A stretch of 64,000 nt of DNA, from contig OZ220744.1 of assembly GCA_965116925.1 (NCBI GenBank), positions 96,001-160,000 on the forward strand, given 5' to 3'. The position numbers and the translations under genes were made by a program. The stretch's first letter is position 1. Each line of letters begins with the position of its first letter. Positions 1 through 64,000 of the stretch are shown one piece after another. Under the pieces are notes generated by a model that saw only the letters and a list, made by a program, of their open reading frames with translations, did not search any database and had not been told where the DNA came from. The stretch is from Candidatus Poribacteria bacterium (GTDB lineage: Bacteria > Poribacteria > WGA-4E > PCPOR2b).

Positions 1-726
1 AACGCGGGTGCTCAAGATTCTCAAACCTTGCGGGGCACTGAACAACGTGTTTTGCACGGCCTACTAGAACTGAACGAGCCATATTGTGAACCTTTCCGCA
101 AGATGCTGGTACATCCGCAAATCATCATGCGCCTCAATGTGATGTGTGGGACGGGGTTCCGATTCGATCACGGCCCTTGGGTGACCGACAGTGTGCAAGG
201 CACCGAAGGACTGGTCATGCACGGACAAGGAGAACCACATAGACCCTACGTCGCTTATCATCACCAGAACAACAAAATGCACTGTGGGGGAGTGACTGTG
301 ACTTGGCAACTGTCTGATATCAACGCAGGCGAAGGTGGGTTCGCCTGTGTGCCCGGCAGCCACAAATCTAGATTTCCCATGCCTCACGGTGTGCGAACCT
401 GTGATGACGATATGGGCGTGGTGCTTCAACCGGAGATGAAAGCGGGAGACGTGATTTTCTTCATGGATGGTGCCCAATCCCACGGCACCCTCGCTTGGCG
501 TGCTGAACATCACCGGCGATCGGTGCTCTTCAAATATGCTGACCGGACCTCCGTGCGTACAGGTGTGGCAAGAGAAATCGCTCCGCCAGAAATCTATTGG
601 GGAGAAGAACTTGTTGAGGACATGACAGAGACACAGCGTGCTGTCATGTACGGACCTTGTTCATCACTGGGGACCACCAAGCTAACGGTGGACGGAGATG
701 GCACGGTTCGCGTTGAAAATGACTAG
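1..726 (+). CDS. PhyH-family Fe(II)/2-oxoglutarate dioxygenase (5' truncated by window edge)
   Basis: Frame open from base 1; GGFACVPGSHKS and MKAGDVIFF...HG motifs. Confidence 0.85.
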   Translation, partial: NAGAQDSQTLRGTEQRVLHGLLELNEPYCEPFRKMLVHPQIIMRLNVMCGTGFRFDHGPWVTDSVQGTEGLVMHGQGEPHRPYVAYHHQNNKMHCGGVTVTWQLSDINAGEGGFACVPGSHKSRFPMPHGVRTCDDDMGVVLQPEMKAGDVIFFMDGAQSHGTLAWRAEHHRRSVLFKYADRTSVRTGVAREIAPPEIYWGEELVEDMTETQRAVMYGPCSSLGTTKLTVDGDGTVRVEND

Positions 727-794
727 ATGTTTTGAAGTAAAAACTTTGCATCTGTTACAAAAGATAGGAGGGATAACGTCTAATATACCTGTTT

Positions 795-885
795 CGCTCA
801 TGTTAAGATTTAGCGCAAAGAGCCCGAGTTTTTTTTTGCAAACTCGGTTTTTCTTCGCGCTTTGCACTTTCTTTTTATATGAGCC
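795..885. mobile_element. MITE family A, copy 1 (ends CGCTCATG...ATGAGCC)
   Basis: Perfect 8-bp direct repeat ACCTGTTT at 787-794 and 886-893; internal CCGAGTTT/AAACTCGG palindrome; related copies at 19794, 53082, 53542, 55791. Confidence 0.85.
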
Positions 886-990
886 ACCTGTTTTTGAAAC
901 GGTTTTCTCTGGCTAAGCGTTTAGTCTTATTGAGAACTTTTTGTGTACCCGTATCGTGCCAATTGGTGTTAAAGGCTGACAAAAGCCAAT

Positions 991-1076
991 TATAGTGAAT
1001 TCTAAAAATAAATAGACACTTTCGCACCCTGGTAGGTGCGGTTTGGAGTGTCTCATTAATTCTAAAGTCCACTATA
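991..1076. mobile_element. MITE family B, copy 1 (TATAGTG...CACTATA, ~30-bp imperfect TIRs)
   Basis: Near-identical ends at 15555-15764 and 51771-51871. Confidence 0.8.
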
Positions 1077-1104
1077 AACACCAATTTAACGCCAGGAGAG
1101 AACG

Positions 1105-1386
1105 ATGTCTCTGACACGAGCAATAATATCTTGCTACGGCGCAATCAACCCATTAGTGGGGCTTTCGTCAACAGCCCTGCGTCTATATGGCGCGCTAGAG
1201 GTGTTTAGAGATACCTACCAATCCCCAATGAAGGATGGATGGTTCCGGGCACCTCAGCTCGATAAACGGCTACAACAAATTAGCTTATCCAAGTGGGAAA
1301 TTGAGAAGGGATTCACAGAACTGATAGACGCCGGATTGCTACAGATACGGACCGAACGCAACACTCGGTGGTTTCAACTTAAATGA
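1105..1386 (+). CDS. Small hypothetical protein, possible winged helix-turn-helix
   Basis: RBS AGGAG; ATGA overlap with maf; C-terminal ELIDAGLLQI...WFQL pattern resembles wHTH wings. Confidence 0.55.
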   Translation: MSLTRAIISCYGAINPLVGLSSTALRLYGALEVFRDTYQSPMKDGWFRAPQLDKRLQQISLSKWEIEKGFTELIDAGLLQIRTERNTRWFQLK

Positions 1387-1991
1387 TTGAAAGCCCCCAA
1401 TTATACAACACCCTCCCCAATATTGTCCTCGCCTCAAAATCACCACGCCGCGCAGATTTGCTCAAGCAGGTTGGTCTTGAATTTAAAGTATACCCCAGTG
1501 AAATAGAAGAACCTCAAATCACAACATCTCCAGCAGATGCTGTCCAAGAACTTGCCCTTACAAAAGCAAGAACGGTCGCTGCCAAGTTCGATGCAGGTAT
1601 AGTTCTCGGTGCAGATACCGTTGTTGTCATTGATGGTCAGCCAATCGGTAAACCGGAAAATGATGCACACGCTGTCGAAATCCTAACACAACTCAGCGGA
1701 AACCGACATGAAGTGATCACCGGTGTTGCATTAATTGATATCAAGCGGAAAAACGAAGTGGTATGGGCAGAAAAAACGACGGTCTATTTTAGGACACTAC
1801 ACCAATCGGAGATCTTCGCGTATATCCGTAGTGGCGAAGCGTCAGATAAGGCTGGTGCTTACGGGATACAAGGCAAAGCTGGTGCTTTCGTTGAGCGAAT
1901 CGAGGGATGTTACTTCAACGTGGTGGGTCTTCCGTTAGCGAGTCTAACTGTGCAGCTTCAGCAACTACTTGAGAACAACCCAAAACAGTAA
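1383..1991 (+). CDS. maf: Maf/YhdE nucleoside triphosphate pyrophosphatase
   Basis: LASKSPRR, GADTVV, DKAGAYGIQG, NVVGLP motifs. Confidence 0.95.
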   Translation: MIESPQLYNTLPNIVLASKSPRRADLLKQVGLEFKVYPSEIEEPQITTSPADAVQELALTKARTVAAKFDAGIVLGADTVVVIDGQPIGKPENDAHAVEILTQLSGNRHEVITGVALIDIKRKNEVVWAEKTTVYFRTLHQSEIFAYIRSGEASDKAGAYGIQGKAGAFVERIEGCYFNVVGLPLASLTVQLQQLLENNPKQ

Positions 1992-2150
1992 AAAAGAGTT
2001 GACTGCTGATACGTTGTTTTTAACCAAAATCCTTGTGTTGGTAAGTGATGAATCGAAAAGGCAATTCCAATCTTTAGAAAGACCGTAGTGGCTCATACCG
2101 TTCTGAGCTTTTGATAGAGTTTGACGATGGATTCTAATGGTTCCCCGAAC

Positions 2151-2813
2151 ATGAAAATTCTTGGTGTCGATACATCAACGCCCATCGGCAGCGTCGGTCT
2201 GATTGATGGAGAACGTTTCATTGCTGAACACACACTCAGCATTGTGAAAGCCCATTCATCTAGGCTGATGCCCGCTATAGACCAAATCTTAAAGTGGGGC
2301 GATCTGACTGTACACGATCTTGACGCATGTGCTGTTGGGATCGGTCCGGGGTCATTTACAGGCATCCGAATTGGGGTCGGCACAATTAAATCGCTCTGTT
2401 ACGCCCTCAAGAAACCGATCATCGGTATCTCAACGCTGGAAGCAATCGCATACAATCTCCGCTACACAGACAAACTAATCTGCCCAATCCTCGACGCACG
2501 AAAAGATGAAGTATACGGTGCAGTCTTTCGTGGAGGGCAAAATCTCCTGCGAAAGTCTGACGATCTTTGTGTGCCGATTGAGTCGTTGTTGAGTCAGATT
2601 GATGACGATGTGATTTTTGTTGGTGATGGTCTGCGGCGATACGCCCCCGTTGCTCAGGCGCAATTCGGCGAAGATGTGCCTCTTGCTGATCCGATTTTTA
2701 ACGTGCCGCGCGGCGCGAGTATCGCACGAATCGGCTATGACCGATTGCGTAATGGACAATCTAGCGATTACTTCTCACTGACGCCCAACTATGTTCGCGA
2801 CAGTGTCACATAA
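2151..2813 (+). CDS. tsaB: tRNA threonylcarbamoyladenosine biosynthesis protein TsaB
   Basis: MKILGVDTS, GPGSFTGIRIG, DARK, PNYVR motifs; start set at ATG 2151. Confidence 0.95.
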   Translation: MKILGVDTSTPIGSVGLIDGERFIAEHTLSIVKAHSSRLMPAIDQILKWGDLTVHDLDACAVGIGPGSFTGIRIGVGTIKSLCYALKKPIIGISTLEAIAYNLRYTDKLICPILDARKDEVYGAVFRGGQNLLRKSDDLCVPIESLLSQIDDDVIFVGDGLRRYAPVAQAQFGEDVPLADPIFNVPRGASIARIGYDRLRNGQSSDYFSLTPNYVRDSVT

Positions 2814-2845
2814 ATCACGCTCAAAGCATCATTGTCGTCCATTAA

Positions 2846-3817
2846 TTGAATATGCCGAAAGTCAGATTCTTTACTTTTTTATCCCCAGAAATAACACCCC
2901 TGCTGACCCAATATGCCCCACCGGGTTTTGAGGTCAGCGTACACGCAACTGATCTGCCAGATGAGGAGAAAATCCCTCTCGTGCAGGATGCGGACTTTCT
3001 GATCCTATTCCCCGGCCAAATCTCAGAACGGGTGCTACGATCCGCTCCCCACCTCAAACTAATTCAATTAGTCGCCGCGGGCTATGATAGCATGGATGTG
3101 AACCTGTGCCGAGAACTTGGCATTCCTGTTGCCAACAATGGGGGGGCGAATTCCATTGATGTCGCAGAGCATACTATCGGGCTCATACTGGGCTTTTATC
3201 GCCGTCTGATAGAGTTAGATCGCAATGTTCGGACAGACCAGTGGCGTGATATTGACACCGGATCTTCAACATATACCATCAACGGAAAGACCGTCGGAAT
3301 TGTAGGGCTTGGAAATATCGGAAGGCGTGTCGCTCATCTGTTGCGTGCCTTTGGAGCGCGCATCCTCTACTATGATCAGTATCCACCTATTCAGGACATA
3401 GAGTCGGAGCTTGGCGTAACTCGCACGGCATTGGAGGACCTGCTTCGAGAGTCAGACATTGTGACGGTGCATCTGCCTCTTACACCCGAAACCCGTGGCA
3501 TTATTGGCAGACATGAACTTTCTTTGTTGAAGTCCACAGCCGTACTCGTCAATACGTGTCGAGGTCCCATCGTGGACGAAGTCACTTTGACAGAAGTGCT
3601 AAGTGAACGACGCATCCTTGGAGCCGCCCTTGATGTCCTAGAGCAAGAACCACCGTCCCCAGACAATCCCCTTCTGAAGTTGGACAATGTGCTGCTCACG
3701 CCGCATGTCGCGGGTGTAACCTACGATACGTGGACGCGAAGGGGAGAATTTGTGTTCCAGAATCTTCAGCGGGTATGGGAAGGAGAGCCACCGCTAGCAG
3801 TCGTGCGGGAAAACTAA
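2846..3817 (+). CDS. D-isomer-specific 2-hydroxyacid dehydrogenase
   Basis: GIVGLGNIG, VNTCRG, LDVLEQEP, TPHVAG motifs. Confidence 0.92.
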   Translation: MNMPKVRFFTFLSPEITPLLTQYAPPGFEVSVHATDLPDEEKIPLVQDADFLILFPGQISERVLRSAPHLKLIQLVAAGYDSMDVNLCRELGIPVANNGGANSIDVAEHTIGLILGFYRRLIELDRNVRTDQWRDIDTGSSTYTINGKTVGIVGLGNIGRRVAHLLRAFGARILYYDQYPPIQDIESELGVTRTALEDLLRESDIVTVHLPLTPETRGIIGRHELSLLKSTAVLVNTCRGPIVDEVTLTEVLSERRILGAALDVLEQEPPSPDNPLLKLDNVLLTPHVAGVTYDTWTRRGEFVFQNLQRVWEGEPPLAVVREN

Positions 3818-3922
3818 TGATGGCAAGCAAATCCTACAATGTTTTCCTAACACTATGAGGGCACGAGCAGCTATCAGTTGGGCTAGCGTATTAAAGAAAC
3901 AAATCCATCATCAGGAGTTGAT

Positions 3923-5314
3923 ATGAGCACAAAAAATCCATATTTGCAAATAGATCAACAGATGGTTGGTAACATTTACACATCGCGGGAGGTGATGGAC
4001 AACCTCACCGTGTTGTGCGACGACTTCGGATCCCGGTTCGCAGGTACGCCAGACGAGCGCAGGGCTGCAGACTTCATCTGCGAGACTTTTAACCGTTACG
4101 GTCTCAAAGACGCTCGATTGGAGTCCTATTCCTACGCAGGTTGGTCACGAGGCGCGGCAACGTTGGAAATTATCGAGCCGATCCAAAGATCACTTCACTG
4201 CATCTCACTACCCTACTGTCCCGCTGACGACACTACGGCGGAATTAATCTCTGTCGGCTATGGCAGTCCCGCAGATTACGAGGCCCTAGGTGATGAGATG
4301 AAGGACCGTATCGTAATGGCGGGCAGCGCATCTCCCCCTGACCTGGGACGATGGGTGCATCGCAAGGAAAAATATGAACGTTCCGTTTTGGGCGGTGCGA
4401 GTGCCTTTATTTTTATCAGCGAAAGCCCCGGCGTCGGACCCGAAACAGGGAGCCTACAAAACGACCAACCTGCTCCTATTCCGGGTATCTCGATATGCAA
4501 GGAGGATGGCGAATTTCTGACGCGGCTGATGGAGCGGAAGGGGACAGTTAAACTACGCCTTCACACAACCGACCTCAATGAGCCCCGAACCTCGTGGAAC
4601 GTCGTCGCCGATCTGCCGGGAAAGGAAAATCCCGATGAGATGGTGATTTTGGGGTGTCATTACGATGGGCACGACATCTCGCAGGGTGCCGTTGATCCGG
4701 CGTCAGGTATGGTACTCGTCATCGAAGCCGCACGGGTGCTCGCTCTGTATGCCGGTGAACAACTCAAGCGAACGGTTCGATTCCTCGGCTTCGGCACCGA
4801 GGAAATTGGGTTAACCGGTGCCTTTCGCTATGCAGACGCCCATGAGGGCGAACTAGATAGCGTTCGTTTCATGTATAATCTTGATGCAGCAGGCGGTTCG
4901 AGCCGAAAAGGTGTGGTGCTGCATCGTTGGCAAGACTTAGCACCGTTCTTCCGAAATGCCGCAAAGGAACTTGCAGCTGACATTCCTGTCGGTCAGCATA
5001 TGCATCCCTATTCTGATCACTTCCCCTTCGTCCTAAAAGGTGTTCCAACAGGCCACATGGGTGACCCCGACGCCCCGCCTTCGGGCAGAGGTTATGGGCA
5101 TACGGCGTACGATACGCTAGACAAAGTGGAGCTGGAAAATCTGCGAAAAGGAAGTTCGGCGGCGGCCCGACTGGCATTGCGAATAGCCAACGCTGATCAT
5201 TTTCCCGCCCAACGCCGGAATGATGAAGCCGTTCAGGCACTCATCGACACGGATCCGGGCTTGGAAGGATACCGTGTATCGCTGGAGTTGAGGAGGGAAC
5301 CTCAACCAGCGTAG
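3923..5314 (+). CDS. M28-family aminopeptidase with PA domain
   Basis: GCHYD, GAVD, TEEIGL, NLD, SDHFPF, GHT..D motifs. Confidence 0.9.
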   Translation: MSTKNPYLQIDQQMVGNIYTSREVMDNLTVLCDDFGSRFAGTPDERRAADFICETFNRYGLKDARLESYSYAGWSRGAATLEIIEPIQRSLHCISLPYCPADDTTAELISVGYGSPADYEALGDEMKDRIVMAGSASPPDLGRWVHRKEKYERSVLGGASAFIFISESPGVGPETGSLQNDQPAPIPGISICKEDGEFLTRLMERKGTVKLRLHTTDLNEPRTSWNVVADLPGKENPDEMVILGCHYDGHDISQGAVDPASGMVLVIEAARVLALYAGEQLKRTVRFLGFGTEEIGLTGAFRYADAHEGELDSVRFMYNLDAAGGSSRKGVVLHRWQDLAPFFRNAAKELAADIPVGQHMHPYSDHFPFVLKGVPTGHMGDPDAPPSGRGYGHTAYDTLDKVELENLRKGSSAAARLALRIANADHFPAQRRNDEAVQALIDTDPGLEGYRVSLELRREPQPA

Positions 5315-5399
5315 AGAAAAAATTACCAGCAAAAATGGATTGCTCCGTGCTTTCCTGCTTCTGATTAGATTTTTTTGGGAATGAGGAATTGCACACCTA

Positions 5400-7310
5400 T
5401 CAGGGATGCCAAAAATTATATAGTTCAGGCCAATTGAGACAAAGACCAAGAATTGTCCAGATGCCAGTCACTGTAAATTCCCCTAGTATCAATCCGAGGA
5501 ACAAGGGAGCAATTTGCCTATATCGCATAATTCCCCCATATCGTAGAATAAACCACTTCAAGATCCAAGCCACCAGCAAACAGGTCCACAAAAAGCTCAT
5601 CCCAAAACTTCCCCCCAGCGCATAGCCCATCGGATGGAGGGGCCACCAAACAAATCGTGCTCTCATAAACGCCAAAAAGGACGCGACCACAGCCCCCAAC
5701 CCCATCAGAGCCATGTGAATATAATCCACTTCTGTCGGATTGCGTAACCAGTCTTGTAGGTAAAACCAGACCTCTGCTCCCCAGCGTGGATAAGGTGTAT
5801 TCTCAAGACCGTAGCGATAACTGAGGTGGAGTAGGAGCCAGAAAATTACTACGATTCCAAAAGCGCACGCCAACAGCATTGACCAGAAAGCCCTTTTAGG
5901 ACTCATTCGACTTCTTGAGGCAATCTTAAACCCTTCCAATTGATGCGGCATGATGTGGCTCAGGTAGATACGACTGATATGCCAGAAGAACGGCATGGCG
6001 ACAAGCGTCCGTTGCGACAAATTCGCAGTCCCGAACGCAGAGGTAATCATCTGAATCGGACCCCCAAAGTGAACATCGTGGAGTGGGAAGCCAAATTCAG
6101 CGCGAAGTCGAGTGATGCATGTTGAGATGTAATAATAAAAAAGGACAAAGCCTATTGCCACGCCCATTGTCATGCCAGCCTTATAACAGAATAACATAAG
6201 AATGATCATCCCGCAGATCATTCCACACCATGCCGTTACATATGACATTGGGGCCTCCTCGATCTCCCGCTCTCTATTTCCGATAACAGATTGCTGTCGG
6301 ACTCGCACCATGTGTCGCGCTGCCCGCCAAATCGCAATCGCTAAAACAGCACAGTATGCCCCAACCGATTCTTGCACGATATAGACATGCCGACCATAGC
6401 CCGGATATGTATGCCAACCTGCGAAAGCACCCACAACCCGCATCGCTTGCCAATAAAGATAGAAGAACCAACACGAAAACAGGACATCAAGAGGCATGAA
6501 GAAACTTAACCCAATAATCGAAGGGATAAATGAGACTCGCATTGCCCAGAGCGCGTTCCACGGTTCCTCTGTAAAGATGTAGCCGATATGTCTAAATTGG
6601 ACAAATGTTAATCCCGGGAAACTCGGATACAAGAAATGGAGTCCATTTACGATATTAATCCCCGCAGTAATAGCAAATCCAATCCACATCATTCGACTAT
6701 ATCCACCCAACTGGACTAGAGTCAGCGGAATCTCAGCGATCGGATAAGCGAGTTTCTCGTGTTCAATCCACTGCCTGCGGACGATAATATTAATGCACAA
6801 CATGACAAAGACGAGGACAAGGGTAAAAAATGACCACCAGAGCAGTGGAGGTAGCCATGCTGCCAAATGGCGGGCTGTATATAAGTTGGCTTCGCCGCGA
6901 TAATACCCTATCAGAACGGACGGTTCGTTAACAATAAGCCATTGGGGAAGGTCTTTGTGGAACAGTTGTCGCCAATCATTTTCTGGCGTCGCTCCCCAAA
7001 AGGGATAGGTGATGACATGGGGTATGACTGTCAACTGGGCGGTATAGGAGCAGAGTGATGACACCATGTTGACCATGATATAAATGGTCAATAGCTCCCT
7101 GTTGTCAAAGGCGAGTTTCGGCGTAAATCGGCGCAGCAGTCGATTCAATAAAAAGAGCACCCAGAGCGTAAAGACTGCATTAAAAAACAAAGAAAAAAAC
7201 GTCGCGCCAAAAGCTCTCCGGAGGCTCTCCATCTGTATGAGCCAGTAACAATTCATGACGATGAGCACACACCCGACCATCCATGCCCGTGCGATGGATT
7301 GCATTTTCAA
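5400..7310 (-). CDS. Polytopic membrane protein, DUF6785/DUF6784-like
   Basis: RRQWIEHEKLAYPI and WWPLHPMGY motifs; many TM segments. Confidence 0.75.
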   Translation of the reverse strand: MKMQSIARAWMVGCVLIVMNCYWLIQMESLRRAFGATFFSLFFNAVFTLWVLFLLNRLLRRFTPKLAFDNRELLTIYIMVNMVSSLCSYTAQLTVIPHVITYPFWGATPENDWRQLFHKDLPQWLIVNEPSVLIGYYRGEANLYTARHLAAWLPPLLWWSFFTLVLVFVMLCINIIVRRQWIEHEKLAYPIAEIPLTLVQLGGYSRMMWIGFAITAGINIVNGLHFLYPSFPGLTFVQFRHIGYIFTEEPWNALWAMRVSFIPSIIGLSFFMPLDVLFSCWFFYLYWQAMRVVGAFAGWHTYPGYGRHVYIVQESVGAYCAVLAIAIWRAARHMVRVRQQSVIGNREREIEEAPMSYVTAWCGMICGMIILMLFCYKAGMTMGVAIGFVLFYYYISTCITRLRAEFGFPLHDVHFGGPIQMITSAFGTANLSQRTLVAMPFFWHISRIYLSHIMPHQLEGFKIASRSRMSPKRAFWSMLLACAFGIVVIFWLLLHLSYRYGLENTPYPRWGAEVWFYLQDWLRNPTEVDYIHMALMGLGAVVASFLAFMRARFVWWPLHPMGYALGGSFGMSFLWTCLLVAWILKWFILRYGGIMRYRQIAPLFLGLILGEFTVTGIWTILGLCLNWPELYNFWHP

Positions 7311-7453
7311 AGCCCTCGTATATTAACGTGAATCTGGTAAGGATGTAGACGGTGCTTGGTGTCATGCGGCTGGAAGCGGCGGGTGCCACTACACCACGGC
7401 TCTAAGTCCTGAACCTGTCAAGGCTCGAATGCCTCAAGTTATTGCCTAACATT

Positions 7454-8185
7454 TCAGAGCGGTTTGCCCCGAAGTGCCTCGCGGCACTGGGTCACGCCGT
7501 TACCTGTAACATTATAGGCGAAGGTATTCATTCGTCGAGGGTACGTTGATGTGTTGGCAGCGGAGCCATGAATAATTAGTGCGTTAAAAAAAACACCAGC
7601 CCCCGGCTCCATCTCTACTGGGACGGCATCATCTCGTTCATGGTAGTGTCCCGGCAGAAACAGGCGAAACTTCTCTTGTCCCCGTTCATGTTCCTGTAAC
7701 CCCCATTTATGGCTGCCAGGGACAAATTGGATACACCCGTTCTCCTGTGTTGTTGCGTCAATTGCGAGTTGGCAGTTTACCATCAGTGGACGGTTATCGT
7801 CCAGATCCCAGTAAGCATAATCCTGATGCCAAGGAATTGACGTGCCATCTTTGGCATCTTTGGGGAGTAGTTTGCTGTGAAACAGTGAGATGTCGGGACC
7901 AATCAGTTGCTCGATAATATCCAGCATTGCGTCCGAACGCAAGATTTTGTTCAGGGTTGGACTAACCAGTTCGCTCTGCATCAGCTGTTTAATCCGCGAC
8001 GACGTGTTTGGGTCATCAAATTGCTCCCACGCCACCTCGACGCCGTCAATTGATTGTTTTGCCATCCGACTGTGGATGTCATGGATTTCCGCTTGAACTT
8101 TTTCAAGCTCTTCGGATGAGACAAGCCCTTGCTTTAGCACATAACCGTTCTCGTCGTAAAATTGCTTTTCGTCAGATGTAAGCAT
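7454..8185 (-). CDS. PhyH-family dioxygenase
   Basis: PWHQD, VPGSH, IIHGS..N motifs. Confidence 0.92.
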   Translation of the reverse strand: MLTSDEKQFYDENGYVLKQGLVSSEELEKVQAEIHDIHSRMAKQSIDGVEVAWEQFDDPNTSSRIKQLMQSELVSPTLNKILRSDAMLDIIEQLIGPDISLFHSKLLPKDAKDGTSIPWHQDYAYWDLDDNRPLMVNCQLAIDATTQENGCIQFVPGSHKWGLQEHERGQEKFRLFLPGHYHERDDAVPVEMEPGAGVFFNALIIHGSAANTSTYPRRMNTFAYNVTGNGVTQCREALRGKPL

Positions 8186-8289
8186 AAGCGTTATTTCTCC
8201 TTGACCTGAAGTCTCGGCAAGATAGGTATTCTAATATCCCGATTAATCGGGGCGGGGTTTCACTCGACTGTACCAATGAACTTTTGATA

Positions 8290-9498
8290 TTATGTCCGGT
8301 AGTCCGCATTGATGCTAATATAATCGTGGGAATAGTCGCACGTCCACATGGTGACAGATGCCTCGCCGGCATTCAGATCGACAGTAATCGTCACAGTATC
8401 CTTGGAAAACAGTTCCGTTGCTTTATCCTCATCAAACCCTGCGTCCATTCCATCCTTAACCAGTTGATAGTCACCGAGCCAAACATCCACCTGATACGGG
8501 TCAAATTCCGCGCCCGATTTTCCTGCCGCCATCATGATACGTCCCCAATTTGCGTCTGAGCCGAAAACAGCGGTCTTCACGAGAGGCGATTCCGCGATTG
8601 CACGGGCTGCCATCTCTCCTTCCGTTTCGTTCTTCGCGCCGTTTACAACCACCTCGACCAACTTCGTTGCACCCTCTCCGTCTCGCGCGATCTTCTTCGC
8701 TAACTCAATGCAAGCAGAGTCGAGTGCTTCACAGAATGCCTCGTAGTCATCATCAGTTGTTGCCGTAATTTCTGGGTTTCCTGCACTGCCCGTTGCCAAG
8801 ATTAGCACCGTGTCGTTTGTGCTGCTATCCGTATCAATCGTCATACGATTGAAAGACTTCGCGGCGGAGTCGCGTAACGCCTGCTGTAGCGGCTCACCGG
8901 TGATATTCACATCTGTTGCCAGAAAAGCGAGCATCGTAGCCATATTCGGAGCAATCATTCCTGCCCCTTTTGTCATGCCACCAATCCGAACGGTTTTTCC
9001 CCCAACTTCAAACTCCACGGCAATTTCTTTGGGGACGGTATCTGTTGTCATGATTGCAAGGGCAGCGTCATGTCCTCCATCTGGGTCCAACGCCGGCGCA
9101 GCAAGACGGATGCCGTTAGTAATTAAATCCATCGGTAACTGCTGCCCAATGACTCCCGTCGAAGCCACTAATACGAGACCTGGATCGATGCCGAGTGCTT
9201 CCCCCACTAATGAAGCCATCTGTCGCGCGTTCTTCATGCCGACCTCGCCCGTACATGCGTTAGCATTCTTGCTGTTGATGACAATCGCTTGACCCGCGTT
9301 GTCACTGAGATTTTCACGGCACACCAAAACAACCGGGGCACACACACGATTTTTTGTGAAAACACCCGCCGCAACCGCCGGTGCATCCGCTGCTATCAAA
9401 GCGACATCCTTTTCATTATCCGGCTTCAATCCAGCGTGGACGCCGGTCGCCTTCAACCCCGGTACTGCGGTTATTCCGCCATCAATCTGTTTCATCAC
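8290..9498 (-). CDS. argJ: Bifunctional ornithine acetyltransferase/N-acetylglutamate synthase
   Basis: NANACTG, STGVIG, IMTTD, KGAGMIAPNMATML, DGEGATK, NADYRT. Confidence 0.97.
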   Translation of the reverse strand: MMKQIDGGITAVPGLKATGVHAGLKPDNEKDVALIAADAPAVAAGVFTKNRVCAPVVLVCRENLSDNAGQAIVINSKNANACTGEVGMKNARQMASLVGEALGIDPGLVLVASTGVIGQQLPMDLITNGIRLAAPALDPDGGHDAALAIMTTDTVPKEIAVEFEVGGKTVRIGGMTKGAGMIAPNMATMLAFLATDVNITGEPLQQALRDSAAKSFNRMTIDTDSSTNDTVLILATGSAGNPEITATTDDDYEAFCEALDSACIELAKKIARDGEGATKLVEVVVNGAKNETEGEMAARAIAESPLVKTAVFGSDANWGRIMMAAGKSGAEFDPYQVDVWLGDYQLVKDGMDAGFDEDKATELFSKDTVTITVDLNAGEASVTMWTCDYSHDYISINADYRT

Positions 9499-9564
9499 CG
9501 TTCTCCATTGGATAAATATTTGATTTCCTTCTCTGCTCCTATCACATTCCGAATTTGTCCGTCA

Positions 9565-9593
9565 ATTATAGCGATTCACGCGGGAATTGTCAA
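9565..9593 (-). promoter_or_regulatory. Sigma70 promoter for argJ
   Basis: Perfect TTGACA-17-TATAAT on minus strand. Confidence 0.8.
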
Positions 9594-9706
9594 TCGCCAA
9601 TCTGTAGGAGGGATCTCCGAATCCCAACACGTCGCTCAAAAATGAGACAACTGATGGGAAATTCTATTTTCAATTGTTCACGAATGACTTTGATGGTATA
9701 ATGCAC

Positions 9707-9821
9707 GGGACTTACGCACTCCAGATTGTAGTTGCCCGATTTATCGGGCGTCGGCAACGATGTCCAGAGGCGATGAATCGCCGAACTACAAGGCTTTGAC
9801 CGTTCAACTGCGTAAATTCTA
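9707..9821. mobile_element. MITE family C, copy 1 (GGACTTACGCA...TGCGTAAATTCTA) enclosing a GTAG-type REP doublet
   Basis: Shares ends and GTAGTTGCCCGATTTA.CGGGC / GGCGAT.AATCGCCGAACTAC palindromes with 48664-48880. Confidence 0.7.
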
Positions 9822-9862
9822 ATGCAATTAGGATATGCAAACCACTAATCGAGTCCATCTAA

Positions 9863-10510
9863 ATGAGCAAATCAGAAATGAACCTATTCAAAAAATACAA
9901 ACCAGATAAAGGATATACCCGACTTATTGAGAGCGGTGAAATGGGAATAACAGGACTTGATTTTGGTATCCTCAATCTCGGTGTTGGTGAATCTTTCTTT
10001 GAAGACACCGGGGGTAACGAGGTAATGCTGGTAGTACTCGGAGGTCAATGCGAATTGCTTGTTGGGCATAACGGGAATAAAGCCCACGGACTCATTGGGG
10101 ACCGTGCAGATGTCTTTGAAGGCGAGGCATATCGCGCATCCATTCCTTATCGAACAACATACGAAATTCTTGCACACGAGGAGCCTGTCGAAGTCGCGGT
10201 TTGTAAAACGCCCTCCTTTCTTGAAACAGCAGCTGTCATCCTTGAACCGGGCGACGATTTCAATCGTGGCGAGCATGGTCTGATTATCAGTGAAACACCT
10301 GCCAACTCAATCTCTGGCGAAGCGATCTGCTTCTACCGTTTCACACCCGCGGACGGGCACGCCTCTCAACGCATCTACAGCGAAAGAGATACGTTTGAAC
10401 AATCCGTGAGCGTCCGTCACAATAACGTCCTCGCATTGTCCAAAGGCTATCACGCCGAATTTGCGGAGGTGGAAGCTCGGTTGTATTGCCTTCAGATTTC
10501 TGGTTCGTGA
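9863..10510 (+). CDS. IolB/KduI-like (5-deoxy-glucuronate isomerase) protein, shortened
   Basis: NEVMLVVLGG, DRADVFEG, GYH motifs; the usual SSYPPHKHD segment is absent. Confidence 0.65.
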   Translation: MSKSEMNLFKKYKPDKGYTRLIESGEMGITGLDFGILNLGVGESFFEDTGGNEVMLVVLGGQCELLVGHNGNKAHGLIGDRADVFEGEAYRASIPYRTTYEILAHEEPVEVAVCKTPSFLETAAVILEPGDDFNRGEHGLIISETPANSISGEAICFYRFTPADGHASQRIYSERDTFEQSVSVRHNNVLALSKGYHAEFAEVEARLYCLQISGS

Positions 10511-10534
10511 TCTATAAAAGGGAGATGAAAAATC

Positions 10535-11302
10535 ATGGAGATTACCACGGCACAGACGGATCATTTTCACACGCACGGATTCTTCTTTGTACCTAACCCT
10601 TTTGGCGAGGGACGAATGTGCACAATTGATCGGATCGCTGTGGAAAGCGAGGAAAAATGGGCGAGCACAGATTGGCCCAATGGACTCAACAAACTTGCCT
10701 GCCAATTTCTTACGGTGGGGGAGCCAATCCTTCAGATAGTGGAGCAACCACAACTCATTGAGACTGCTAAACGATTGTTAGACTGCGAGCAGGTGCATGT
10801 AGGTGCATGTGGCTTGGGAGATGCGTTGAGGGCTATCTCCGAGAGTCAGGGTCTACACCGGCAGGTTTATTGGCACGCCGATGGCGGTCCCGATGTCAAA
10901 CAGGTGTCCTTCCGAACGGGACTCGACCGGCACGATCCGACGAATGCGCCACTGCGCATCTTGCCTGGCAGCCATCTGAGAGCGAGGGAAGAGATCTGGG
11001 AAGAACTGTTACAGTTGGAAATTGCTACGGGACAGCATGATTTTTCACCGAAGGAACTTCATGCGAAGCACCCCGCCGAGGTTGAGGTGCTCCTCGATCC
11101 GCGCTGGACGTTGGTCTGGACACCGAGCTGCTGGCACGCTACAGGTGTCAAGACGGCTGCCGGTCCCCGCCGGGCGATGGGTTGGAACTACTTTCCCGCC
11201 GGCGGCAGAAAGCGTGATGTAGAGGCGTTGAAATACATTTTTCCCAAAGAATGGGAAGATTGGAGCGATGAACGAAAGCAGCTCTGGGGACTGCTAGACT
11301 GA
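10535..11302 (+). CDS. PhyH-family dioxygenase
   Basis: WHAD, ILPGSH, WHA motifs. Confidence 0.88.
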   Translation: MEITTAQTDHFHTHGFFFVPNPFGEGRMCTIDRIAVESEEKWASTDWPNGLNKLACQFLTVGEPILQIVEQPQLIETAKRLLDCEQVHVGACGLGDALRAISESQGLHRQVYWHADGGPDVKQVSFRTGLDRHDPTNAPLRILPGSHLRAREEIWEELLQLEIATGQHDFSPKELHAKHPAEVEVLLDPRWTLVWTPSCWHATGVKTAAGPRRAMGWNYFPAGGRKRDVEALKYIFPKEWEDWSDERKQLWGLLD

Positions 11303-11497
11303 AACTCGTTAACACAAGACTAACACGGACTTAAGAATTTTCTGGTGAGAGAAAAGTGCTGAAAACCAATTGTCACTATGATTTGTTGAAGAGATAACAC
11401 TCAGGAGAGGTCTCGGACTGCTGGGGCTCTGTTATTAGCCTATCACCCCAGAACTTCAATGCCCATTATTTTCTGCCACTGTGTCTCGGTGGTTCAA

Positions 11498-12688
11498 TTA
11501 GGACAGATGTCTAGCTTGTGGCATAGGCGATGGTAAATCATGGAACAAATGTTTTAAAATAGCGTCAACGACCATCTCATGGGCTCGGACAACAATCAGA
11601 TCTATATATTGGCTATGTGCAAACATCTCTTGTGCGTGATGTTTCAGAGATGCCATTGTTGGTAGATCGGAACGACAAATCTCCGCGAGAAAAGCGCGAG
11701 CAGAGGGCCGGGATTGGCGGACTCGTTGGCGTAGCTCTTCAAATCTGGGTGTGTGTGCCCACGCTTGGCGAATTTGCTCACCGATAGCTTCAATCGGGAA
11801 ACTCGCTGCCAACCGTTGGGCGACTCGTTCGATGACGTTTCTTGGTATACCACGTATCCCTTGAACTACGGTGGCAGGTGGAGCGTGAAGGTCCCAAACA
11901 ATTCTAAAAAACGATAGGAATTTCAAAACGTAATATGTCAAATCGATCTGCCACCAATGGAACCCTTGGCGGGTTGAACTTTGAAAATAGTGGTGGTTGT
12001 TGTGCCATCCTTCACCAAAGGTGATGAGTGCCAGAAACCAGTTGTTGCGCGAGTCATCCCCGGTGACGTAAGACTGTTTGCCGATAAGGTGAGCCAGCGA
12101 GTTAATCGCAAATGTGCAGTGAAAGAGGAGCATCGTACTGATGAAGAAACCGACCACCAGTCCAGACCAACCGGAAACCAACCACACCCCGACTCCCAAC
12201 AGTGCTGGTGGTACGTGTTTGTACTTGTTGAGCCAAACGAGCTCAGGAAATTTCATAAAATCTTTTATCAAGCCATAATCCGCTTGGCACTTGGTTGCCG
12301 AAAAAATCCAACCGAAGTGGGCAAACCAGAAACCGTTTTGAAGTGGCGAGTGTACATCTTGTGGAGTATCGGAGTATTTATGATGTTTGCGATGATGGGC
12401 CGCCCACCAAAGCGCGCCTTGTTGTGCTGACGACTGTGCAACGAACGCGAGTAAGAATTGGAATACACGGCTGGTTTTGAAAGAGCGATGTGAAAAATAT
12501 CGATGATAGCCACCTGTAATGGCAAACATGCGGATGGCGTACAATGCGCCACAAAGCATCAGGTCTGAAGCCTGAAAACCGGTCCAGATGACCGCAAGAC
12601 AGGCAAGATGAACGAGTGCGAAGGGGATGACTGCGGGGTAAATAATGTCAGTCTCATCGGCATGACGCGCAGTCTTAGGGAAAGACAC
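11498..12688 (-). CDS. Acyl-CoA/lipid delta-9-type fatty acid desaturase
   Basis: His boxes HRYFSH, HRKHH, HNNHH; GEGWHNNHH. Confidence 0.93.
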   Translation of the reverse strand: MSFPKTARHADETDIIYPAVIPFALVHLACLAVIWTGFQASDLMLCGALYAIRMFAITGGYHRYFSHRSFKTSRVFQFLLAFVAQSSAQQGALWWAAHHRKHHKYSDTPQDVHSPLQNGFWFAHFGWIFSATKCQADYGLIKDFMKFPELVWLNKYKHVPPALLGVGVWLVSGWSGLVVGFFISTMLLFHCTFAINSLAHLIGKQSYVTGDDSRNNWFLALITFGEGWHNNHHYFQSSTRQGFHWWQIDLTYYVLKFLSFFRIVWDLHAPPATVVQGIRGIPRNVIERVAQRLAASFPIEAIGEQIRQAWAHTPRFEELRQRVRQSRPSARAFLAEICRSDLPTMASLKHHAQEMFAHSQYIDLIVVRAHEMVVDAILKHLFHDLPSPMPQARHLS

Positions 12689-12851
12689 TTGTAGTTATAT
12701 TCCTTTCTTGGTTTGTTGTGAGTGGATACGCTGCTGCCATTCTGGACTATTAAGGAGGGCAGCGGGTAACATCGCCTGAGTGTGTCCAAGTAACGTGTGC
12801 ATCTTAAGCGATCTCTTGATTAGCGAGAACAAATCCCGCATAGAATTTTTA

Positions 12852-14099
12852 TCAAGGCGAGCGGCGACGGGGGTTATTCCTACCTTTATTGGGACGAATG
12901 CGGTTCCGCTTGTGGCGTGATAGTGTCTTTCGTAGCGGCTTTGAATGGTTCTTTTGGAATTGGTTTTCAGATACAGAATTACCGTAATCAAAATCAGGTA
13001 GCCGCCGCCGCTCGATTCGTGTCCCCAGCAGTTTTTCAATGTCGCGTATCATCTGCTCATCCGCTCGTCCGGTAAGCGTGAATGCTTCACCAGACCGGTG
13101 AGCGCGACCCGTGCGACCAATCCGGTGAGTGTAGGCATCGACGGTATCGGGGATATCGAAATTGATCACGTGCGATATTTCCGACACGTCTATACCGCGC
13201 GCAGCAACGTCCGTGGCGACAAGAATGTCGTATTTACCATCGCGAAAACCATTGATTGCTTTCTGCCGCTGACTCTGCGACATGTTACCTTGCAGTGCTG
13301 CTGCGCGATAACCACCCTTTTCCATGTCGCGCGCCAGGTTACGAGCGCGATACTTGGTGCGGGTAAAGATCAAGACCCGGCCGGTGGGTGTCTGTTGCAA
13401 CATTGCTAGCAGCAGATCTTTCTTGAGGATATCGGGCACCGGATAGAGCGCGTGTGAAACGGTCTCCACCGGAGCAGTCTTTCCGATTTGGACTACGACC
13501 GGATCTTTGAGGATATTATCTGCTAGTTCGCGGCTATCTTCCGGCATTGTCGCTGAGAAGAAAAGCGTCTGGCGTTGAGCCGGCAGTAGCTTGAGGATGC
13601 GGCGAATATCGGGGAGAAAGCCCATATCGCACATGCGATCAGCTTCGTCCAACACCAGCACCTCAACGCACGATAGGTCGATATCGCCATCGTAAACGAG
13701 GTCAAGCAGGCGACCGGGACAAGCAATAACAATCTCTGCGCCACTCCGCAGCCGTGAGACTTGAGAAACTTTGCTCACACCGCCGTAGATGGATACGCTG
13801 CTCACATCGGTATCTTTGCCAAGATCAAGACCCATCTGGTGAATCTGTTCAGCGAGTTCGCGTGTAGGCGCAATAATGAGGGCACGCACACGACGGAACG
13901 GGCCTTTGCTTAACCGTTGTAAAATAGGCAGCATGAAAGCTGCGGTTTTACCCGTGCCGGTATGGGCTAAACCCATCACATCATGCCCTTCGAGCACCAT
14001 GGGGATAGTTTGCTGCTGAATCGGGGTAGGCGTAGTGTAATTGGCTGCTTTAATTCGGGCGACAATGCGCCGGTCAAAAGAAAATTGTTCAAAATTCAC
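12852..14099 (-). CDS. DEAD-box RNA helicase (RhlE-like)
   Basis: TGTGKT, PTRELA, DEAD, SAT, HRIGRTGR; GTG start at 14099 with AAGGAG RBS; basic C-terminal tail. Confidence 0.95.
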   Translation of the reverse strand: MNFEQFSFDRRIVARIKAANYTTPTPIQQQTIPMVLEGHDVMGLAHTGTGKTAAFMLPILQRLSKGPFRRVRALIIAPTRELAEQIHQMGLDLGKDTDVSSVSIYGGVSKVSQVSRLRSGAEIVIACPGRLLDLVYDGDIDLSCVEVLVLDEADRMCDMGFLPDIRRILKLLPAQRQTLFFSATMPEDSRELADNILKDPVVVQIGKTAPVETVSHALYPVPDILKKDLLLAMLQQTPTGRVLIFTRTKYRARNLARDMEKGGYRAAALQGNMSQSQRQKAINGFRDGKYDILVATDVAARGIDVSEISHVINFDIPDTVDAYTHRIGRTGRAHRSGEAFTLTGRADEQMIRDIEKLLGTRIERRRLPDFDYGNSVSENQFQKNHSKPLRKTLSRHKRNRIRPNKGRNNPRRRSP

Positions 14100-14475
14100 T
14101 GGAAGTACTCCTTGAGCCTGTTGAGCCAAGTTGTACTCTCAGCTCGATGATGTTTTGCTAATTGCTTTGCTAATTATGCAGCCAATTAATTGTTCGCACA
14201 AACAGGACCTTTTGGCTGACGTTGAACTAACGTTATCACGATTTATCGGTCATTTTTGACAGCGATTAGGACTTCAGAAGTGCCAATCTTTACTAATACT
14301 TTAACCACGTTGCGCAGAGAATTACAAGCGATACATCCGTTTCGCTGCACGGATTTTTATACTTTTCTTTGAATCGTCCGTCAAGGCAACTTAAAGCAAT
14401 TCTTGAGAGATTGTGAATGAGGCGTTTGGCGGAGTTTGCGTAGGACTTCCTCTGATTAATCTCCGTATTCTGGAT

Positions 14476-15006
14476 TTACTCTGAATCATCTTGAACTGGA
14501 TTGGCAGGGGGATCTTCGGTGATCCCAGAGATTTTCCTGCTGACAAGCGTTGGCGCGGCATCAAGGTTTTTCACCTCCATCATCGAAGCGATTCTTTGAA
14601 GGGTGGAAAGTAATGATGTTTGTTCCCAATTCTCAAGTTTCTCAAATTCTTCCACGAAACGGTTGTGGAGTAGCGATGGGGCATTGGCAAGTGCCCTTTT
14701 GCCCAAATCGGTGAGTTTTACGAAAACACTGCGCTTATCCTCATCGGCGCGTCTTCGTTCTATCAAGCCACGCCTTGAAAGCCGGTTGAGTATTCCCGTG
14801 ACCGTTGCATTGCTAAGGTTGACGTTTTCCGCCAGTTGACCTGCTGTTATCTTCCCTGACCGTGAAATTTCACCTAGGACGATAAGTTGAGGTGTTGTCA
14901 ACCCGTGGTAGCGTACGAGATAACTCGAATAGAGATCGATTGCCCGCATGATACATCTGAGTGCCATAAGCACTTCATCCCGTATATCTTTTTGATCTAG
15001 AGCCAT
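14476..15006 (-). CDS. MarR-family regulator, EctR/CosR-like
   Basis: ALRCIMRAIDL, GLTTPQL, ATVTGILNRL, DKRSV and WEQ..LLSTLQRIASMM...LDAAP recalled as typical of EctR/CosR. Confidence 0.85.
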   Translation of the reverse strand: MALDQKDIRDEVLMALRCIMRAIDLYSSYLVRYHGLTTPQLIVLGEISRSGKITAGQLAENVNLSNATVTGILNRLSRRGLIERRRADEDKRSVFVKLTDLGKRALANAPSLLHNRFVEEFEKLENWEQTSLLSTLQRIASMMEVKNLDAAPTLVSRKISGITEDPPANPVQDDSE

Positions 15007-15063
15007 TGTAAGTCCTTCCTATAAAGAAAGAATATGCAACGAAATTATACGGAGTAAAAGTCT

Positions 15064-15107
15064 TGTTTAGTATGCTAAATAATAACATGTGAAAACTTGT
15101 AAGTCAA
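15064..15107 (-). promoter_or_regulatory. Sigma70 promoter with overlapping MarR-type operator
   Basis: TTGACT-17-TATTAT; inverted repeat TATTTAG-CATA-CTAAACA (15064-15081) overlaps the -10. Confidence 0.65.
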
Positions 15108-15554
15108 GACGAAACACTGATACTACGAAACATCAGTTCAATATAGGGAACGAGGAGACAGGGAGCGGGAGAGAATTACGAATCGCAAATTGAGAAATCC
15201 AGCCCTATCTTCTCGTTGGAACTTCCCTTATTGGAACTGGTCTTATGCCCGTCCTTCCTGCCCTGTATCTTTGCGGTTAATTGAAGGAAATTGGCATACT
15301 TGCGCCGAATTCATGTTACAAACTCGAATTGTTGAGACAATATTACAGCGGGAGATATTGAAGGGCGTTTAAGTAAATAAAAAAATTAGTGTGCAAAATA
15401 CTTATTTTTCATGGAAGTTGCTTCAGCGACTCAGGCGAGTTTTAGGTATGTGATTTTGGCTAGATCCTGAGGTGCCTGCAATAGAATTTAAGCACTCGAT
15501 AAAGATTGCTTCACAATTGAACGTCGACGTGGAGTGTCGGATGGTAGAATTGAC

Positions 15555-15764
15555 TATAGTGAATTCAAAAAATAAATAGACACTTTCGCCTCCCGGTAGG
15601 TGCGGTTTTATGAAGTTTAAGAATTTCAATCGGTAATCCCGATTTTCCTCCAAACATATGGTAGGTGCTGTTACAAACAGCGCCTACCCAACGGTAGACC
15701 GGTATTTTCGTTTTCGTAGCCCGCCCCGATTTGGAGTGCCTCATTAATTCTACAATCTACTATA
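15555..15764. mobile_element. MITE family B, copy 2 (long, several REP-like palindromes)
   Basis: Same ends as 991-1076; internal GGTAGGTGCTGTT..AACAGCGCCTACC hairpin. Confidence 0.8.
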
Positions 15765-15936
15765 GCAACAAACCCAATGCTTTAGCCTTAGGTCCAACAC
15801 GGTAATTTTGTATGCTTCTGTCTATAAACTATGGTATAATTGAGACGTCTTTCGGTGGGGGAATATTCCCCCTATCGCCCGATAGGGTCTCCCACCTCTC
15901 AGTGATATGGAAAAGGATAAACACAAAGACACTCCT

Positions 15937-16053
15937 ATGTCAAAAACACACAAGATAGCCCTGAATCCCAATAACGTTCAAGCACTGAACAACAGCTATT
16001 GGTCAGGCTATCATAAGAATCCCAAGCATCTATGCTTGAGAGCAGTCAAATAA
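15937..16053 (+). pseudogene. N-terminal remnant of an IS605/IS607-family TnpB
   Basis: Translates MSKTHKIALNPNNVQA..., matching the HKIAL.PNN.QA start of TnpB HTH_OrfB_IS605 domains; diverges and stops after 38 aa. Confidence 0.55.
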
Positions 16054-16077
16054 CTCAAGTGAGGAAAAAGAAATGCT

Positions 16078-17274
16078 ATGAATACTAATCCTGTTGTCAT
16101 TGGCATGATCGGTGCGGGCTTTTCCGCGACGTTCCACGTTCACAACTATCGGCTTGTTCCCGGCTTGGACGTTCAGATCAAGGGGGTCACTGCGAGGAGC
16201 CAAGAGAGTGCGACCGCCTTTGCCCAAGAACACAATATAGAAACAGTTTATCCCACAGCGGAAGCTCTCTTTGCGGACGAGGAAATAACTGTCGTCGATC
16301 TCTGTGTCCCCAACTACCTACACTATCCGCTAACGATTCAGGCAGCCGAAGCCGGCAAACACATTATCTGTGAAAAACCACTGACAGGCTATTTTGGCGA
16401 TGGCGGGGAAACGCTTGTGGGACGAGAGACATCCCGGCGTAAGATGTTTGAAGCCGCGCTACAGGCGGCCGACGAAATGGTGGACGCTGTTAAGAGCAAC
16501 GGTGTGACGTTCTGCTACGGGGAGAATTGGGTGCACGCGCCAAGCATACAGAAGGCAAACGACATTCTTGCACAGAGCGACAACACCATCCTCCGCATCA
16601 TTGCCGAAGAGTCGCACAGCGGATCGCATTCCGATTACGCAAAGGAATGGCGATACTCCGGGGGTGGTGCGCTTTACAACAAGGGCTGTCATCCCGTTGG
16701 TGGGACGCTCTACCTGAAATACAACGAAGGGCAGCGGAAATACGGGAAACCCATCAAACCAAAAAGCGTTGTCGCAGAGGTCGCAAACCTGACGCATATT
16801 GAAAGTTTTGTTAATGAGGACGAAAAGTGGATCAAGGAAGGGTGGAAGGACTGCGAGGATTGGGGATCGATGATCATTACATTTGACGACGACACCGTCG
16901 CGCAGATTACCGCATCAGATATTGTGCTTGGCGGTATTCAGAACGTCCTGACAGTCTATTCAAGCAAAGCTGTGGTGCAGTGCAACATCAACCCAAACAC
17001 AGGGATGCTGACATACACACCGAGCGATCACGTTTTGGGTGATACCTATATTCGGGAGAAGGTGGAGACCCGTGCAGGTTGGCAACTGACCAACCCCGAC
17101 GAGGATTGGATGAACGGTTTCCCGCATGAACTTACAGACTTCTGCCAAGCAATTGCTTACGGACGACCGCCCAAAAGCACGGTAGAGCTGGGGCGGGACA
17201 TCCTCGCAGTGTGCTATGGGGCTTATATTGCGGCGGAAACCGGTGAGCGTGTCGATCTCTCTGAATGGATGTAA
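16078..17274 (+). CDS. Gfo/Idh/MocA oxidoreductase
   Basis: GMIGAGF, ICEKP, GGGAL. Confidence 0.92.
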   Translation: MNTNPVVIGMIGAGFSATFHVHNYRLVPGLDVQIKGVTARSQESATAFAQEHNIETVYPTAEALFADEEITVVDLCVPNYLHYPLTIQAAEAGKHIICEKPLTGYFGDGGETLVGRETSRRKMFEAALQAADEMVDAVKSNGVTFCYGENWVHAPSIQKANDILAQSDNTILRIIAEESHSGSHSDYAKEWRYSGGGALYNKGCHPVGGTLYLKYNEGQRKYGKPIKPKSVVAEVANLTHIESFVNEDEKWIKEGWKDCEDWGSMIITFDDDTVAQITASDIVLGGIQNVLTVYSSKAVVQCNINPNTGMLTYTPSDHVLGDTYIREKVETRAGWQLTNPDEDWMNGFPHELTDFCQAIAYGRPPKSTVELGRDILAVCYGAYIAAETGERVDLSEWM

Positions 17275-17364
17275 AAGGTTCGTTGGGACTGAAGAGAGGT
17301 CCGACGATTTTTCTTTAACCTAACTTAATAAGAACCACTCGGTAACTTTACAAGGAGCCATCCC

Positions 17365-17766
17365 ATGAAATACATTGTAAAAACCAACGAGATGCCATGG
17401 CAACCTAAGTTCTTTCCCGGCGAGGAGCAGCAGTACGGCGACTTCAAACCCCTATGGCAAGAACACGGCACAGAACAGTTTGAAGTCCGGCTGACGCGGA
17501 TTCCGGGCGGCGAGACAAATACGAAATACCACACCCATACAAAAGAGGAAGAGTGGTTCTACGTGTTAAGCGGTTCATGCCACATCCATATTGAAGGGGA
17601 GTGGTATCCCATCGAACAAGGTGATTCCGTTTTTAAGCCGACCGGTGCGTATCACATCTTTAGAAACTTCGGGACAGAACCTTGTGAACTGATCATGTTG
17701 GGGACCAATGTGGAGGGAAATGAGGTGCATCGCCTGCCGGAACCGGAACCACCGGAAACAAAATAG
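17365..17766 (+). CDS. Cupin-domain protein
   Basis: HTH...EE.FYVLSG...GD....P.G..H.F.N. Confidence 0.9.
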   Translation: MKYIVKTNEMPWQPKFFPGEEQQYGDFKPLWQEHGTEQFEVRLTRIPGGETNTKYHTHTKEEEWFYVLSGSCHIHIEGEWYPIEQGDSVFKPTGAYHIFRNFGTEPCELIMLGTNVEGNEVHRLPEPEPPETK

Positions 17767-17791
17767 ATTAGAAATAATTAAAATCTCACTC

Positions 17792-18631
17792 CTAAGTGCC
17801 GGTGTCTTCCCTGAAGCGAAATGCGGGTTCTTTGGTAAAACCTGTGGAGGTGATGGTCGGGCACAGATGTTTCTCAATATGCTCGACTATCAAGTCAGTT
17901 CCGCGGAAGTGATTAAACTCAGATGATACAGGTTGAAAAAACGAATCCGTCAGGTCACGGCATAACACAACGTTTTTTCCATGGTAGACCATCTGCCTGA
18001 GCCCAAATGGTCGTCCAGAAACGCAGATATTGGTGTGAACGCCCATCAGAATGACATTGTCGATGCCACGCGCCTCCATTAGGTTATAGACTTCTTGACC
18101 ATCGTCGCTGATTGCATCTTCGGAGGCAATCTCAATCGTCTCGATTTGCCGAGTCCAAGGTACTTTTCCACCCTTCCACTGTCGGGTTCCTTGATCATCA
18201 GCGACCCAACCGGGACACGGTTCGCTACATCCACACCCACCATTCCGCATGAAAGACAGCGGTTCTCCCTCACGTTCAGGATCCCAATAGTTCCACTTGA
18301 TTTCAACCGGCGATTCAGTAAGCGGTGCCTCTATAGCTCGCTGACGTTGCGGCGTGTCATCATAAAACGACATCGTGCCGCTCGGCGCATGGATGATAAA
18401 CACGCCAGCCTCCCGCGCTGCTGACACCATCCGATTCATCATTGGCACCATCTCCGCGACGCGGCGGGCAGCGGCTTTGCACGTATGATCATCCCACATA
18501 TCACAAATAATGATTGTAGTTTGTCGTGGATCCCAGTGGACGGTTTGAACGCTCTCCTGATCCTCGCACCTACTGCGCTGTTCCAGCAAGAGGCTTTCCT
18601 GATTCTGACTTGTCATTGTTTTCCCTGCCAA
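17792..18631 (-). CDS. Isochorismatase/cysteine hydrolase family protein
   Basis: IICDMW, IIHAPS, GVHTNICV, RDLTD. Confidence 0.85.
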   Translation of the reverse strand: MAGKTMTSQNQESLLLEQRSRCEDQESVQTVHWDPRQTTIIICDMWDDHTCKAAARRVAEMVPMMNRMVSAAREAGVFIIHAPSGTMSFYDDTPQRQRAIEAPLTESPVEIKWNYWDPEREGEPLSFMRNGGCGCSEPCPGWVADDQGTRQWKGGKVPWTRQIETIEIASEDAISDDGQEVYNLMEARGIDNVILMGVHTNICVSGRPFGLRQMVYHGKNVVLCRDLTDSFFQPVSSEFNHFRGTDLIVEHIEKHLCPTITSTGFTKEPAFRFREDTGT

Positions 18632-18703
18632 TCATTATTGCCATAAGGAGTTGGAAGAATAGAAGAAATCAGTTGCTTCCATTCTTCCCCTGAAATTGCG
18701 CGA

Positions 18704-19702
18704 TTACTCTTCAAACGCTGAATCAAACGCCCGGGCGGATGGCTCAAAATCGTAGCCTTTGACTTTGGCACAGGCTTCGCGTGCCCCGTGCTCCCGATCC
18801 ATACCGCTGTCCTCCCATTCAATAGAGAGGGGCCCATCATATTCAATATTATTGAGTGCACGGATGATTTCTTCAAACTCGATATTGCCGCGACCGATTG
18901 ACCGAAAATCCCAATACCGTCGAGCGTCGCCGAAATCCAAATGTCCACCAAAGACACCAGAGAGGCGCGGTGTCGACGACCACCACACATCTTTCATATG
19001 GGCGTGGTAGATGCGATCGCTGAACTGTCCAATAAACGCAACATAATCAACACCCTGATAGCCAAGGTGGCTTGGATCGTAGTTGAAACCGAATGTTTCA
19101 CGTCCATTGACCGCTTCGATGGCGCGTTCTGAACTCACAATGTCGAAGGCAATCTCGGTCGGATGGACCTCAAGCCCGAACTTAATCCCGACCTCATCGA
19201 ACACATCAAAAATTGGATTCCAGCGGTTGGCGAAATCCTCAAAACCCGCATCAATTTGGGCAGGATCATTGGGAGGAAAAGAATAGAGCAAGTGCCAAAT
19301 GCTGCTACCCGTAAATCCGTTGACGACACTCACGCCGAGTTTTGCTGCAGCACGGGCGGTCTTTTTCATCTCTTCCGCAGCACGTCCACGAACCCCTTCA
19401 GGATCGCCATCGCCCCAGATATCGGGTGACAGGATAGCTTCGTGGCGGCTGTCAATATTGTCGCAAACTGCCTGCCCGACAAGGTGATTACTAATTGACC
19501 AGACCTTTAGTCCGTATTTCGCTAAAAGGTCATGTCGTCCTTGGCAATAGCCATCGTCTTCGAGGGCTTTATCAACTTCAAAGTGATCTCCCCAACATGC
19601 CAATTCCAGTCCGTCGTATCCCCAATCGCTAGCTTTTTGCGCTAGCTCTTCAAGCGATAAATCCGCCCACTGCCCCGTAAATAGTGTTACAGGTCTTGCC
19701 AT
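18704..19702 (-). CDS. Sugar phosphate isomerase/epimerase (xylose-isomerase-like TIM barrel)
   Basis: [30 protein letters not shown]. Confidence 0.93.
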
Positions 19703-19793
19703 CTTATTCCTCCTTAGTATTAGGTCGTCAAAAGTAAAGAGTTGGTAAGGGATCTGTCAACTCCAAAGGATGATAGGTTTTACATTTCTCTTC

Positions 19794-19937
19794 GGCTCAT
19801 GTTAGGAAATCGTGCAACAGAAACCGATTGAGTACGTTAGTTGCCCCGTTCAGTAATGAACTAATGAACCCATGAACAAAGTCTTCACGTTTCACGCATC
19901 ACGTTTTTGCATTTTGCACTTTCTTTTGACATGAGCC
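19794..19937. mobile_element. MITE family A, copy 2
   Basis: GGCTCATGT...ACATGAGCC; flanks TTCTCTTC/TTCTCTTT (7/8); cargo is short tandem repeats. Confidence 0.8.
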
Positions 19938-19943
19938 TTCTCT

Positions 19944-21116
19944 TTACGCCGGTGGCATATAGCTTGCGTCCACCCATCCCCGTTGGTTCCCGCTTTCGAC
20001 CGCTTTATGGATAAAGTGAACACCCCGTGCACCATCCTGCACAGTCGGAAAATCTGTATCGAACTCATCTGGCGTTTCGCCGGAGAGTTTTGCAGCAATC
20101 GTGCGTGCAGCGTTGACATAAACGTTCGCAAACGCTTCTATGAACGCTTCTGGATGTCCAAAGGGCAGTCGTGAGTTGTGCGCCGCAACCGGAGCAACGT
20201 AGTCGTTACCGCGCTTATACACATGCTCAGGACCATCTGGAAAACGGACATAGAGATAATTCGGATTTTCCTGATGCCATTCGAGTGAAGCCGCCGTACC
20301 ATAGACACGAATGCGGAGATTATTCTCTTCACCTACCGAGATCTGCGAGGCGTACAGCACTCCCCGTGCGCCGTCTTTATAATGTACTAGGATATTCCCA
20401 TCATCTTCGAGCTGTCTGCCATCAACAAAGGTGGTCAGGTCCGCACAGATCTCCTCTAACTCTAAGCCGGTAATATAATGAGCGAGATTTTCAGCGTGTG
20501 ACCCAATGTCCCCGATACAAGACGAAACCCCCGCTTGGCTTGGATCTGTCCGCCAAACTGCTTGCTTTGCGCCCTCTCCCTCCAAAAATGTTGCGAGCCA
20601 TCCCTGTGGATATTCGACAACAATTTTCCGTACTGATCCGAGCGTCCCCTGTGATACCAACTCACGGGCTTGCTTCACCATCGGATAGCCTGTGTAGTTA
20701 TGCGTCAACGCAAAGACCACATCATGCTGTTTCACTAACCCGCAAAGTGCTTCCGCATCTTCTAGCGTCGTTGTCATCGGCTTATCGCACACGACGTGAA
20801 ATCCTGCTTCAATGAATGTTTTAGCAACGCCAAAATGAACGTGGTTTGGTGTCACAATGGACACGAAGTCGATACGCTCTCCTTCGGGCAAGGCACTCTC
20901 TTTTTCCGCCATTTCCTGATATGAGTCGTATACGCGATTAGAGTCAAGCAACAACTCCCCGCCCTGTTGCTGCGATTTTTCAGGTGATGCAGAAAACGCC
21001 CCGGCAACAAGGTCGATTTCCCCGTCGAGTGCTGCAGCTTTTCGGTGAACCGCTCCTATGAATGCGTCCGGACCGCCGCCGACCATTCCGTAACGTATTT
21101 TTCTTCCAAGTGGCAT
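19944..21116 (-). CDS. Gfo/Idh/MocA oxidoreductase
   Basis: GMVGGG..AFIG.VHR, CDKP, GDIGSHA, GHPEAFIEAFAN. Confidence 0.93.
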   Translation of the reverse strand: MPLGRKIRYGMVGGGPDAFIGAVHRKAAALDGEIDLVAGAFSASPEKSQQQGGELLLDSNRVYDSYQEMAEKESALPEGERIDFVSIVTPNHVHFGVAKTFIEAGFHVVCDKPMTTTLEDAEALCGLVKQHDVVFALTHNYTGYPMVKQARELVSQGTLGSVRKIVVEYPQGWLATFLEGEGAKQAVWRTDPSQAGVSSCIGDIGSHAENLAHYITGLELEEICADLTTFVDGRQLEDDGNILVHYKDGARGVLYASQISVGEENNLRIRVYGTAASLEWHQENPNYLYVRFPDGPEHVYKRGNDYVAPVAAHNSRLPFGHPEAFIEAFANVYVNAARTIAAKLSGETPDEFDTDFPTVQDGARGVHFIHKAVESGNQRGWVDASYMPPA

Positions 21117-21179
21117 ATTATTAACTCCTACGATTTTGAATGCTAAACCCGCCTTAAAATCCGCGGGTTACGAATACGG

Positions 21180-21208
21180 ATTATAGCACGATTTACGGCT
21201 CTTGTCAA
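21180..21208 (-). promoter_or_regulatory. Sigma70 promoter for the 21116 gene
   Basis: Perfect TTGACA-17-TATAAT on minus strand. Confidence 0.8.
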
Positions 21209-21223
21209 ACGGACTTCGCTACG

Positions 21224-22836
21224 ATGAACTATACCTACGACGCCGAAGGGAAACTGACCCAACGGAGCGAAGGGACCGATTCGGATGCGTTCACCTACAG
21301 CTTCGGCTCACAGTTGACACAGATACAGAAGACCCGTAACGGGGTCGTGACTCAGACACTGAGCTATGCCTACGACGGTGGCGGACAGCGGGTGAAGGTC
21401 ACCGATAGCGGTGGGACACGCTACTTCCTCTACGATGGCGGGATGCCGGTCTTGGAATTGGACCAAAACAAGAAAATCACTACGAGTTACCTCTACGGTG
21501 CTGATGGTGTGGTCTACCGTCGGAAACACAACGCCGTCGCACACTGGCATTTCGATGAAGGAACCGGCACAACCGCACACGATGTCGATGGCGCTAACCA
21601 CGGAACCCTCGGCGCTGGCGATGCAAATAAGACACCGACTTGGAGCTTTGGTTGTGGGCTCATGTCACCGCACGGTACGACGGCGCACAGATGCGAATCT
21701 TCATCAACGTAACCATCGAATCGGCAACCACCGCAGCGACCGGATCCCTGGCCGCAAGCACAGCACCGCTATTCATTGGCGGCGGGCATAATCACTTCCA
21801 TGGATACCTCGACGATATTTCCATCTATGACCGCGCGCTGTCCGATAGTGAGATAACAGACTTAGTGAACGATGTCGATAAACGGTATGAATACCACCAC
21901 ATAAACGCTTTGGGAAGTAACATCGTCTCAACCGATGATAACCAGAATGTGTTGACCCGCTATGAGTACGATGTATTTGGCGCAATACGAAATGAGACAG
22001 GGACAAGCGATAACACCCGAAAGCTCACCGGCAAGGAGTTTGATGCCGATAGTAACCTCTATTACTGCGCCGCCCGCTACTACGACCCCTACATCGGAAG
22101 GTTCACACAACGAAACCCGATTGGCGATGGCGTCAATTGGTATGCCTATACACGGAATAATCCACTCAAGTTTGTTGATCCAACAGGGTTGCAGACCGAA
22201 GCTCCAAGACCACTAAGTCCTCTGGAGGTATCAGCTATCAACTTCATGTTCCAAGGTTCTATCAATCCGGCTGAGCTGCGAATACAAATTACTCATATAA
22301 ATAAGGGCAGGGGTTTTTATTATAATGATGAAAAACTAATTCAGATTAGCGAAGATTTGTACGATGCAGCAGGTCTCTCTGCCAATTCGATAGCATCGGC
22401 AGACATCGTGCTTTCTCCCGCTGTCATCGACTATCTTAGCACAGTCGTCCATGAAGGTGTTCATGCCTGGCAGTCTGTACACGGCGGTTTCGATGGATAC
22501 AGGGTTGGTGCAAACGGGAAGGTAATGTATGGATTCAATTTTGCCCAGTTAGCTGCGCTGGATCTCGCTAGAGAACAATCTGCTTCAGCGGTGGCGAGTG
22601 CTTTTATACTCAAATGGCAGTTACATCACGGTGCTGAAGTAATAGATCTTGATTTTGTTAATTTTAGGCGGTTTAGCTTCAATGGTCCTCCTAACGATAT
22701 TAGTAAGCCATACGGACTTTTGGGAAGTCCATTCGGAAAGAGCGTAGCTAGTTCTTGGGGCGACCATGTAAACAGAACTTTAGCAGGAAGTATCCTTTGG
22801 TTTTTCAACCCATTACTGGCTCATGTAGGGAGTTAA
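21224..22836 (+). pseudogene. Orphan, frameshifted Rhs core fragment with internal LamG domain and HExxH C-terminal domain
   Basis: YD repeats, YEYDVFG, TGKEFD, ARYYDP.IGRF, NPLKFVDPTGL; frame change near 21650-21665; tip contains HEGVH. Confidence 0.8.
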
Positions 22837-23772
22837 ATGATGAACCTGTTAAATCGTATCAACACTGTTTTATTACAAATGACTTATAGCCTTCTGGTTA
22901 AAAGCCAGAAGGCTGCAGGTCAGATTGTAACGGTAGGTTGTGTCCTGTTTTTGATTGGCTGCGATACCGATAATAGTAACAATGACGTGGCTAACAGTAA
23001 CAATGACGTGGCACCGGAAAGGGCACAGTTGGTAAAAACCACCCCCGCAGTCAGCGAAATTGAGCGATATACGCCGGAAATAGAACTCGTTTTCGATAAG
23101 CCAGTGGCACAGGTCGAAGTCACCGTAGTTAGCGAAATTGAGCCACATACGCCGAAATGGGAAGTCGCGGGGGAACTGGTCGAAGTCAATGAGGTTGAGG
23201 CCGCCCTCAACCCAACAATGTCGGTCGGTGCTTGGCAATCAACGACGGTTTGGACACTGGATCTAAGCCTTTTTGAGGCGATCCATCCGCCCACTCATCC
23301 CCTGTCGACGAGAGACTTTCTCCAAACACAAGTCTGTTTTACCGTCAGCTATGTCGATGAAACGGGCATCTATCAAGAAGATCTGGATTGTGTGAAACTC
23401 CCTTTTGTCGATGGTGGATACATACAACCTCGAATTATTGAAGGGACGGTCAAAGACGGTGACGTGGATGTGGATATAGACAAACTACACGCGTTTGGCT
23501 TTACCTTCCGATTTAGCGAGAAACTTGTCGGAGATCTTGAAATACGTCCTAAAATCAGTGGTGAAGATCCCTTCCCAGAATACGGCGAAGATCTTTGTTG
23601 GATCGTAGAATGGAGTGAGGCTGGGTTTGGCGAGTCGGTCAGACTGTACCGACACGCTCAAAAGGGGCAAAGACTGCTCCCCGGTATGGTTTATACAATT
23701 AAGTTCGCGGTGAGCAATGCAGGGGGCGATAGCATAGAAACTCCCCGGATTACATTCACCACGAAGGCGTGA
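22837..23772 (+). CDS. Putative lipoprotein, candidate immunity protein
   Basis: Abuts Rhs stop; FLIGC lipobox; beta-rich, ends ITFTTKA. Confidence 0.6.
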   Translation: MMNLLNRINTVLLQMTYSLLVKSQKAAGQIVTVGCVLFLIGCDTDNSNNDVANSNNDVAPERAQLVKTTPAVSEIERYTPEIELVFDKPVAQVEVTVVSEIEPHTPKWEVAGELVEVNEVEAALNPTMSVGAWQSTTVWTLDLSLFEAIHPPTHPLSTRDFLQTQVCFTVSYVDETGIYQEDLDCVKLPFVDGGYIQPRIIEGTVKDGDVDVDIDKLHAFGFTFRFSEKLVGDLEIRPKISGEDPFPEYGEDLCWIVEWSEAGFGESVRLYRHAQKGQRLLPGMVYTIKFAVSNAGGDSIETPRITFTTKA

Positions 23773-23794
23773 GATTTTTTTTCACATTTGCAGG

Positions 23795-23849
23795 AAGGGC
23801 AAGCGGCGGGGAAAAGAAATTGAGTCTACGGCTTGCCCTTTTTTGTTTT
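23795..23849 (+). terminator. Probable intrinsic terminator
   Basis: AAGGGCAAGC/GCTTGCCCTT stem followed by T-tract; loop is long (26 nt). Confidence 0.5.
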
Positions 23850-23910
23850 CGGTAGACGTGCCACCCCATGTCAACACTCTAGGGAATAACATCGTCTTAA
23901 CCGAAATCAA

Positions 23911-24747
23911 CTACATCTTGTTCTTCTTCTGTGAACCGGCGGGATGGTAATACGGCTCTAACAACAGATGTGACTTGGCAGGATCAGCGGCGGTACGCGC
24001 TAGCAGATCAGCCGACGGTTCGCAGCGGGGCCAATTGACCATGTACGAAGGACCGTACTGGTAAGACAACCACAGATCCCCTGCGCGAGTTGTTGGTTGG
24101 AATGCGTGAGAGAGGTTCTCGGTAAACAAAACACCCGATCCAGCACGCAACGGGATGTTGTGCAACGGCGCAATTGCGTTCAGATCCGTATGCTCATAGG
24201 GATGTGGAAGGCTAGCTTTGTGGCTGGCAGGGATCGTGCAGAACGTCCCATCCCGATCGGAAGTGTCAGTCAACGCAATCAGGCAGGTAATCATCAGACA
24301 ACGGAATTGACCATCTCCAAAGCAGCGGTAGCGGGCATAACGTCTCGGATCCGCATCGCCGCCTTGGGTGAGTTGGCTACTCTTTCCCGGTGTTCTGAAT
24401 ATTGCCCGTGAACCGACGAGACGGTATTGGCGTCCCCAGATAAATTCCTGCACATAATCGAGGACACACGGCAGTGCCATGGCATCCTCAACGGTGTCCC
24501 CTCCTTCAATGACGTTGACGAGTTCGCAGCCATCAGGACCGCCTGGCAAGAGCGTTATATTTTCCGGCGTTGCCACCCTAATCCTTGACAAGGTATCCTG
24601 CGCCTGCGAAACTTGGGCGGGGTTCAGGAGACCCTCCAGCACTAGGTAGCCTGCCGTATCGAAGAAATGCTTATCTTCAACGGAGACCTCAGACTCACCG
24701 AGACCGATCTGCAAGTCAAAGACATCTTCTTCTGTGGCGGGTTTCAT
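23911..24747 (-). CDS. PhyH-family protein, first iron ligand apparently missing
   Basis: FDTAGYLVL, IPASHK, TENLSH; TQG where His motif is expected. Confidence 0.8.
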   Translation of the reverse strand: MKPATEEDVFDLQIGLGESEVSVEDKHFFDTAGYLVLEGLLNPAQVSQAQDTLSRIRVATPENITLLPGGPDGCELVNVIEGGDTVEDAMALPCVLDYVQEFIWGRQYRLVGSRAIFRTPGKSSQLTQGGDADPRRYARYRCFGDGQFRCLMITCLIALTDTSDRDGTFCTIPASHKASLPHPYEHTDLNAIAPLHNIPLRAGSGVLFTENLSHAFQPTTRAGDLWLSYQYGPSYMVNWPRCEPSADLLARTAADPAKSHLLLEPYYHPAGSQKKNKM

Positions 24748-24806
24748 GGAACCTACCTTCCGATTTCTCAGGAATTATGTCCGCTTTTAACTCATCGGGA
24801 CTCATG

Positions 24807-25646
24807 CTAACGGACATCGGTTTCAGCTGTATGGGCAAATGGGGAAGGTCCTTGGATAAGTTCTAGCCGACGCGGAGTTGCACGCTGCTCAAAACCTTCG
24901 GCTGTCATTGCCAAGCCGTGCCAAGTGCAGTGAAACGCCGGTGCGTAAGAATAAAACAGTGTTCGGCGCACCTTTGAACCGCGGTTTTCCACAGCCCCGT
25001 GGGATAGGTCTTCGGAGAAAATAATAGCATCACCGGCTCTACACGGCAGCGGCTGCACAAGCGGATGGGTGGGATCCGGAATCTGACCTACGAGCGGGTT
25101 AGTGAAGTTGCTCTTGTGGCTTCCGGGGATAACAGCAAAGCAACCGTCTTTGACATCAACGTCGGTCAACGCATACCCAATTTTCACGCTCACGCACTTG
25201 AACTCTCCATCTTGGAAAGCATACTCACTATAAGGTAGTAACTCCGCATAACCGTGATGGAAGCGAAATGCCCCTCCGCTGTTCCGTGACATAAAGCTGG
25301 CTGCATCCAGCCGGGATGGCTCACCAATCATCTCCTCAATATAGTGAAGTGTCTGGGGTAGGTCAATGAGCTCCTCAAAGGGACCTCCATAACGGAGCAC
25401 CTCACAGTCATAATCCCCCAAACCGTCCTCCGGCGGGGCACCCGTCTGGGCGTAGACATTGTCCGAAGCGCGATATTTCCTTTCCACGCCCAAGGCTGCT
25501 GTCCGACTATCATCAAGCGTTTCAAGGTCATCGATCGTTTCGTTGAGTCGCTGACGCACATCGGGGGACAGCACCCCGCGCAATACCAAATATCCGTGCA
25601 GGTCAAATAGATATCTTTCTTCCGATGTCATATGATATACTCCCAA
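24807..25646 (-). CDS. PhyH-family dioxygenase
   Basis: FDLHGYLVL, FHHG, IPGSHKS, SEDLSHG, RRTLFYSY. Confidence 0.88.
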   Translation of the reverse strand: MGVYHMTSEERYLFDLHGYLVLRGVLSPDVRQRLNETIDDLETLDDSRTAALGVERKYRASDNVYAQTGAPPEDGLGDYDCEVLRYGGPFEELIDLPQTLHYIEEMIGEPSRLDAASFMSRNSGGAFRFHHGYAELLPYSEYAFQDGEFKCVSVKIGYALTDVDVKDGCFAVIPGSHKSNFTNPLVGQIPDPTHPLVQPLPCRAGDAIIFSEDLSHGAVENRGSKVRRTLFYSYAPAFHCTWHGLAMTAEGFEQRATPRRLELIQGPSPFAHTAETDVR

Positions 25647-25688
25647 TTTTCATTGGTTCCGTCGGAATGCAACGCCATTGAAGACATT

Positions 25689-25958
25689 TCAGCCTGCCTC
25701 ATCGAAGCCGCTTTCAACCAATTTTGATAGTACTTCAACAGCTTCCTCCTCGTCGGATCCTTCTGCTCGAATCGTAAGTTGAGTGCCGCGGTTTGCTGCT
25801 AACATCATGATTCCCATGATACTTTTTGCATTGACCTTCATCAGCCCTTTTTGGATGTAGATGTTGGAAGAGAATTGATTCGCCGCTTGAGACAGTACGC
25901 CGGCGGGACGGGCATGCAAACCGAGCGCATTGCGGATTGTCACCAATTGTTCAATCAT
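25689..25958 (-). CDS. ptsH: HPr phosphocarrier protein
   Basis: GLHARPA (His15) and NAKSIMG (Ser46). Confidence 0.95.
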   Translation of the reverse strand: MIEQLVTIRNALGLHARPAGVLSQAANQFSSNIYIQKGLMKVNAKSIMGIMMLAANRGTQLTIRAEGSDEEEAVEVLSKLVESGFDEAG

Positions 25959-25988
25959 AATAATCTTCCTTATCGGCTGATGGGGCTG

Positions 25989-27008
25989 TTAAATTACCTT
26001 TGACTTTGTTGGCCCCAAAATTTCACGATGAAGCGTTGTATGCTGCCATTCGTCAAGCACAGCTTCATCGTTCTGCTCTGCCATTTCTGCAATGAGGGAT
26101 TCATTGAGTTCTTTTGCTGCGTGGAACCCCAACTTTTGTCCCCAGAGATTCATTGCTGCAGCTTCGATTAGGTTCGAGATATTTCGTCCGGGTGCCACAG
26201 GGATGACAAGGTACGGTATCCGTTCATTATGAAAACTGTAAACCTCCTCATCAAGTCCCGTTCGGTTGTACACCTTGTTTTCGTCCCAATGTTCCAGTGT
26301 TACAACCAGTTCAACCTGTGTGCGATCGCCAACCGCGGTGACCCCAAAGAGTCCAATCACATCGACAATCCCTAACCCCCGGACCTCCATGTAATGCTTC
26401 ACCGGTTGGACACGCATCCCGAAAACGCGGTGGCCGGATACCCGTTTCAAAAGAACAGTGTCGTCTGCAATGAGGCGATGTCCTCGCTGGAGGAGCTCCA
26501 AGGCACATTCGCTTTTGCCAATTCCACTTTCACCGAGGATTAAAACACCGACGCCAAACACATCAACCAAGTTCCCGTGAACATACTCCGAAGGTCCGAA
26601 TTCATCTTCAAGGAACAGCAGCAGCCGGGTTGTGAAGATCGTAGATGATAGCCGGGTCTTCAAGATTGGTATATTTGTCTGATTGCCAATAACGACAAGT
26701 TCTGATGGCACGGGTAAGCCACCTGTAACAACCACGCACGGCAGAGCATACGAGAAGAATTGCTGTAAAACTTCAGTTCGTTCCGCAGAAGGGAGACTTT
26801 CTATATATGAAATTTCACCCTGTCCCAGAATCTGAACCCGTTCGTGTCCAAAGTGGTCGTAATGCCCACACAGAGCAAGGCCCGGACGGTTCGACTCCGC
26901 TGTTTTGAGTGCACGATCTAGCCCATCATGGCCAGCCGTGACCTCAAGTTGTAACTCGTAACCGGCATATTTGATTAGCTGACGCACCGTCATTATATGG
27001 TCTAGCAT
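25989..27008 (-). CDS. hprK: HPr kinase/phosphorylase
   Basis: RPGLAL, GESGIGKSECALEL, LIADD, EVRGLGI, PGRN. Confidence 0.96.
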   Translation of the reverse strand: MLDHIMTVRQLIKYAGYELQLEVTAGHDGLDRALKTAESNRPGLALCGHYDHFGHERVQILGQGEISYIESLPSAERTEVLQQFFSYALPCVVVTGGLPVPSELVVIGNQTNIPILKTRLSSTIFTTRLLLFLEDEFGPSEYVHGNLVDVFGVGVLILGESGIGKSECALELLQRGHRLIADDTVLLKRVSGHRVFGMRVQPVKHYMEVRGLGIVDVIGLFGVTAVGDRTQVELVVTLEHWDENKVYNRTGLDEEVYSFHNERIPYLVIPVAPGRNISNLIEAAAMNLWGQKLGFHAAKELNESLIAEMAEQNDEAVLDEWQHTTLHREILGPTKSKVI

Positions 27009-27179
27009 TCGACTATTCCTTTGGTGGATGAATCTAATCAGTGCAGTAATTTAACAGGGGGTGGTGAAGGATCGCCCAATGAATTGAGACAGGCTACACT
27101 CGGAGGAAAGGCTGACCACGCGTATGTGAATTGGCGAGACTTAGGCTATCGTTCAGTCAAACACATCCCCCGAACGCCT

Positions 27180-27749
27180 CTAGACAAATTGAGGCTCAAC
27201 CCATCCATATTCACCGTTATCATCTTCGTAGACAACGTTGACCTGATTCGTCTGTGCGTTTAAGAAAAGCAACAAAGTATCTCCAGAAGTCTGAAGCTGC
27301 ATTACAGCTTCCCCTACGCTCATCGGCTTGGCAGCGAACTTTTCGGGATCTCTGAAGTGAGGTGCCGGCATATTTGATGGATCACTCGCATCCAATTCCA
27401 CCGGTGTGTCCTCCGCATTGCCACTTAACTGCACTGCTACCTCACGCCGAGACATGCGATGTCGTCGATCTTTAATCCGTTCTTTATGGCGACGAATTTG
27501 CGCCTCGATTTTGTCTATTACGTCGTCGAGCGATGAAAAAACCTCGTGTGTTTCACCTTGGGCATGGAAGGTGGCTTTCCGTGTCGCAAGCGTAATTTCC
27601 GTTCGGTAACGGTTTTTCTCCACCTCCATAACCACCTGAAAATCGATAACGTGATTAAAAATTACTTCGATTTTCTTAGCACGCTTCTCAATGTAAGTTC
27701 GAATATCGTCTGTAATTTCAAGGTGACGGCTAATAAGATGGATTTGCAT
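27180..27749 (-). CDS. hpf: Long ribosome hibernation promoting factor
   Basis: S30AE N-domain plus KPMSVGEAVMQL...NVVY...GEYG C-domain. Confidence 0.92.
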   Translation of the reverse strand: MQIHLISRHLEITDDIRTYIEKRAKKIEVIFNHVIDFQVVMEVEKNRYRTEITLATRKATFHAQGETHEVFSSLDDVIDKIEAQIRRHKERIKDRRHRMSRREVAVQLSGNAEDTPVELDASDPSNMPAPHFRDPEKFAAKPMSVGEAVMQLQTSGDTLLLFLNAQTNQVNVVYEDDNGEYGWVEPQFV

Positions 27750-27822
27750 GACTTGGACTCCCTTTGTTAAAGTAATAATTGGTTGGTCGCTGCCGATTCA
27801 CCGCAAATCGGTCAGTAATTAC

Positions 27823-29529
27823 CTACCATTTCCGTTTCCTTTTAGGAGATGGTAAAATATTAAGTTCCTCACGGTATTTGGCAACGGTCCGTCTTGCCGT
27901 GTGGATCCCTTGCGTTTCCAATGCATCAGCGATTGCCTTGTCACTCAACGGTTTCGCTGCATCCTCATTTTCAATCATATCCTTGATTTTCTCTTTGACT
28001 GTAGTTGCAGCGATATTTGAGCCGGAATCGGTCGGGAGTTCACCCCCGAAAAAGTACTTCAGCCTGTAGATACCTTGAGGCGTTTCGACGTACTTATTCG
28101 ACGTGACCCGGCTGACTGTTGATTCATGGACACCCGCCATATCTGCTATCTGCTTTAATACTAACGGTTTAAGTCCCTCAACCCCTTGCTCCAAGAAATC
28201 TGCTTGTATCTCAAAAATTGCCTCCGTTACCCTTGCAATCGTTTGGCGGCGCTGCACAATACTTTGTAACAAATCCCTTGCCTGAGTTCTGCGAACCTCT
28301 AGCCACTCCTTTGTTTTCGCATCTAAGTTTTTGTTTCCGTTCATCATCCAATCGACGTAGACTGGATTCAAACGCAGCCGAGGCATACCGTCATCATTGG
28401 TAATAACTCGGTATTCCCCCTCAATCTTTTCAATTGTAACGTCAGGGATGATCGTTTCGGGGGCCCTTGGATCCCTTGGATCGGAGAAATGGCGACCCGG
28501 ATAAGGATCCAAAGTACCAATTAGTTCCCGCGCTTCTACAATTTTGCTGATTTGCACCTCAAGCCCTTGGGCGATACGCTGGAGATGATTATCCGTTAAA
28601 TCCTCCCAATAGTGCTTGATAACCATTTCTGCGAGTGGATTCTCGATTTGTGCGGCTCTCATCTGTGTGAGAAGGGTTTCCGAGATGGTGCGATAAGCGA
28701 TTCCGATCGGCTCAAAATTGTTGTGAATAAAGTGCAAGACAGCCTCTACCTCAGCCACATCGCAGCCGACAGCGGCCGCAATATCTTCGAGGGTGATGTT
28801 GTAGATATTGAGTTGACCATTCTCCTTGTTGACCGTGTAAGTCTGTTCACCCGCTGCATCGGTTATCAGCCAACAGCTGCCTTCTGATTTCACAGTAATG
28901 GTCGCATCTTGAGAAAACGAAAGCTCGTCGTTTTCAAATTCCTTACGCAGCCCTTTTTCGATTACTTTGTGCAGGTATTCTGAGAGCACCTTATTATCTA
29001 AATCGCTTTGGAACAATGAGTTAATATCGAACAGAGGACCGGTCCGCAACTGACCGTTATCATCAAGATTGCCAATAATCTGCTCACCAATTCTCCGCTC
29101 CATTTCCGAAAAGGGGGCAATACTAAGTTGTTCCATCAGAAAATCGTGCAGCGACTGGAAACAAGCGATATCGGAGGGACGCTGAACCTCGTTGTTCTCC
29201 CAATGCTCAAACTCTCCACTTTCACCTCGATGGAAGGAGTCATCTAGGAAGTCCTTCCAGTCAAAATCTGGTTCTTTATCCTCACGATCGATAATTGCTT
29301 CGGGTTCATTCCATTGGGTATCCGGATCGAGTCCTTCTAAATCGGTAATTTCCGCAAGCTCAGCAGCCTCCGATATCTCCTCTAAGAGCGGATTTTGCTC
29401 CAATTGCTGACTCAAATGCTGCTTCAGATCCAGCCGTGACATCAGAAGTACCTGGATCGCTTGCTGTAGCTTGGGCGTCATGACCAGCCGTTGCTGTAAG
29501 CTCCCGGTTTGTCTCATCCTAACGTTCAT
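27823..29529 (-). CDS. rpoN: RNA polymerase sigma-54 factor with internal insertion
   Basis: MTPKLQQAI, NPLLE, HESTVSR, RpoN box ARRTVAKYRE. Confidence 0.97.
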   Translation of the reverse strand: MNVRMRQTGSLQQRLVMTPKLQQAIQVLLMSRLDLKQHLSQQLEQNPLLEEISEAAELAEITDLEGLDPDTQWNEPEAIIDREDKEPDFDWKDFLDDSFHRGESGEFEHWENNEVQRPSDIACFQSLHDFLMEQLSIAPFSEMERRIGEQIIGNLDDNGQLRTGPLFDINSLFQSDLDNKVLSEYLHKVIEKGLRKEFENDELSFSQDATITVKSEGSCWLITDAAGEQTYTVNKENGQLNIYNITLEDIAAAVGCDVAEVEAVLHFIHNNFEPIGIAYRTISETLLTQMRAAQIENPLAEMVIKHYWEDLTDNHLQRIAQGLEVQISKIVEARELIGTLDPYPGRHFSDPRDPRAPETIIPDVTIEKIEGEYRVITNDDGMPRLRLNPVYVDWMMNGNKNLDAKTKEWLEVRRTQARDLLQSIVQRRQTIARVTEAIFEIQADFLEQGVEGLKPLVLKQIADMAGVHESTVSRVTSNKYVETPQGIYRLKYFFGGELPTDSGSNIAATTVKEKIKDMIENEDAAKPLSDKAIADALETQGIHTARRTVAKYREELNILPSPKRKRKW

Positions 29530-29554
29530 GACTTGATCTCCTCAAATGATTGCG

Positions 29555-30298
29555 TTATATCCGAGGCCGTCGCAATTCAAAGTTATGTCCTAAGTACTGT
29601 TCCCTAGCAATCTCACTCTCAACAAGTGCCTCCGGGGTGCCGCTTAACGTGATTTTTCCATCGGTAATCAAATACGCACGGTCAACGATGCCTAACATTT
29701 CCGCCGCATTGTGGTCTGTGATTAACACGCCAAGATTTCTATCACGTAGGTGTAAGATAAGCTGCTTAATATCTTGAACTGCAATCGGATCTATCCCTGA
29801 AAATGGCTCATCCAACAAAATAAAAGACGGTGATGCTGCCAACGCTCTTGCGATTTCGGCACGACGACATTCCCCACCCGAAAGGGTATATGCTTTACGA
29901 TTTGCTAACTCGGAAATGCCTAGTTCTTCCATCAGTTGTTCGCTTCGTTGTCCACGTTCCTGTTTGGGGATATCGCGCACCTCTAAGATAGATTCGATGT
30001 TCTGCTTGACCGTCAACTTCCGAAAGATAGAGGTTTCTTGGGCGAGATAACCGATGCCCCGTCGGGCGCGTTTATACATCGGCAGAAATGTGATGTCCTC
30101 ATCATCGTAGACAATTTGTCCCGCGTTGGGGCGGATCAGTCCAACAACCATGTAAAATGTCGTTGACTTGCCCGCGCCGTTGGGGCCCAGCAAGCCGACA
30201 ATTTCACCCGTCTCAACTTCAAGACTGACTCGATTAACGACAATGGGTCCACGTCTTGTATAACTTTTAACAAGTTCATGGGTTTGAAGGACCGCCAC
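29555..30298 (-). CDS. lptB: LPS export ABC transporter ATPase
   Basis: GLLGPNGAGKSTTFY, LSGGE, DEPFSGIDP, ITDHN. Confidence 0.96.
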   Translation of the reverse strand: MAVLQTHELVKSYTRRGPIVVNRVSLEVETGEIVGLLGPNGAGKSTTFYMVVGLIRPNAGQIVYDDEDITFLPMYKRARRGIGYLAQETSIFRKLTVKQNIESILEVRDIPKQERGQRSEQLMEELGISELANRKAYTLSGGECRRAEIARALAASPSFILLDEPFSGIDPIAVQDIKQLILHLRDRNLGVLITDHNAAEMLGIVDRAYLITDGKITLSGTPEALVESEIAREQYLGHNFELRRPRI

Positions 30299-30911
30299 TG
30301 CTTTCTGTCTCCTCTTCCTCTTGTGATTCTTCTTGTGAATCCGACTCAGATGCCTTTTGGGATTTTACGCGAAATCGAACCTTTATATTGCCCTCTCCAG
30401 AACGTTCACCGGTACGCCGGTTATACCAAAATTTATCTGCTTCCAACCGATCCTCATTTTGGAGAACAACGACATCATCGTGAAAATATATAATATCGGT
30501 GAGGTGGTTCAAGGTCGCGTGGGCACACGTGACAAAAATATCCCCGTCTCGAAGCTCGACGTTTCCTTCCGCAACAGTTTTGACTGTTTCATTTGTTTCA
30601 ACGTTTTCGTGAATAGTCACTTTGTCTGCATTCAGGAAGCCATTTGGTCTCTCAATTTGAACGTTACCCGTAAAAATTGTCAATCCTTCTTTTTCACGTT
30701 GCTCAAAGCGATCCGCGTGTTTAACATCAATCACGTCCTCATCCAGAGTTGGCTCATCGGCCATGACCTCTTGTTGAGGCGGAGATGTCTCCTGTTCATC
30801 AGTTGGAAACACACGGTTATTAAGCAAAAGAACACTAAGGAGCAAGCCAAACGCCCAAAGTAAAGCCACAGCAGGTTTCGGAACTGTTACAGAATTAATT
30901 CTCAGTTGCAT
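30276..30911 (-). CDS. lptA: LptA/OstA-family periplasmic LPS transport protein
   Basis: FTGNV, ADKV, AEGNV jellyroll motifs; position between lptC and lptB; start uncertain. Confidence 0.78.
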   Translation of the reverse strand: MQLRINSVTVPKPAVALLWAFGLLLSVLLLNNRVFPTDEQETSPPQQEVMADEPTLDEDVIDVKHADRFEQREKEGLTIFTGNVQIERPNGFLNADKVTIHENVETNETVKTVAEGNVELRDGDIFVTCAHATLNHLTDIIYFHDDVVVLQNEDRLEADKFWYNRRTGERSGEGNIKVRFRVKSQKASESDSQEESQEEEETESSGGPSNP

Positions 30912-31476
30912 CAAATTTCTCATCCTTTGGATAAATTTTAGATTGGACATTCTTCATTATAACCACTTCGAGTGTCGGATCGCCTTCCAGCTCTTGACCG
31001 ACCATTGTTGAGTTACCCCGCACAATTGTGGAGGTGTTCGGTGCAAACAGCTTGCCATCACTGTTGCGCCAGTGAAGTTCATCGGTGTAGAGGTGCCCAT
31101 CTGGGCTCTTTCCAACAACATTCTCAAAAATATGAATATCGTTGCTCGATTCAATCAGCTCGCCTCGATCACCTGTTATTGTTATTGCCCACTTGCCTTC
31201 CTCAAAGATCTGGACCGTTGGTTTTTGCATCTCCACAATCTCTTTCAGGAATGCCGCCTTCTCGGCAACAAGCGTCCACCGCGTGATACCCCCATCTGCG
31301 TGTTGGGTTGAAAACTCATACAGTATCTGTTGAGGCGCTTCTTGGACTGGCTGTATCGGCTCTTCGTCTGCTTTATCACAGCCAAAACTGAATAAGCTAA
31401 AAGCTACCAAAAGGAAGGATACTTGAAAGGCTATATGTAAGTGTCGGTTATTCAGGTTGTGTTTTCCAGCGTTCAT
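30895..31476 (-). CDS. lptC: LPS export protein LptC
   Basis: TM/lipobox then W.L.AE.A, LYTDELHW, G..L motifs; synteny; start uncertain. Confidence 0.8.
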   Translation of the reverse strand: MNAGKHNLNNRHLHIAFQVSFLLVAFSLFSFGCDKADEEPIQPVQEAPQQILYEFSTQHADGGITRWTLVAEKAAFLKEIVEMQKPTVQIFEEGKWAITITGDRGELIESSNDIHIFENVVGKSPDGHLYTDELHWRNSDGKLFAPNTSTIVRGNSTMVGQELEGDPTLEVVIMKNVQSKIYPKDEKFDATEN

Positions 31477-32332
31477 GCATCCAGATCCACTGTTCCGGGT
31501 GGCGTCGAATGTAAGATTCAATAACTTTGGTGAACTGCTGTGTGTTGACCAAGAGATCTGCTTCTTTCTCTCCACTCTGTTGTAGAAGCAATGGTGCTTC
31601 GATAATAGCACGATGTGAATTGTCCGGTTGACGGACAATAAAAGTTGGTAAAATCGCAGCCCCGGTCTTGAGCGCGAACGCTACAGGGCTATAAGGTGTA
31701 TAGGCAGGTTTGCCGAAAAAATCAACGAAGATGCCGCGAGTACGGGTGTCCACATCTGCAAGAATCGCAATCAGTTCATTTCGATTGAGACAGCGTAATA
31801 CTTCGCGAACCGACCGATCTCGGTCTATACCTTGCCAGCCAACCTTTTCTCGATAGCTGCTAACAATCGCATCTAAACGCTTGGATCGCAGCTCACGGGT
31901 GATCCCACGGATTGTATAGCCATGTGCAAGAATGCTCGCACCAAGAAGTTCCCAGTTGCCAAAGTGAGCCGTCAGGATGATCGCGCCTCTTCCTTGAGTC
32001 AGTGCCTTATCAATATGTTCTCTGCCCTCAAGGGTAACAAGTTGATGGAGTGTTTCAGGAGACATGCGAGGCAGCTGCATAAATTCCATCAAGTTCTTAC
32101 CGATATTCTGGAAGGAGCGTCGGGCAAGCCTGCCTACCATTGGCTGATCAATACCAAGACTCTGTGCCAGATGCTTGCACGCCTTATCCTTTTCGCGATG
32201 GGACAACAAGAAAACAGCTGTAGCAAGATGAACACCTATGAATAAAGCGAGTTTGCGAGGCAGCCGAGCAATGCACTGACCTATACATTTTGCCGTAAAT
32301 ACGTAACAGTAATCTTTCAGAGTGCGCCACAT
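31448..32332 (-). CDS. Lipid A late acyltransferase (LpxL/HtrB family)
   Basis: TAHFGNWE, DFFG, PEQWIWMHERWK. Confidence 0.92.
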   Translation of the reverse strand: MWRTLKDYCYVFTAKCIGQCIARLPRKLALFIGVHLATAVFLLSHREKDKACKHLAQSLGIDQPMVGRLARRSFQNIGKNLMEFMQLPRMSPETLHQLVTLEGREHIDKALTQGRGAIILTAHFGNWELLGASILAHGYTIRGITRELRSKRLDAIVSSYREKVGWQGIDRDRSVREVLRCLNRNELIAILADVDTRTRGIFVDFFGKPAYTPYSPVAFALKTGAAILPTFIVRQPDNSHRAIIEAPLLLQQSGEKEADLLVNTQQFTKVIESYIRRHPEQWIWMHERWKTQPE

Positions 32333-32484
32333 ACCTATCCCTATTATAGCAAAGTCAACCTGCAATGACAAGGGAATTCATGGATGCAAGGGGGAGTTGG
32401 GACTAGTTGGCATAAAAATTGATAGTCAGTATCGATCTCTGTTGTTAATGGATCTGAATGTTTGAAAATTGACTGAAGTTTTGC

Positions 32485-32513
32485 TTGAGGCTGGAGTTTA
32501 AGTGTGTTAAAAT
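32485..32513 (+). promoter_or_regulatory. Predicted sigma70 promoter for the rsgA leader
   Basis: TTGAGG-17-TAAAAT with TG extension. Confidence 0.5.
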
Positions 32514-32598
32514 AAGCGGAGCTGCAACTTCAATTAGAAATAGGCGTTAGATATAGATAGCAACTCAATTAAGGCATATCGAAAGGTGGTGCAAAGTC

Positions 32599-32715
32599 AT
32601 GCAAGAAATGCTTGAACGAATTAACTACGGTAAGAAAAACAACACATTCGATAATCAGGAAACTCGTCTTGACTCTGCCCATCTGTGTGTCGGGTCGCCG
32701 GGAACGGCTACTTAA
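32599..32715 (+). CDS. Putative 38-aa leader peptide/uORF
   Basis: RBS GAAAGGTGG; MQEMLERINYGKKNNTFDNQETRLDSAHLCVGSPGTAT*; below ORF-track cutoff. Confidence 0.5.
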   Translation: MQEMLERINYGKKNNTFDNQETRLDSAHLCVGSPGTAT

Positions 32716-32738
32716 GATCTCGTTTGGTGTAATGTCGG

Positions 32739-32776
32739 AAAGCCCGTAAGGATGAGTTTCCTTGCGGGCTTTTTTT
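32739..32776 (+). terminator. Intrinsic terminator just upstream of rsgA
   Basis: Stem AAAGCCCGTAAGGA/TCCTTGCGGGCTTT, 6-nt loop, T7 tract. Confidence 0.85.
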
Positions 32777-32801
32777 ATTTGACCTTGTGAGGTTCTATTT
32801 T

Positions 32802-33803
32802 ATGGATGAAGGAATTGTTATCAAAGCACACGGTGGGGTTTATGATGTCCAAATCGGGGGACAACTCTACCACTGTTCATTGCGACATCATATTATTGAA
32901 GCCGATAGACGGGAACGTGCCGAAACGAAAGAGTTACCCTACGTGGATCTCGTTTCTGTCGGAGATCAGGTGCGAATCTCTCGATCGGAATCGAAAACAG
33001 ATCTAGGCTATATTGAGGAAATTCTACCGCGTCAGACCCAATTTGGTCGTACGCGCGTAAACAAATTGCCACAGGTCATTGTAGCTAATCTCGATCTCCT
33101 GCTAGTCATCTTTGCAGCACGAAACCCTCAACTCAAATTACGCATGCTGGATCGATTTCTTGTGACAGCAGAGGCTTCGGGCATGTTGCCCGTGATCTGT
33201 ATTAACAAGATTGATCTGGTCCAACTGGAAAAATTGAAAGCACAAATGGCACTGTACGAACGAATCGGTTACAATGTCGTCTACACCAGTATTGTAACGG
33301 GTGCTGGAATTGACGAAATGCGTGCAGTGATGAAAGATCGGATTTCCGCTATCGTCGGATCGTCCGGCGTTGGTAAATCATCACTACTCAACGAAATTCA
33401 ACCGGGCTTGCAGCTGCGCGTCGGCGATGTTGATGATCGGATGCACAAAGGACAGCACACCACAACGGAGGTTGCCCTACTGCCACTCCATTTTGGTGGG
33501 TTTGTCGCAGATACACCGGGCATTCGTACACTTGGGTTGTTTGAGATTGATGATGAGCAGGGACTAGACATCTATTTTCCCGAAATGCGTTCCTACATTC
33601 CCGAATGCAAATTTGCAGCGTGCACCCACCAACATGAACCGGGGTGTGCTGTTAAGAGTGCTGTCGAAGATGGAAAAATTAGCGAGTTGCGGTACGATAG
33701 CTACTTGCGCATATCGGGATTTAGCGCAGGAAGATTTGAACGTGAAGGACCGAAGAAAGAGAAAAAACGGTACGAAAGGAGGCATAAACGTGCCAAGCGA
33801 TAG
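32802..33803 (+). CDS. rsgA: Ribosome small-subunit-dependent GTPase A
   Basis: NKID, GSSGVGKSS, GQHTTT, DTPG, CKF..C.H..EPGC zinc finger. Confidence 0.96.
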   Translation: MDEGIVIKAHGGVYDVQIGGQLYHCSLRHHIIEADRRERAETKELPYVDLVSVGDQVRISRSESKTDLGYIEEILPRQTQFGRTRVNKLPQVIVANLDLLLVIFAARNPQLKLRMLDRFLVTAEASGMLPVICINKIDLVQLEKLKAQMALYERIGYNVVYTSIVTGAGIDEMRAVMKDRISAIVGSSGVGKSSLLNEIQPGLQLRVGDVDDRMHKGQHTTTEVALLPLHFGGFVADTPGIRTLGLFEIDDEQGLDIYFPEMRSYIPECKFAACTHQHEPGCAVKSAVEDGKISELRYDSYLRISGFSAGRFEREGPKKEKKRYERRHKRAKR

Positions 33804-34641
33804 TGGACAGCAAGTGATTGACAAATTGAGACGAATTATTGAAAAAAATGAGCAGAAACTCACCTATTTTCAGAATCGACTGAAGCAGTCTGAGTTCATT
33901 GATCAACCGAACCAGCGCCTAATTGGCACCGCGGCGGGACAGGCGGATTCATATACAGATCAGCTGGCGATCCTGCAAACTCAACTACGCGAGCTAGAAA
34001 AACTTTACGGCGGCAGCCTAAAACTGAGAACAACTGAAGAGCGAGATTTGCGGCGAAGTTGGGGTTGGACAAATGAGCCGACCCTTCGTAATCGCTTGCA
34101 CACTCAGTTCATGCCCTTCCAAACTTACGTTGACAATTGGCATCGCTGGCTGGCTGACGAATATACGCACCCGCTTTCAGTTGATCTGCCAAGCGGTGAA
34201 TTGGTTGGTTTTATGCTAATTAGATGCACCGGTAGGGATGAGAAAATTGCGACACTTGAGTTTATTGTTATTCGACCTGATTGCCGTTATCAGGGGTATG
34301 GCACAGAGGCGATGCAGCAGGCAATCGACTGGGCATTTGAACATCTCGGTGCCGATACCTTTGAGCTGCAAGTCAGTGTCGATAACTATGCTGCATTTCT
34401 CTGTTTTGAGAGGTGTGGACTGGAGTGCATTGACCAAGGACATTATGGGAACTTGGAATCCTATCGCATGGAGATGCGTCGTGAAGTTTGGAAAGACACT
34501 AGATCTGCTGGGGCAATTCCAGAACACGATGACCGTGAGACACCGCCTACCCGGAATCTTGATGCAGTTGGAGAAAGATCCAGTCCCTATCTTACGGCGA
34601 AACTGCTGGCACCCTTAAAAGAACTCGTTTCTGATCGCTAA
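33790..34641 (+). CDS. GNAT (RimJ/RimL-like) acetyltransferase with N-terminal coiled coil
   Basis: GTG start with AAGGAGG RBS overlapping rsgA end; QGYGTEAM, N.AA...FE..G motifs. Confidence 0.8.
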   Translation: MPSDSGQQVIDKLRRIIEKNEQKLTYFQNRLKQSEFIDQPNQRLIGTAAGQADSYTDQLAILQTQLRELEKLYGGSLKLRTTEERDLRRSWGWTNEPTLRNRLHTQFMPFQTYVDNWHRWLADEYTHPLSVDLPSGELVGFMLIRCTGRDEKIATLEFIVIRPDCRYQGYGTEAMQQAIDWAFEHLGADTFELQVSVDNYAAFLCFERCGLECIDQGHYGNLESYRMEMRREVWKDTRSAGAIPEHDDRETPPTRNLDAVGERSSPYLTAKLLAPLKELVSDR

Positions 34642-35643
34642 ATGCGGGGTTTGTTCCTCCACCAATTCAAAGGACTCTAGTTCAAACTCAACCTCAACGG
34701 TAACATCATCACGGATCTGAGATTGGGTAAATTTGACGATGCCAACATTAGGGGCAAGCCATTTCTGGGCTACCGTTATGTCGAGGGGATGATCGAAAAT
34801 GCTCCACTTAAACGATTCCTGTACCTGAAATACGTGATCAAACGTCCCCGCCGGAACCGTCAAGGTTTCCTCTGAAAGTACCTCAAACTCATCTACACCG
34901 CCACCAATCGGGAACAATTCAGGGGTCAACTTTGCCTGAAAACTTGTTTGCCATGTATTCCCCGGGATCAGTGGAAAATTGTAAAGCGGTAAAAAAGGTG
35001 AGAAAAGGATTGTATCTTCCGTGCCAGAGGTAATATTCTGTGCATGCTGGAAAATTCCTTTGACAACGCCATTTTCAATTTTATGACCCAAGTAGGAGAA
35101 ATTAAGGATGCCTTCTAGCCCCTCGTCAGGACTCGATTTCTGTAAGACATAGCTTTTAACTGTTCGATCACTGGTAACTTGAATATCGATTGTGTCAACA
35201 ATTTCAAAGATAACCCGATTCCCTTCATCATCGCGGTAGTGCCATGTATTGCCAACAGCGAGTGGGTAATAATCCCCCGGACGGGTCCGCCACACACGGA
35301 TGTCAATGGTGCTTGTGTTCGATTTTCTGCCGTCACTTACGGTGACTTCAATCAGGTATTTTCGTTCCTCTTCGGGAGCAGTCCAAGTCGCACCGAGTTC
35401 ATCGCCCTCAATCGTACCGCCGGTCGCATACCATTCAACAGACAGTTTGTCACCATCAACGTCAACGGCTTTGAACTTGATGCCGACTGAGGTGCCGGGT
35501 TCAATAATATCGGAGTCCGCCTCAAAGACAGAAATCCTTGGCGCGAAATTCTCGTCATGATCGCCCTCACTACACCCCAGAATCAGGAAAAGAGAAATTG
35601 CTATAAACAGAGGAAACAGATTCAGCTCCCTGAGTAAAAACAT
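34615..35643 (-). CDS. Lipoprotein with Ig/PKD-like domain and beta-rich C-domain
   Basis: LILGC lipobox; D.DGD.L, V.VSDG; YYPLAVGNTW, TVPAGTF, WLAPNVGIVK. Confidence 0.75.
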   Translation of the reverse strand: MFLLRELNLFPLFIAISLFLILGCSEGDHDENFAPRISVFEADSDIIEPGTSVGIKFKAVDVDGDKLSVEWYATGGTIEGDELGATWTAPEEERKYLIEVTVSDGRKSNTSTIDIRVWRTRPGDYYPLAVGNTWHYRDDEGNRVIFEIVDTIDIQVTSDRTVKSYVLQKSSPDEGLEGILNFSYLGHKIENGVVKGIFQHAQNITSGTEDTILFSPFLPLYNFPLIPGNTWQTSFQAKLTPELFPIGGGVDEFEVLSEETLTVPAGTFDHVFQVQESFKWSIFDHPLDITVAQKWLAPNVGIVKFTQSQIRDDVTVEVEFELESFELVEEQTPHLAIRNEFF

Positions 35644-35761
35644 GGTAAGGTCTCCTTCACGAGTAGAATAGTTGCTGCCCCTATGGAATCGGGACTCAAC
35701 GCAAACATAAAACGTTGAGGTGGGCAAAAAGATGACACCCTGAAAGATTTTTCCCTAAAGC

Positions 35762-36841
35762 TTAACCCAATTCCCAACCGTATTCTCTCGCTGGGATGTA
35801 TGGAAGCTGTCCACTCTGGAGCATCAGTTCAAGCGGAGAGTCCTTTTGAGCCAATGGAAACGTGACTTTAGCCCTGCCAAGCCGTTCCGATTCGTAAGCG
35901 GCGAGGCACATCTCCAAAGCGGCTCGACCGTCGTATCCGCTGGAAACGCTCTCTCTGTCCTCGTCGAGACAAGCGACCATTTCCCACGCACCTTCGCTTG
36001 GCACATCTCCTGTCGAATCTCCAATCAGTTCGCTGCCTATCGCCTCAATCTGTTCTCCCTCACGGAAGTCTCCCAACCCGCCATCATTCTTCCAAAGCCG
36101 AATCAGCGGTTGCCAACCGCGATGCGGACGAACCTCTATCTTCCCTTCGCTTCCCTCAAAGATGAAACAGCCATCCAGTCGATAATCCCAGTGTCCACCA
36201 GTCATAAACAGCGCGGTGATTCCGTCGTTGAGACTGAAGAAACTCATAATCCGTTCGCGTTCATTGCTCCGGTCAACGGTTGCGATGGCCCATTCTGGAT
36301 CTCCACCGAACCATCGAATAGCATCGCAACTGTGCGTCCCGTTGTGCAGCAAGGTACTAGTATCGCCGTAATTCTGAACCTCGATATGTAATAGGGCCCC
36401 AATGACACCGTCCTCCACCATCTGTTTGACCCGACGCCAATTCGGTTCAAATCGCATGGTGTGGTCAATCGCTAACTTTGTTCCAGACCGCTCGCACGCG
36501 TCGATAACTCGGTCTGCATCTTTCATATTCAACGCCATCGGCTTTTCGCAGAGGATTGCTTTAGCCCCGGCTTGAGCTGCAGCAATTGTCGGCTCCACAT
36601 GTTCCCGATTGTGCGTTGTCACACCGACGATATCAAGCCTTTCTTTGGCTAGCATCTGTTGCATGTCCGTGTACGTCGACGGAATCTCAAATTGTTCGAC
36701 GAGCGTGTTCACCTTATCTTCAAGAATATCGCAGGCGGCAACAACCTCCACGCGGTCATGCAGTTGCTGAAATGCGGTCGCATAACGCGTCCCAATACTG
36801 CCACAACCGATAATTCCGACGCGATACTTCGTTTTGGGCAT
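35762..36841 (-). CDS. Gfo/Idh/MocA oxidoreductase
   Basis: GIIGCGSIG, LCEKPMA, GTH..D. Confidence 0.92.
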   Translation of the reverse strand: MPKTKYRVGIIGCGSIGTRYATAFQQLHDRVEVVAACDILEDKVNTLVEQFEIPSTYTDMQQMLAKERLDIVGVTTHNREHVEPTIAAAQAGAKAILCEKPMALNMKDADRVIDACERSGTKLAIDHTMRFEPNWRRVKQMVEDGVIGALLHIEVQNYGDTSTLLHNGTHSCDAIRWFGGDPEWAIATVDRSNERERIMSFFSLNDGITALFMTGGHWDYRLDGCFIFEGSEGKIEVRPHRGWQPLIRLWKNDGGLGDFREGEQIEAIGSELIGDSTGDVPSEGAWEMVACLDEDRESVSSGYDGRAALEMCLAAYESERLGRAKVTFPLAQKDSPLELMLQSGQLPYIPAREYGWELG

Positions 36842-36852
36842 ACTCCACTCCC

Positions 36853-38307
36853 TTACTTGTGGGTAGATTGGCTTAACTTTACCAATGCCTTCATTGCCTC
36901 GAACTTGAAGTACATGTCCTGATTATCATCTCCGATAATTTCGATTAGTCCAGGAATCGCACTTTTATCCCCCAATTCACCTAACACTGTCGCCGCATTC
37001 CATAGTACCAAGATCTCGTCTACAGGATCCCATCGTGGCACACCTTCGCCATGGTTGAGAGCGTTTATCAAAACAGGGATGCCACGCTTGTCCCCCAACT
37101 TTGCCAACGCTTCTGCGATAACCCATTGTACCGTGATATTATTGTCATCGTTGAGAGCATTTATCAAAGCGGGCACGGCACGCTCATCTCCCAATTTTCC
37201 CAACGCTTCTACGGCAAAGATATTTTTATCGTTAAGAGTGCTTATCAAAGGGTCAACGGCGCTGTTATCTCCTAACTTTCCCAACGCTCCTGCAGCGGCC
37301 CATCGTACCGTGATATCGTCATCGTTGAGAGCGTTTATCAAAGCGGGCACGGCACGCTTATCTCCAAACTCTCCCAAAACGCCTGCGGCATTCATTCGTA
37401 CGGTGCCATTATCATGGTTTAGAGCGTTAATCAAAACAGGTACACCACGTCCATCCCCCAATTTGTCCAATACTTTTGCAGCAGTCCGTCGTATGGCGCT
37501 ATTATCATGGTTGAGGGAGTCAATCAAAACGGACTCACCGCGCTTATCTCCTAACTTTACCAGCGCTCCTGCGGAAGCTAGGCGTACCCAGACAATATCG
37601 TTGAGAGCGTTTATTAAAGCCGGGATCGCACTTTTATCGCCCAACTCTCCTAACGTTTCTGCAGCCTTCGATTGTACCCAACGATTATCGTCATCGAGAA
37701 TCTTTATCAAATGGGGCACCGCACTTTTATCATTTAACCTCCCTAACGCTTTTGCTGCCGCCTTCTGTACCTCGTCCCAGTCATGGTTGAGGACGTTTAC
37801 CAAATGGGGCACCGTACTTTTATCCCCCAATTTTCCCAATGCTATTGCGGCCTCCAGTACGACCTCGCTATTGTTATCGTTGAGGAGATTTATCAGCGTA
37901 GGAACAGCACGTTTATCTCCCAATTCTCTCAACACATAGGTAGCATACGCTCGTACCTCCGAGCTATCATCGTTGAGAGCACCAAGCAGTAGTTCAAGTA
38001 GCAGCTCTCCAGAGAGTGTTTCACTCAGTTTATAAAACTGATAATACGCTTTGAACGCTTTCTCGGTTTGCCCATTTGCAGCAAGTACCTTTGCTAACAT
38101 GGCATGCCCAATCGGTTTCTCTGAGTTCTCTAAAATAAAACCCTCAACCAATTTTAATGCGTTCTCATAATCATCCACTTCGAGGAAGGCACTGATGCCC
38201 TTTTCCAATTCTGATCCTTCAGAATTACCGCCTGAAGGTGTCGTTATGAGGCAGGTAAGGATAGCCAACAGGCCGAGAACTAGGGTCACCGCGTTCAAGT
38301 GTTTCAT
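36853..38307 (-). CDS. Exported HEAT (PBS-lyase-like) repeat protein
   Basis: Signal peptide, TPR-like segment, ~11 repeats of VR..AA.ALG.LGD..AVP.LI.ALND. Confidence 0.9.
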   Translation of the reverse strand: MKHLNAVTLVLGLLAILTCLITTPSGGNSEGSELEKGISAFLEVDDYENALKLVEGFILENSEKPIGHAMLAKVLAANGQTEKAFKAYYQFYKLSETLSGELLLELLLGALNDDSSEVRAYATYVLRELGDKRAVPTLINLLNDNNSEVVLEAAIALGKLGDKSTVPHLVNVLNHDWDEVQKAAAKALGRLNDKSAVPHLIKILDDDNRWVQSKAAETLGELGDKSAIPALINALNDIVWVRLASAGALVKLGDKRGESVLIDSLNHDNSAIRRTAAKVLDKLGDGRGVPVLINALNHDNGTVRMNAAGVLGEFGDKRAVPALINALNDDDITVRWAAAGALGKLGDNSAVDPLISTLNDKNIFAVEALGKLGDERAVPALINALNDDNNITVQWVIAEALAKLGDKRGIPVLINALNHGEGVPRWDPVDEILVLWNAATVLGELGDKSAIPGLIEIIGDDNQDMYFKFEAMKALVKLSQSTHK

Positions 38308-38324
38308 CGTGGCTTTCCTTCTGT

Positions 38325-39629
38325 TTATTGATTTAATTGTTCCAACGCCGCTACCGCATGAAGTCTTATTTTAATATCATATTCCTTGTTGCCTAAGATT
38401 TTGAGCAGCGTAGTGTGATCCTCTAGTTTTACCAAGGCTTTCACAGTGCGTAATTGTTTCGAGAATTCCTCATCTTTGAAATTCATCATCATCGCAGGAA
38501 CAGCGGCCTTGCCCCCTGCCTTAAACAAGGCTGCTTTCGCAATCAATGGCACGAGTTCATCGTCATTGTTAAGTGCATCCACTAAAATGGGAACCGCACG
38601 ATTATCTCCCAGTTCTACCAACGCGTATCCAGCACGTACTCTTACCGCACTATCACGATCTTTGAGTGATTTTACCAAAGCAGAAATAGCTCCCTTATCT
38701 TCCAACTCCCCTAAAGCAAGTGCTGCTTCCGCTCTTACCGTGCTATGGTCGTGCTGGAGAGCCTTGATTAAATGAGGTATGGCTTCCTTATCTCCCAACT
38801 TGCCTAACGTTTCTGCAGCTTCCCGTCGTACCGCACTATCATCATCGTTAAGGGCGTTTATCAAATGGGGTACAGCACTGTTATCCCCTAACTTTCCTAA
38901 CGCTGCTACGGCTTCTTGTCGTACCCAATTATCGCTATCGTTAAGGGCGTTTATCAAATGGGGTACGGCACGCTTATCTCCCAGCTCTCCCAACGCATCT
39001 GCGGCGTTCCATCGTACCGCACTCTCGTCGTCGTTGAGCGCATCTATCAAATGAGCGACTGCACTTTTATCCCCCAACTCTCCCAACGCATCTGCGGCGC
39101 TCCATCGTACGATATTATCATTATCGTTAAGGGCGTTTATCAAATGGGGTACGGCACGCTGGTCTCCCAACTCTCCCAGCGCTTCCGCAGCCTCCGCTCG
39201 TAACCACTGAATGTCATCATTGAGAAGGCTTATCAAATGAGGGAAGGCACTGCTATCTCCTAACTTTCCCAATGCTGCTATAGCGCCCAGCTGTATAATT
39301 ATGTCATCACGGTTGAGTGCGTTTATCAAGGAAGGAAGCGGTCCCTTGTTATCTAACTGTTTAAGAGCTTCTACGGCAGCCGATCGAACCGAACTATCAC
39401 CATCGTTGAGCGCCCTGATTTGTATTTCAAGTAATAGACCAGAAGAGGGCTTTTCATCACGCTCATAAGATTTATGATACGTCTTGAGTGCTTTTTCTAA
39501 CCTTGATTGGTCATGATCGCAGCTTGAAACTATTAGACTGAAAGAGATACAATAGGCTATGGAAACCAACAGCAGCGGCGAGGGCTTCGCCCACCTACCT
39601 GTTGTCGCCGTATCCCATCGTTTCATCAT
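38325..39629 (-). CDS. HEAT-repeat lipoprotein
   Basis: VSSC lipobox-like; ~10 tandem 31-aa repeats; start uncertain. Confidence 0.88.
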   Translation of the reverse strand: MMKRWDTATTGRWAKPSPLLLVSIAYCISFSLIVSSCDHDQSRLEKALKTYHKSYERDEKPSSGLLLEIQIRALNDGDSSVRSAAVEALKQLDNKGPLPSLINALNRDDIIIQLGAIAALGKLGDSSAFPHLISLLNDDIQWLRAEAAEALGELGDQRAVPHLINALNDNDNIVRWSAADALGELGDKSAVAHLIDALNDDESAVRWNAADALGELGDKRAVPHLINALNDSDNWVRQEAVAALGKLGDNSAVPHLINALNDDDSAVRREAAETLGKLGDKEAIPHLIKALQHDHSTVRAEAALALGELEDKGAISALVKSLKDRDSAVRVRAGYALVELGDNRAVPILVDALNNDDELVPLIAKAALFKAGGKAAVPAMMMNFKDEEFSKQLRTVKALVKLEDHTTLLKILGNKEYDIKIRLHAVAALEQLNQ

Positions 39630-39675
39630 AGCTGCCCTCTTCTGAACCATCACAAGACAATAGCCGAAACCCAAC

Positions 39676-40638
39676 TCAACGAATCGCAATCGGATTGCCC
39701 GGAGATCCAGTACCACCTTTCAATCTCAGTGGGGAGAAGATAAAGGCAAACTCATAGACCTTATCCGCTGCGAGTTCTGCGGTAATGAGGTTCTCAATAT
39801 TATAGATACCATTTTTAGCAATGAATAGTTGATGGACAGGAACAAAAACCGAATCATCAGGATTCGGGATCACTTCGATTCCCCAGTTATCCGCACCCAC
39901 CATAACAATCTGTTTCTCAACCAGATACTTGCCTGCCTCTATGCCGATGCCGGGCTCCGATCCGTTATAGCGCTCATTATCCGTCATCCAGAATTTACCC
40001 CAACCGGTATGCGTGAGGACCACATCGCCAGGCCTTATCTCCACGCCCTGCTTTTTTAACGCGCCCTCTATATCTTCAGCCGTGATTTCGTAACCGCCCT
40101 CCAGATGCTCAACGCCTTTATAGCCAGCAACGTCGATGAGCACCCCACGAGTGACGAAAACGCCCACGTTCTCCACACCCAATTTCTTCAGTCCGTCGGG
40201 CTTGGCAAAGTCGAAGCGATTGTTTCCGTTGTAGTAAAGATCGCCGATACCGATGTGTCCTAACCCATCAAACTGCGTGCCAATCTGTCCAATTTCGCCA
40301 CTGACAATCTCATCATGCCACGTGACCTTGTTTTTATGGTCAGTGCTGCCGGTTTGAGGGATCAACAAACTATAGTGGCGTGTGCCAAACAGCGGCATTC
40401 CTGCTTCGTAAACCCGACCGAGTTGGTAGACTTTTCCTTCTTTAATCAGGCTAGCTGCCTCTAAAACCTTTGTAGCCGTCAGCAGGTTTGCTGCGCCGCG
40501 CTGATCATCTTTCCCCCATTTGGAGGGATACCAGTTAGATTCTTCCGTCAATGTCCAAGTTGCGGTCAGCGCGACTAGTAACGCGGCTGAACCCAAAATT
40601 GCGAAAAATTTGACGACGTTTTTGCGTTTGTGAGACAT
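39676..40638 (-). CDS. Cyclase family (kynurenine formamidase-like) metal hydrolase
   Basis: WG..DQRGAAN, GTQFDGLGH, RGVLID, GADNWG, GGTGSP. Confidence 0.9.
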   Translation of the reverse strand: MSHKRKNVVKFFAILGSAALLVALTATWTLTEESNWYPSKWGKDDQRGAANLLTATKVLEAASLIKEGKVYQLGRVYEAGMPLFGTRHYSLLIPQTGSTDHKNKVTWHDEIVSGEIGQIGTQFDGLGHIGIGDLYYNGNNRFDFAKPDGLKKLGVENVGVFVTRGVLIDVAGYKGVEHLEGGYEITAEDIEGALKKQGVEIRPGDVVLTHTGWGKFWMTDNERYNGSEPGIGIEAGKYLVEKQIVMVGADNWGIEVIPNPDDSVFVPVHQLFIAKNGIYNIENLITAELAADKVYEFAFIFSPLRLKGGTGSPGNPIAIR

Positions 40639-40912
40639 TGTTTTTCTCCTTTTGTTTGAGGGGGATTCTTGTCCCATTAGAGTAGCATTTGTCGTAGAAG
40701 AAGTTGATTTGTTTGATACCGTTTATGCCTTTCAGTTGTCCTTTTATCAGTTGAAAAACACACCGGTTTCACGGGGGAGTCAGTGTAACAAGATTCGTGG
40801 GTAAAGTCAAACAAATTTCTGGGAGGGAAGATTCTGGGGGCGTTGATGATTGAAAAACGGAGGACTTTCCCCTTTTCTTTCAAAAATCAATCTTGGATGT
40901 CTTTGTTTAAGC

Positions 40913-41674
40913 TTATTTGGAGGATTCGCTTCGCAGGGCGGCCATTTCCGCACGAAGCTGCTCTAATTCGGATTCAAGTTGTTGGCGGCGTTGCTTTTCA
41001 CTTTCAGCCATTGCTTTCAATTCGTCGGAGGTAGGAATAGGTGTGCCATCCGGCAGATAGGGGCGTAACAATCTGACTTCACTTACCGGTTGATGTTCCC
41101 AGCGGAGCCACATATTCAAAGCGTGACTGAACAATCCTCCTTGTGCATCGGGTTCGATTTCTTCAATTGCACCGGATGGACTTCGACACCACCCTCGAAA
41201 CTCCGGAGACTTGGCACCTTCGGGTTGATGAATAAAATACTCATCAACTTCAATCTCAACTAAGTATTGTCTGATCTTGTCGCCCCGGTCGTGAGCCGCT
41301 GTAGATTCGGAAAGAAATTCAAACACCACCACAGGGACCGCCCCTTCCGCCCAGGTGTAAAAGCTTCGCCTTTCTGGAAATGATTCGGCACCATAGACGA
41401 CGTAAATATCGGGTGCCACAAATTTCCGGCGATCCCCCTCTTGATAATAGATAAAACTGTCAATACCGATGTAAACGCGATTATCGTTCCCAAAGTAACG
41501 CTTGAGTTGGTCACTGAGTGTCGTAATCTGTACGCCATGAAATCCCGTTGCCGACATGGGTTGGTCGTCCTCCGAGGGGTAGCCTTCAATATTAACCGTC
41601 GCTTTGCCGCTGGCTTTTGGAAAAACCGGCATCTGTTTTCTGCGCTTGAAATCAAAGTCGGTTCGGGTGCCCAT
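40913..41674 (-). CDS. Uma2/DUF820 endonuclease-fold protein
   Basis: YPSED..PM, VAPDIYVV, FEFLSEST...D, EYFI, C-terminal coiled coil. Confidence 0.9.
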   Translation of the reverse strand: MGTRTDFDFKRRKQMPVFPKASGKATVNIEGYPSEDDQPMSATGFHGVQITTLSDQLKRYFGNDNRVYIGIDSFIYYQEGDRRKFVAPDIYVVYGAESFPERRSFYTWAEGAVPVVVFEFLSESTAAHDRGDKIRQYLVEIEVDEYFIHQPEGAKSPEFRGWCRSPSGAIEEIEPDAQGGLFSHALNMWLRWEHQPVSEVRLLRPYLPDGTPIPTSDELKAMAESEKQRRQQLESELEQLRAEMAALRSESSK

Positions 41675-41697
41675 GATATTCCCTTCTTGGTTGGGGT

Positions 41698-43728
41698 TCA
41701 GAACTTAATTGTTAATTCACCCACGAACTGTCTTGCCCGATTGCGGCTGGCAAAGACTTCGTAGAGATTGCCGGAAGCATCGAAATAACGGCGTACAAAA
41801 TTACGGCTCGTGTTCGCCGGATTCAAATCTGTGTATTCGAGCCACAGATTGACATCCGTAAATACGTCCCAATTCACCCCAAAGGCTGTGGAACTCGCAT
41901 CACCCTCTCCCTCCTGACCTTGACGGTTCAGATTGGGAAACAGTGCCTGTTGATAGAGGTCTGTTGTACCATCAATCCGTTCCGCATAAAGATTGAATTC
42001 CTTGTAGTGGTAGGCATTTGGGTTGGTGATAAATTTCAGATTGGCAACGACTGTGTTCGTCAACGCCTGGGTTTCATAGTCGTAGCTATCTTCCTCTTTC
42101 GGGGGTGTTATATAGCGTTCATCCTGTTCATTGTAGGTGAAGACATCCGCAAGCGTCAGGTTCCAGCTTTCTGAGAGGTTATATGTCCAAAAGAAGGAGT
42201 TGTTCAACTGTAACAGATTCAATTGGTCATCAACGTCCGCATCCTTGTCGATATCCTCGTAATCTTCGAGAAAGTTATGATCGCGGTTGAGTGCCCGAGT
42301 ATTATAAACTGCATTCATATGCGACGGCTTAATCGTAAAACCTTCAATGGAATATTGACGAATGATTAAATCACTCCCATCGCGAAGGTAAATGTGACCG
42401 AGAGGATCTAAGGTAAGGAAAGCCAGATCGTGATCTTCCGCGCTCTGTCTATCCACTTCGTAAACCACACGCCCTTTATATCTTCCGTTGCTACTAAATT
42501 GTTGTACGCGCGCGATAACGTTGTGATAGATTGTCTCACGAATCTCTTTAACCTTCAGATCTTCCGCCTCCTCTTTTTTATTTTCGTCTTGCTCACCTTC
42601 TTCATCAAGATAGTCGTTGAGGTAACGGCGATACTCTGCTTCCTCAAGCAGACGAATCCGCCGATGTAAGATAGCTAGATCTGACGACTGTGAATTTGGG
42701 TTAAGAGAGGCAGAACGGGGGCGGGTGGTATCAATGACGGAATTGACAAGTCCTGTGCCCGTTGAATAAACATCAGCGAGCCCCTGCCCGGACGGTGAAA
42801 CAACATCTAAGAAATTTGCGAGCGGGCTTCCCAAAAACCGTTTGAACTGGCTCTTATCTTTAACCAAAATCTCACCCGAGGCCAAAGCGACAACGGCGAT
42901 AGGTTTGACAAATTCTCCCTCGTTACGTCCCTTCACCCCAAATTTCAATATAAATTCTCCGTCTGCATTAAATTTAACTACACGATGATTACCGGTGTCC
43001 GCAATAAGCACATTCCCTTCAACATCAATTTCAATGTCCGAGGCATCGGTGTCAAACTCGCCATTGCTCGCACCGTATCTGCCAAACGCGATTAATTTCT
43101 CCCCGTCCGCACCAAATTTGTGAACCTTTGCGTTTTTTCCATCTAATACATACAGCTGGTTTTGGCTATTCACATCAATGCGAACTGACCGATCATAGTT
43201 CCTCGGTTGATAGGCGAATGCCGTTTTGCCCTCCTCGTCAATCATCAAGCGCGTGGGAAGAACTACTTTGGGGCGCACGTCAATCGCATCGACAACGTAG
43301 GTGTGCATTAGCTCGCCATTTCGATTGAACTTGTAAACACAGGGGCCAAACCAATAAAGCTTCGGATCTGCGGTCGCCGGAATATGATGGGGTACAGCCA
43401 GATCAACGACATAAATATTTCCAACTCCATCAACAGCAACATCGCCCGGCTTTCTGAGTATATTGTCCATAGTCTGCTCTTTCGGAATTTGCATGATGAA
43501 ATCACCTTTTGGTGATAGTTTCTGGACTAGCCGGTTATCTGCGTCGCTGACATAAATGTTGCCTGTGTCGTCAAATCCCACATGAATATTCTTGCTAAAA
43601 AAACCGTCCGTTGAGCCCTTCCCACTGAACTCCCGCTCAAACTTCAAAAAACCCACAGCAAATATTTCGTCTGCCTGCCACACACACAGCGCAGCAACAA
43701 AAAGCAAAAGAACAATCCATTTTTTCAT
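41698..43728 (-). CDS. Exported NHL-repeat protein with probable C-terminal beta-barrel
   Basis: Signal peptide; GNIYVSD..N..VQK and GNVLIADTGNHRVVKF repeats; ends ELTIKF. Confidence 0.75.
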   Translation of the reverse strand: MKKWIVLLLFVAALCVWQADEIFAVGFLKFEREFSGKGSTDGFFSKNIHVGFDDTGNIYVSDADNRLVQKLSPKGDFIMQIPKEQTMDNILRKPGDVAVDGVGNIYVVDLAVPHHIPATADPKLYWFGPCVYKFNRNGELMHTYVVDAIDVRPKVVLPTRLMIDEEGKTAFAYQPRNYDRSVRIDVNSQNQLYVLDGKNAKVHKFGADGEKLIAFGRYGASNGEFDTDASDIEIDVEGNVLIADTGNHRVVKFNADGEFILKFGVKGRNEGEFVKPIAVVALASGEILVKDKSQFKRFLGSPLANFLDVVSPSGQGLADVYSTGTGLVNSVIDTTRPRSASLNPNSQSSDLAILHRRIRLLEEAEYRRYLNDYLDEEGEQDENKKEEAEDLKVKEIRETIYHNVIARVQQFSSNGRYKGRVVYEVDRQSAEDHDLAFLTLDPLGHIYLRDGSDLIIRQYSIEGFTIKPSHMNAVYNTRALNRDHNFLEDYEDIDKDADVDDQLNLLQLNNSFFWTYNLSESWNLTLADVFTYNEQDERYITPPKEEDSYDYETQALTNTVVANLKFITNPNAYHYKEFNLYAERIDGTTDLYQQALFPNLNRQGQEGEGDASSTAFGVNWDVFTDVNLWLEYTDLNPANTSRNFVRRYFDASGNLYEVFASRNRARQFVGELTIKF

Positions 43729-44097
43729 TGAATCGGGTCCCTTCAAATGATTTAGTGTATATTGCACTTGATATAACGTATATTGGTGTTTATCTGGTTA
43801 ATTCATTCATTGTGTATGCTCAGTATAGCATGAACCTTCCAAAAATTCAAGCCTCTAGAATTTATTATAGATGAGCGGGTGTGTGTGTTTAGAGACACAT
43901 ACCCATCTGCTGTGGGCCCAAATGTCACTGAACTGAGACACTTTTCATGTGCTATGTTGGTAATTGATCTCATATCCTCTGCTCGTAAAGGATTGATGGT
44001 CTTGGCACGCGTCTTGCTCAACACAATATCACACAGTTTTGAAACCTTTGAAAATGGATAAGTTGAAACACAAGTTGAGGTAGGGAGGAATAAGATT

Positions 44098-44841
44098 ATG
44101 TTAGTCCGTATGTCATTCACAATAACAATGTCTATTTTTTTCGCAGGATGGATCTGTTGCATCATGTTTGGGTGTAATGATCAATTAGCAGCATCGCCTG
44201 TAGAATCTGAAATTCAACTCTTGCAAGTGGGTGCGTTCCACGGCGACGAGGTCTCAGCAGAATCAGGTGAAATCTGGCTGGGATTGTATTCGACACCCGA
44301 TGGGTATACGCTAATCCCTTCGAGGATTGCCGTGGAAACCGTTTATGACCCATTCGTTGATAATGCCGGGGAAAAGACCGGAAAAGTGGTGTCGGTGGAA
44401 GGGCAGACACGCCCACTCTTTCTGATAAAAGGTTTGGATCCGCCTGAAACAGAATCTATCAAGACACTATCCGCTGAAGGGGCAATTTTGAGTCCCGGTA
44501 AATCCCTCAACCTTAGATTGGATGTCAGAAACGAAAGTCATTTGACAGCTTATGGCGAGGGAGAGATAGGACCGAGCGGGTTTACTTCACTCGAAAACTA
44601 CAGCCTTGAACTATCCAAAGGACATTTATCGCAGGAACTGCTCGCATACAATTCTACGAATGGTGCCATACCCACCCTGCTCTGGGCGGGAGATCTGGAT
44701 GGAGACAATCAACTAGATTTCGTCATTAACGCAACCCCGCATTACGCCGTATATTCTGCACCGATGCTGTTTCTTTCATCAATGGCGAAGGAAGGTAATT
44801 TAGTCCAGAAGGTTGCGATATTTATCGCCACCGGCTGCTAG
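44098..44841 (+). CDS. Hypothetical lipoprotein with FG-GAP/VCBS-like Ca-binding motif
   Basis: MFGC lipobox; WAGDLDGDNQLD. Confidence 0.65.
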   Translation: MLVRMSFTITMSIFFAGWICCIMFGCNDQLAASPVESEIQLLQVGAFHGDEVSAESGEIWLGLYSTPDGYTLIPSRIAVETVYDPFVDNAGEKTGKVVSVEGQTRPLFLIKGLDPPETESIKTLSAEGAILSPGKSLNLRLDVRNESHLTAYGEGEIGPSGFTSLENYSLELSKGHLSQELLAYNSTNGAIPTLLWAGDLDGDNQLDFVINATPHYAVYSAPMLFLSSMAKEGNLVQKVAIFIATGC

Positions 44842-45017
44842 TACAACTATACACCTCCCCTTCTTCCTCTGCTCTGAATCCTTTCTGATTTTACCTGTTA
44901 CTTCGTATCGCCCCCCAATTTCTCCTCAACATTTTCTATACTTCGTCGTCCAAAAAGAACCAAATGCAAATCCTTCGGTATGATTTGCGTTTGGGTGCTT
45001 CAGCAAGGAGGTTTTCT

Positions 45018-47384
45018 ATGCACAGTGGGGGATTTTCTAGACGAGACATGCATCGAATGGCTCGTTCTTCCGGTAGAAGGAGTAACGTTAGACAGCGCGA
45101 TGTAGAGATGACAATTTTAGAGGAAGTACCAGCAGAACTCCAAGATCAGCTTGAAGATTTGCTGGATGGAGAAGAAGATATCAAAATTGCTATCTCCACA
45201 GACCTACAGTTTGATGGCACCTACGGAAAGGATTGGGTGTTAGCGACGGAGAAACGCCTGCTCGCTTTTAACCAAAATGGTGTGCCTGAACCTGAAATCC
45301 AAAGTATTGCACTCGAAGCCATTGACGAGATCGAAATACGAGAGTTATACGGTAATAACTTCATGAAAGTGCGAACCGCAGAGGGAGCATTTGAAATTGC
45401 TCGTTACTCCAAGCGGTTCGTTCCCAAGTTTGCCGAAGCAACGCCAGAAATTGAATCGTTAATTGACAAGGCCAAGCCAGAGGAAACAGACGAATCTAAG
45501 CGGCGTCGGAAGTATGTTGATCCCGGAAAAAAGAAGATTCGATGTGAAACCTGTGGACGCCCGATCCCACGGTGGTCTGATGTTTGCCCAAACTGTGTTG
45601 AAAAAGGGAAACTCCTCGTCCGCTTGCTAAAGTATGCCCTCCCATTTTGGAAAGTTTCTGTTCCAGCGTTACTGATTATGCTGGTTATCCGGTTTGTTGA
45701 CGTTTATCCTCCTATTCTAGTTCAGCAACTGATTGATGACATCCTCGTTCCCGCAACAATGGCAATGACGGGAGGACAGCCGGTCCAGCCGGGGGCTTTT
45801 GGACAAGTGGTAATGATTGTACTTCTGATGGTTGGATTACACGTTTTTACGGCAGCTTTCTCAGCAGTTCGGGGGTACATGATGGCGTGGGTCGGTCAGC
45901 GCATCACCCTGACATTGCGGAATGATGCCTATGGGCATATGAGTATTCTTTCGCTCGATTTCTACCAACAGCGGGAAACAGGGAATCTGATGTCACGCAT
46001 CACTCAGGATGTCGGACGGCTGCGTGACTTCATCGCTGAAGGGTTACAGGATATTATCGGCGATTCAATGACGCTGATTTTTATGTGCATTATCATGTTT
46101 GCCGTTAACTGGCAGCTGGCACTCTGGGTGTTGCTTCCGATTCCCTTCATTATCCTTTTCTCATTCTATTTTGGACACAAAATGTCCAAGGTTTTCCACG
46201 TCTTGTGGAGGCGCTACGCTGGGATTAGCACAATTTTGGCAAGTACAATTCCGGGGATACGGGTTGTCAAGGCGTTTACCCGCGAGAAATACGAAGTCGA
46301 GCGCTTTCAAGAGCAGACCCATCAGGTTTTTGAAGGAGAAATGAATGCCGCCAAACTGTGGACACTTTATCAGCCAATCATGACCTTTATGACCTATTTG
46401 GGGACTGTACTCATCTGGTTGGTTGGAGGGCGGCAGATCCTCAATGGAGACTTAACGCTCGGTGAAATTACGCTATTCATGACTTATATGACGCGGTTTT
46501 TACAACCTGTACGAACACTCGCTCAGATGAACCGTCGATTCCTGAGAGCTGCGACGTCTGCTGAGCGGGTCTTTGAGGTCCTTGACACACCGCCTAGCGT
46601 TGCAAGTCGTAAAGACGCCGTTCACCTTCCAAATATGCGGGGACAGGTCGAATTTCGCGACGTTTTCTTCTCTTACGATGGAGAAAAAAACGCTATCAAT
46701 GGGGTCAGCTTTACCACTCAGCCGGGAGAGATGATTGGGCTCGTTGGACATAGCGGCGCAGGCAAGAGTACCCTCATCAATTTAGTTACCCGATTCTATG
46801 ATCCAAACGAAGGTGAAATTCTTATTGACGGACATGATAGCCGCGATATTGAACTCAGGTCTCTGCGAGGGCAAATTGGCGTGGTGCTGCAGGAGCCATT
46901 CCTGTTTGAAGGTTCCGTCGCCGACAATATAGGCTATGGCAAACCGGATGCAACCCGTCAAGAGATTGTCGCAGCGGCTAAAGCCGCAAACGCTCACGAC
47001 TTTATCGTTAAATTTCCCGATGGTTACGATACAACGGTCGGTGAAAGAGGAGCACGCGTCTCCGGCGGAGAACGTCAACGGATCTCCATCGCTCGTGCCA
47101 TCCTCAAAAATCCGCGCATTCTCATCCTCGATGAAGCCACTTCGTCCGTTGATACGGAGACCGAATCAAGAATCCAAGAGGCGTTGGGGCGACTGATTCA
47201 GGGACGAACCGTCTTCGCAATCGCACATCGCCTTTCGACACTCAAACATTCCAATCGTCTGGTTGTCCTCAAGGAAGGGCAGATTGATGAGATAGGCACA
47301 CACGAAGAACTGATCGCCCAAGGTGGTACTTACGCCAACTTATGCGAAAAGCAGACCGAGCTCTCGAAAATTCGCGCGTGGTAG
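45018..47384 (+). CDS. ABC exporter (N-terminal extension + TMD + NBD)
   Basis: GHSGAGKS, SGGERQR, LDEATSSVD; CxxC...CxxC before TMD; ATG 45018 with AAGGAGG. Confidence 0.93.
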   Translation: MHSGGFSRRDMHRMARSSGRRSNVRQRDVEMTILEEVPAELQDQLEDLLDGEEDIKIAISTDLQFDGTYGKDWVLATEKRLLAFNQNGVPEPEIQSIALEAIDEIEIRELYGNNFMKVRTAEGAFEIARYSKRFVPKFAEATPEIESLIDKAKPEETDESKRRRKYVDPGKKKIRCETCGRPIPRWSDVCPNCVEKGKLLVRLLKYALPFWKVSVPALLIMLVIRFVDVYPPILVQQLIDDILVPATMAMTGGQPVQPGAFGQVVMIVLLMVGLHVFTAAFSAVRGYMMAWVGQRITLTLRNDAYGHMSILSLDFYQQRETGNLMSRITQDVGRLRDFIAEGLQDIIGDSMTLIFMCIIMFAVNWQLALWVLLPIPFIILFSFYFGHKMSKVFHVLWRRYAGISTILASTIPGIRVVKAFTREKYEVERFQEQTHQVFEGEMNAAKLWTLYQPIMTFMTYLGTVLIWLVGGRQILNGDLTLGEITLFMTYMTRFLQPVRTLAQMNRRFLRAATSAERVFEVLDTPPSVASRKDAVHLPNMRGQVEFRDVFFSYDGEKNAINGVSFTTQPGEMIGLVGHSGAGKSTLINLVTRFYDPNEGEILIDGHDSRDIELRSLRGQIGVVLQEPFLFEGSVADNIGYGKPDATRQEIVAAAKAANAHDFIVKFPDGYDTTVGERGARVSGGERQRISIARAILKNPRILILDEATSSVDTETESRIQEALGRLIQGRTVFAIAHRLSTLKHSNRLVVLKEGQIDEIGTHEELIAQGGTYANLCEKQTELSKIRAW

Positions 47385-47461
47385 CAATGAAATATGAAAT
47401 GACGAGAAACCGAGCTTTTTCTTGAAAACCCGGTTTCTCTTGGTCTTGAGATGAGCGAAGT

Positions 47462-47989
47462 GTGAAAGGAGTAGATGTAGTGGAACAGCCCATTCGGATC
47501 GAAGATGAAGTCCAATTTCTTGACCCTAAACTGGTGAAAATTAACCGCAACCAATTTGCTGAGTTGGAAGCGGAGCTGCCGGATGGCTCAGTTCACGCAC
47601 CTGTTGAGCCGGTGCGCACGTTTCCACTGACCCAACCGGATCAGTACATCAGTTTACTTGACGCCCATAAAAACGAGCTTGGCTTGATTGAGGACATAAA
47701 GCAGTTAAACAAAGCGGATCAGACAGCTCTAGCGGAAGAATTGGAAAAATGCTATTTTATGCCAAAAATTACAAAGATTCATGACCTGGCGGGACGGTTC
47801 GGTGTCACCGAGTGGGAAGTCGAAACCGATAGTGGCACCGTTGCTTTTGATCTGCGTTCTCGGAGTGACATTACCATACTTGATGGTGGACGGGTGCTGA
47901 TTAAGGATATTGATGGGAATCGATACGAAATTGTCAATTATCATCGGCTAGATCCGAAGAGCGTAGCTCTCCTTGAAACACAGATTTAA
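47462..47989 (+). CDS. DUF1854-family protein
   Basis: R.FPLT.P..YISL, YF.P.I, WEVETD.G, D.DGNRY.I; usual partner of this ABC type. Confidence 0.85.
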   Translation: MKGVDVVEQPIRIEDEVQFLDPKLVKINRNQFAELEAELPDGSVHAPVEPVRTFPLTQPDQYISLLDAHKNELGLIEDIKQLNKADQTALAEELEKCYFMPKITKIHDLAGRFGVTEWEVETDSGTVAFDLRSRSDITILDGGRVLIKDIDGNRYEIVNYHRLDPKSVALLETQI

Positions 47990-48021
47990 CGTATAAAGCG
48001 TGAAATGGAAAAGCGGCTTAC

Positions 48022-48603
48022 GTGTCAGGTAAGGATAATTTTGAGTCACCAATGGACCGTGAGACAATTGCCCTCATTCTCAGTATCATCGCCGTTATAC
48101 TTGCTGCCTCTAAATGGATCTATGACCTCCATGCAGACCGCGCCGGCAGGCGAACCCACAGTCGAAGGCGACGCGGAAGCCATCTCGGAGTCGAGCTACT
48201 AACAAAACAGGCAAACTGCTTTATTACACGCGGTGGACATCTGCTATTTCTCGTTTCGTGTCGCATCTATAACGAGGGAGATCAGATTCCTATCACGATT
48301 CAAGCGTGTCAGTTTCAAGCGAAGATCGGACATAGATGGCAAGATACAGAATTATACCAAGTACCGCACGCAGTGCTCTTTCCAAGTTTACTCCGCAACA
48401 GCATCCCTATCAGTCTCAAACCGGAAGAACGACAAGATTTTTATGAAGTTTTTGCCCTTGATGCCTTAATTCCGAGTACTACAATTAAGATCCGTCTCAA
48501 GTTCCAAAGTGGGCGTAGAAAGATAACGCTATGTCGGGATAAATTCAACCATCGTGTTGACGATCATCCGGTTTTTGACATTCTATTCCGTGTCTTTGAA
48601 TGA
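48022..48603 (+). CDS. Hypothetical membrane-anchored protein
   Basis: Single N-terminal TM then beta-rich domain. Confidence 0.55.
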   Translation: MSGKDNFESPMDRETIALILSIIAVILAASKWIYDLHADRAGRRTHSRRRRGSHLGVELLTKQANCFITRGGHLLFLVSCRIYNEGDQIPITIQACQFQAKIGHRWQDTELYQVPHAVLFPSLLRNSIPISLKPEERQDFYEVFALDALIPSTTIKIRLKFQSGRRKITLCRDKFNHRVDDHPVFDILFRVFE

Positions 48604-48663
48604 GGGGGATACGGCCACAGATCGGTGGAGAGAACTATCCACTTGGACAAAAACTAATGTAAA

Positions 48664-48943
48664 TAGAACTTACGCGCTTCAGTAGGGAACGCAGATCTGC
48701 GTTCCCTACAAAACAGAATCGATGCCTGAGAACTTACTGTAGTTGCCCGATTTACCGGGCATCCGTTCCGAGACCAAGGTTAGAAACGATGTGCATCGGC
48801 GATAAATCGCCGAACTACAAGTTACTCTGAATCCCGATGTCCGCATCGGGGGCGTTGAACGTTCAACTGCGTAAGTCCTAATGAATAGAGCTTACGCAGC
48901 ACGTTTATAAGTCCCCCTGTGTGCCAAATTTGCGTAGGTTCTG
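48664..48943. mobile_element. MITE family C: long copy (48664-48880) plus adjacent mini copy (48886-48943)
   Basis: TAGAACTTACGC...TGCGTAAGTCCTA enclosing REP palindromes; second TAGAGCTTACGCA...TGCGTAGGTTCT. Confidence 0.72.
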
Positions 48944-48970
48944 ATAAAATTATTTTTCAAGGAGAAATTC

Positions 48971-50383
48971 ATGTACAGAGGTAGGTGCGTTGCCATTTGG
49001 ATAGGAATGTTATCATTGGTCTGTGTCTTGACAACTTATGGACAAAATGAAATTGCAGGCGAAACAGCATTGTCCTACGGGGGACCACCGAATCCAGAAG
49101 AAATGGCTTTGAGTCGGGGAGAACTTTCAGGACTTGGATTTACCTTTATCAATGGCGAACCGTTTTTACGGTTTCAGTTGCAGCCGGAGATAGATCTCGG
49201 TAAAGTCGGATTTGGACTCGGGCTTGTGCTGCTTTACAGTTCCTCTGAGGATGGCGAACACACAATCCTCGCTGAGGATGGCGAAGCGTGGGACGATATA
49301 AGTACCCTCCTGCGGGTTATTCGCTATGTGCGTTATGGTCATCTCAGCGAATCGTTTTACACCCGTTTCGGTGCGTTGGACTACGCCACTATCGGACACG
49401 GGTTCATTATGTCGGGATATTCAAACTATGACCGTCGTGGCTTGCGCCTAAACTTCAGCACAGAGACGAAAAAGGCTGGGGTTGAAACAATCATTAACAA
49501 CATCAGTGCACCGACCGTTTTTGGCGGGCGGGTGTTTGTTCGGCCTCTGCAACAGGAGGAGGGCGGTATACCACTCCTTAACAGTCTGGAATTGGGTGGG
49601 ACCTATCTAACAGACATTGAACCCGATCCAAGTCTGATTCCGGGCGGAGATCCGCTTATCGCATTGGGGGTCGATATCGGTTTTCCGCTTATTCACAATA
49701 AGTCGCTGCGTCTAGATATATACGATGATGTGGCTTTCTTAAACACGAAATCGGAAACGAAAGCGGAGGAGATTGATGAAGTAACCGATGTTGCAATCGG
49801 AAATGCTATCGGAATTGGTGTGTCGCTTTCGCAAGCTCTTTTTAAGTTGGAGTACCGCACCTTTGGCGCACAATTTTACCCGACCATTTTTGATTACACC
49901 TACGATGCTACCAAGGGTGCCGTCCCAGACTTTCTGGGGATGGATGAGGAGGACGATGCAGGTCAGGCAAGACAAGGCTACTTCTCAATGATCGCCGTGA
50001 GACCGATTCCGCAGGTCAATTTTATAGCGACTTTTGAGGACTATACCAACACGGAGCCAAAGTTATACCTTGGCATCACGGAATCTGGGGTAGTTGAACG
50101 GATGTCGTTCCGAGCATTCTATCTCAAACGCAATATCGGCGAGCCAGATCCCGGTTTTCCAGAGAAAGCAGGGAGCAAAGATCCAGGCTTTTTTGAGGAT
50201 CTCTTCCGTCTCGATAGTAAATCCGCATTCATCGTGCGAATTGGATATGAGATCTTTCCGAGGTTTGAGGTCGCCGTTCTCCGTGAATACCGTTTCCGGC
50301 GGGTAGAAGATGCGGCGGGTAAAACACACTTTGAGCCAATTCAGAAAACTTCGGTCGAAGCCGGTTTCAGGCTCAATTTCTGA
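48971..50383 (+). CDS. Probable outer-membrane beta-barrel protein
   Basis: Signal peptide, alternating amphipathic strands, C-terminal GFRLNF. Confidence 0.7.
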   Translation: MYRGRCVAIWIGMLSLVCVLTTYGQNEIAGETALSYGGPPNPEEMALSRGELSGLGFTFINGEPFLRFQLQPEIDLGKVGFGLGLVLLYSSSEDGEHTILAEDGEAWDDISTLLRVIRYVRYGHLSESFYTRFGALDYATIGHGFIMSGYSNYDRRGLRLNFSTETKKAGVETIINNISAPTVFGGRVFVRPLQQEEGGIPLLNSLELGGTYLTDIEPDPSLIPGGDPLIALGVDIGFPLIHNKSLRLDIYDDVAFLNTKSETKAEEIDEVTDVAIGNAIGIGVSLSQALFKLEYRTFGAQFYPTIFDYTYDATKGAVPDFLGMDEEDDAGQARQGYFSMIAVRPIPQVNFIATFEDYTNTEPKLYLGITESGVVERMSFRAFYLKRNIGEPDPGFPEKAGSKDPGFFEDLFRLDSKSAFIVRIGYEIFPRFEVAVLREYRFRRVEDAAGKTHFEPIQKTSVEAGFRLNF

Positions 50384-50490
50384 GTTGAGAAACGGTGCAA
50401 CAAAAACCGTAGGGACGGGGTTTCCCCACGCCTACTTGCCAAAAACTTGGTTTTTCTTTGCATTTTGCACTTTGTTTTTCACGCAGATCA
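50378..50490. mobile_element. Degenerate MITE family A copy with REP hairpin
   Basis: GTGCAACAAAAACCG...TTTTGCACTTT shell around GTAGGGACGGGG..CCCCACGCCTAC; ends eroded, limits approximate. Confidence 0.55.
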
Positions 50491-50555
50491 GACTTTTTTA
50501 ACCTGCCTGTCTCAAGGAACCAATGGTTTTCACGTTTCACGCATCACGCATCAGA

Positions 50556-51653
50556 TTAATCAATCTCCCGAAAATCAGGCACCTCAACGGGCGTTCCGCC
50601 ATTCGCAATAGACTCCTCAGAAACTAATCCCGGCACTGTCAAATCCATAGCATCATAGACATCAATTGGCGGTTTGGTGTCATTGATGATGCTATCGACA
50701 AAACCCCTCATCTCAAAATATTCCTCAGTCACATCTCCAGCCTTCACCGCCTCCTCCGGCGGATTTTTCCAACTCTCCGGCAGAAACTCCTCCTCAAAAT
50801 TTGCGAGAGGCTCCCACTGACCCTGTTGATGGTAATCTGCCAACCAAACTTTTTCGACATCCCCCAATCCCCGTGTACCTTCGTAACAACCCTTTGTCCC
50901 CTGCAAACTCAAGTATGAATTTGCGGGACGGTTAGAGAGCATATCGATCCGGATCTTAATCAGCGCACCGCTTTCGGTCTTACACAACATCATCACTGTA
51001 TCTTCCATAGCGTGCTCCGGGTCCGTATGCACACCAGTACCAAGACAACACACCGAAACGACCCGTTCATCAAACCAATCCATCACCGGACCGAGGCTAT
51101 GTGTCGCATAGTTACACCGGTTTATGCCGACCTGCCAATAGTACCGCCAAGTCGGATTGCCACTGCTATCGTGATGCAGCACTTTGATGTCATGAAGATA
51201 TTCGCCCTCACCAAAATAGATGTCTCCGAACAAACCTTGACGCACCATGTTTCCGATCAGCATACTCGACCGCGTATAGCACTTATTCTCCGCCATCATA
51301 TACTTTGTTTTGCTTTTTCGGACTGCTCTGACCAACTCGTAGCACTGTTCGATAGAGGTCGCCGCCGTCACCTCACTGACCACATGCTTCCCCGCCTCCA
51401 ACGCCGAAATAGACTGCGGCACATGCAAATTTTCAGGCGTTCCCAGCACGACGATATCAATATCATCCGCGAGCATCTCTTCATAGTCCGTGAACCGTTT
51501 CGGAACACCAAATTGCTCCCCGACCTCATGGAGGGTATCTTCGTTCAGATCACAAACTGCGGTCACCTCTGTTTCTGTAATGGTTGTGAAGGGACGGATG
51601 TGCCCGGCTCCTCTACGTGCGCCAACAATGCCAACTTTTAATCGATCCTTCAT
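50556..51653 (-). CDS. Gfo/Idh/MocA oxidoreductase
   Basis: KVGIVG, SEV variant motif, YATHSLGP; start MKDRL at 51653. Confidence 0.9.
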   Translation of the reverse strand: MKDRLKVGIVGARRGAGHIRPFTTITETEVTAVCDLNEDTLHEVGEQFGVPKRFTDYEEMLADDIDIVVLGTPENLHVPQSISALEAGKHVVSEVTAATSIEQCYELVRAVRKSKTKYMMAENKCYTRSSMLIGNMVRQGLFGDIYFGEGEYLHDIKVLHHDSSGNPTWRYYWQVGINRCNYATHSLGPVMDWFDERVVSVCCLGTGVHTDPEHAMEDTVMMLCKTESGALIKIRIDMLSNRPANSYLSLQGTKGCYEGTRGLGDVEKVWLADYHQQGQWEPLANFEEEFLPESWKNPPEEAVKAGDVTEEYFEMRGFVDSIINDTKPPIDVYDAMDLTVPGLVSEESIANGGTPVEVPDFREID

Positions 51654-51770
51654 CTGCGGCTCCCTTTTTGTTTTGAGAGTATTTGTGACCAAGTGCTTTG
51701 GTACATCACACAGAGATTTTACTCCATTTCCAGCAATTGTGCAATCGTATAGTTTTGGAGCCGGGCTGTT

Positions 51771-51871
51771 TATAGTGAATTCTAAAAATAAATAGACACT
51801 TTCGCCCCCGGTAGGTGCGGTTTGCAACCGTACCGGTTTGGAGTGCCTCATTAATTCTAAGATCCACTATA
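51771..51871. mobile_element. MITE family B, copy 3
   Basis: TATAGTGAATTCTA...GATCCACTATA enclosing GTAGGTGCGGTTTGCAACCGTACC. Confidence 0.8.
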
Positions 51872-51961
51872 GTTCTCTAATTGGATCTGCCTCCTAATTT
51901 GACATCAGGAGGCAGATATCTTCGGTCCCGCGAAACGAGACCTTACAAGTTTGAGCAAGCA

Positions 51962-52849
51962 TCACTGTGTTCTTGCTAGCTTAATCACCGTCGGTCGAGA
52001 GAGGTCATCCATCGCATCTAAAGCCCATGCTGCATACAAACGAACCCCAGTCACTTTACAATGCGACACCTCTGTCAAGACGCGGATAGCCATATCGTGT
52101 TTGGAGTTGTCAACTTGAGCCAACGCATAAGCGGCATTGGCACGTACCCACAGCGACTCATCGTTTAATGCGTTGATCAACGCAGCAACAGCCGTTTGTG
52201 TCGGTACGCCAATCTGACCTAACGCCTTCGCTGCAGTACCACGGAGGGTCACCTGTTGGTGATTGAGTACGTGTGCCAACCCAGGAATAGCTGCTTCGGC
52301 TGGTGCACCAATCTGCCCCAGCATCGCAGCCGCCCAAATACGAACGTTGATATGCTGGTCGCTCAACGCTTGAATTAAGGCGAACACAACTGCTTGAGAC
52401 GCTTGGTCAATCCTGCCCAACGCCGAAGCAGCATTTTGACGAACTTCCCATCGCTCATCGTTCAATGCGTGTACCAATGCAGGGATCGTATCAGGTTCAC
52501 CAATCCGACCCAGAGCGTAAGCTGCAGTAGAACGAACGACAACATCTCTGCTCTTTAGTAATCGTATCAATTCAGGTACAGTAGGAGTACCTATCCGCAC
52601 TAAAGCGGCGGCAGCCGCAGCCCGGATCTCGCCACGCTCATCCTTCAATGACTGGACCAACACTGTGACAGAGCCCGGATTGCCAATCTGTCCTAACGCA
52701 TAAGCAGCTTTACGACGGACCTCAACTATCTCTTCTTTGTCTTGCAGTTGCTCAATAAAAGAACCTATCTCCTGTCCTTCAGCTGAGACTCCAATAGCTA
52801 TCGCACTGATAATTCCGAAAAAAATCAAACTAATTCTATAGCATCTCAC
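51962..52849 (-). CDS. Exported HEAT-repeat protein
   Basis: Signal peptide and ~7 VR..AA.ALG.IG repeats. Confidence 0.88.
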   Translation of the reverse strand: MRCYRISLIFFGIISAIAIGVSAEGQEIGSFIEQLQDKEEIVEVRRKAAYALGQIGNPGSVTVLVQSLKDERGEIRAAAAAALVRIGTPTVPELIRLLKSRDVVVRSTAAYALGRIGEPDTIPALVHALNDERWEVRQNAASALGRIDQASQAVVFALIQALSDQHINVRIWAAAMLGQIGAPAEAAIPGLAHVLNHQQVTLRGTAAKALGQIGVPTQTAVAALINALNDESLWVRANAAYALAQVDNSKHDMAIRVLTEVSHCKVTGVRLYAAWALDAMDDLSRPTVIKLARTQ

Positions 52850-53081
52850 GGTTCATCCTCCTGTTCCGGTTGACATTAAAATCATTTGGTGATTTACCGT
52901 CAAAAAATAAAAATCTAATGGTTCATACATTTCAACCTCATCTTCCTTTCTCACAATTCACCCTCTTACGAAAGAGTGTCCCTGTTTCTAAAAAAACAGG
53001 GAGAGTTAGAGGGATTAAATGCCTCATTGAATTACCAATCCCTACATAACTCCCTGTGTCTGTTTTTCTTCAAAATATCTT

Positions 53082-53233
53082 CGCTTATGTTAAGATTTGT
53101 GCAAAGAAACCGAGTTTTTTCGGCAAAACTCGGTTTCTCTTCATATTCCGCTTGTTCCGCGTAGCGGAATCCCGATGGATCGGAACGAGGATCCTCAATG
53201 AATCGTGGTTTGCACTTTCTTTTTACATCAGCC
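53082..53233. mobile_element. MITE family A, copy 3
   Basis: Perfect 8-bp direct repeat AATATCTT at 53074-53081 and 53234-53241. Confidence 0.85.
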
Positions 53234-53541
53234 AATATCTTTATCTTCGGAAGATTTGTATGTCGAAATGTTCACAATAGAGAAAACATTATTTTCCTTG
53301 TTGTGAATTATACCACACAAACATGAAGTATTCAAGTTAAAATTACGAATTTGTGAGAAAACAAATCTTCCCACTAAGATCGATGGTTGTGATACAATAT
53401 CAAGTGTGCGGTATTGTTAAGATGGTGGGAAGTGTGGCGGTTGGGCGGAGGGAAGAGTGGACTATCCTTCCCTCATTCCGTGCAGTTTTGCTTGGAGAGA
53501 CTTTCGCCCAATGTGTGTATTCTAGGAGGCTATAAAACCTT

Positions 53542-53679
53542 GGCTCATAAAAAAAGAAAGCGCAAAATACCGAAAGAAACCGTAGGCGGGGCATCTGGTT
53601 TCCCCGCCCGCCGTAAGGGTTGGGTGACCCAACCCCTACAAAAACTCGGTTTCTGTTGCACGCTTTCTTAACATGAGTC
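53542..53679. mobile_element. MITE family A, copy 4 (inverted) with REP doublet
   Basis: GGCTCATAA...TTAACATGAGTC; no clear target duplication. Confidence 0.72.
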
Positions 53680-53682
53680 ACC

Positions 53683-54747
53683 TCATTTGTAGACAGTTGT
53701 TTCAGGATGGTAGCGTGCCCAAGCAAACCAGTAAATATTCATCGCCGGCAACCGCTCTAGTCTGTGTCCTTTGAGTTTACCGTCGGTTGCTACCCCTGTT
53801 ATGAGGTTCCACGTTGTCCCCGTTGGAGTGTCTTTAACAAAGTAACCTTGCGCCGGCTTAAATTTCAATGTTTGTCCAGCCACAGTGCGGAGAAAAACAG
53901 CGGTCGCATTCGACGCCAAATCATGAAAGGCTAACACTGGCATATTATCCACTTCATCGTTGATGATTGATTGCTTCTTAAAAGCTGTGAAGGGATAAGC
54001 GCGATAGCTTTCATTGATACGAACGCCAACAACTAGCTCCTTGTTCATCAAGCGTTTATCGGTATACTGTGTGCCGCTGATACCTGTGTCGGGACTCGCA
54101 TGATACCTAGCGTAATTATCGGCTCTTATTTCTTGGATTTGCCTATCGGGACGACGAAAATCGCTTGCCACAGAGAGCACTTTTGTCAATGGCTGGTTGC
54201 GTTTCCAATCTTTCCATCTGATTCGCGGTGTACCAGCTAACATGTTCAACCGTTTTCCCTTGAGTTCACCTTGCACCGCTTCACCGGTGATGTGCGACCA
54301 AAGGGTCCGGGTTTGATGGTCATACATAAGCAGCGCATCGCGTAACAGTTTGCCGGACACACCAAACGTGTAGGTTTCTCCGTCAAGTTCGCGACTATAC
54401 ACGATAGCCGTCTTGCAGAGCGGTCACCATGTCGTCGCAATCTTGACGCCCCCGACCTCATCATTGACAATTTCATGTCCGTTAAGCAGATGGATTGAGT
54501 AGGCGTGACTTTCGCCGTTGAAACTGACACCAATCACCGGCGAGTCATCTGCGAGTTTCGCTTTATTGGCAGAGACAAATTCGGGATTTAGGATTGCAGG
54601 AATCGCATCGTACGGTAGAACTGTGAGGATGCGATCATCCGAATAATCTTTTGCTGATGCTATCGCATTAACCTCCCCCGAATATTGGGCACAGCCGAAC
54701 AGTATAAAAGCTGCTATTGTCAATAGAAGGATTAAATTCTTTTTCAT
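53683..54747 (-). CDS. DUF3179-family selenoprotein (lipoprotein), 354 aa with UGA read as Sec
   Basis: Two ORF-track pieces are in frame across TGA 54424-54426: ATTW-U-PLCKTAIVY; DAIPAI, HEIVND, FGVSGKL, TLWSHITG, YWFAW motifs. Confidence 0.9.
54384..54415 (-). promoter_or_regulatory. Candidate bacterial SECIS hairpin
   Basis: CAAG-A-CGGCTAT-CGTGT-ATAGTCG-CGAA-CTTG beginning 9 nt after the UGA. Confidence 0.65.
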
Positions 54748-54917
54748 TTTTTTTCCCTTTTAAATTTGACTATAGGTACACTTTCTGAGAACTTCCTCAG
54801 AAGATATTGGAAAGAATTTCAAATTATTACGTTCAGAAAAGTATACCACACCGTTAGGGAGTATTCGTAATTTAACTCACAGATTGTTCAAATTTTAAGT
54901 CTTGGAGGTATAGTATT

Positions 54918-55778
54918 ATGATATACGGTTCAGGTAGCCACACCTATGAGGTCCAAGAAGGTTGGGGACAACTCCCCGAAGGTTGGAAATTTGGTTGGAT
55001 CCCCGCAGTTGCGGTGGATTCACAGGATAGGATTTATGTTTATAGCCGAAGCGAACGCCCAATGGTTGTATTCGATCGCGAAGGTAACTTCGTGGCTTCG
55101 TGGGGAGAGGACATCCTCAAGGACTCACACGGTATTTTCATTGATGCCGAAGATAACATCTATTGTGTCGAGCGAGAGGTGCATGTCATGCACAAATTCA
55201 CCGCTGACGGAGAGCTCCTCATGACGTTGGGGACCCCCGATCAACCCGGTGCAGAGAGTGAACCTTTCAATTTACCGACAGACCTCGCCCTCGGTCCCGA
55301 CGGTGAGATGTTCATTAGCGATGGGTACGGAAACGCACGGATCCACAAATACTCCCCAGATGGTGAGTACATTAAGTCTTGGGGATCACCGGGGACGGGC
55401 CCCGGTGAATTCGATCTCCCACATTGCGTTCGAGTAGACCGTCACAACCGGGTAATGGTTGCAGACCGGAGCAACAACCGCATCCAGCTTTTCACGCTTG
55501 ATGGCGAATATATTGAGGAGTGGGGCGGATTCCTAGAGCCAGATACCATCTTTATTGATGACGATGACATTGTTTACATTGCAGAGTTACAGCAGCGCGT
55601 CACGATTCTGACGCTTGACGGTGAAATCATCACCCAATGGGGTAGCGAACGCGGTAGCACTGTTCCCGGCGAATTCTTCGCCTGTCCACACGGTATCTGG
55701 TTGGATTCGCACGGCGATATCTATGTCAGCGAAGTGCAGGCGGATCATCGCTTGCAAAAATTTGTCCGACAAAAGTAA
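54918..55778 (+). CDS. NHL-repeat protein (peptidyl-alpha-hydroxyglycine lyase-like)
   Basis: SDGYGNARIHKY, PGEFDLPH, VADRSNNRIQ. Confidence 0.9.
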   Translation: MIYGSGSHTYEVQEGWGQLPEGWKFGWIPAVAVDSQDRIYVYSRSERPMVVFDREGNFVASWGEDILKDSHGIFIDAEDNIYCVEREVHVMHKFTADGELLMTLGTPDQPGAESEPFNLPTDLALGPDGEMFISDGYGNARIHKYSPDGEYIKSWGSPGTGPGEFDLPHCVRVDRHNRVMVADRSNNRIQLFTLDGEYIEEWGGFLEPDTIFIDDDDIVYIAELQQRVTILTLDGEIITQWGSERGSTVPGEFFACPHGIWLDSHGDIYVSEVQADHRLQKFVRQK

Positions 55779-55790
55779 CTTCACTTTGTT

Positions 55791-55881
55791 CGCTCATGTA
55801 AAGGATTAGTGCAAAGAAACCGAGTTTTTTCGGCAAGACTCAGTTTCTCTTCGTGCTTTGCACTTTCTTTTCATATGAGCT
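55791..55881. mobile_element. MITE family A, copy 5
   Basis: CGCTCATGT...ATATGAGCT; flanks ACTTTGTT/GCTTTGTT (7/8). Confidence 0.82.
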
Positions 55882-55912
55882 GCTTTGTTTTGTTGTGGAG
55901 GGTTTATACAAA

Positions 55913-56725
55913 ATGTCGGATATGGAAGGCACCCAGCGTTGTGTGCTCATCACTGGGGGTGCCAGCGGCTTCGGCTTGGCTATCGCCGAAGCACTGCTCG
56001 CCCAGCAGGCACGCGTAGCAATCGGCGACATAGATTCCGAGCAGTTACAAGAAGCCGCCCGAAGCTTGGATCGGGGAGATGACCTCTTGCCCGTGGAACT
56101 CGACGTGACCTCATCCGTTTCAGTAAAGTCAGCGGTGGCGGCTTGTCAGGAAACCTTTGGGGGATTGGATACGCTGATCAATTCGGCGGGTGTCATCCAC
56201 TTTGCACCATTGGCAGAAATCTGTGAGGCGGATTGGGACCATGTGATAGACGTAGATCTGAAAGGTCCGTTCTTGTGCAGCCAAGCAGCTGCACCATTAT
56301 TGTGCGAAAGTGGAAGACGTGGGCGTATCGTCAACATCGGTTCCGATGCTGCAAAAATTGGGTGTCCAATGATTCTTTCGTACTGTGCGGCCAAGTTCGG
56401 CGTCGTCGGATTGACCAAGGCACTCGCTGCCGAGTTAGCACCTTACGAAGTAACCGTCAACTGTGTCTGTCCGGTAGGGGTTTCGACGACCGGTATGGGA
56501 CAAACAGTTCTCGACTGGAAAATTGGCACGACAGGTCAAAAAACCGATGAGATCCTTTCAGAAACCGCGGCAGGCATTCCGCTCAAGCGCAATGCCACCG
56601 TGGCGGATGTGGTCAATGCGGTCATGTTCTTTCTGTCCGATGCGTCAGCCTTTTTAACAGGTGTTGCACTGGATGTTGATGGAGGATTGCTCAGTACCAT
56701 GCCTATACCGGGCGCTGAAGAATAA
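55913..56725 (+). CDS. SDR-family oxidoreductase
   Basis: TGGASGFG, NSAG, YCAAK, DVDGG. Confidence 0.93.
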   Translation: MSDMEGTQRCVLITGGASGFGLAIAEALLAQQARVAIGDIDSEQLQEAARSLDRGDDLLPVELDVTSSVSVKSAVAACQETFGGLDTLINSAGVIHFAPLAEICEADWDHVIDVDLKGPFLCSQAAAPLLCESGRRGRIVNIGSDAAKIGCPMILSYCAAKFGVVGLTKALAAELAPYEVTVNCVCPVGVSTTGMGQTVLDWKIGTTGQKTDEILSETAAGIPLKRNATVADVVNAVMFFLSDASAFLTGVALDVDGGLLSTMPIPGAEE

Positions 56726-56747
56726 CGCTCTCAAAGGAGAAGTGCCG

Positions 56748-57080
56748 ATGCAGCGTGTTGCTTTTGTCATGCGTGTGAAGGAGGGGCAGCAAGAGGAATA
56801 TATCCGACGACACCAGCAAGTTTGGCAAGAGGTGCTAGCAGATTTACAGCGGGCAGGCGTTCACAGAATGAGTATCTTCATGTTCGGTCTGCAACTCTTT
56901 CTTTACATGGAAGTCGAGGATTACGCTGCAGCCGCTCGTATTCTGGCGGAGAGCGATGATTCCGTACGCTGGGAAGAATACATGGCACCGATCATGGAAA
57001 ATGCTACCGGCGAAGACTACGATCCTGATAACGCTTATCCCGAAGGTTTGCCTGAGGTCTTTTACTGGCAAGCCGATTGA
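56748..57080 (+). CDS. L-rhamnose mutarotase family protein
   Basis: EEYIRRH..VW, SIF, W...M; AAGGAG RBS. Confidence 0.88.
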   Translation: MQRVAFVMRVKEGQQEEYIRRHQQVWQEVLADLQRAGVHRMSIFMFGLQLFLYMEVEDYAAAARILAESDDSVRWEEYMAPIMENATGEDYDPDNAYPEGLPEVFYWQAD

Positions 57081-57194
57081 ACGGTGGTTGATCGACAAGC
57101 TAGTCGCTAGGAAAACATTTATGGCTTGACCGACCGTACAATGTATACTATCCTACCTAAAGGGTTCATCTGTCAATTGAGGAGGGATGAAAAA

Positions 57195-57695
57195 GTGAAA
57201 TTGGTAAAGATTATTCTACTTCTATGCTGGGGTTGTGTTGCTTGGCTAGGATGTGGAAAGACATATCAATCCATTTCCGCCGATAGCTTAGGGACACAAC
57301 TGAGTGGGTACGAAGGGCAGCGCATATCAATACTTGGGGTTCCCGACGCTCCTCACCACGGTGATTTCTTGCCACCGATGCCCTACAACAAAGGACAATG
57401 GAGAATTGTTATCAACGGCGTTAGCTGCACGGAGACCGTCAATTTCGAGAATCAACCTCGCATCCGATCGATGTTGCAAATGGCAGCGTTCGCGCGGAAG
57501 CAAAATCGTCCAATTACAGTCTCAGGGGTCGTCAAGGAGGGGCAATTAGATATAGAGCATTTTGAGGGAATTCGCACCGATACAGCATGGCATAAAAATA
57601 AAAATCCGTACTACTCTTATGCTGCCTATTACGAGTGGTCTCCGTTTGCCTATATCCCAAATGCTCGGGTCCCCAAAATTTCAAGGATGCAGTAG
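57195..57695 (+). CDS. Hypothetical lipoprotein
   Basis: GTG start, WLGC lipobox. Confidence 0.6.
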   Translation: MKLVKIILLLCWGCVAWLGCGKTYQSISADSLGTQLSGYEGQRISILGVPDAPHHGDFLPPMPYNKGQWRIVINGVSCTETVNFENQPRIRSMLQMAAFARKQNRPITVSGVVKEGQLDIEHFEGIRTDTAWHKNKNPYYSYAAYYEWSPFAYIPNARVPKISRMQ

Positions 57696-57857
57696 CACCA
57701 TCCGCGGATAATTCAGAAGACTTAGGGCTTATGAGGAATGTGTATTATTTTGAAGTTAGCGAGTCGTGGCGCAGATTGCCTAATCTGCGATTATGCGTAA
57801 TTTCCAAAACTATATCTTATCTGGACCGAAAGATAGGCCGCATATTCAACCGCATCG

Positions 57858-59246
57858 TCATACCAACTTTTTGAATACAAAAGCTCCCAACTCATAGCTT
57901 ATCACGCTATCATCGTTGCCAAACTCAAAAACGGCAATCTCTCCGGCTGCGCGCCCACCGCGAACAAGCCATTCCTCCTCCTTATCAGTCGGTTCAAGGG
58001 CTGCCGGGGCATGTAGGGAATATGCAGCACCACCGTGAGCCACAAGCTGCAAGCTGCCATCCCGCATCTCGATGTTCACATCAATCCCCGGTTCAGCACG
58101 ATAATAACCGATGAACCGTCGCAGTGCCTCCGGCGTCGGCGCAAGCGTCGGCTGCGCTGGTACAGGCTGTACCGCTTCGTCCGCATTCAGCACCATCTCA
58201 AGTACCTCCTGCGCCATCTCAAGGCCGCCGTGCGGGGGCCACATGTTGATAAGAACAACCACCCCTGTTTTACTTGGGACATTAAACCACACCTGCGTTC
58301 CAAAACCGTGAATCCCACCACCGTGATTGTGATAGATATGGTCCCCAATGCGGGGCGCTCGCCAGCCTAGACATTGCCCCGACGACCAGTCCGGCTCGAC
58401 ATATTGCGGCTGTTGAATCTCTGCGAGTGTTTGCCCCTTGATCACCTGCGTGCCACAGCGATCCCCGCCATCGGTTTGGAATTGGAACGACACCCATTTT
58501 GCCAAGTCACTGACGGTAGAATGCAGTTGACCCGCCGATGAAATACCGTTCAGGTGGGCGTAGGGGGCATGTTCAGGACGGTCTTGGTACGGCGTCGGGT
58601 TATAGCCCACGAAGAAGTGAGGACGCAATTCGTCCGTGAGGTCGAAGACTGTGGAGGTTAGACCGAGTGGCTCAATAATATTGGTGTGGACGTATTCGGT
58701 GTATGGCGTACCGGTGACCCGGTACACCACCTCACCGAGTAATCCAAATGCAAGGTTAGAGTATTTGAAGGCGGAGTCCTGCGGGATGACAATCCCTGTC
58801 TCCGGCAGTTTGGCGAGCATCTCCTCACGGCTTGGGAAATCAAGATCATTCCAACCGTGCGTTGGTGACTCGGTGACCAATCCGGATCTGTGCGTCAGCA
58901 ACCGGCGGAGCGTCACGCCTTCGACATCATCGCGGATGGCGCGAGCCGAAGCGAATTCGGGAATGTGTCGCGACAATGGATCTTCCAGCGTGAGTCTACC
59001 TTCATCCCGCAACTGCATAACCGCAGTTGTCGTGAACGTTTTGGTCACTGAAGCGATGCGAGCAATCGTATTTTCAGTAGGCTTTTTGCTCGAATCAAGA
59101 TCCGCTGCGCCGAACCCACCGAACCAAGCAAGTTCTTGATCACGGATAATGCCGAGTGCCATACCGGGAAGTCTATACTTCGCAACTTTTGTTTCTGCCA
59201 AGTGCTCGATGTCCGGTATCAAATTTTGGAGAACACAATCTGCCAT
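57858..59246 (-). CDS. Serine hydrolase, beta-lactamase/AmpC-like family
   Basis: SVTK, LLTHRSG, YSN, HGGG. Confidence 0.92.
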   Translation of the reverse strand: MADCVLQNLIPDIEHLAETKVAKYRLPGMALGIIRDQELAWFGGFGAADLDSSKKPTENTIARIASVTKTFTTTAVMQLRDEGRLTLEDPLSRHIPEFASARAIRDDVEGVTLRRLLTHRSGLVTESPTHGWNDLDFPSREEMLAKLPETGIVIPQDSAFKYSNLAFGLLGEVVYRVTGTPYTEYVHTNIIEPLGLTSTVFDLTDELRPHFFVGYNPTPYQDRPEHAPYAHLNGISSAGQLHSTVSDLAKWVSFQFQTDGGDRCGTQVIKGQTLAEIQQPQYVEPDWSSGQCLGWRAPRIGDHIYHNHGGGIHGFGTQVWFNVPSKTGVVVLINMWPPHGGLEMAQEVLEMVLNADEAVQPVPAQPTLAPTPEALRRFIGYYRAEPGIDVNIEMRDGSLQLVAHGGAAYSLHAPAALEPTDKEEEWLVRGGRAAGEIAVFEFGNDDSVISYELGAFVFKKLV

Positions 59247-59257
59247 TTGTAATCTTC

Positions 59258-60496
59258 CTATTCCGTTGATCGAGGTTTCGGTCCCGCCAAAACCCTTTCC
59301 GGGCTTGCACCGACAATGTTCTGATAAACCTCCGGATCGGTCGCGCCCTCGGTCGCGATGATGACAACCCGACTGTTATAATTGAGTCCGAGCTGCTGGC
59401 TCAGATTTTCGTCATAGATGGAGGCCATAAATCCTGCCCATCCTGCAATCCCCGTTTCACCGATAACGACCGGATAATCGCCTCTGATACCTCCCGCTGC
59501 TAGCCGTATCGCATCAATCGCCGCTTCATCAGGGATAGTCAGAAAAGCGAAAGCACCGCCCTTGAGAATATCCCACGCTTGGGAGGAAGCTTCTTCAACG
59601 ACCAACCCGTCCATAACCGATCGACCATCACCACTGACGGTTGTCGCCCTGTTTTCGACCATGCTTTGGTACAGGCAAGCGGATGTGGTTGGCTCAACGA
59701 CAACTACCCTCGGATGGTTGTTTCCATATCGTTCCCACAAATGTCCACAGGTCGCACCGGCAAATCGACCCCCACCGCCGGGGACAAAGACGTGGGTAGG
59801 TGGCTGGGTGCCCCTGAACTGTTGAACGATTTCGTCCGCGACCATTGCGTAGCCTTGCATAATCGCACCAGCAATGTGGGGATACCTAGCAGATTTGTCA
59901 TCCGAAACGACAAAATAGCCTAATCTCTCGGCGTCCATAACAGAACGTTGCACCGCTCGGTCATAGTTTCCCGGGACCCGCACCACCTCCGCGCCGTAGC
60001 CGGCAATCGCTTCCTCCCTACCCGCGCTGACGCCATCGTTCATGTAAATGACACACCGACAACCGAACATACGGGCACCCCACGCCAACGCTCGTCCGTG
60101 GTTGCCCGATGTTGCCGCCGACACGACAATCTCTTGTGTCACTGATTCATACTTGCGATCTATCAAGTCCTGCGTTGTAACCGTTTCCACACCGGTGGTT
60201 TTTTTTATCTCACCTTTCAACACAGATAGCATCGCGTAGACGGGCCCCGTCGGTTTGAAACTCCCCACCTCAAATCGATATCCTTCGTGTTTGCACCACA
60301 GAGTCCTAACACCGCTTGTCAAAGCAAGACCGTTTAGTGCGATTAAAGGCGTTGGTTCATAACCGGGCAACTTTGTAACCTCTGCTTTCACATCGGCAAA
60401 TGCCTCCTGATTCAGTAATGCCTTCTGTGCCGGACCGTACTCCGGGGGAGGGTGGGCTTCTGGATTGATAAAAAGATTGGTTTCGTAAATATTCAT
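59258..60496 (-). CDS. Diaminopropionate ammonia-lyase family PLP enzyme
   Basis: GY.PTPL, GSFK, ATSGNHGRA, IMQGY, TEGATDP. Confidence 0.88.
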   Translation of the reverse strand: MNIYETNLFINPEAHPPPEYGPAQKALLNQEAFADVKAEVTKLPGYEPTPLIALNGLALTSGVRTLWCKHEGYRFEVGSFKPTGPVYAMLSVLKGEIKKTTGVETVTTQDLIDRKYESVTQEIVVSAATSGNHGRALAWGARMFGCRCVIYMNDGVSAGREEAIAGYGAEVVRVPGNYDRAVQRSVMDAERLGYFVVSDDKSARYPHIAGAIMQGYAMVADEIVQQFRGTQPPTHVFVPGGGGRFAGATCGHLWERYGNNHPRVVVVEPTTSACLYQSMVENRATTVSGDGRSVMDGLVVEEASSQAWDILKGGAFAFLTIPDEAAIDAIRLAAGGIRGDYPVVIGETGIAGWAGFMASIYDENLSQQLGLNYNSRVVIIATEGATDPEVYQNIVGASPERVLAGPKPRSTE

Positions 60497-60525
60497 ACTT
60501 TTTCGCTTTGATTGGTTAAGTGTTG

Positions 60526-62124
60526 TTATAAGGACGCGACCCGACCCTCGCCACGTGGGTCAGTGCCTCCGGACTGGACAGCCGGATTGTCCGCAAGCAC
60601 AATGGCGTGCCCAGGTCCACCAATACCTCCCTGTGGTTCGACCTGATGCCCTCGTCCTCGCAGTGCTTCGAGCACCTCCGTACCGGCGCGCTCTTCAACG
60701 CCAATCGGTTCGGCTCCCTCGTTGTGCACACGAGGTGCGTCTAGGGCTTCTTGGGCGGTCATTTGCAGATCGATGAGGTTCACCGAGATAGTGAGTTGAT
60801 TGTTCGGAATGGTACGACCACCGGGAATACCATAAGTGGCAAAAGGAGCATCGCCCCGCAACGCGAGCATCGGTGCCATGTTGTGCAACGGGCGTTTGCC
60901 GGGAGCGATAGAGTTGGCAAAACCCGGACGCGGATCGAAACGACCCACTCCGTGCCCAAACAGCAATCCCGTCCCCGGTACGGTAAACATTGAGCCAAAC
61001 CCGCCGCCATGCGTCTGTGTGAGACTCACCATGTTCCCACGGCTATCCGCTGTGGAGATGTGGCTGGTACAGTTGAGTGGTTCGTGATATACAACTTTTC
61101 CCGGTTTCGGTGATTCCAGCCCATCTTCCAACTCCGGTGCGAATTTAGCAACGAATGAATCCGAAAGTTCCGCTGAAATATCAATCTCTACAAAATCGGG
61201 ATCCCCGAATCGACTGAGCCGCTCTTGCCAACCGATTTTCATCGCTTCAGCGAGGAGATGGGTTCGCTCAACGAGAGAGGTATCTCCAACCTCGTACCCC
61301 TCGATTAACCGGAGCATCTGCAAGGTGGTCAATCCTCCGGCACCGAGTGGGGCTGTATAGATCTGATATCCTCGGTAACTGATTTCGTACGGTTCAAGCA
61401 CTCTCGGTGTATAACGCTGAAAATCTTCAACGCTCAAGCACCCACCACTCTCTTGGATATAGTCAGCGATTTTTTGTGCAATACCCCCCTGATAGAAGGC
61501 AAGGGCTCCACCCTCGGCGACAGTCTCTAACGTTCGAGCGAGATCAGGGTTTGTAAGCCGTTCACCCGGCTTCGGTGCTCGACCATTCTTCAGGAAAACA
61601 CGCGCTGTCTCTGGAAAATCCTGAAGCCACCGTTCTGCGTTGCCAGCCATGGCACCTCGATTGGCAGTGTTGGGTGCATAGCCATAGCGGGCAGATCTAA
61701 TAGCCGGTTGAATTATCTCGGCGAGTGGCATAGATCCAAATTGTTCAAGTGCCAAACATAAGCCTGCCACCACACCGGGAACACCGACCGCCAAGGGTCC
61801 ATGGAGATTGACTCTCCCCGGCACGCGGTAGCCTGCTGGAGTGTCGGTCTTTTCGATGGTAAACATCTGATCCGACGCTGCAGCGGGTGCCACTGTATTG
61901 TAGTCGATGGCGATAACCTTGCGCTGATCCGCTAGATAGATGACCATGCAGCCACCATACCCCGCTATGCCGTTGTGACACGGTTCAACGACCCCTTCGG
62001 TGAAAGCAGCCGCGACTGCAGCATCCACCGCGTTACCGCCCGATTGAAGAATGTTCAGACCCGCGTTGGCAGTCCTAGGATGAGGGCCAACTACAGTGCC
62101 GTACTTTCGTTGCCGTGGTTGCAT
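60526..62124 (-). CDS. ggt: Gamma-glutamyltransferase family protein
   Basis: GGNAVDAA, GVPG, TSHISTAD, PGKRP, DAPR, DPRGEG. Confidence 0.92.
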   Translation of the reverse strand: MQPRQRKYGTVVGPHPRTANAGLNILQSGGNAVDAAVAAAFTEGVVEPCHNGIAGYGGCMVIYLADQRKVIAIDYNTVAPAAASDQMFTIEKTDTPAGYRVPGRVNLHGPLAVGVPGVVAGLCLALEQFGSMPLAEIIQPAIRSARYGYAPNTANRGAMAGNAERWLQDFPETARVFLKNGRAPKPGERLTNPDLARTLETVAEGGALAFYQGGIAQKIADYIQESGGCLSVEDFQRYTPRVLEPYEISYRGYQIYTAPLGAGGLTTLQMLRLIEGYEVGDTSLVERTHLLAEAMKIGWQERLSRFGDPDFVEIDISAELSDSFVAKFAPELEDGLESPKPGKVVYHEPLNCTSHISTADSRGNMVSLTQTHGGGFGSMFTVPGTGLLFGHGVGRFDPRPGFANSIAPGKRPLHNMAPMLALRGDAPFATYGIPGGRTIPNNQLTISVNLIDLQMTAQEALDAPRVHNEGAEPIGVEERAGTEVLEALRGRGHQVEPQGGIGGPGHAIVLADNPAVQSGGTDPRGEGRVASL

Positions 62125-62242
62125 ATAGAAATTTCCTTTCCTCCCGTTCAAATTCGCTTTGGAGTGGGCAAGTTGTGCTGACTTATTAACCTATGGTGCT
62201 AGTTGATGAAGATGTCATTTCCATATCGTTCGAGTATTAAGC

Positions 62243-62343
62243 GTAGGTTGGGTTGAACGACACCGATAAAAAGCACCACACATTACGCTGAGATTGCGGT
62301 GTTAGATGCTGCCCGAAATCGCTTCAATCTAGTGAAACCCAAC
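62243..62343. repeat. GTAG-type REP-like palindrome with long spacer
   Basis: GTAGGTTGGGTT...AACCCAAC arms. Confidence 0.5.
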
Positions 62344-62373
62344 GCTCAACCCAATGAACTCACGAACAGGTTT

Positions 62374-62401
62374 TTCACGTTTCACGCATCACGTTTCACG
62401 C
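62374..62401. repeat. Heptamer tandem repeat (T/A)TCACG(T/C) x4
   Basis: Same array at 19884-19904 and 50529-50553. Confidence 0.75.
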
Positions 62402-62442
62402 TTTATCTCTGATGGAAGAGCGTATCAACAGTTGAAAACTTA

Positions 62443-63444
62443 TTAATCTCTCTCGAATTCAGACATCTGAACCGGTGCATTCCGTTCAGCACTCAGTTTA
62501 GCCGCCTCAATCACCGCCATCGAATGACGCACAGAGTGCCCACTCGCATCAGGTTCGCGACCTTCAAGGCAGCAGGTCGCAAACTCCCGAATCTGGTTGG
62601 GCATCCCCTCTCGGCTCGATCCTTCTACCGACACCTCCTGCCCATTGACGGTCAACCTGTCACCTGACAGCATCATCGAGCCTTCGCTTCCAACAATATA
62701 CTGATCATGAGCACTGGTATGAGAGACAACCGTTTGCGACAGTACGCTCACCGCACCATTTTCATGGGTCATCATGGCGGTATACGAGTCCTTTTGGCCT
62801 CGGTACAGATCGGTGCTCTCTGACCCTTGGGCGTAGACCTGTGTTACAGGTGAATTAAGATACCAGTGCAGGATGTCGTATTCGTGCGGTCCAAAGCAGT
62901 AGAGGACGCAGATTCCCCCCATCTCCAGATCGAGATACCAATGTCGAGAGTCGCTCCCCGCTGGCGTTGGGTTGAAATAGCTATACCGCCGCCGTATCAG
63001 GTGTCCCACCTGCCCGATTTCTCCATCAGCAATCATTTTCCGTATTGCACGGCTTACTGGGTAGTAGCGCATCACTTGGCCCACCATCAAAATTTTCCCA
63101 GTTCGATCGCAAGCATCAATCATCCGGTCACAATCTGCAAGCGTCAACGCCATCGGCTTTTCCACCAATACATGTTTTCCCGCTTCTGCAGCGGCAACCA
63201 CCTGATCAGCGTGTAAAGCGTGAGGTGTACAGACATGCACCGCCTCCACCCGTGCATCGTCTAAAAGCGGCTCAAGGTCTGTATAGGCACTAGCACCAAA
63301 ATCTGCCGCCGCTGCACCCACTCGATCAGCGTCTACATCCATAACCGCAGCTAACTGGATGTTGTCATTTGCTTCGATTGCGTTCATATGTGATCGGGCA
63401 ATACCTCCTGCACCGATGACTCCTACCGATAGTACGTCGCTCAT
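62443..63444 (-). CDS. Gfo/Idh/MocA oxidoreductase
   Basis: GVIGAGGIA, VEKPMA. Confidence 0.93.
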   Translation of the reverse strand: MSDVLSVGVIGAGGIARSHMNAIEANDNIQLAAVMDVDADRVGAAAADFGASAYTDLEPLLDDARVEAVHVCTPHALHADQVVAAAEAGKHVLVEKPMALTLADCDRMIDACDRTGKILMVGQVMRYYPVSRAIRKMIADGEIGQVGHLIRRRYSYFNPTPAGSDSRHWYLDLEMGGICVLYCFGPHEYDILHWYLNSPVTQVYAQGSESTDLYRGQKDSYTAMMTHENGAVSVLSQTVVSHTSAHDQYIVGSEGSMMLSGDRLTVNGQEVSVEGSSREGMPNQIREFATCCLEGREPDASGHSVRHSMAVIEAAKLSAERNAPVQMSEFERD

Positions 63445-63665
63445 ACGCTATCTCCCCAGCTAAAATCTTTCTATTGACAAACCTACGTCCAAAGGTTGGA
63501 ATAGAACTCATTATACAGATATATACCCCCGCGTCAATCAAAAAATAGTGCTGACATTTTGCCAAATCACTTTCCACTGGATCTCCCTCACAAAATCGTC
63601 TATAATGTTGTTGACCGACAAAAATCTCAAAATTCATCGACTATAAACAATTAGGAGGAATCGTA

Positions 63666-64000
63666 ATGGTAAACGGATACTTGACAGAGGAACAACGCAA
63701 CCACTGGGATGACCAAGGCTATCTCATTGTAAAACAGGTGTTGTCCCCCGAAGAGGTTCGCACACTGTTGGGGGCTGTCGATACAGTTATTGAAGACTAC
63801 GTCCGGGAAACGGATGGTCCAGATGCTCCTCAGTTTGGTCGAGGTGCTTTCACCATCATTCGAGCGATCGAAAGAACGGATGCGCTAGATGTCTTAACAG
63901 ATCACCCCAACATTTTCGGAACGATTCTTGCCTTAATGGGACCCTACCTCCAGATCATGGGAACGCAGATCTACACGCGACACCCCAGCGATGACCCTTT
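63666..64000 (+). CDS. PhyH-family dioxygenase (3' truncated by window edge)
   Basis: AGGAGG RBS; LTEEQ...WDDQGYLIVKQVLSPEEV...DHP..LMGP. Confidence 0.8.
   Translation, partial: MVNGYLTEEQRNHWDDQGYLIVKQVLSPEEVRTLLGAVDTVIEDYVRETDGPDAPQFGRGAFTIIRAIERTDALDVLTDHPNIFGTILALMGPYLQIMGTQIYTRHPSDDP

Follow-up and report, generated by a model that had tools for sequence, protein, structure and literature searches.

In this work we have analysed a 64,000-nucleotide stretch of a Candidatus Poribacteria genome, referred to here as the window, and the leader within it which precedes the genes of an accessory RsgA-family GTPase and a GNAT acetyltransferase. Comparison of the orthologous leaders, together with folding models, gives good support to the view that this leader is a ribosome-dependent transcription attenuator, since its upstream open reading frame (uORF) is conserved and its deletions stay in frame, the pairing is conserved, synonymous change is held down where the helix strands lie, and the helices exclude one another in the models. 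It is a real, conserved and apparently so far undescribed attenuator of a known type, from which it differs in its target and in its long uORF, which folds onto the site of its own initiation.

Distribution of the leader

A DNA search of 61 genomes returned 30 loci, and the leader was found in 23 distinct genomes belonging to 4 genera of one family. The 7 loci kept outside the leader alignment comprise three repeats of included genomes and four loci without the leader. Throughout the 23 Poribacteria genomes the leader is present as a single copy and always precedes the same type of rsgA, and no paralogous leaders were found elsewhere in the source genome. The preliminary description of this DNA had made its proposal of an attenuator depend on conservation of the pairing and of the uORF, and across these 23 genomes of 4 genera both are conserved.

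A covariance model built from the 23 leaders and run against 150 genomes of the order gave full-strength matches in the 23 source genomes only, as follows from its construction, and otherwise two weak matches (E about 0.01) and one terminator-only match; the counts for the three other families were 1/103, 0/11 and 0/7. A pattern scan of metagenome contigs gave 35 matches, none of them with the leader or with rsgA. Copies of the promoter block which lack the leader stand upstream of other genes in two genomes (L124:2988-3063 in G007 and L125:2986-3035 in G005). In genome G025 the accessory rsgA is split across two contig ends (L039 and L040); no leader was found there, and a second GNAT homologue lies two genes upstream.

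Table 1. Features of the leader and of the two genes behind it, in window coordinates
Feature	Position	Strand	Remarks
Sigma54-like -24/-12 site	32407..32422	+	TTGGCA-N6-TTGA; kept in 22/23 orthologous loci
Sigma70-like promoter, extended -10 (TG)	32485..32513	+	TTGAGG-17-TAAAAT; 9/12 match; start predicted at about 32520
Very strong uORF Shine-Dalgarno (SD) sequence	32581..32591	+	-15.1 kcal/mol against the 16S 3' end of the same genome; in 23/23 loci
Helix P1 (anti-antiterminator), 5' strand	32584..32601	+	uORF SD and AUG; 94% of cells paired
uORF, 38 codons	32599..32715	+	ATG 32599, stop 32713-32715; 34-38 codons in relatives
Antiterminator, 5' strand	32657..32673	+	uORF codons 20-25; pairs with 32746-32762
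Helix P1, 3' strand	32668..32684	+	shares 32668-32673 (6 bases) with the antiterminator
Candidate RNA polymerase pause at 32736	32726..32737	+	G-10, Y-1, G+1; after weak hairpin around uORF stop; low confidence, picked post hoc
Intrinsic terminator	32739..32776	+	hairpin 32739-32772, 7 T at 32770-32776; loop and upper stem form the antiterminator 3' strand
Accessory RsgA-family GTPase	32802..33803	+	zinc finger and each of the four G motifs intact; C-terminal tail basic
GNAT acetyltransferase	33790..34641	+	N-terminal helical hairpin; start overlaps rsgA end

Promoters and general layout

The preliminary description had listed a promoter, a ribosome-binding site, a 38-codon uORF and a terminator followed by rsgA some 25 nt further on, and all of these were found in the sequence (Table 1). 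The rsgA ATG at 32802 stands 25 nt downstream of the terminator T run, and the gap between terminator and rsgA is 29–39 nt in 21/23 loci. Little room had been seen there for a separate rsgA promoter, in agreement with the lack of any promoter-like match between terminator and rsgA in all 23 loci. Taken by itself, the sigma70-like match is not above chance (6 found versus 6.1 expected); a matching site is found at the equivalent position in 22/23 orthologous leaders. Further upstream lies a site which we take to be sigma54-like, assuming the usual -24/-12 consensus, and which is retained even in loci where it has been displaced, by inserted sequence or because another gene lies upstream. It could be a second promoter or a binding site for RpoN. 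This site points toward rsgA and adjoins a divergent operon that ends in rpoN; the divergent gene run starts with a lipid A acyltransferase gene and lptC (both assigned by Pfam), and the rest of it is, judging by the translations, presumably lptA-lptB-rpoN.

From four studies we consulted four RNA-library runs in the form of assembled contigs, which carry no level, strand or end and may include DNA. In the closest run a contig starts at 32528 and spans the leader, the terminator, rsgA and the GNAT gene, with 32380–32527 uncovered. The terminator sequence is joined to rsgA on contigs in 3/4 runs, the fourth being without cover over the leader, and one run has a contig which spans the promoter gap. 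The contigs give a weak hint of a transcript start near 32520 and of readthrough.

The uORF

The strength of the uORF SD is equalled by 62 of the 3685 long ORFs of the genome, and SD and ATG are kept together in 23/23 leaders. The uORF frame is open in 23/23, compared with 13/23 and 0/23 for the other two frames, and deletions of 12 nt and 3 nt among the relatives preserve it. dN/dS is 0.62 for the uORF (L022 and L023 omitted) and 0.07 for rsgA (21 loci, non-independent pairs), and in one relative the C-terminal half of the uORF is frameshifted while the helices are retained. Synonymous change (pS) amounts to 0.13 in codons 2–7 and 0.12 in codons 20–29, as against 0.46 in codons 8–19 and 0.44 in rsgA; such low values on both sides of a neutral-like block indicate constraint at the RNA level. 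Within codons 8–19 pN is below pS, with a ratio of 0.34. Judged from these comparisons, selection appears to act on the uORF being translated and not on the sequence of the peptide. The R/K-x-R/K motif occurs in the first 17 uORF codons of 0/23 leaders, by which a drug-stall motif of this kind is ruled out. We also rejected the idea that the uORF is a decayed infA: profile matches had E of at least 0.36, and 1/12 pairwise alignments reached 5/200 shuffles, the others at least 21.

RNAalifold places a weak hairpin of 6 pairs around the uORF stop. The pause listed after it was assigned by what we take to be the consensus, and all three positions are kept in 19/23 loci. The existence of a consensus pause sequence is confirmed in 10.1101/422220, the accessible part of which does not give its letters.

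Three helices with shared strands

The preliminary description had proposed a 17-nt pairing between the uORF and the terminator, with two G-U pairs and one mismatch, and this proved exact; a duplex of this quality with the terminator strand arose in 1/2000 dinucleotide shuffles of the uORF. Its elements were correct and its structural account was incomplete, as it missed a third helix, P1, in which the SD and AUG of the uORF are hidden. P1 has 16 pairs, 94% paired, and shows the strongest covariation of the three helices, with 3 two-sided changes, spread singly over three genomes, and a covariation score reached by 0/500 shuffles. Kinship can inflate such counts; 20/23 sequences come from one genus and each two-sided change stands in one sequence only. 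Registers slid from that of P1 were at most 47% paired, RNAalifold predicted P1 unprompted, and a duplex of P1 quality was present in 19/2000 shuffles. When covariation of the two helices named earlier was examined in the 23 leaders, it amounted to only 1 two-sided change for the antiterminator (94.8% paired, score reached by 41/500 shuffles) and was lacking for the terminator, which is 96.6% paired and has no two-sided changes. The terminator loop is 96% conserved, the requirement expected of a sequence that pairs with the uORF.

Since P1 and the antiterminator both use 32668–32673, the layout is that of an anti-antiterminator, an antiterminator and a terminator. In the most distant leader the overlap between the first two is maintained by different bases. 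Genome G020 (L023/L036) has a terminator with a 27-nt insertion, a gap of 261 nt to rsgA with repeat-like sequence, and a different upstream promoter, with the P1 and antiterminator pairings nonetheless preserved. A hairpin resembling the G020 terminator stands alone at G020:C1:180003-180041.

Folding models and the proposed switch

Folding was modelled with ViennaRNA, which leaves pseudoknots outside its model; the core of the antiterminator could form as a pseudoknot beside P1. For the full leader at equilibrium the terminator wins in 23/23 whatever the position of the ribosome, and no switch is visible. As the complete terminator always wins at equilibrium, any switch must be kinetic. In the models the antiterminator forms only before completion of the terminator, and as long as the terminator is incomplete the energies of P1 and the antiterminator differ by no more than about 6 kcal/mol in 20/23 leaders.

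In the ribosome-free state the result changes with the end of the RNA. P1 dominates in 20/23 leaders at 32757 (antiterminator 1/23); the antiterminator dominates in 13/23, the source genome included, at 32762, where it is lower in energy in 14/23; and at 32767 P1 dominates in 19/23 (antiterminator 0/23). When a ribosome is placed on codon 1 or codon 3 with the RNA end at 32757, the antiterminator dominates in 13/23 and 15/23, respectively, and for a ribosome on codons 1–16 with no pairing across it the figure is 15–20/23. If pairing across the ribosome is allowed, codons 6–16 give the antiterminator in just 2–4/23, that is, not the ON state. With the ribosome on codon 22 the antiterminator was obtained in 0/23. 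The ribosome-dependent attenuator of the preliminary description is well supported by conservation and these models taken together; its view that poor translation leads to readthrough becomes one of two readings, the ribosome-free models being mixed. Masking by uORF translation, which it had also proposed, would account for the OFF state with ribosomes on codons from about 18 to 28, and not beyond these.

How might such a leader work? The strong SD and the AUG are transcribed first, and a ribosome would normally load immediately. A ribosome that runs through would, once it is near codon 18, cover or unwind the strand of the antiterminator; in its wake P1 could hide the SD again and occupy those six bases with which the antiterminator has to begin, leaving the terminator free to form (OFF). 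Should no ribosome arrive, P1 would form about 90 nt later and the terminator would again tend to form. A ribosome or an initiation complex held on the start or on the first 16 or so codons would block P1; the antiterminator could then capture the emerging terminator loop, with readthrough into rsgA and the GNAT gene (ON). The signal may be an early stall that does not depend on sequence, or a slow departure from initiation, such as translation inhibitors or faulty small subunits bring about. We give an even chance to this switch, in which a ribosome retained on the start codon or on one of the early codons means ON, and run-through or no ribosome means OFF. The preference for P1 in 20/23 ribosome-free leaders at the point where the terminator loop first emerges favours the order in which a stalled ribosome opens and an absent one closes. 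According to the models, OFF when the ribosome never loads is held less securely than OFF on a run past codon 18 or so.

Could the same attenuator work in the other direction, so that absent or late ribosomes turn it ON? This was the direction chosen in the preliminary description. P1 would then serve as a timer by which late ribosomes are shut out, the antiterminator would displace P1 or arise alongside it, and a shortage of active 30S subunits would result in readthrough and might so provide the feedback on ribosome supply suggested there. Such a logic would suit a 30S maturation factor, 11 of the antiterminator pairs lie outside P1, the ribosome-free models ending at 32762 are in its favour, and loss of the uORF start in M. 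tuberculosis whiB7 raises basal expression (PMC10274678). However, P1 arises some 70 nt earlier in transcription, occupies the bases which would pair first and dominates at 32757 and 32767, and its overlap with the antiterminator has been kept with different bases in the most distant leader. We therefore regard this direction as somewhat unlikely, and prefer the switch that is opened by a held ribosome.

It is decidedly less probable that the uORF and the terminator make up a stand-alone small transcript, for a small protein or a regulatory RNA, with rsgA and the GNAT gene expressed by constant leaky readthrough or from the sigma54-like site and no ribosome gate at all. The dominance of the terminator at equilibrium, the pN/pS of 0.34 in codons 8–19, the conserved sigma54-like site and the RNA-library contigs that cross the terminator would all agree with such a transcript, but the peptide sequence is free to vary, with a frameshift in one relative, the terminator loop is both conserved and complementary to the uORF, and the leader is found solely before the accessory rsgA. 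We think it very unlikely that a metabolite or an RNA-binding protein throws the switch, for example RsgA or a ribosomal protein on P1, with the uORF being secondary. P1 and the antiterminator are near-equal in energy, like the helices of ligand-gated leaders, and the spacer 3' of the uORF stop codon, for which we assigned no strong structure, is 90% conserved. Against this, the leader has no conserved multi-helix core, and its P1 loop tolerates deletions, all of which keep the frame. No Rfam family scored above its gathering score in the window, and a search of 32300–32900 gave terminator-like chance matches only, at E of 1.9 (the best) or above, which excludes a known RNA family. Hardly credible is an amino-acid-sensing attenuator, with Asn/Gln-rich early codons (Asn 52 and Gln 39 of the 368 residues in codons 2–17) or as a general sensor of all amino acids (19 of 20 are present in the source-genome peptide): the uORF has no amino-acid run, as had been noticed before, and no conserved or enriched sensing codons, its composition is explained by the A-rich loop, an all-amino-acid sensor is ruled out by relatives with 16–19 amino acids where background 38-mers peak at 16, and the downstream genes, for a GTPase and a GNAT, are non-biosynthetic.

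The accessory RsgA and the GNAT

The product of rsgA belongs to the RsgA (YjeQ/CpgA) family, with circularly permuted G motifs and a C-terminal zinc finger (Pfam RsgA_GTPase, E 9e-56; TIGR00157, 244 bits at a cut-off of 100). A second copy with 48–50% identity is encoded elsewhere in the source genome. An rsgA with 45–51% identity to this protein is present in 29/29 genomes of the family, and the accessory type occurs in addition in 24/29; it was also found in 69/100 genomes of a sister family and, among the matches listed, in no other family. The tree took 9/23 leader loci and 8/39 sister-family loci, a motif filter having removed the third-type RsgA and the three rows from outside Poribacteria; in it the accessory RsgA forms a separate clade with 100/100 support. 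The gene behind the leader is thus an accessory rsgA paralogue and not the housekeeping copy; the preliminary description had the family right, and its 30S maturation GTPase is to be replaced by this accessory copy. A third type of RsgA, of about 410 aa and with an N-terminal extension, is present in 5/29 family genomes (L031-L035, L130), and in G020 also after a second infA. RsgA has been described as a checkpoint of 30S maturation (PMC5499641), and in Streptomyces an RsgA paralogue and 16 GNATs are among the members of the WblC regulon, which is induced by antibiotics (PMC7157823), as stated in the accessible parts of these reports.

The GNAT follows the accessory rsgA in 23/23 leader loci and in 39/39 sister-family loci, compared with 0/10 for the housekeeping type. 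It had been called a coupled RimJ/L-like GNAT. Its start does overlap the end of rsgA, but RimJ/L is a label at the Pfam level only (Acetyltransf_3, E 5.8e-13; no NCBIfam model above its cut-off), and by sequence as well as by fold it comes closest to SpeG and AAC(6')-Ib, with about 20% identity. The homologue search pointed to no substrate, the named ones among the 100 matches listed being Poribacterial.

We examined 39 of the 69 sister-family loci (L049-L088). All 39 have the same genes without this leader, which was counted against the attenuator model, and infA occupies the position of the leader in each of them. In 3/3 genomes tested this is a second infA. Here infA, the accessory rsgA and the GNAT gene make up a single operon, preceded in 33/39 loci by a conserved motif in the promoter region, and no terminator before infA was detected by a simple hairpin-plus-T pattern in the 33 loci where the motif was located. 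In seven sister-family loci, all from one genus, the 5' region is about 200 nt long. The rsgA-GNAT operon looks like an accessory small-subunit/initiation module which is under two different controls in the two families, and the genomic context fits a translation-stress module. The sole IF1 found in the source genome lies outside the window (G000:C1:6438317-6438865), in a frame whose N-terminal part is a long repeat of low complexity, rich in G, R, P, Q and S. Within the window, a 484-aa protein encoded at 36853–38307 on the minus strand consists of tandem helical-repeat-like units, presumably HEAT-like.

Comparison with known leaders

Classical amino-acid attenuators, such as that of E. coli trp, combine a translated leader with a 1:2, 2:3, 3:4 topology. 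The present leader would share both, but has no run of sensing codons, an initiation site as its region 1 and a non-biosynthetic target. The structural features of the vmlR/rli80 type are all present: a uORF with its own SD, an intrinsic terminator, an antiterminator and an overlapping P1 which a start-bound ribosome would block. By sequence and folding models, the leader is structurally a member of the three-helix uORF attenuators. The models tend toward the behaviour of this type, that is, induction by stalling and a start-codon mutation which leads to OFF, and are mixed for the ribosome-free state.

As far as the accessible parts of the reports on vmlR of Bacillus subtilis (Takada et al. 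2022, PMC9226507) and on rli80/hflXr of Listeria monocytogenes (Duval et al. 2018, PMC6310831) describe them, stalling at the uORF blocks the anti-antiterminator in both, and a mutated start codon locks the switch OFF. In vmlR, as would be the case here, the uORF is tied to the anti-antiterminator; a ribosome held at initiation prevents the latter, the antiterminator forms and termination is avoided. The coding identity of the vmlR uORF was probed with natural variants, and a pause site is part of the leader design (PMC9226507), to which the low-confidence candidate pause corresponds in our case. The vmlR uORF has 3 codons and is set in a local hairpin, whereas here a uORF of 34–38 codons carries the antiterminator strand and a second strand, which reaches back over about 70 nt to pair with the SD and AUG of this uORF. 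The target of vmlR is an ABC-F protein and here an RsgA paralogue and a GNAT. No hairpin hiding the SD of the main gene, rsgA, was found.

Closer in its target is rli80, also a three-region uORF attenuator controlling a second paralogue of a ribosome-associated GTPase, in which mutation of the start codon or of the antiterminator locks OFF and mutation of the anti-antiterminator locks ON (PMC6310831). It differs in its 14-aa peptide with an RLR drug-stall motif, which has no R/K-x-R/K counterpart in the early codons of our leaders; moreover, HflXr recycles blocked 70S ribosomes while RsgA acts in 30S maturation. The two systems have no sequence relation. The actinobacterial whiB7/wblC leaders share the long uORF, the general sensing of translation stress and an antiterminator opposed to an intrinsic terminator, but loss of the start codon turns whiB7 ON, as in the rival direction discussed above (PMC10274678), its uORF is Ala-rich, and it controls a transcription factor, where the present leader would control effector genes directly. 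The preliminary description knew of no leader of such a kind for rsgA, and our literature searches likewise found no leader control of rsgA, with subscription journals and supplements (Term-seq riboregulator tables, for instance) being places where some may be listed.

Possible meaning for the cell

Perhaps the leader senses the quality of 30S initiation. The SD would capture a 30S subunit, P1 would close the site about 90 nt later, and the outcome would be set by timely loading and leaving. The output would be a small-subunit rescue module (the accessory RsgA, the GNAT and, in the sister family, the second IF1), a 30S counterpart of HflXr-type rescue that shuts itself off once the subunits work. 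We offer this as speculation and consider it unlikely in this full form. If the proposed switch is true, it would mark the second rsgA copy as an inducible factor of translation stress, as is the case for HflXr. The RsgA paralogue, the GNAT and the second IF1 together would then be a candidate module for the repair or protection of small subunits. Lastly, an initiation site which doubles as the strand of an anti-antiterminator permits us to ask whether an attenuator can sense initiation itself.
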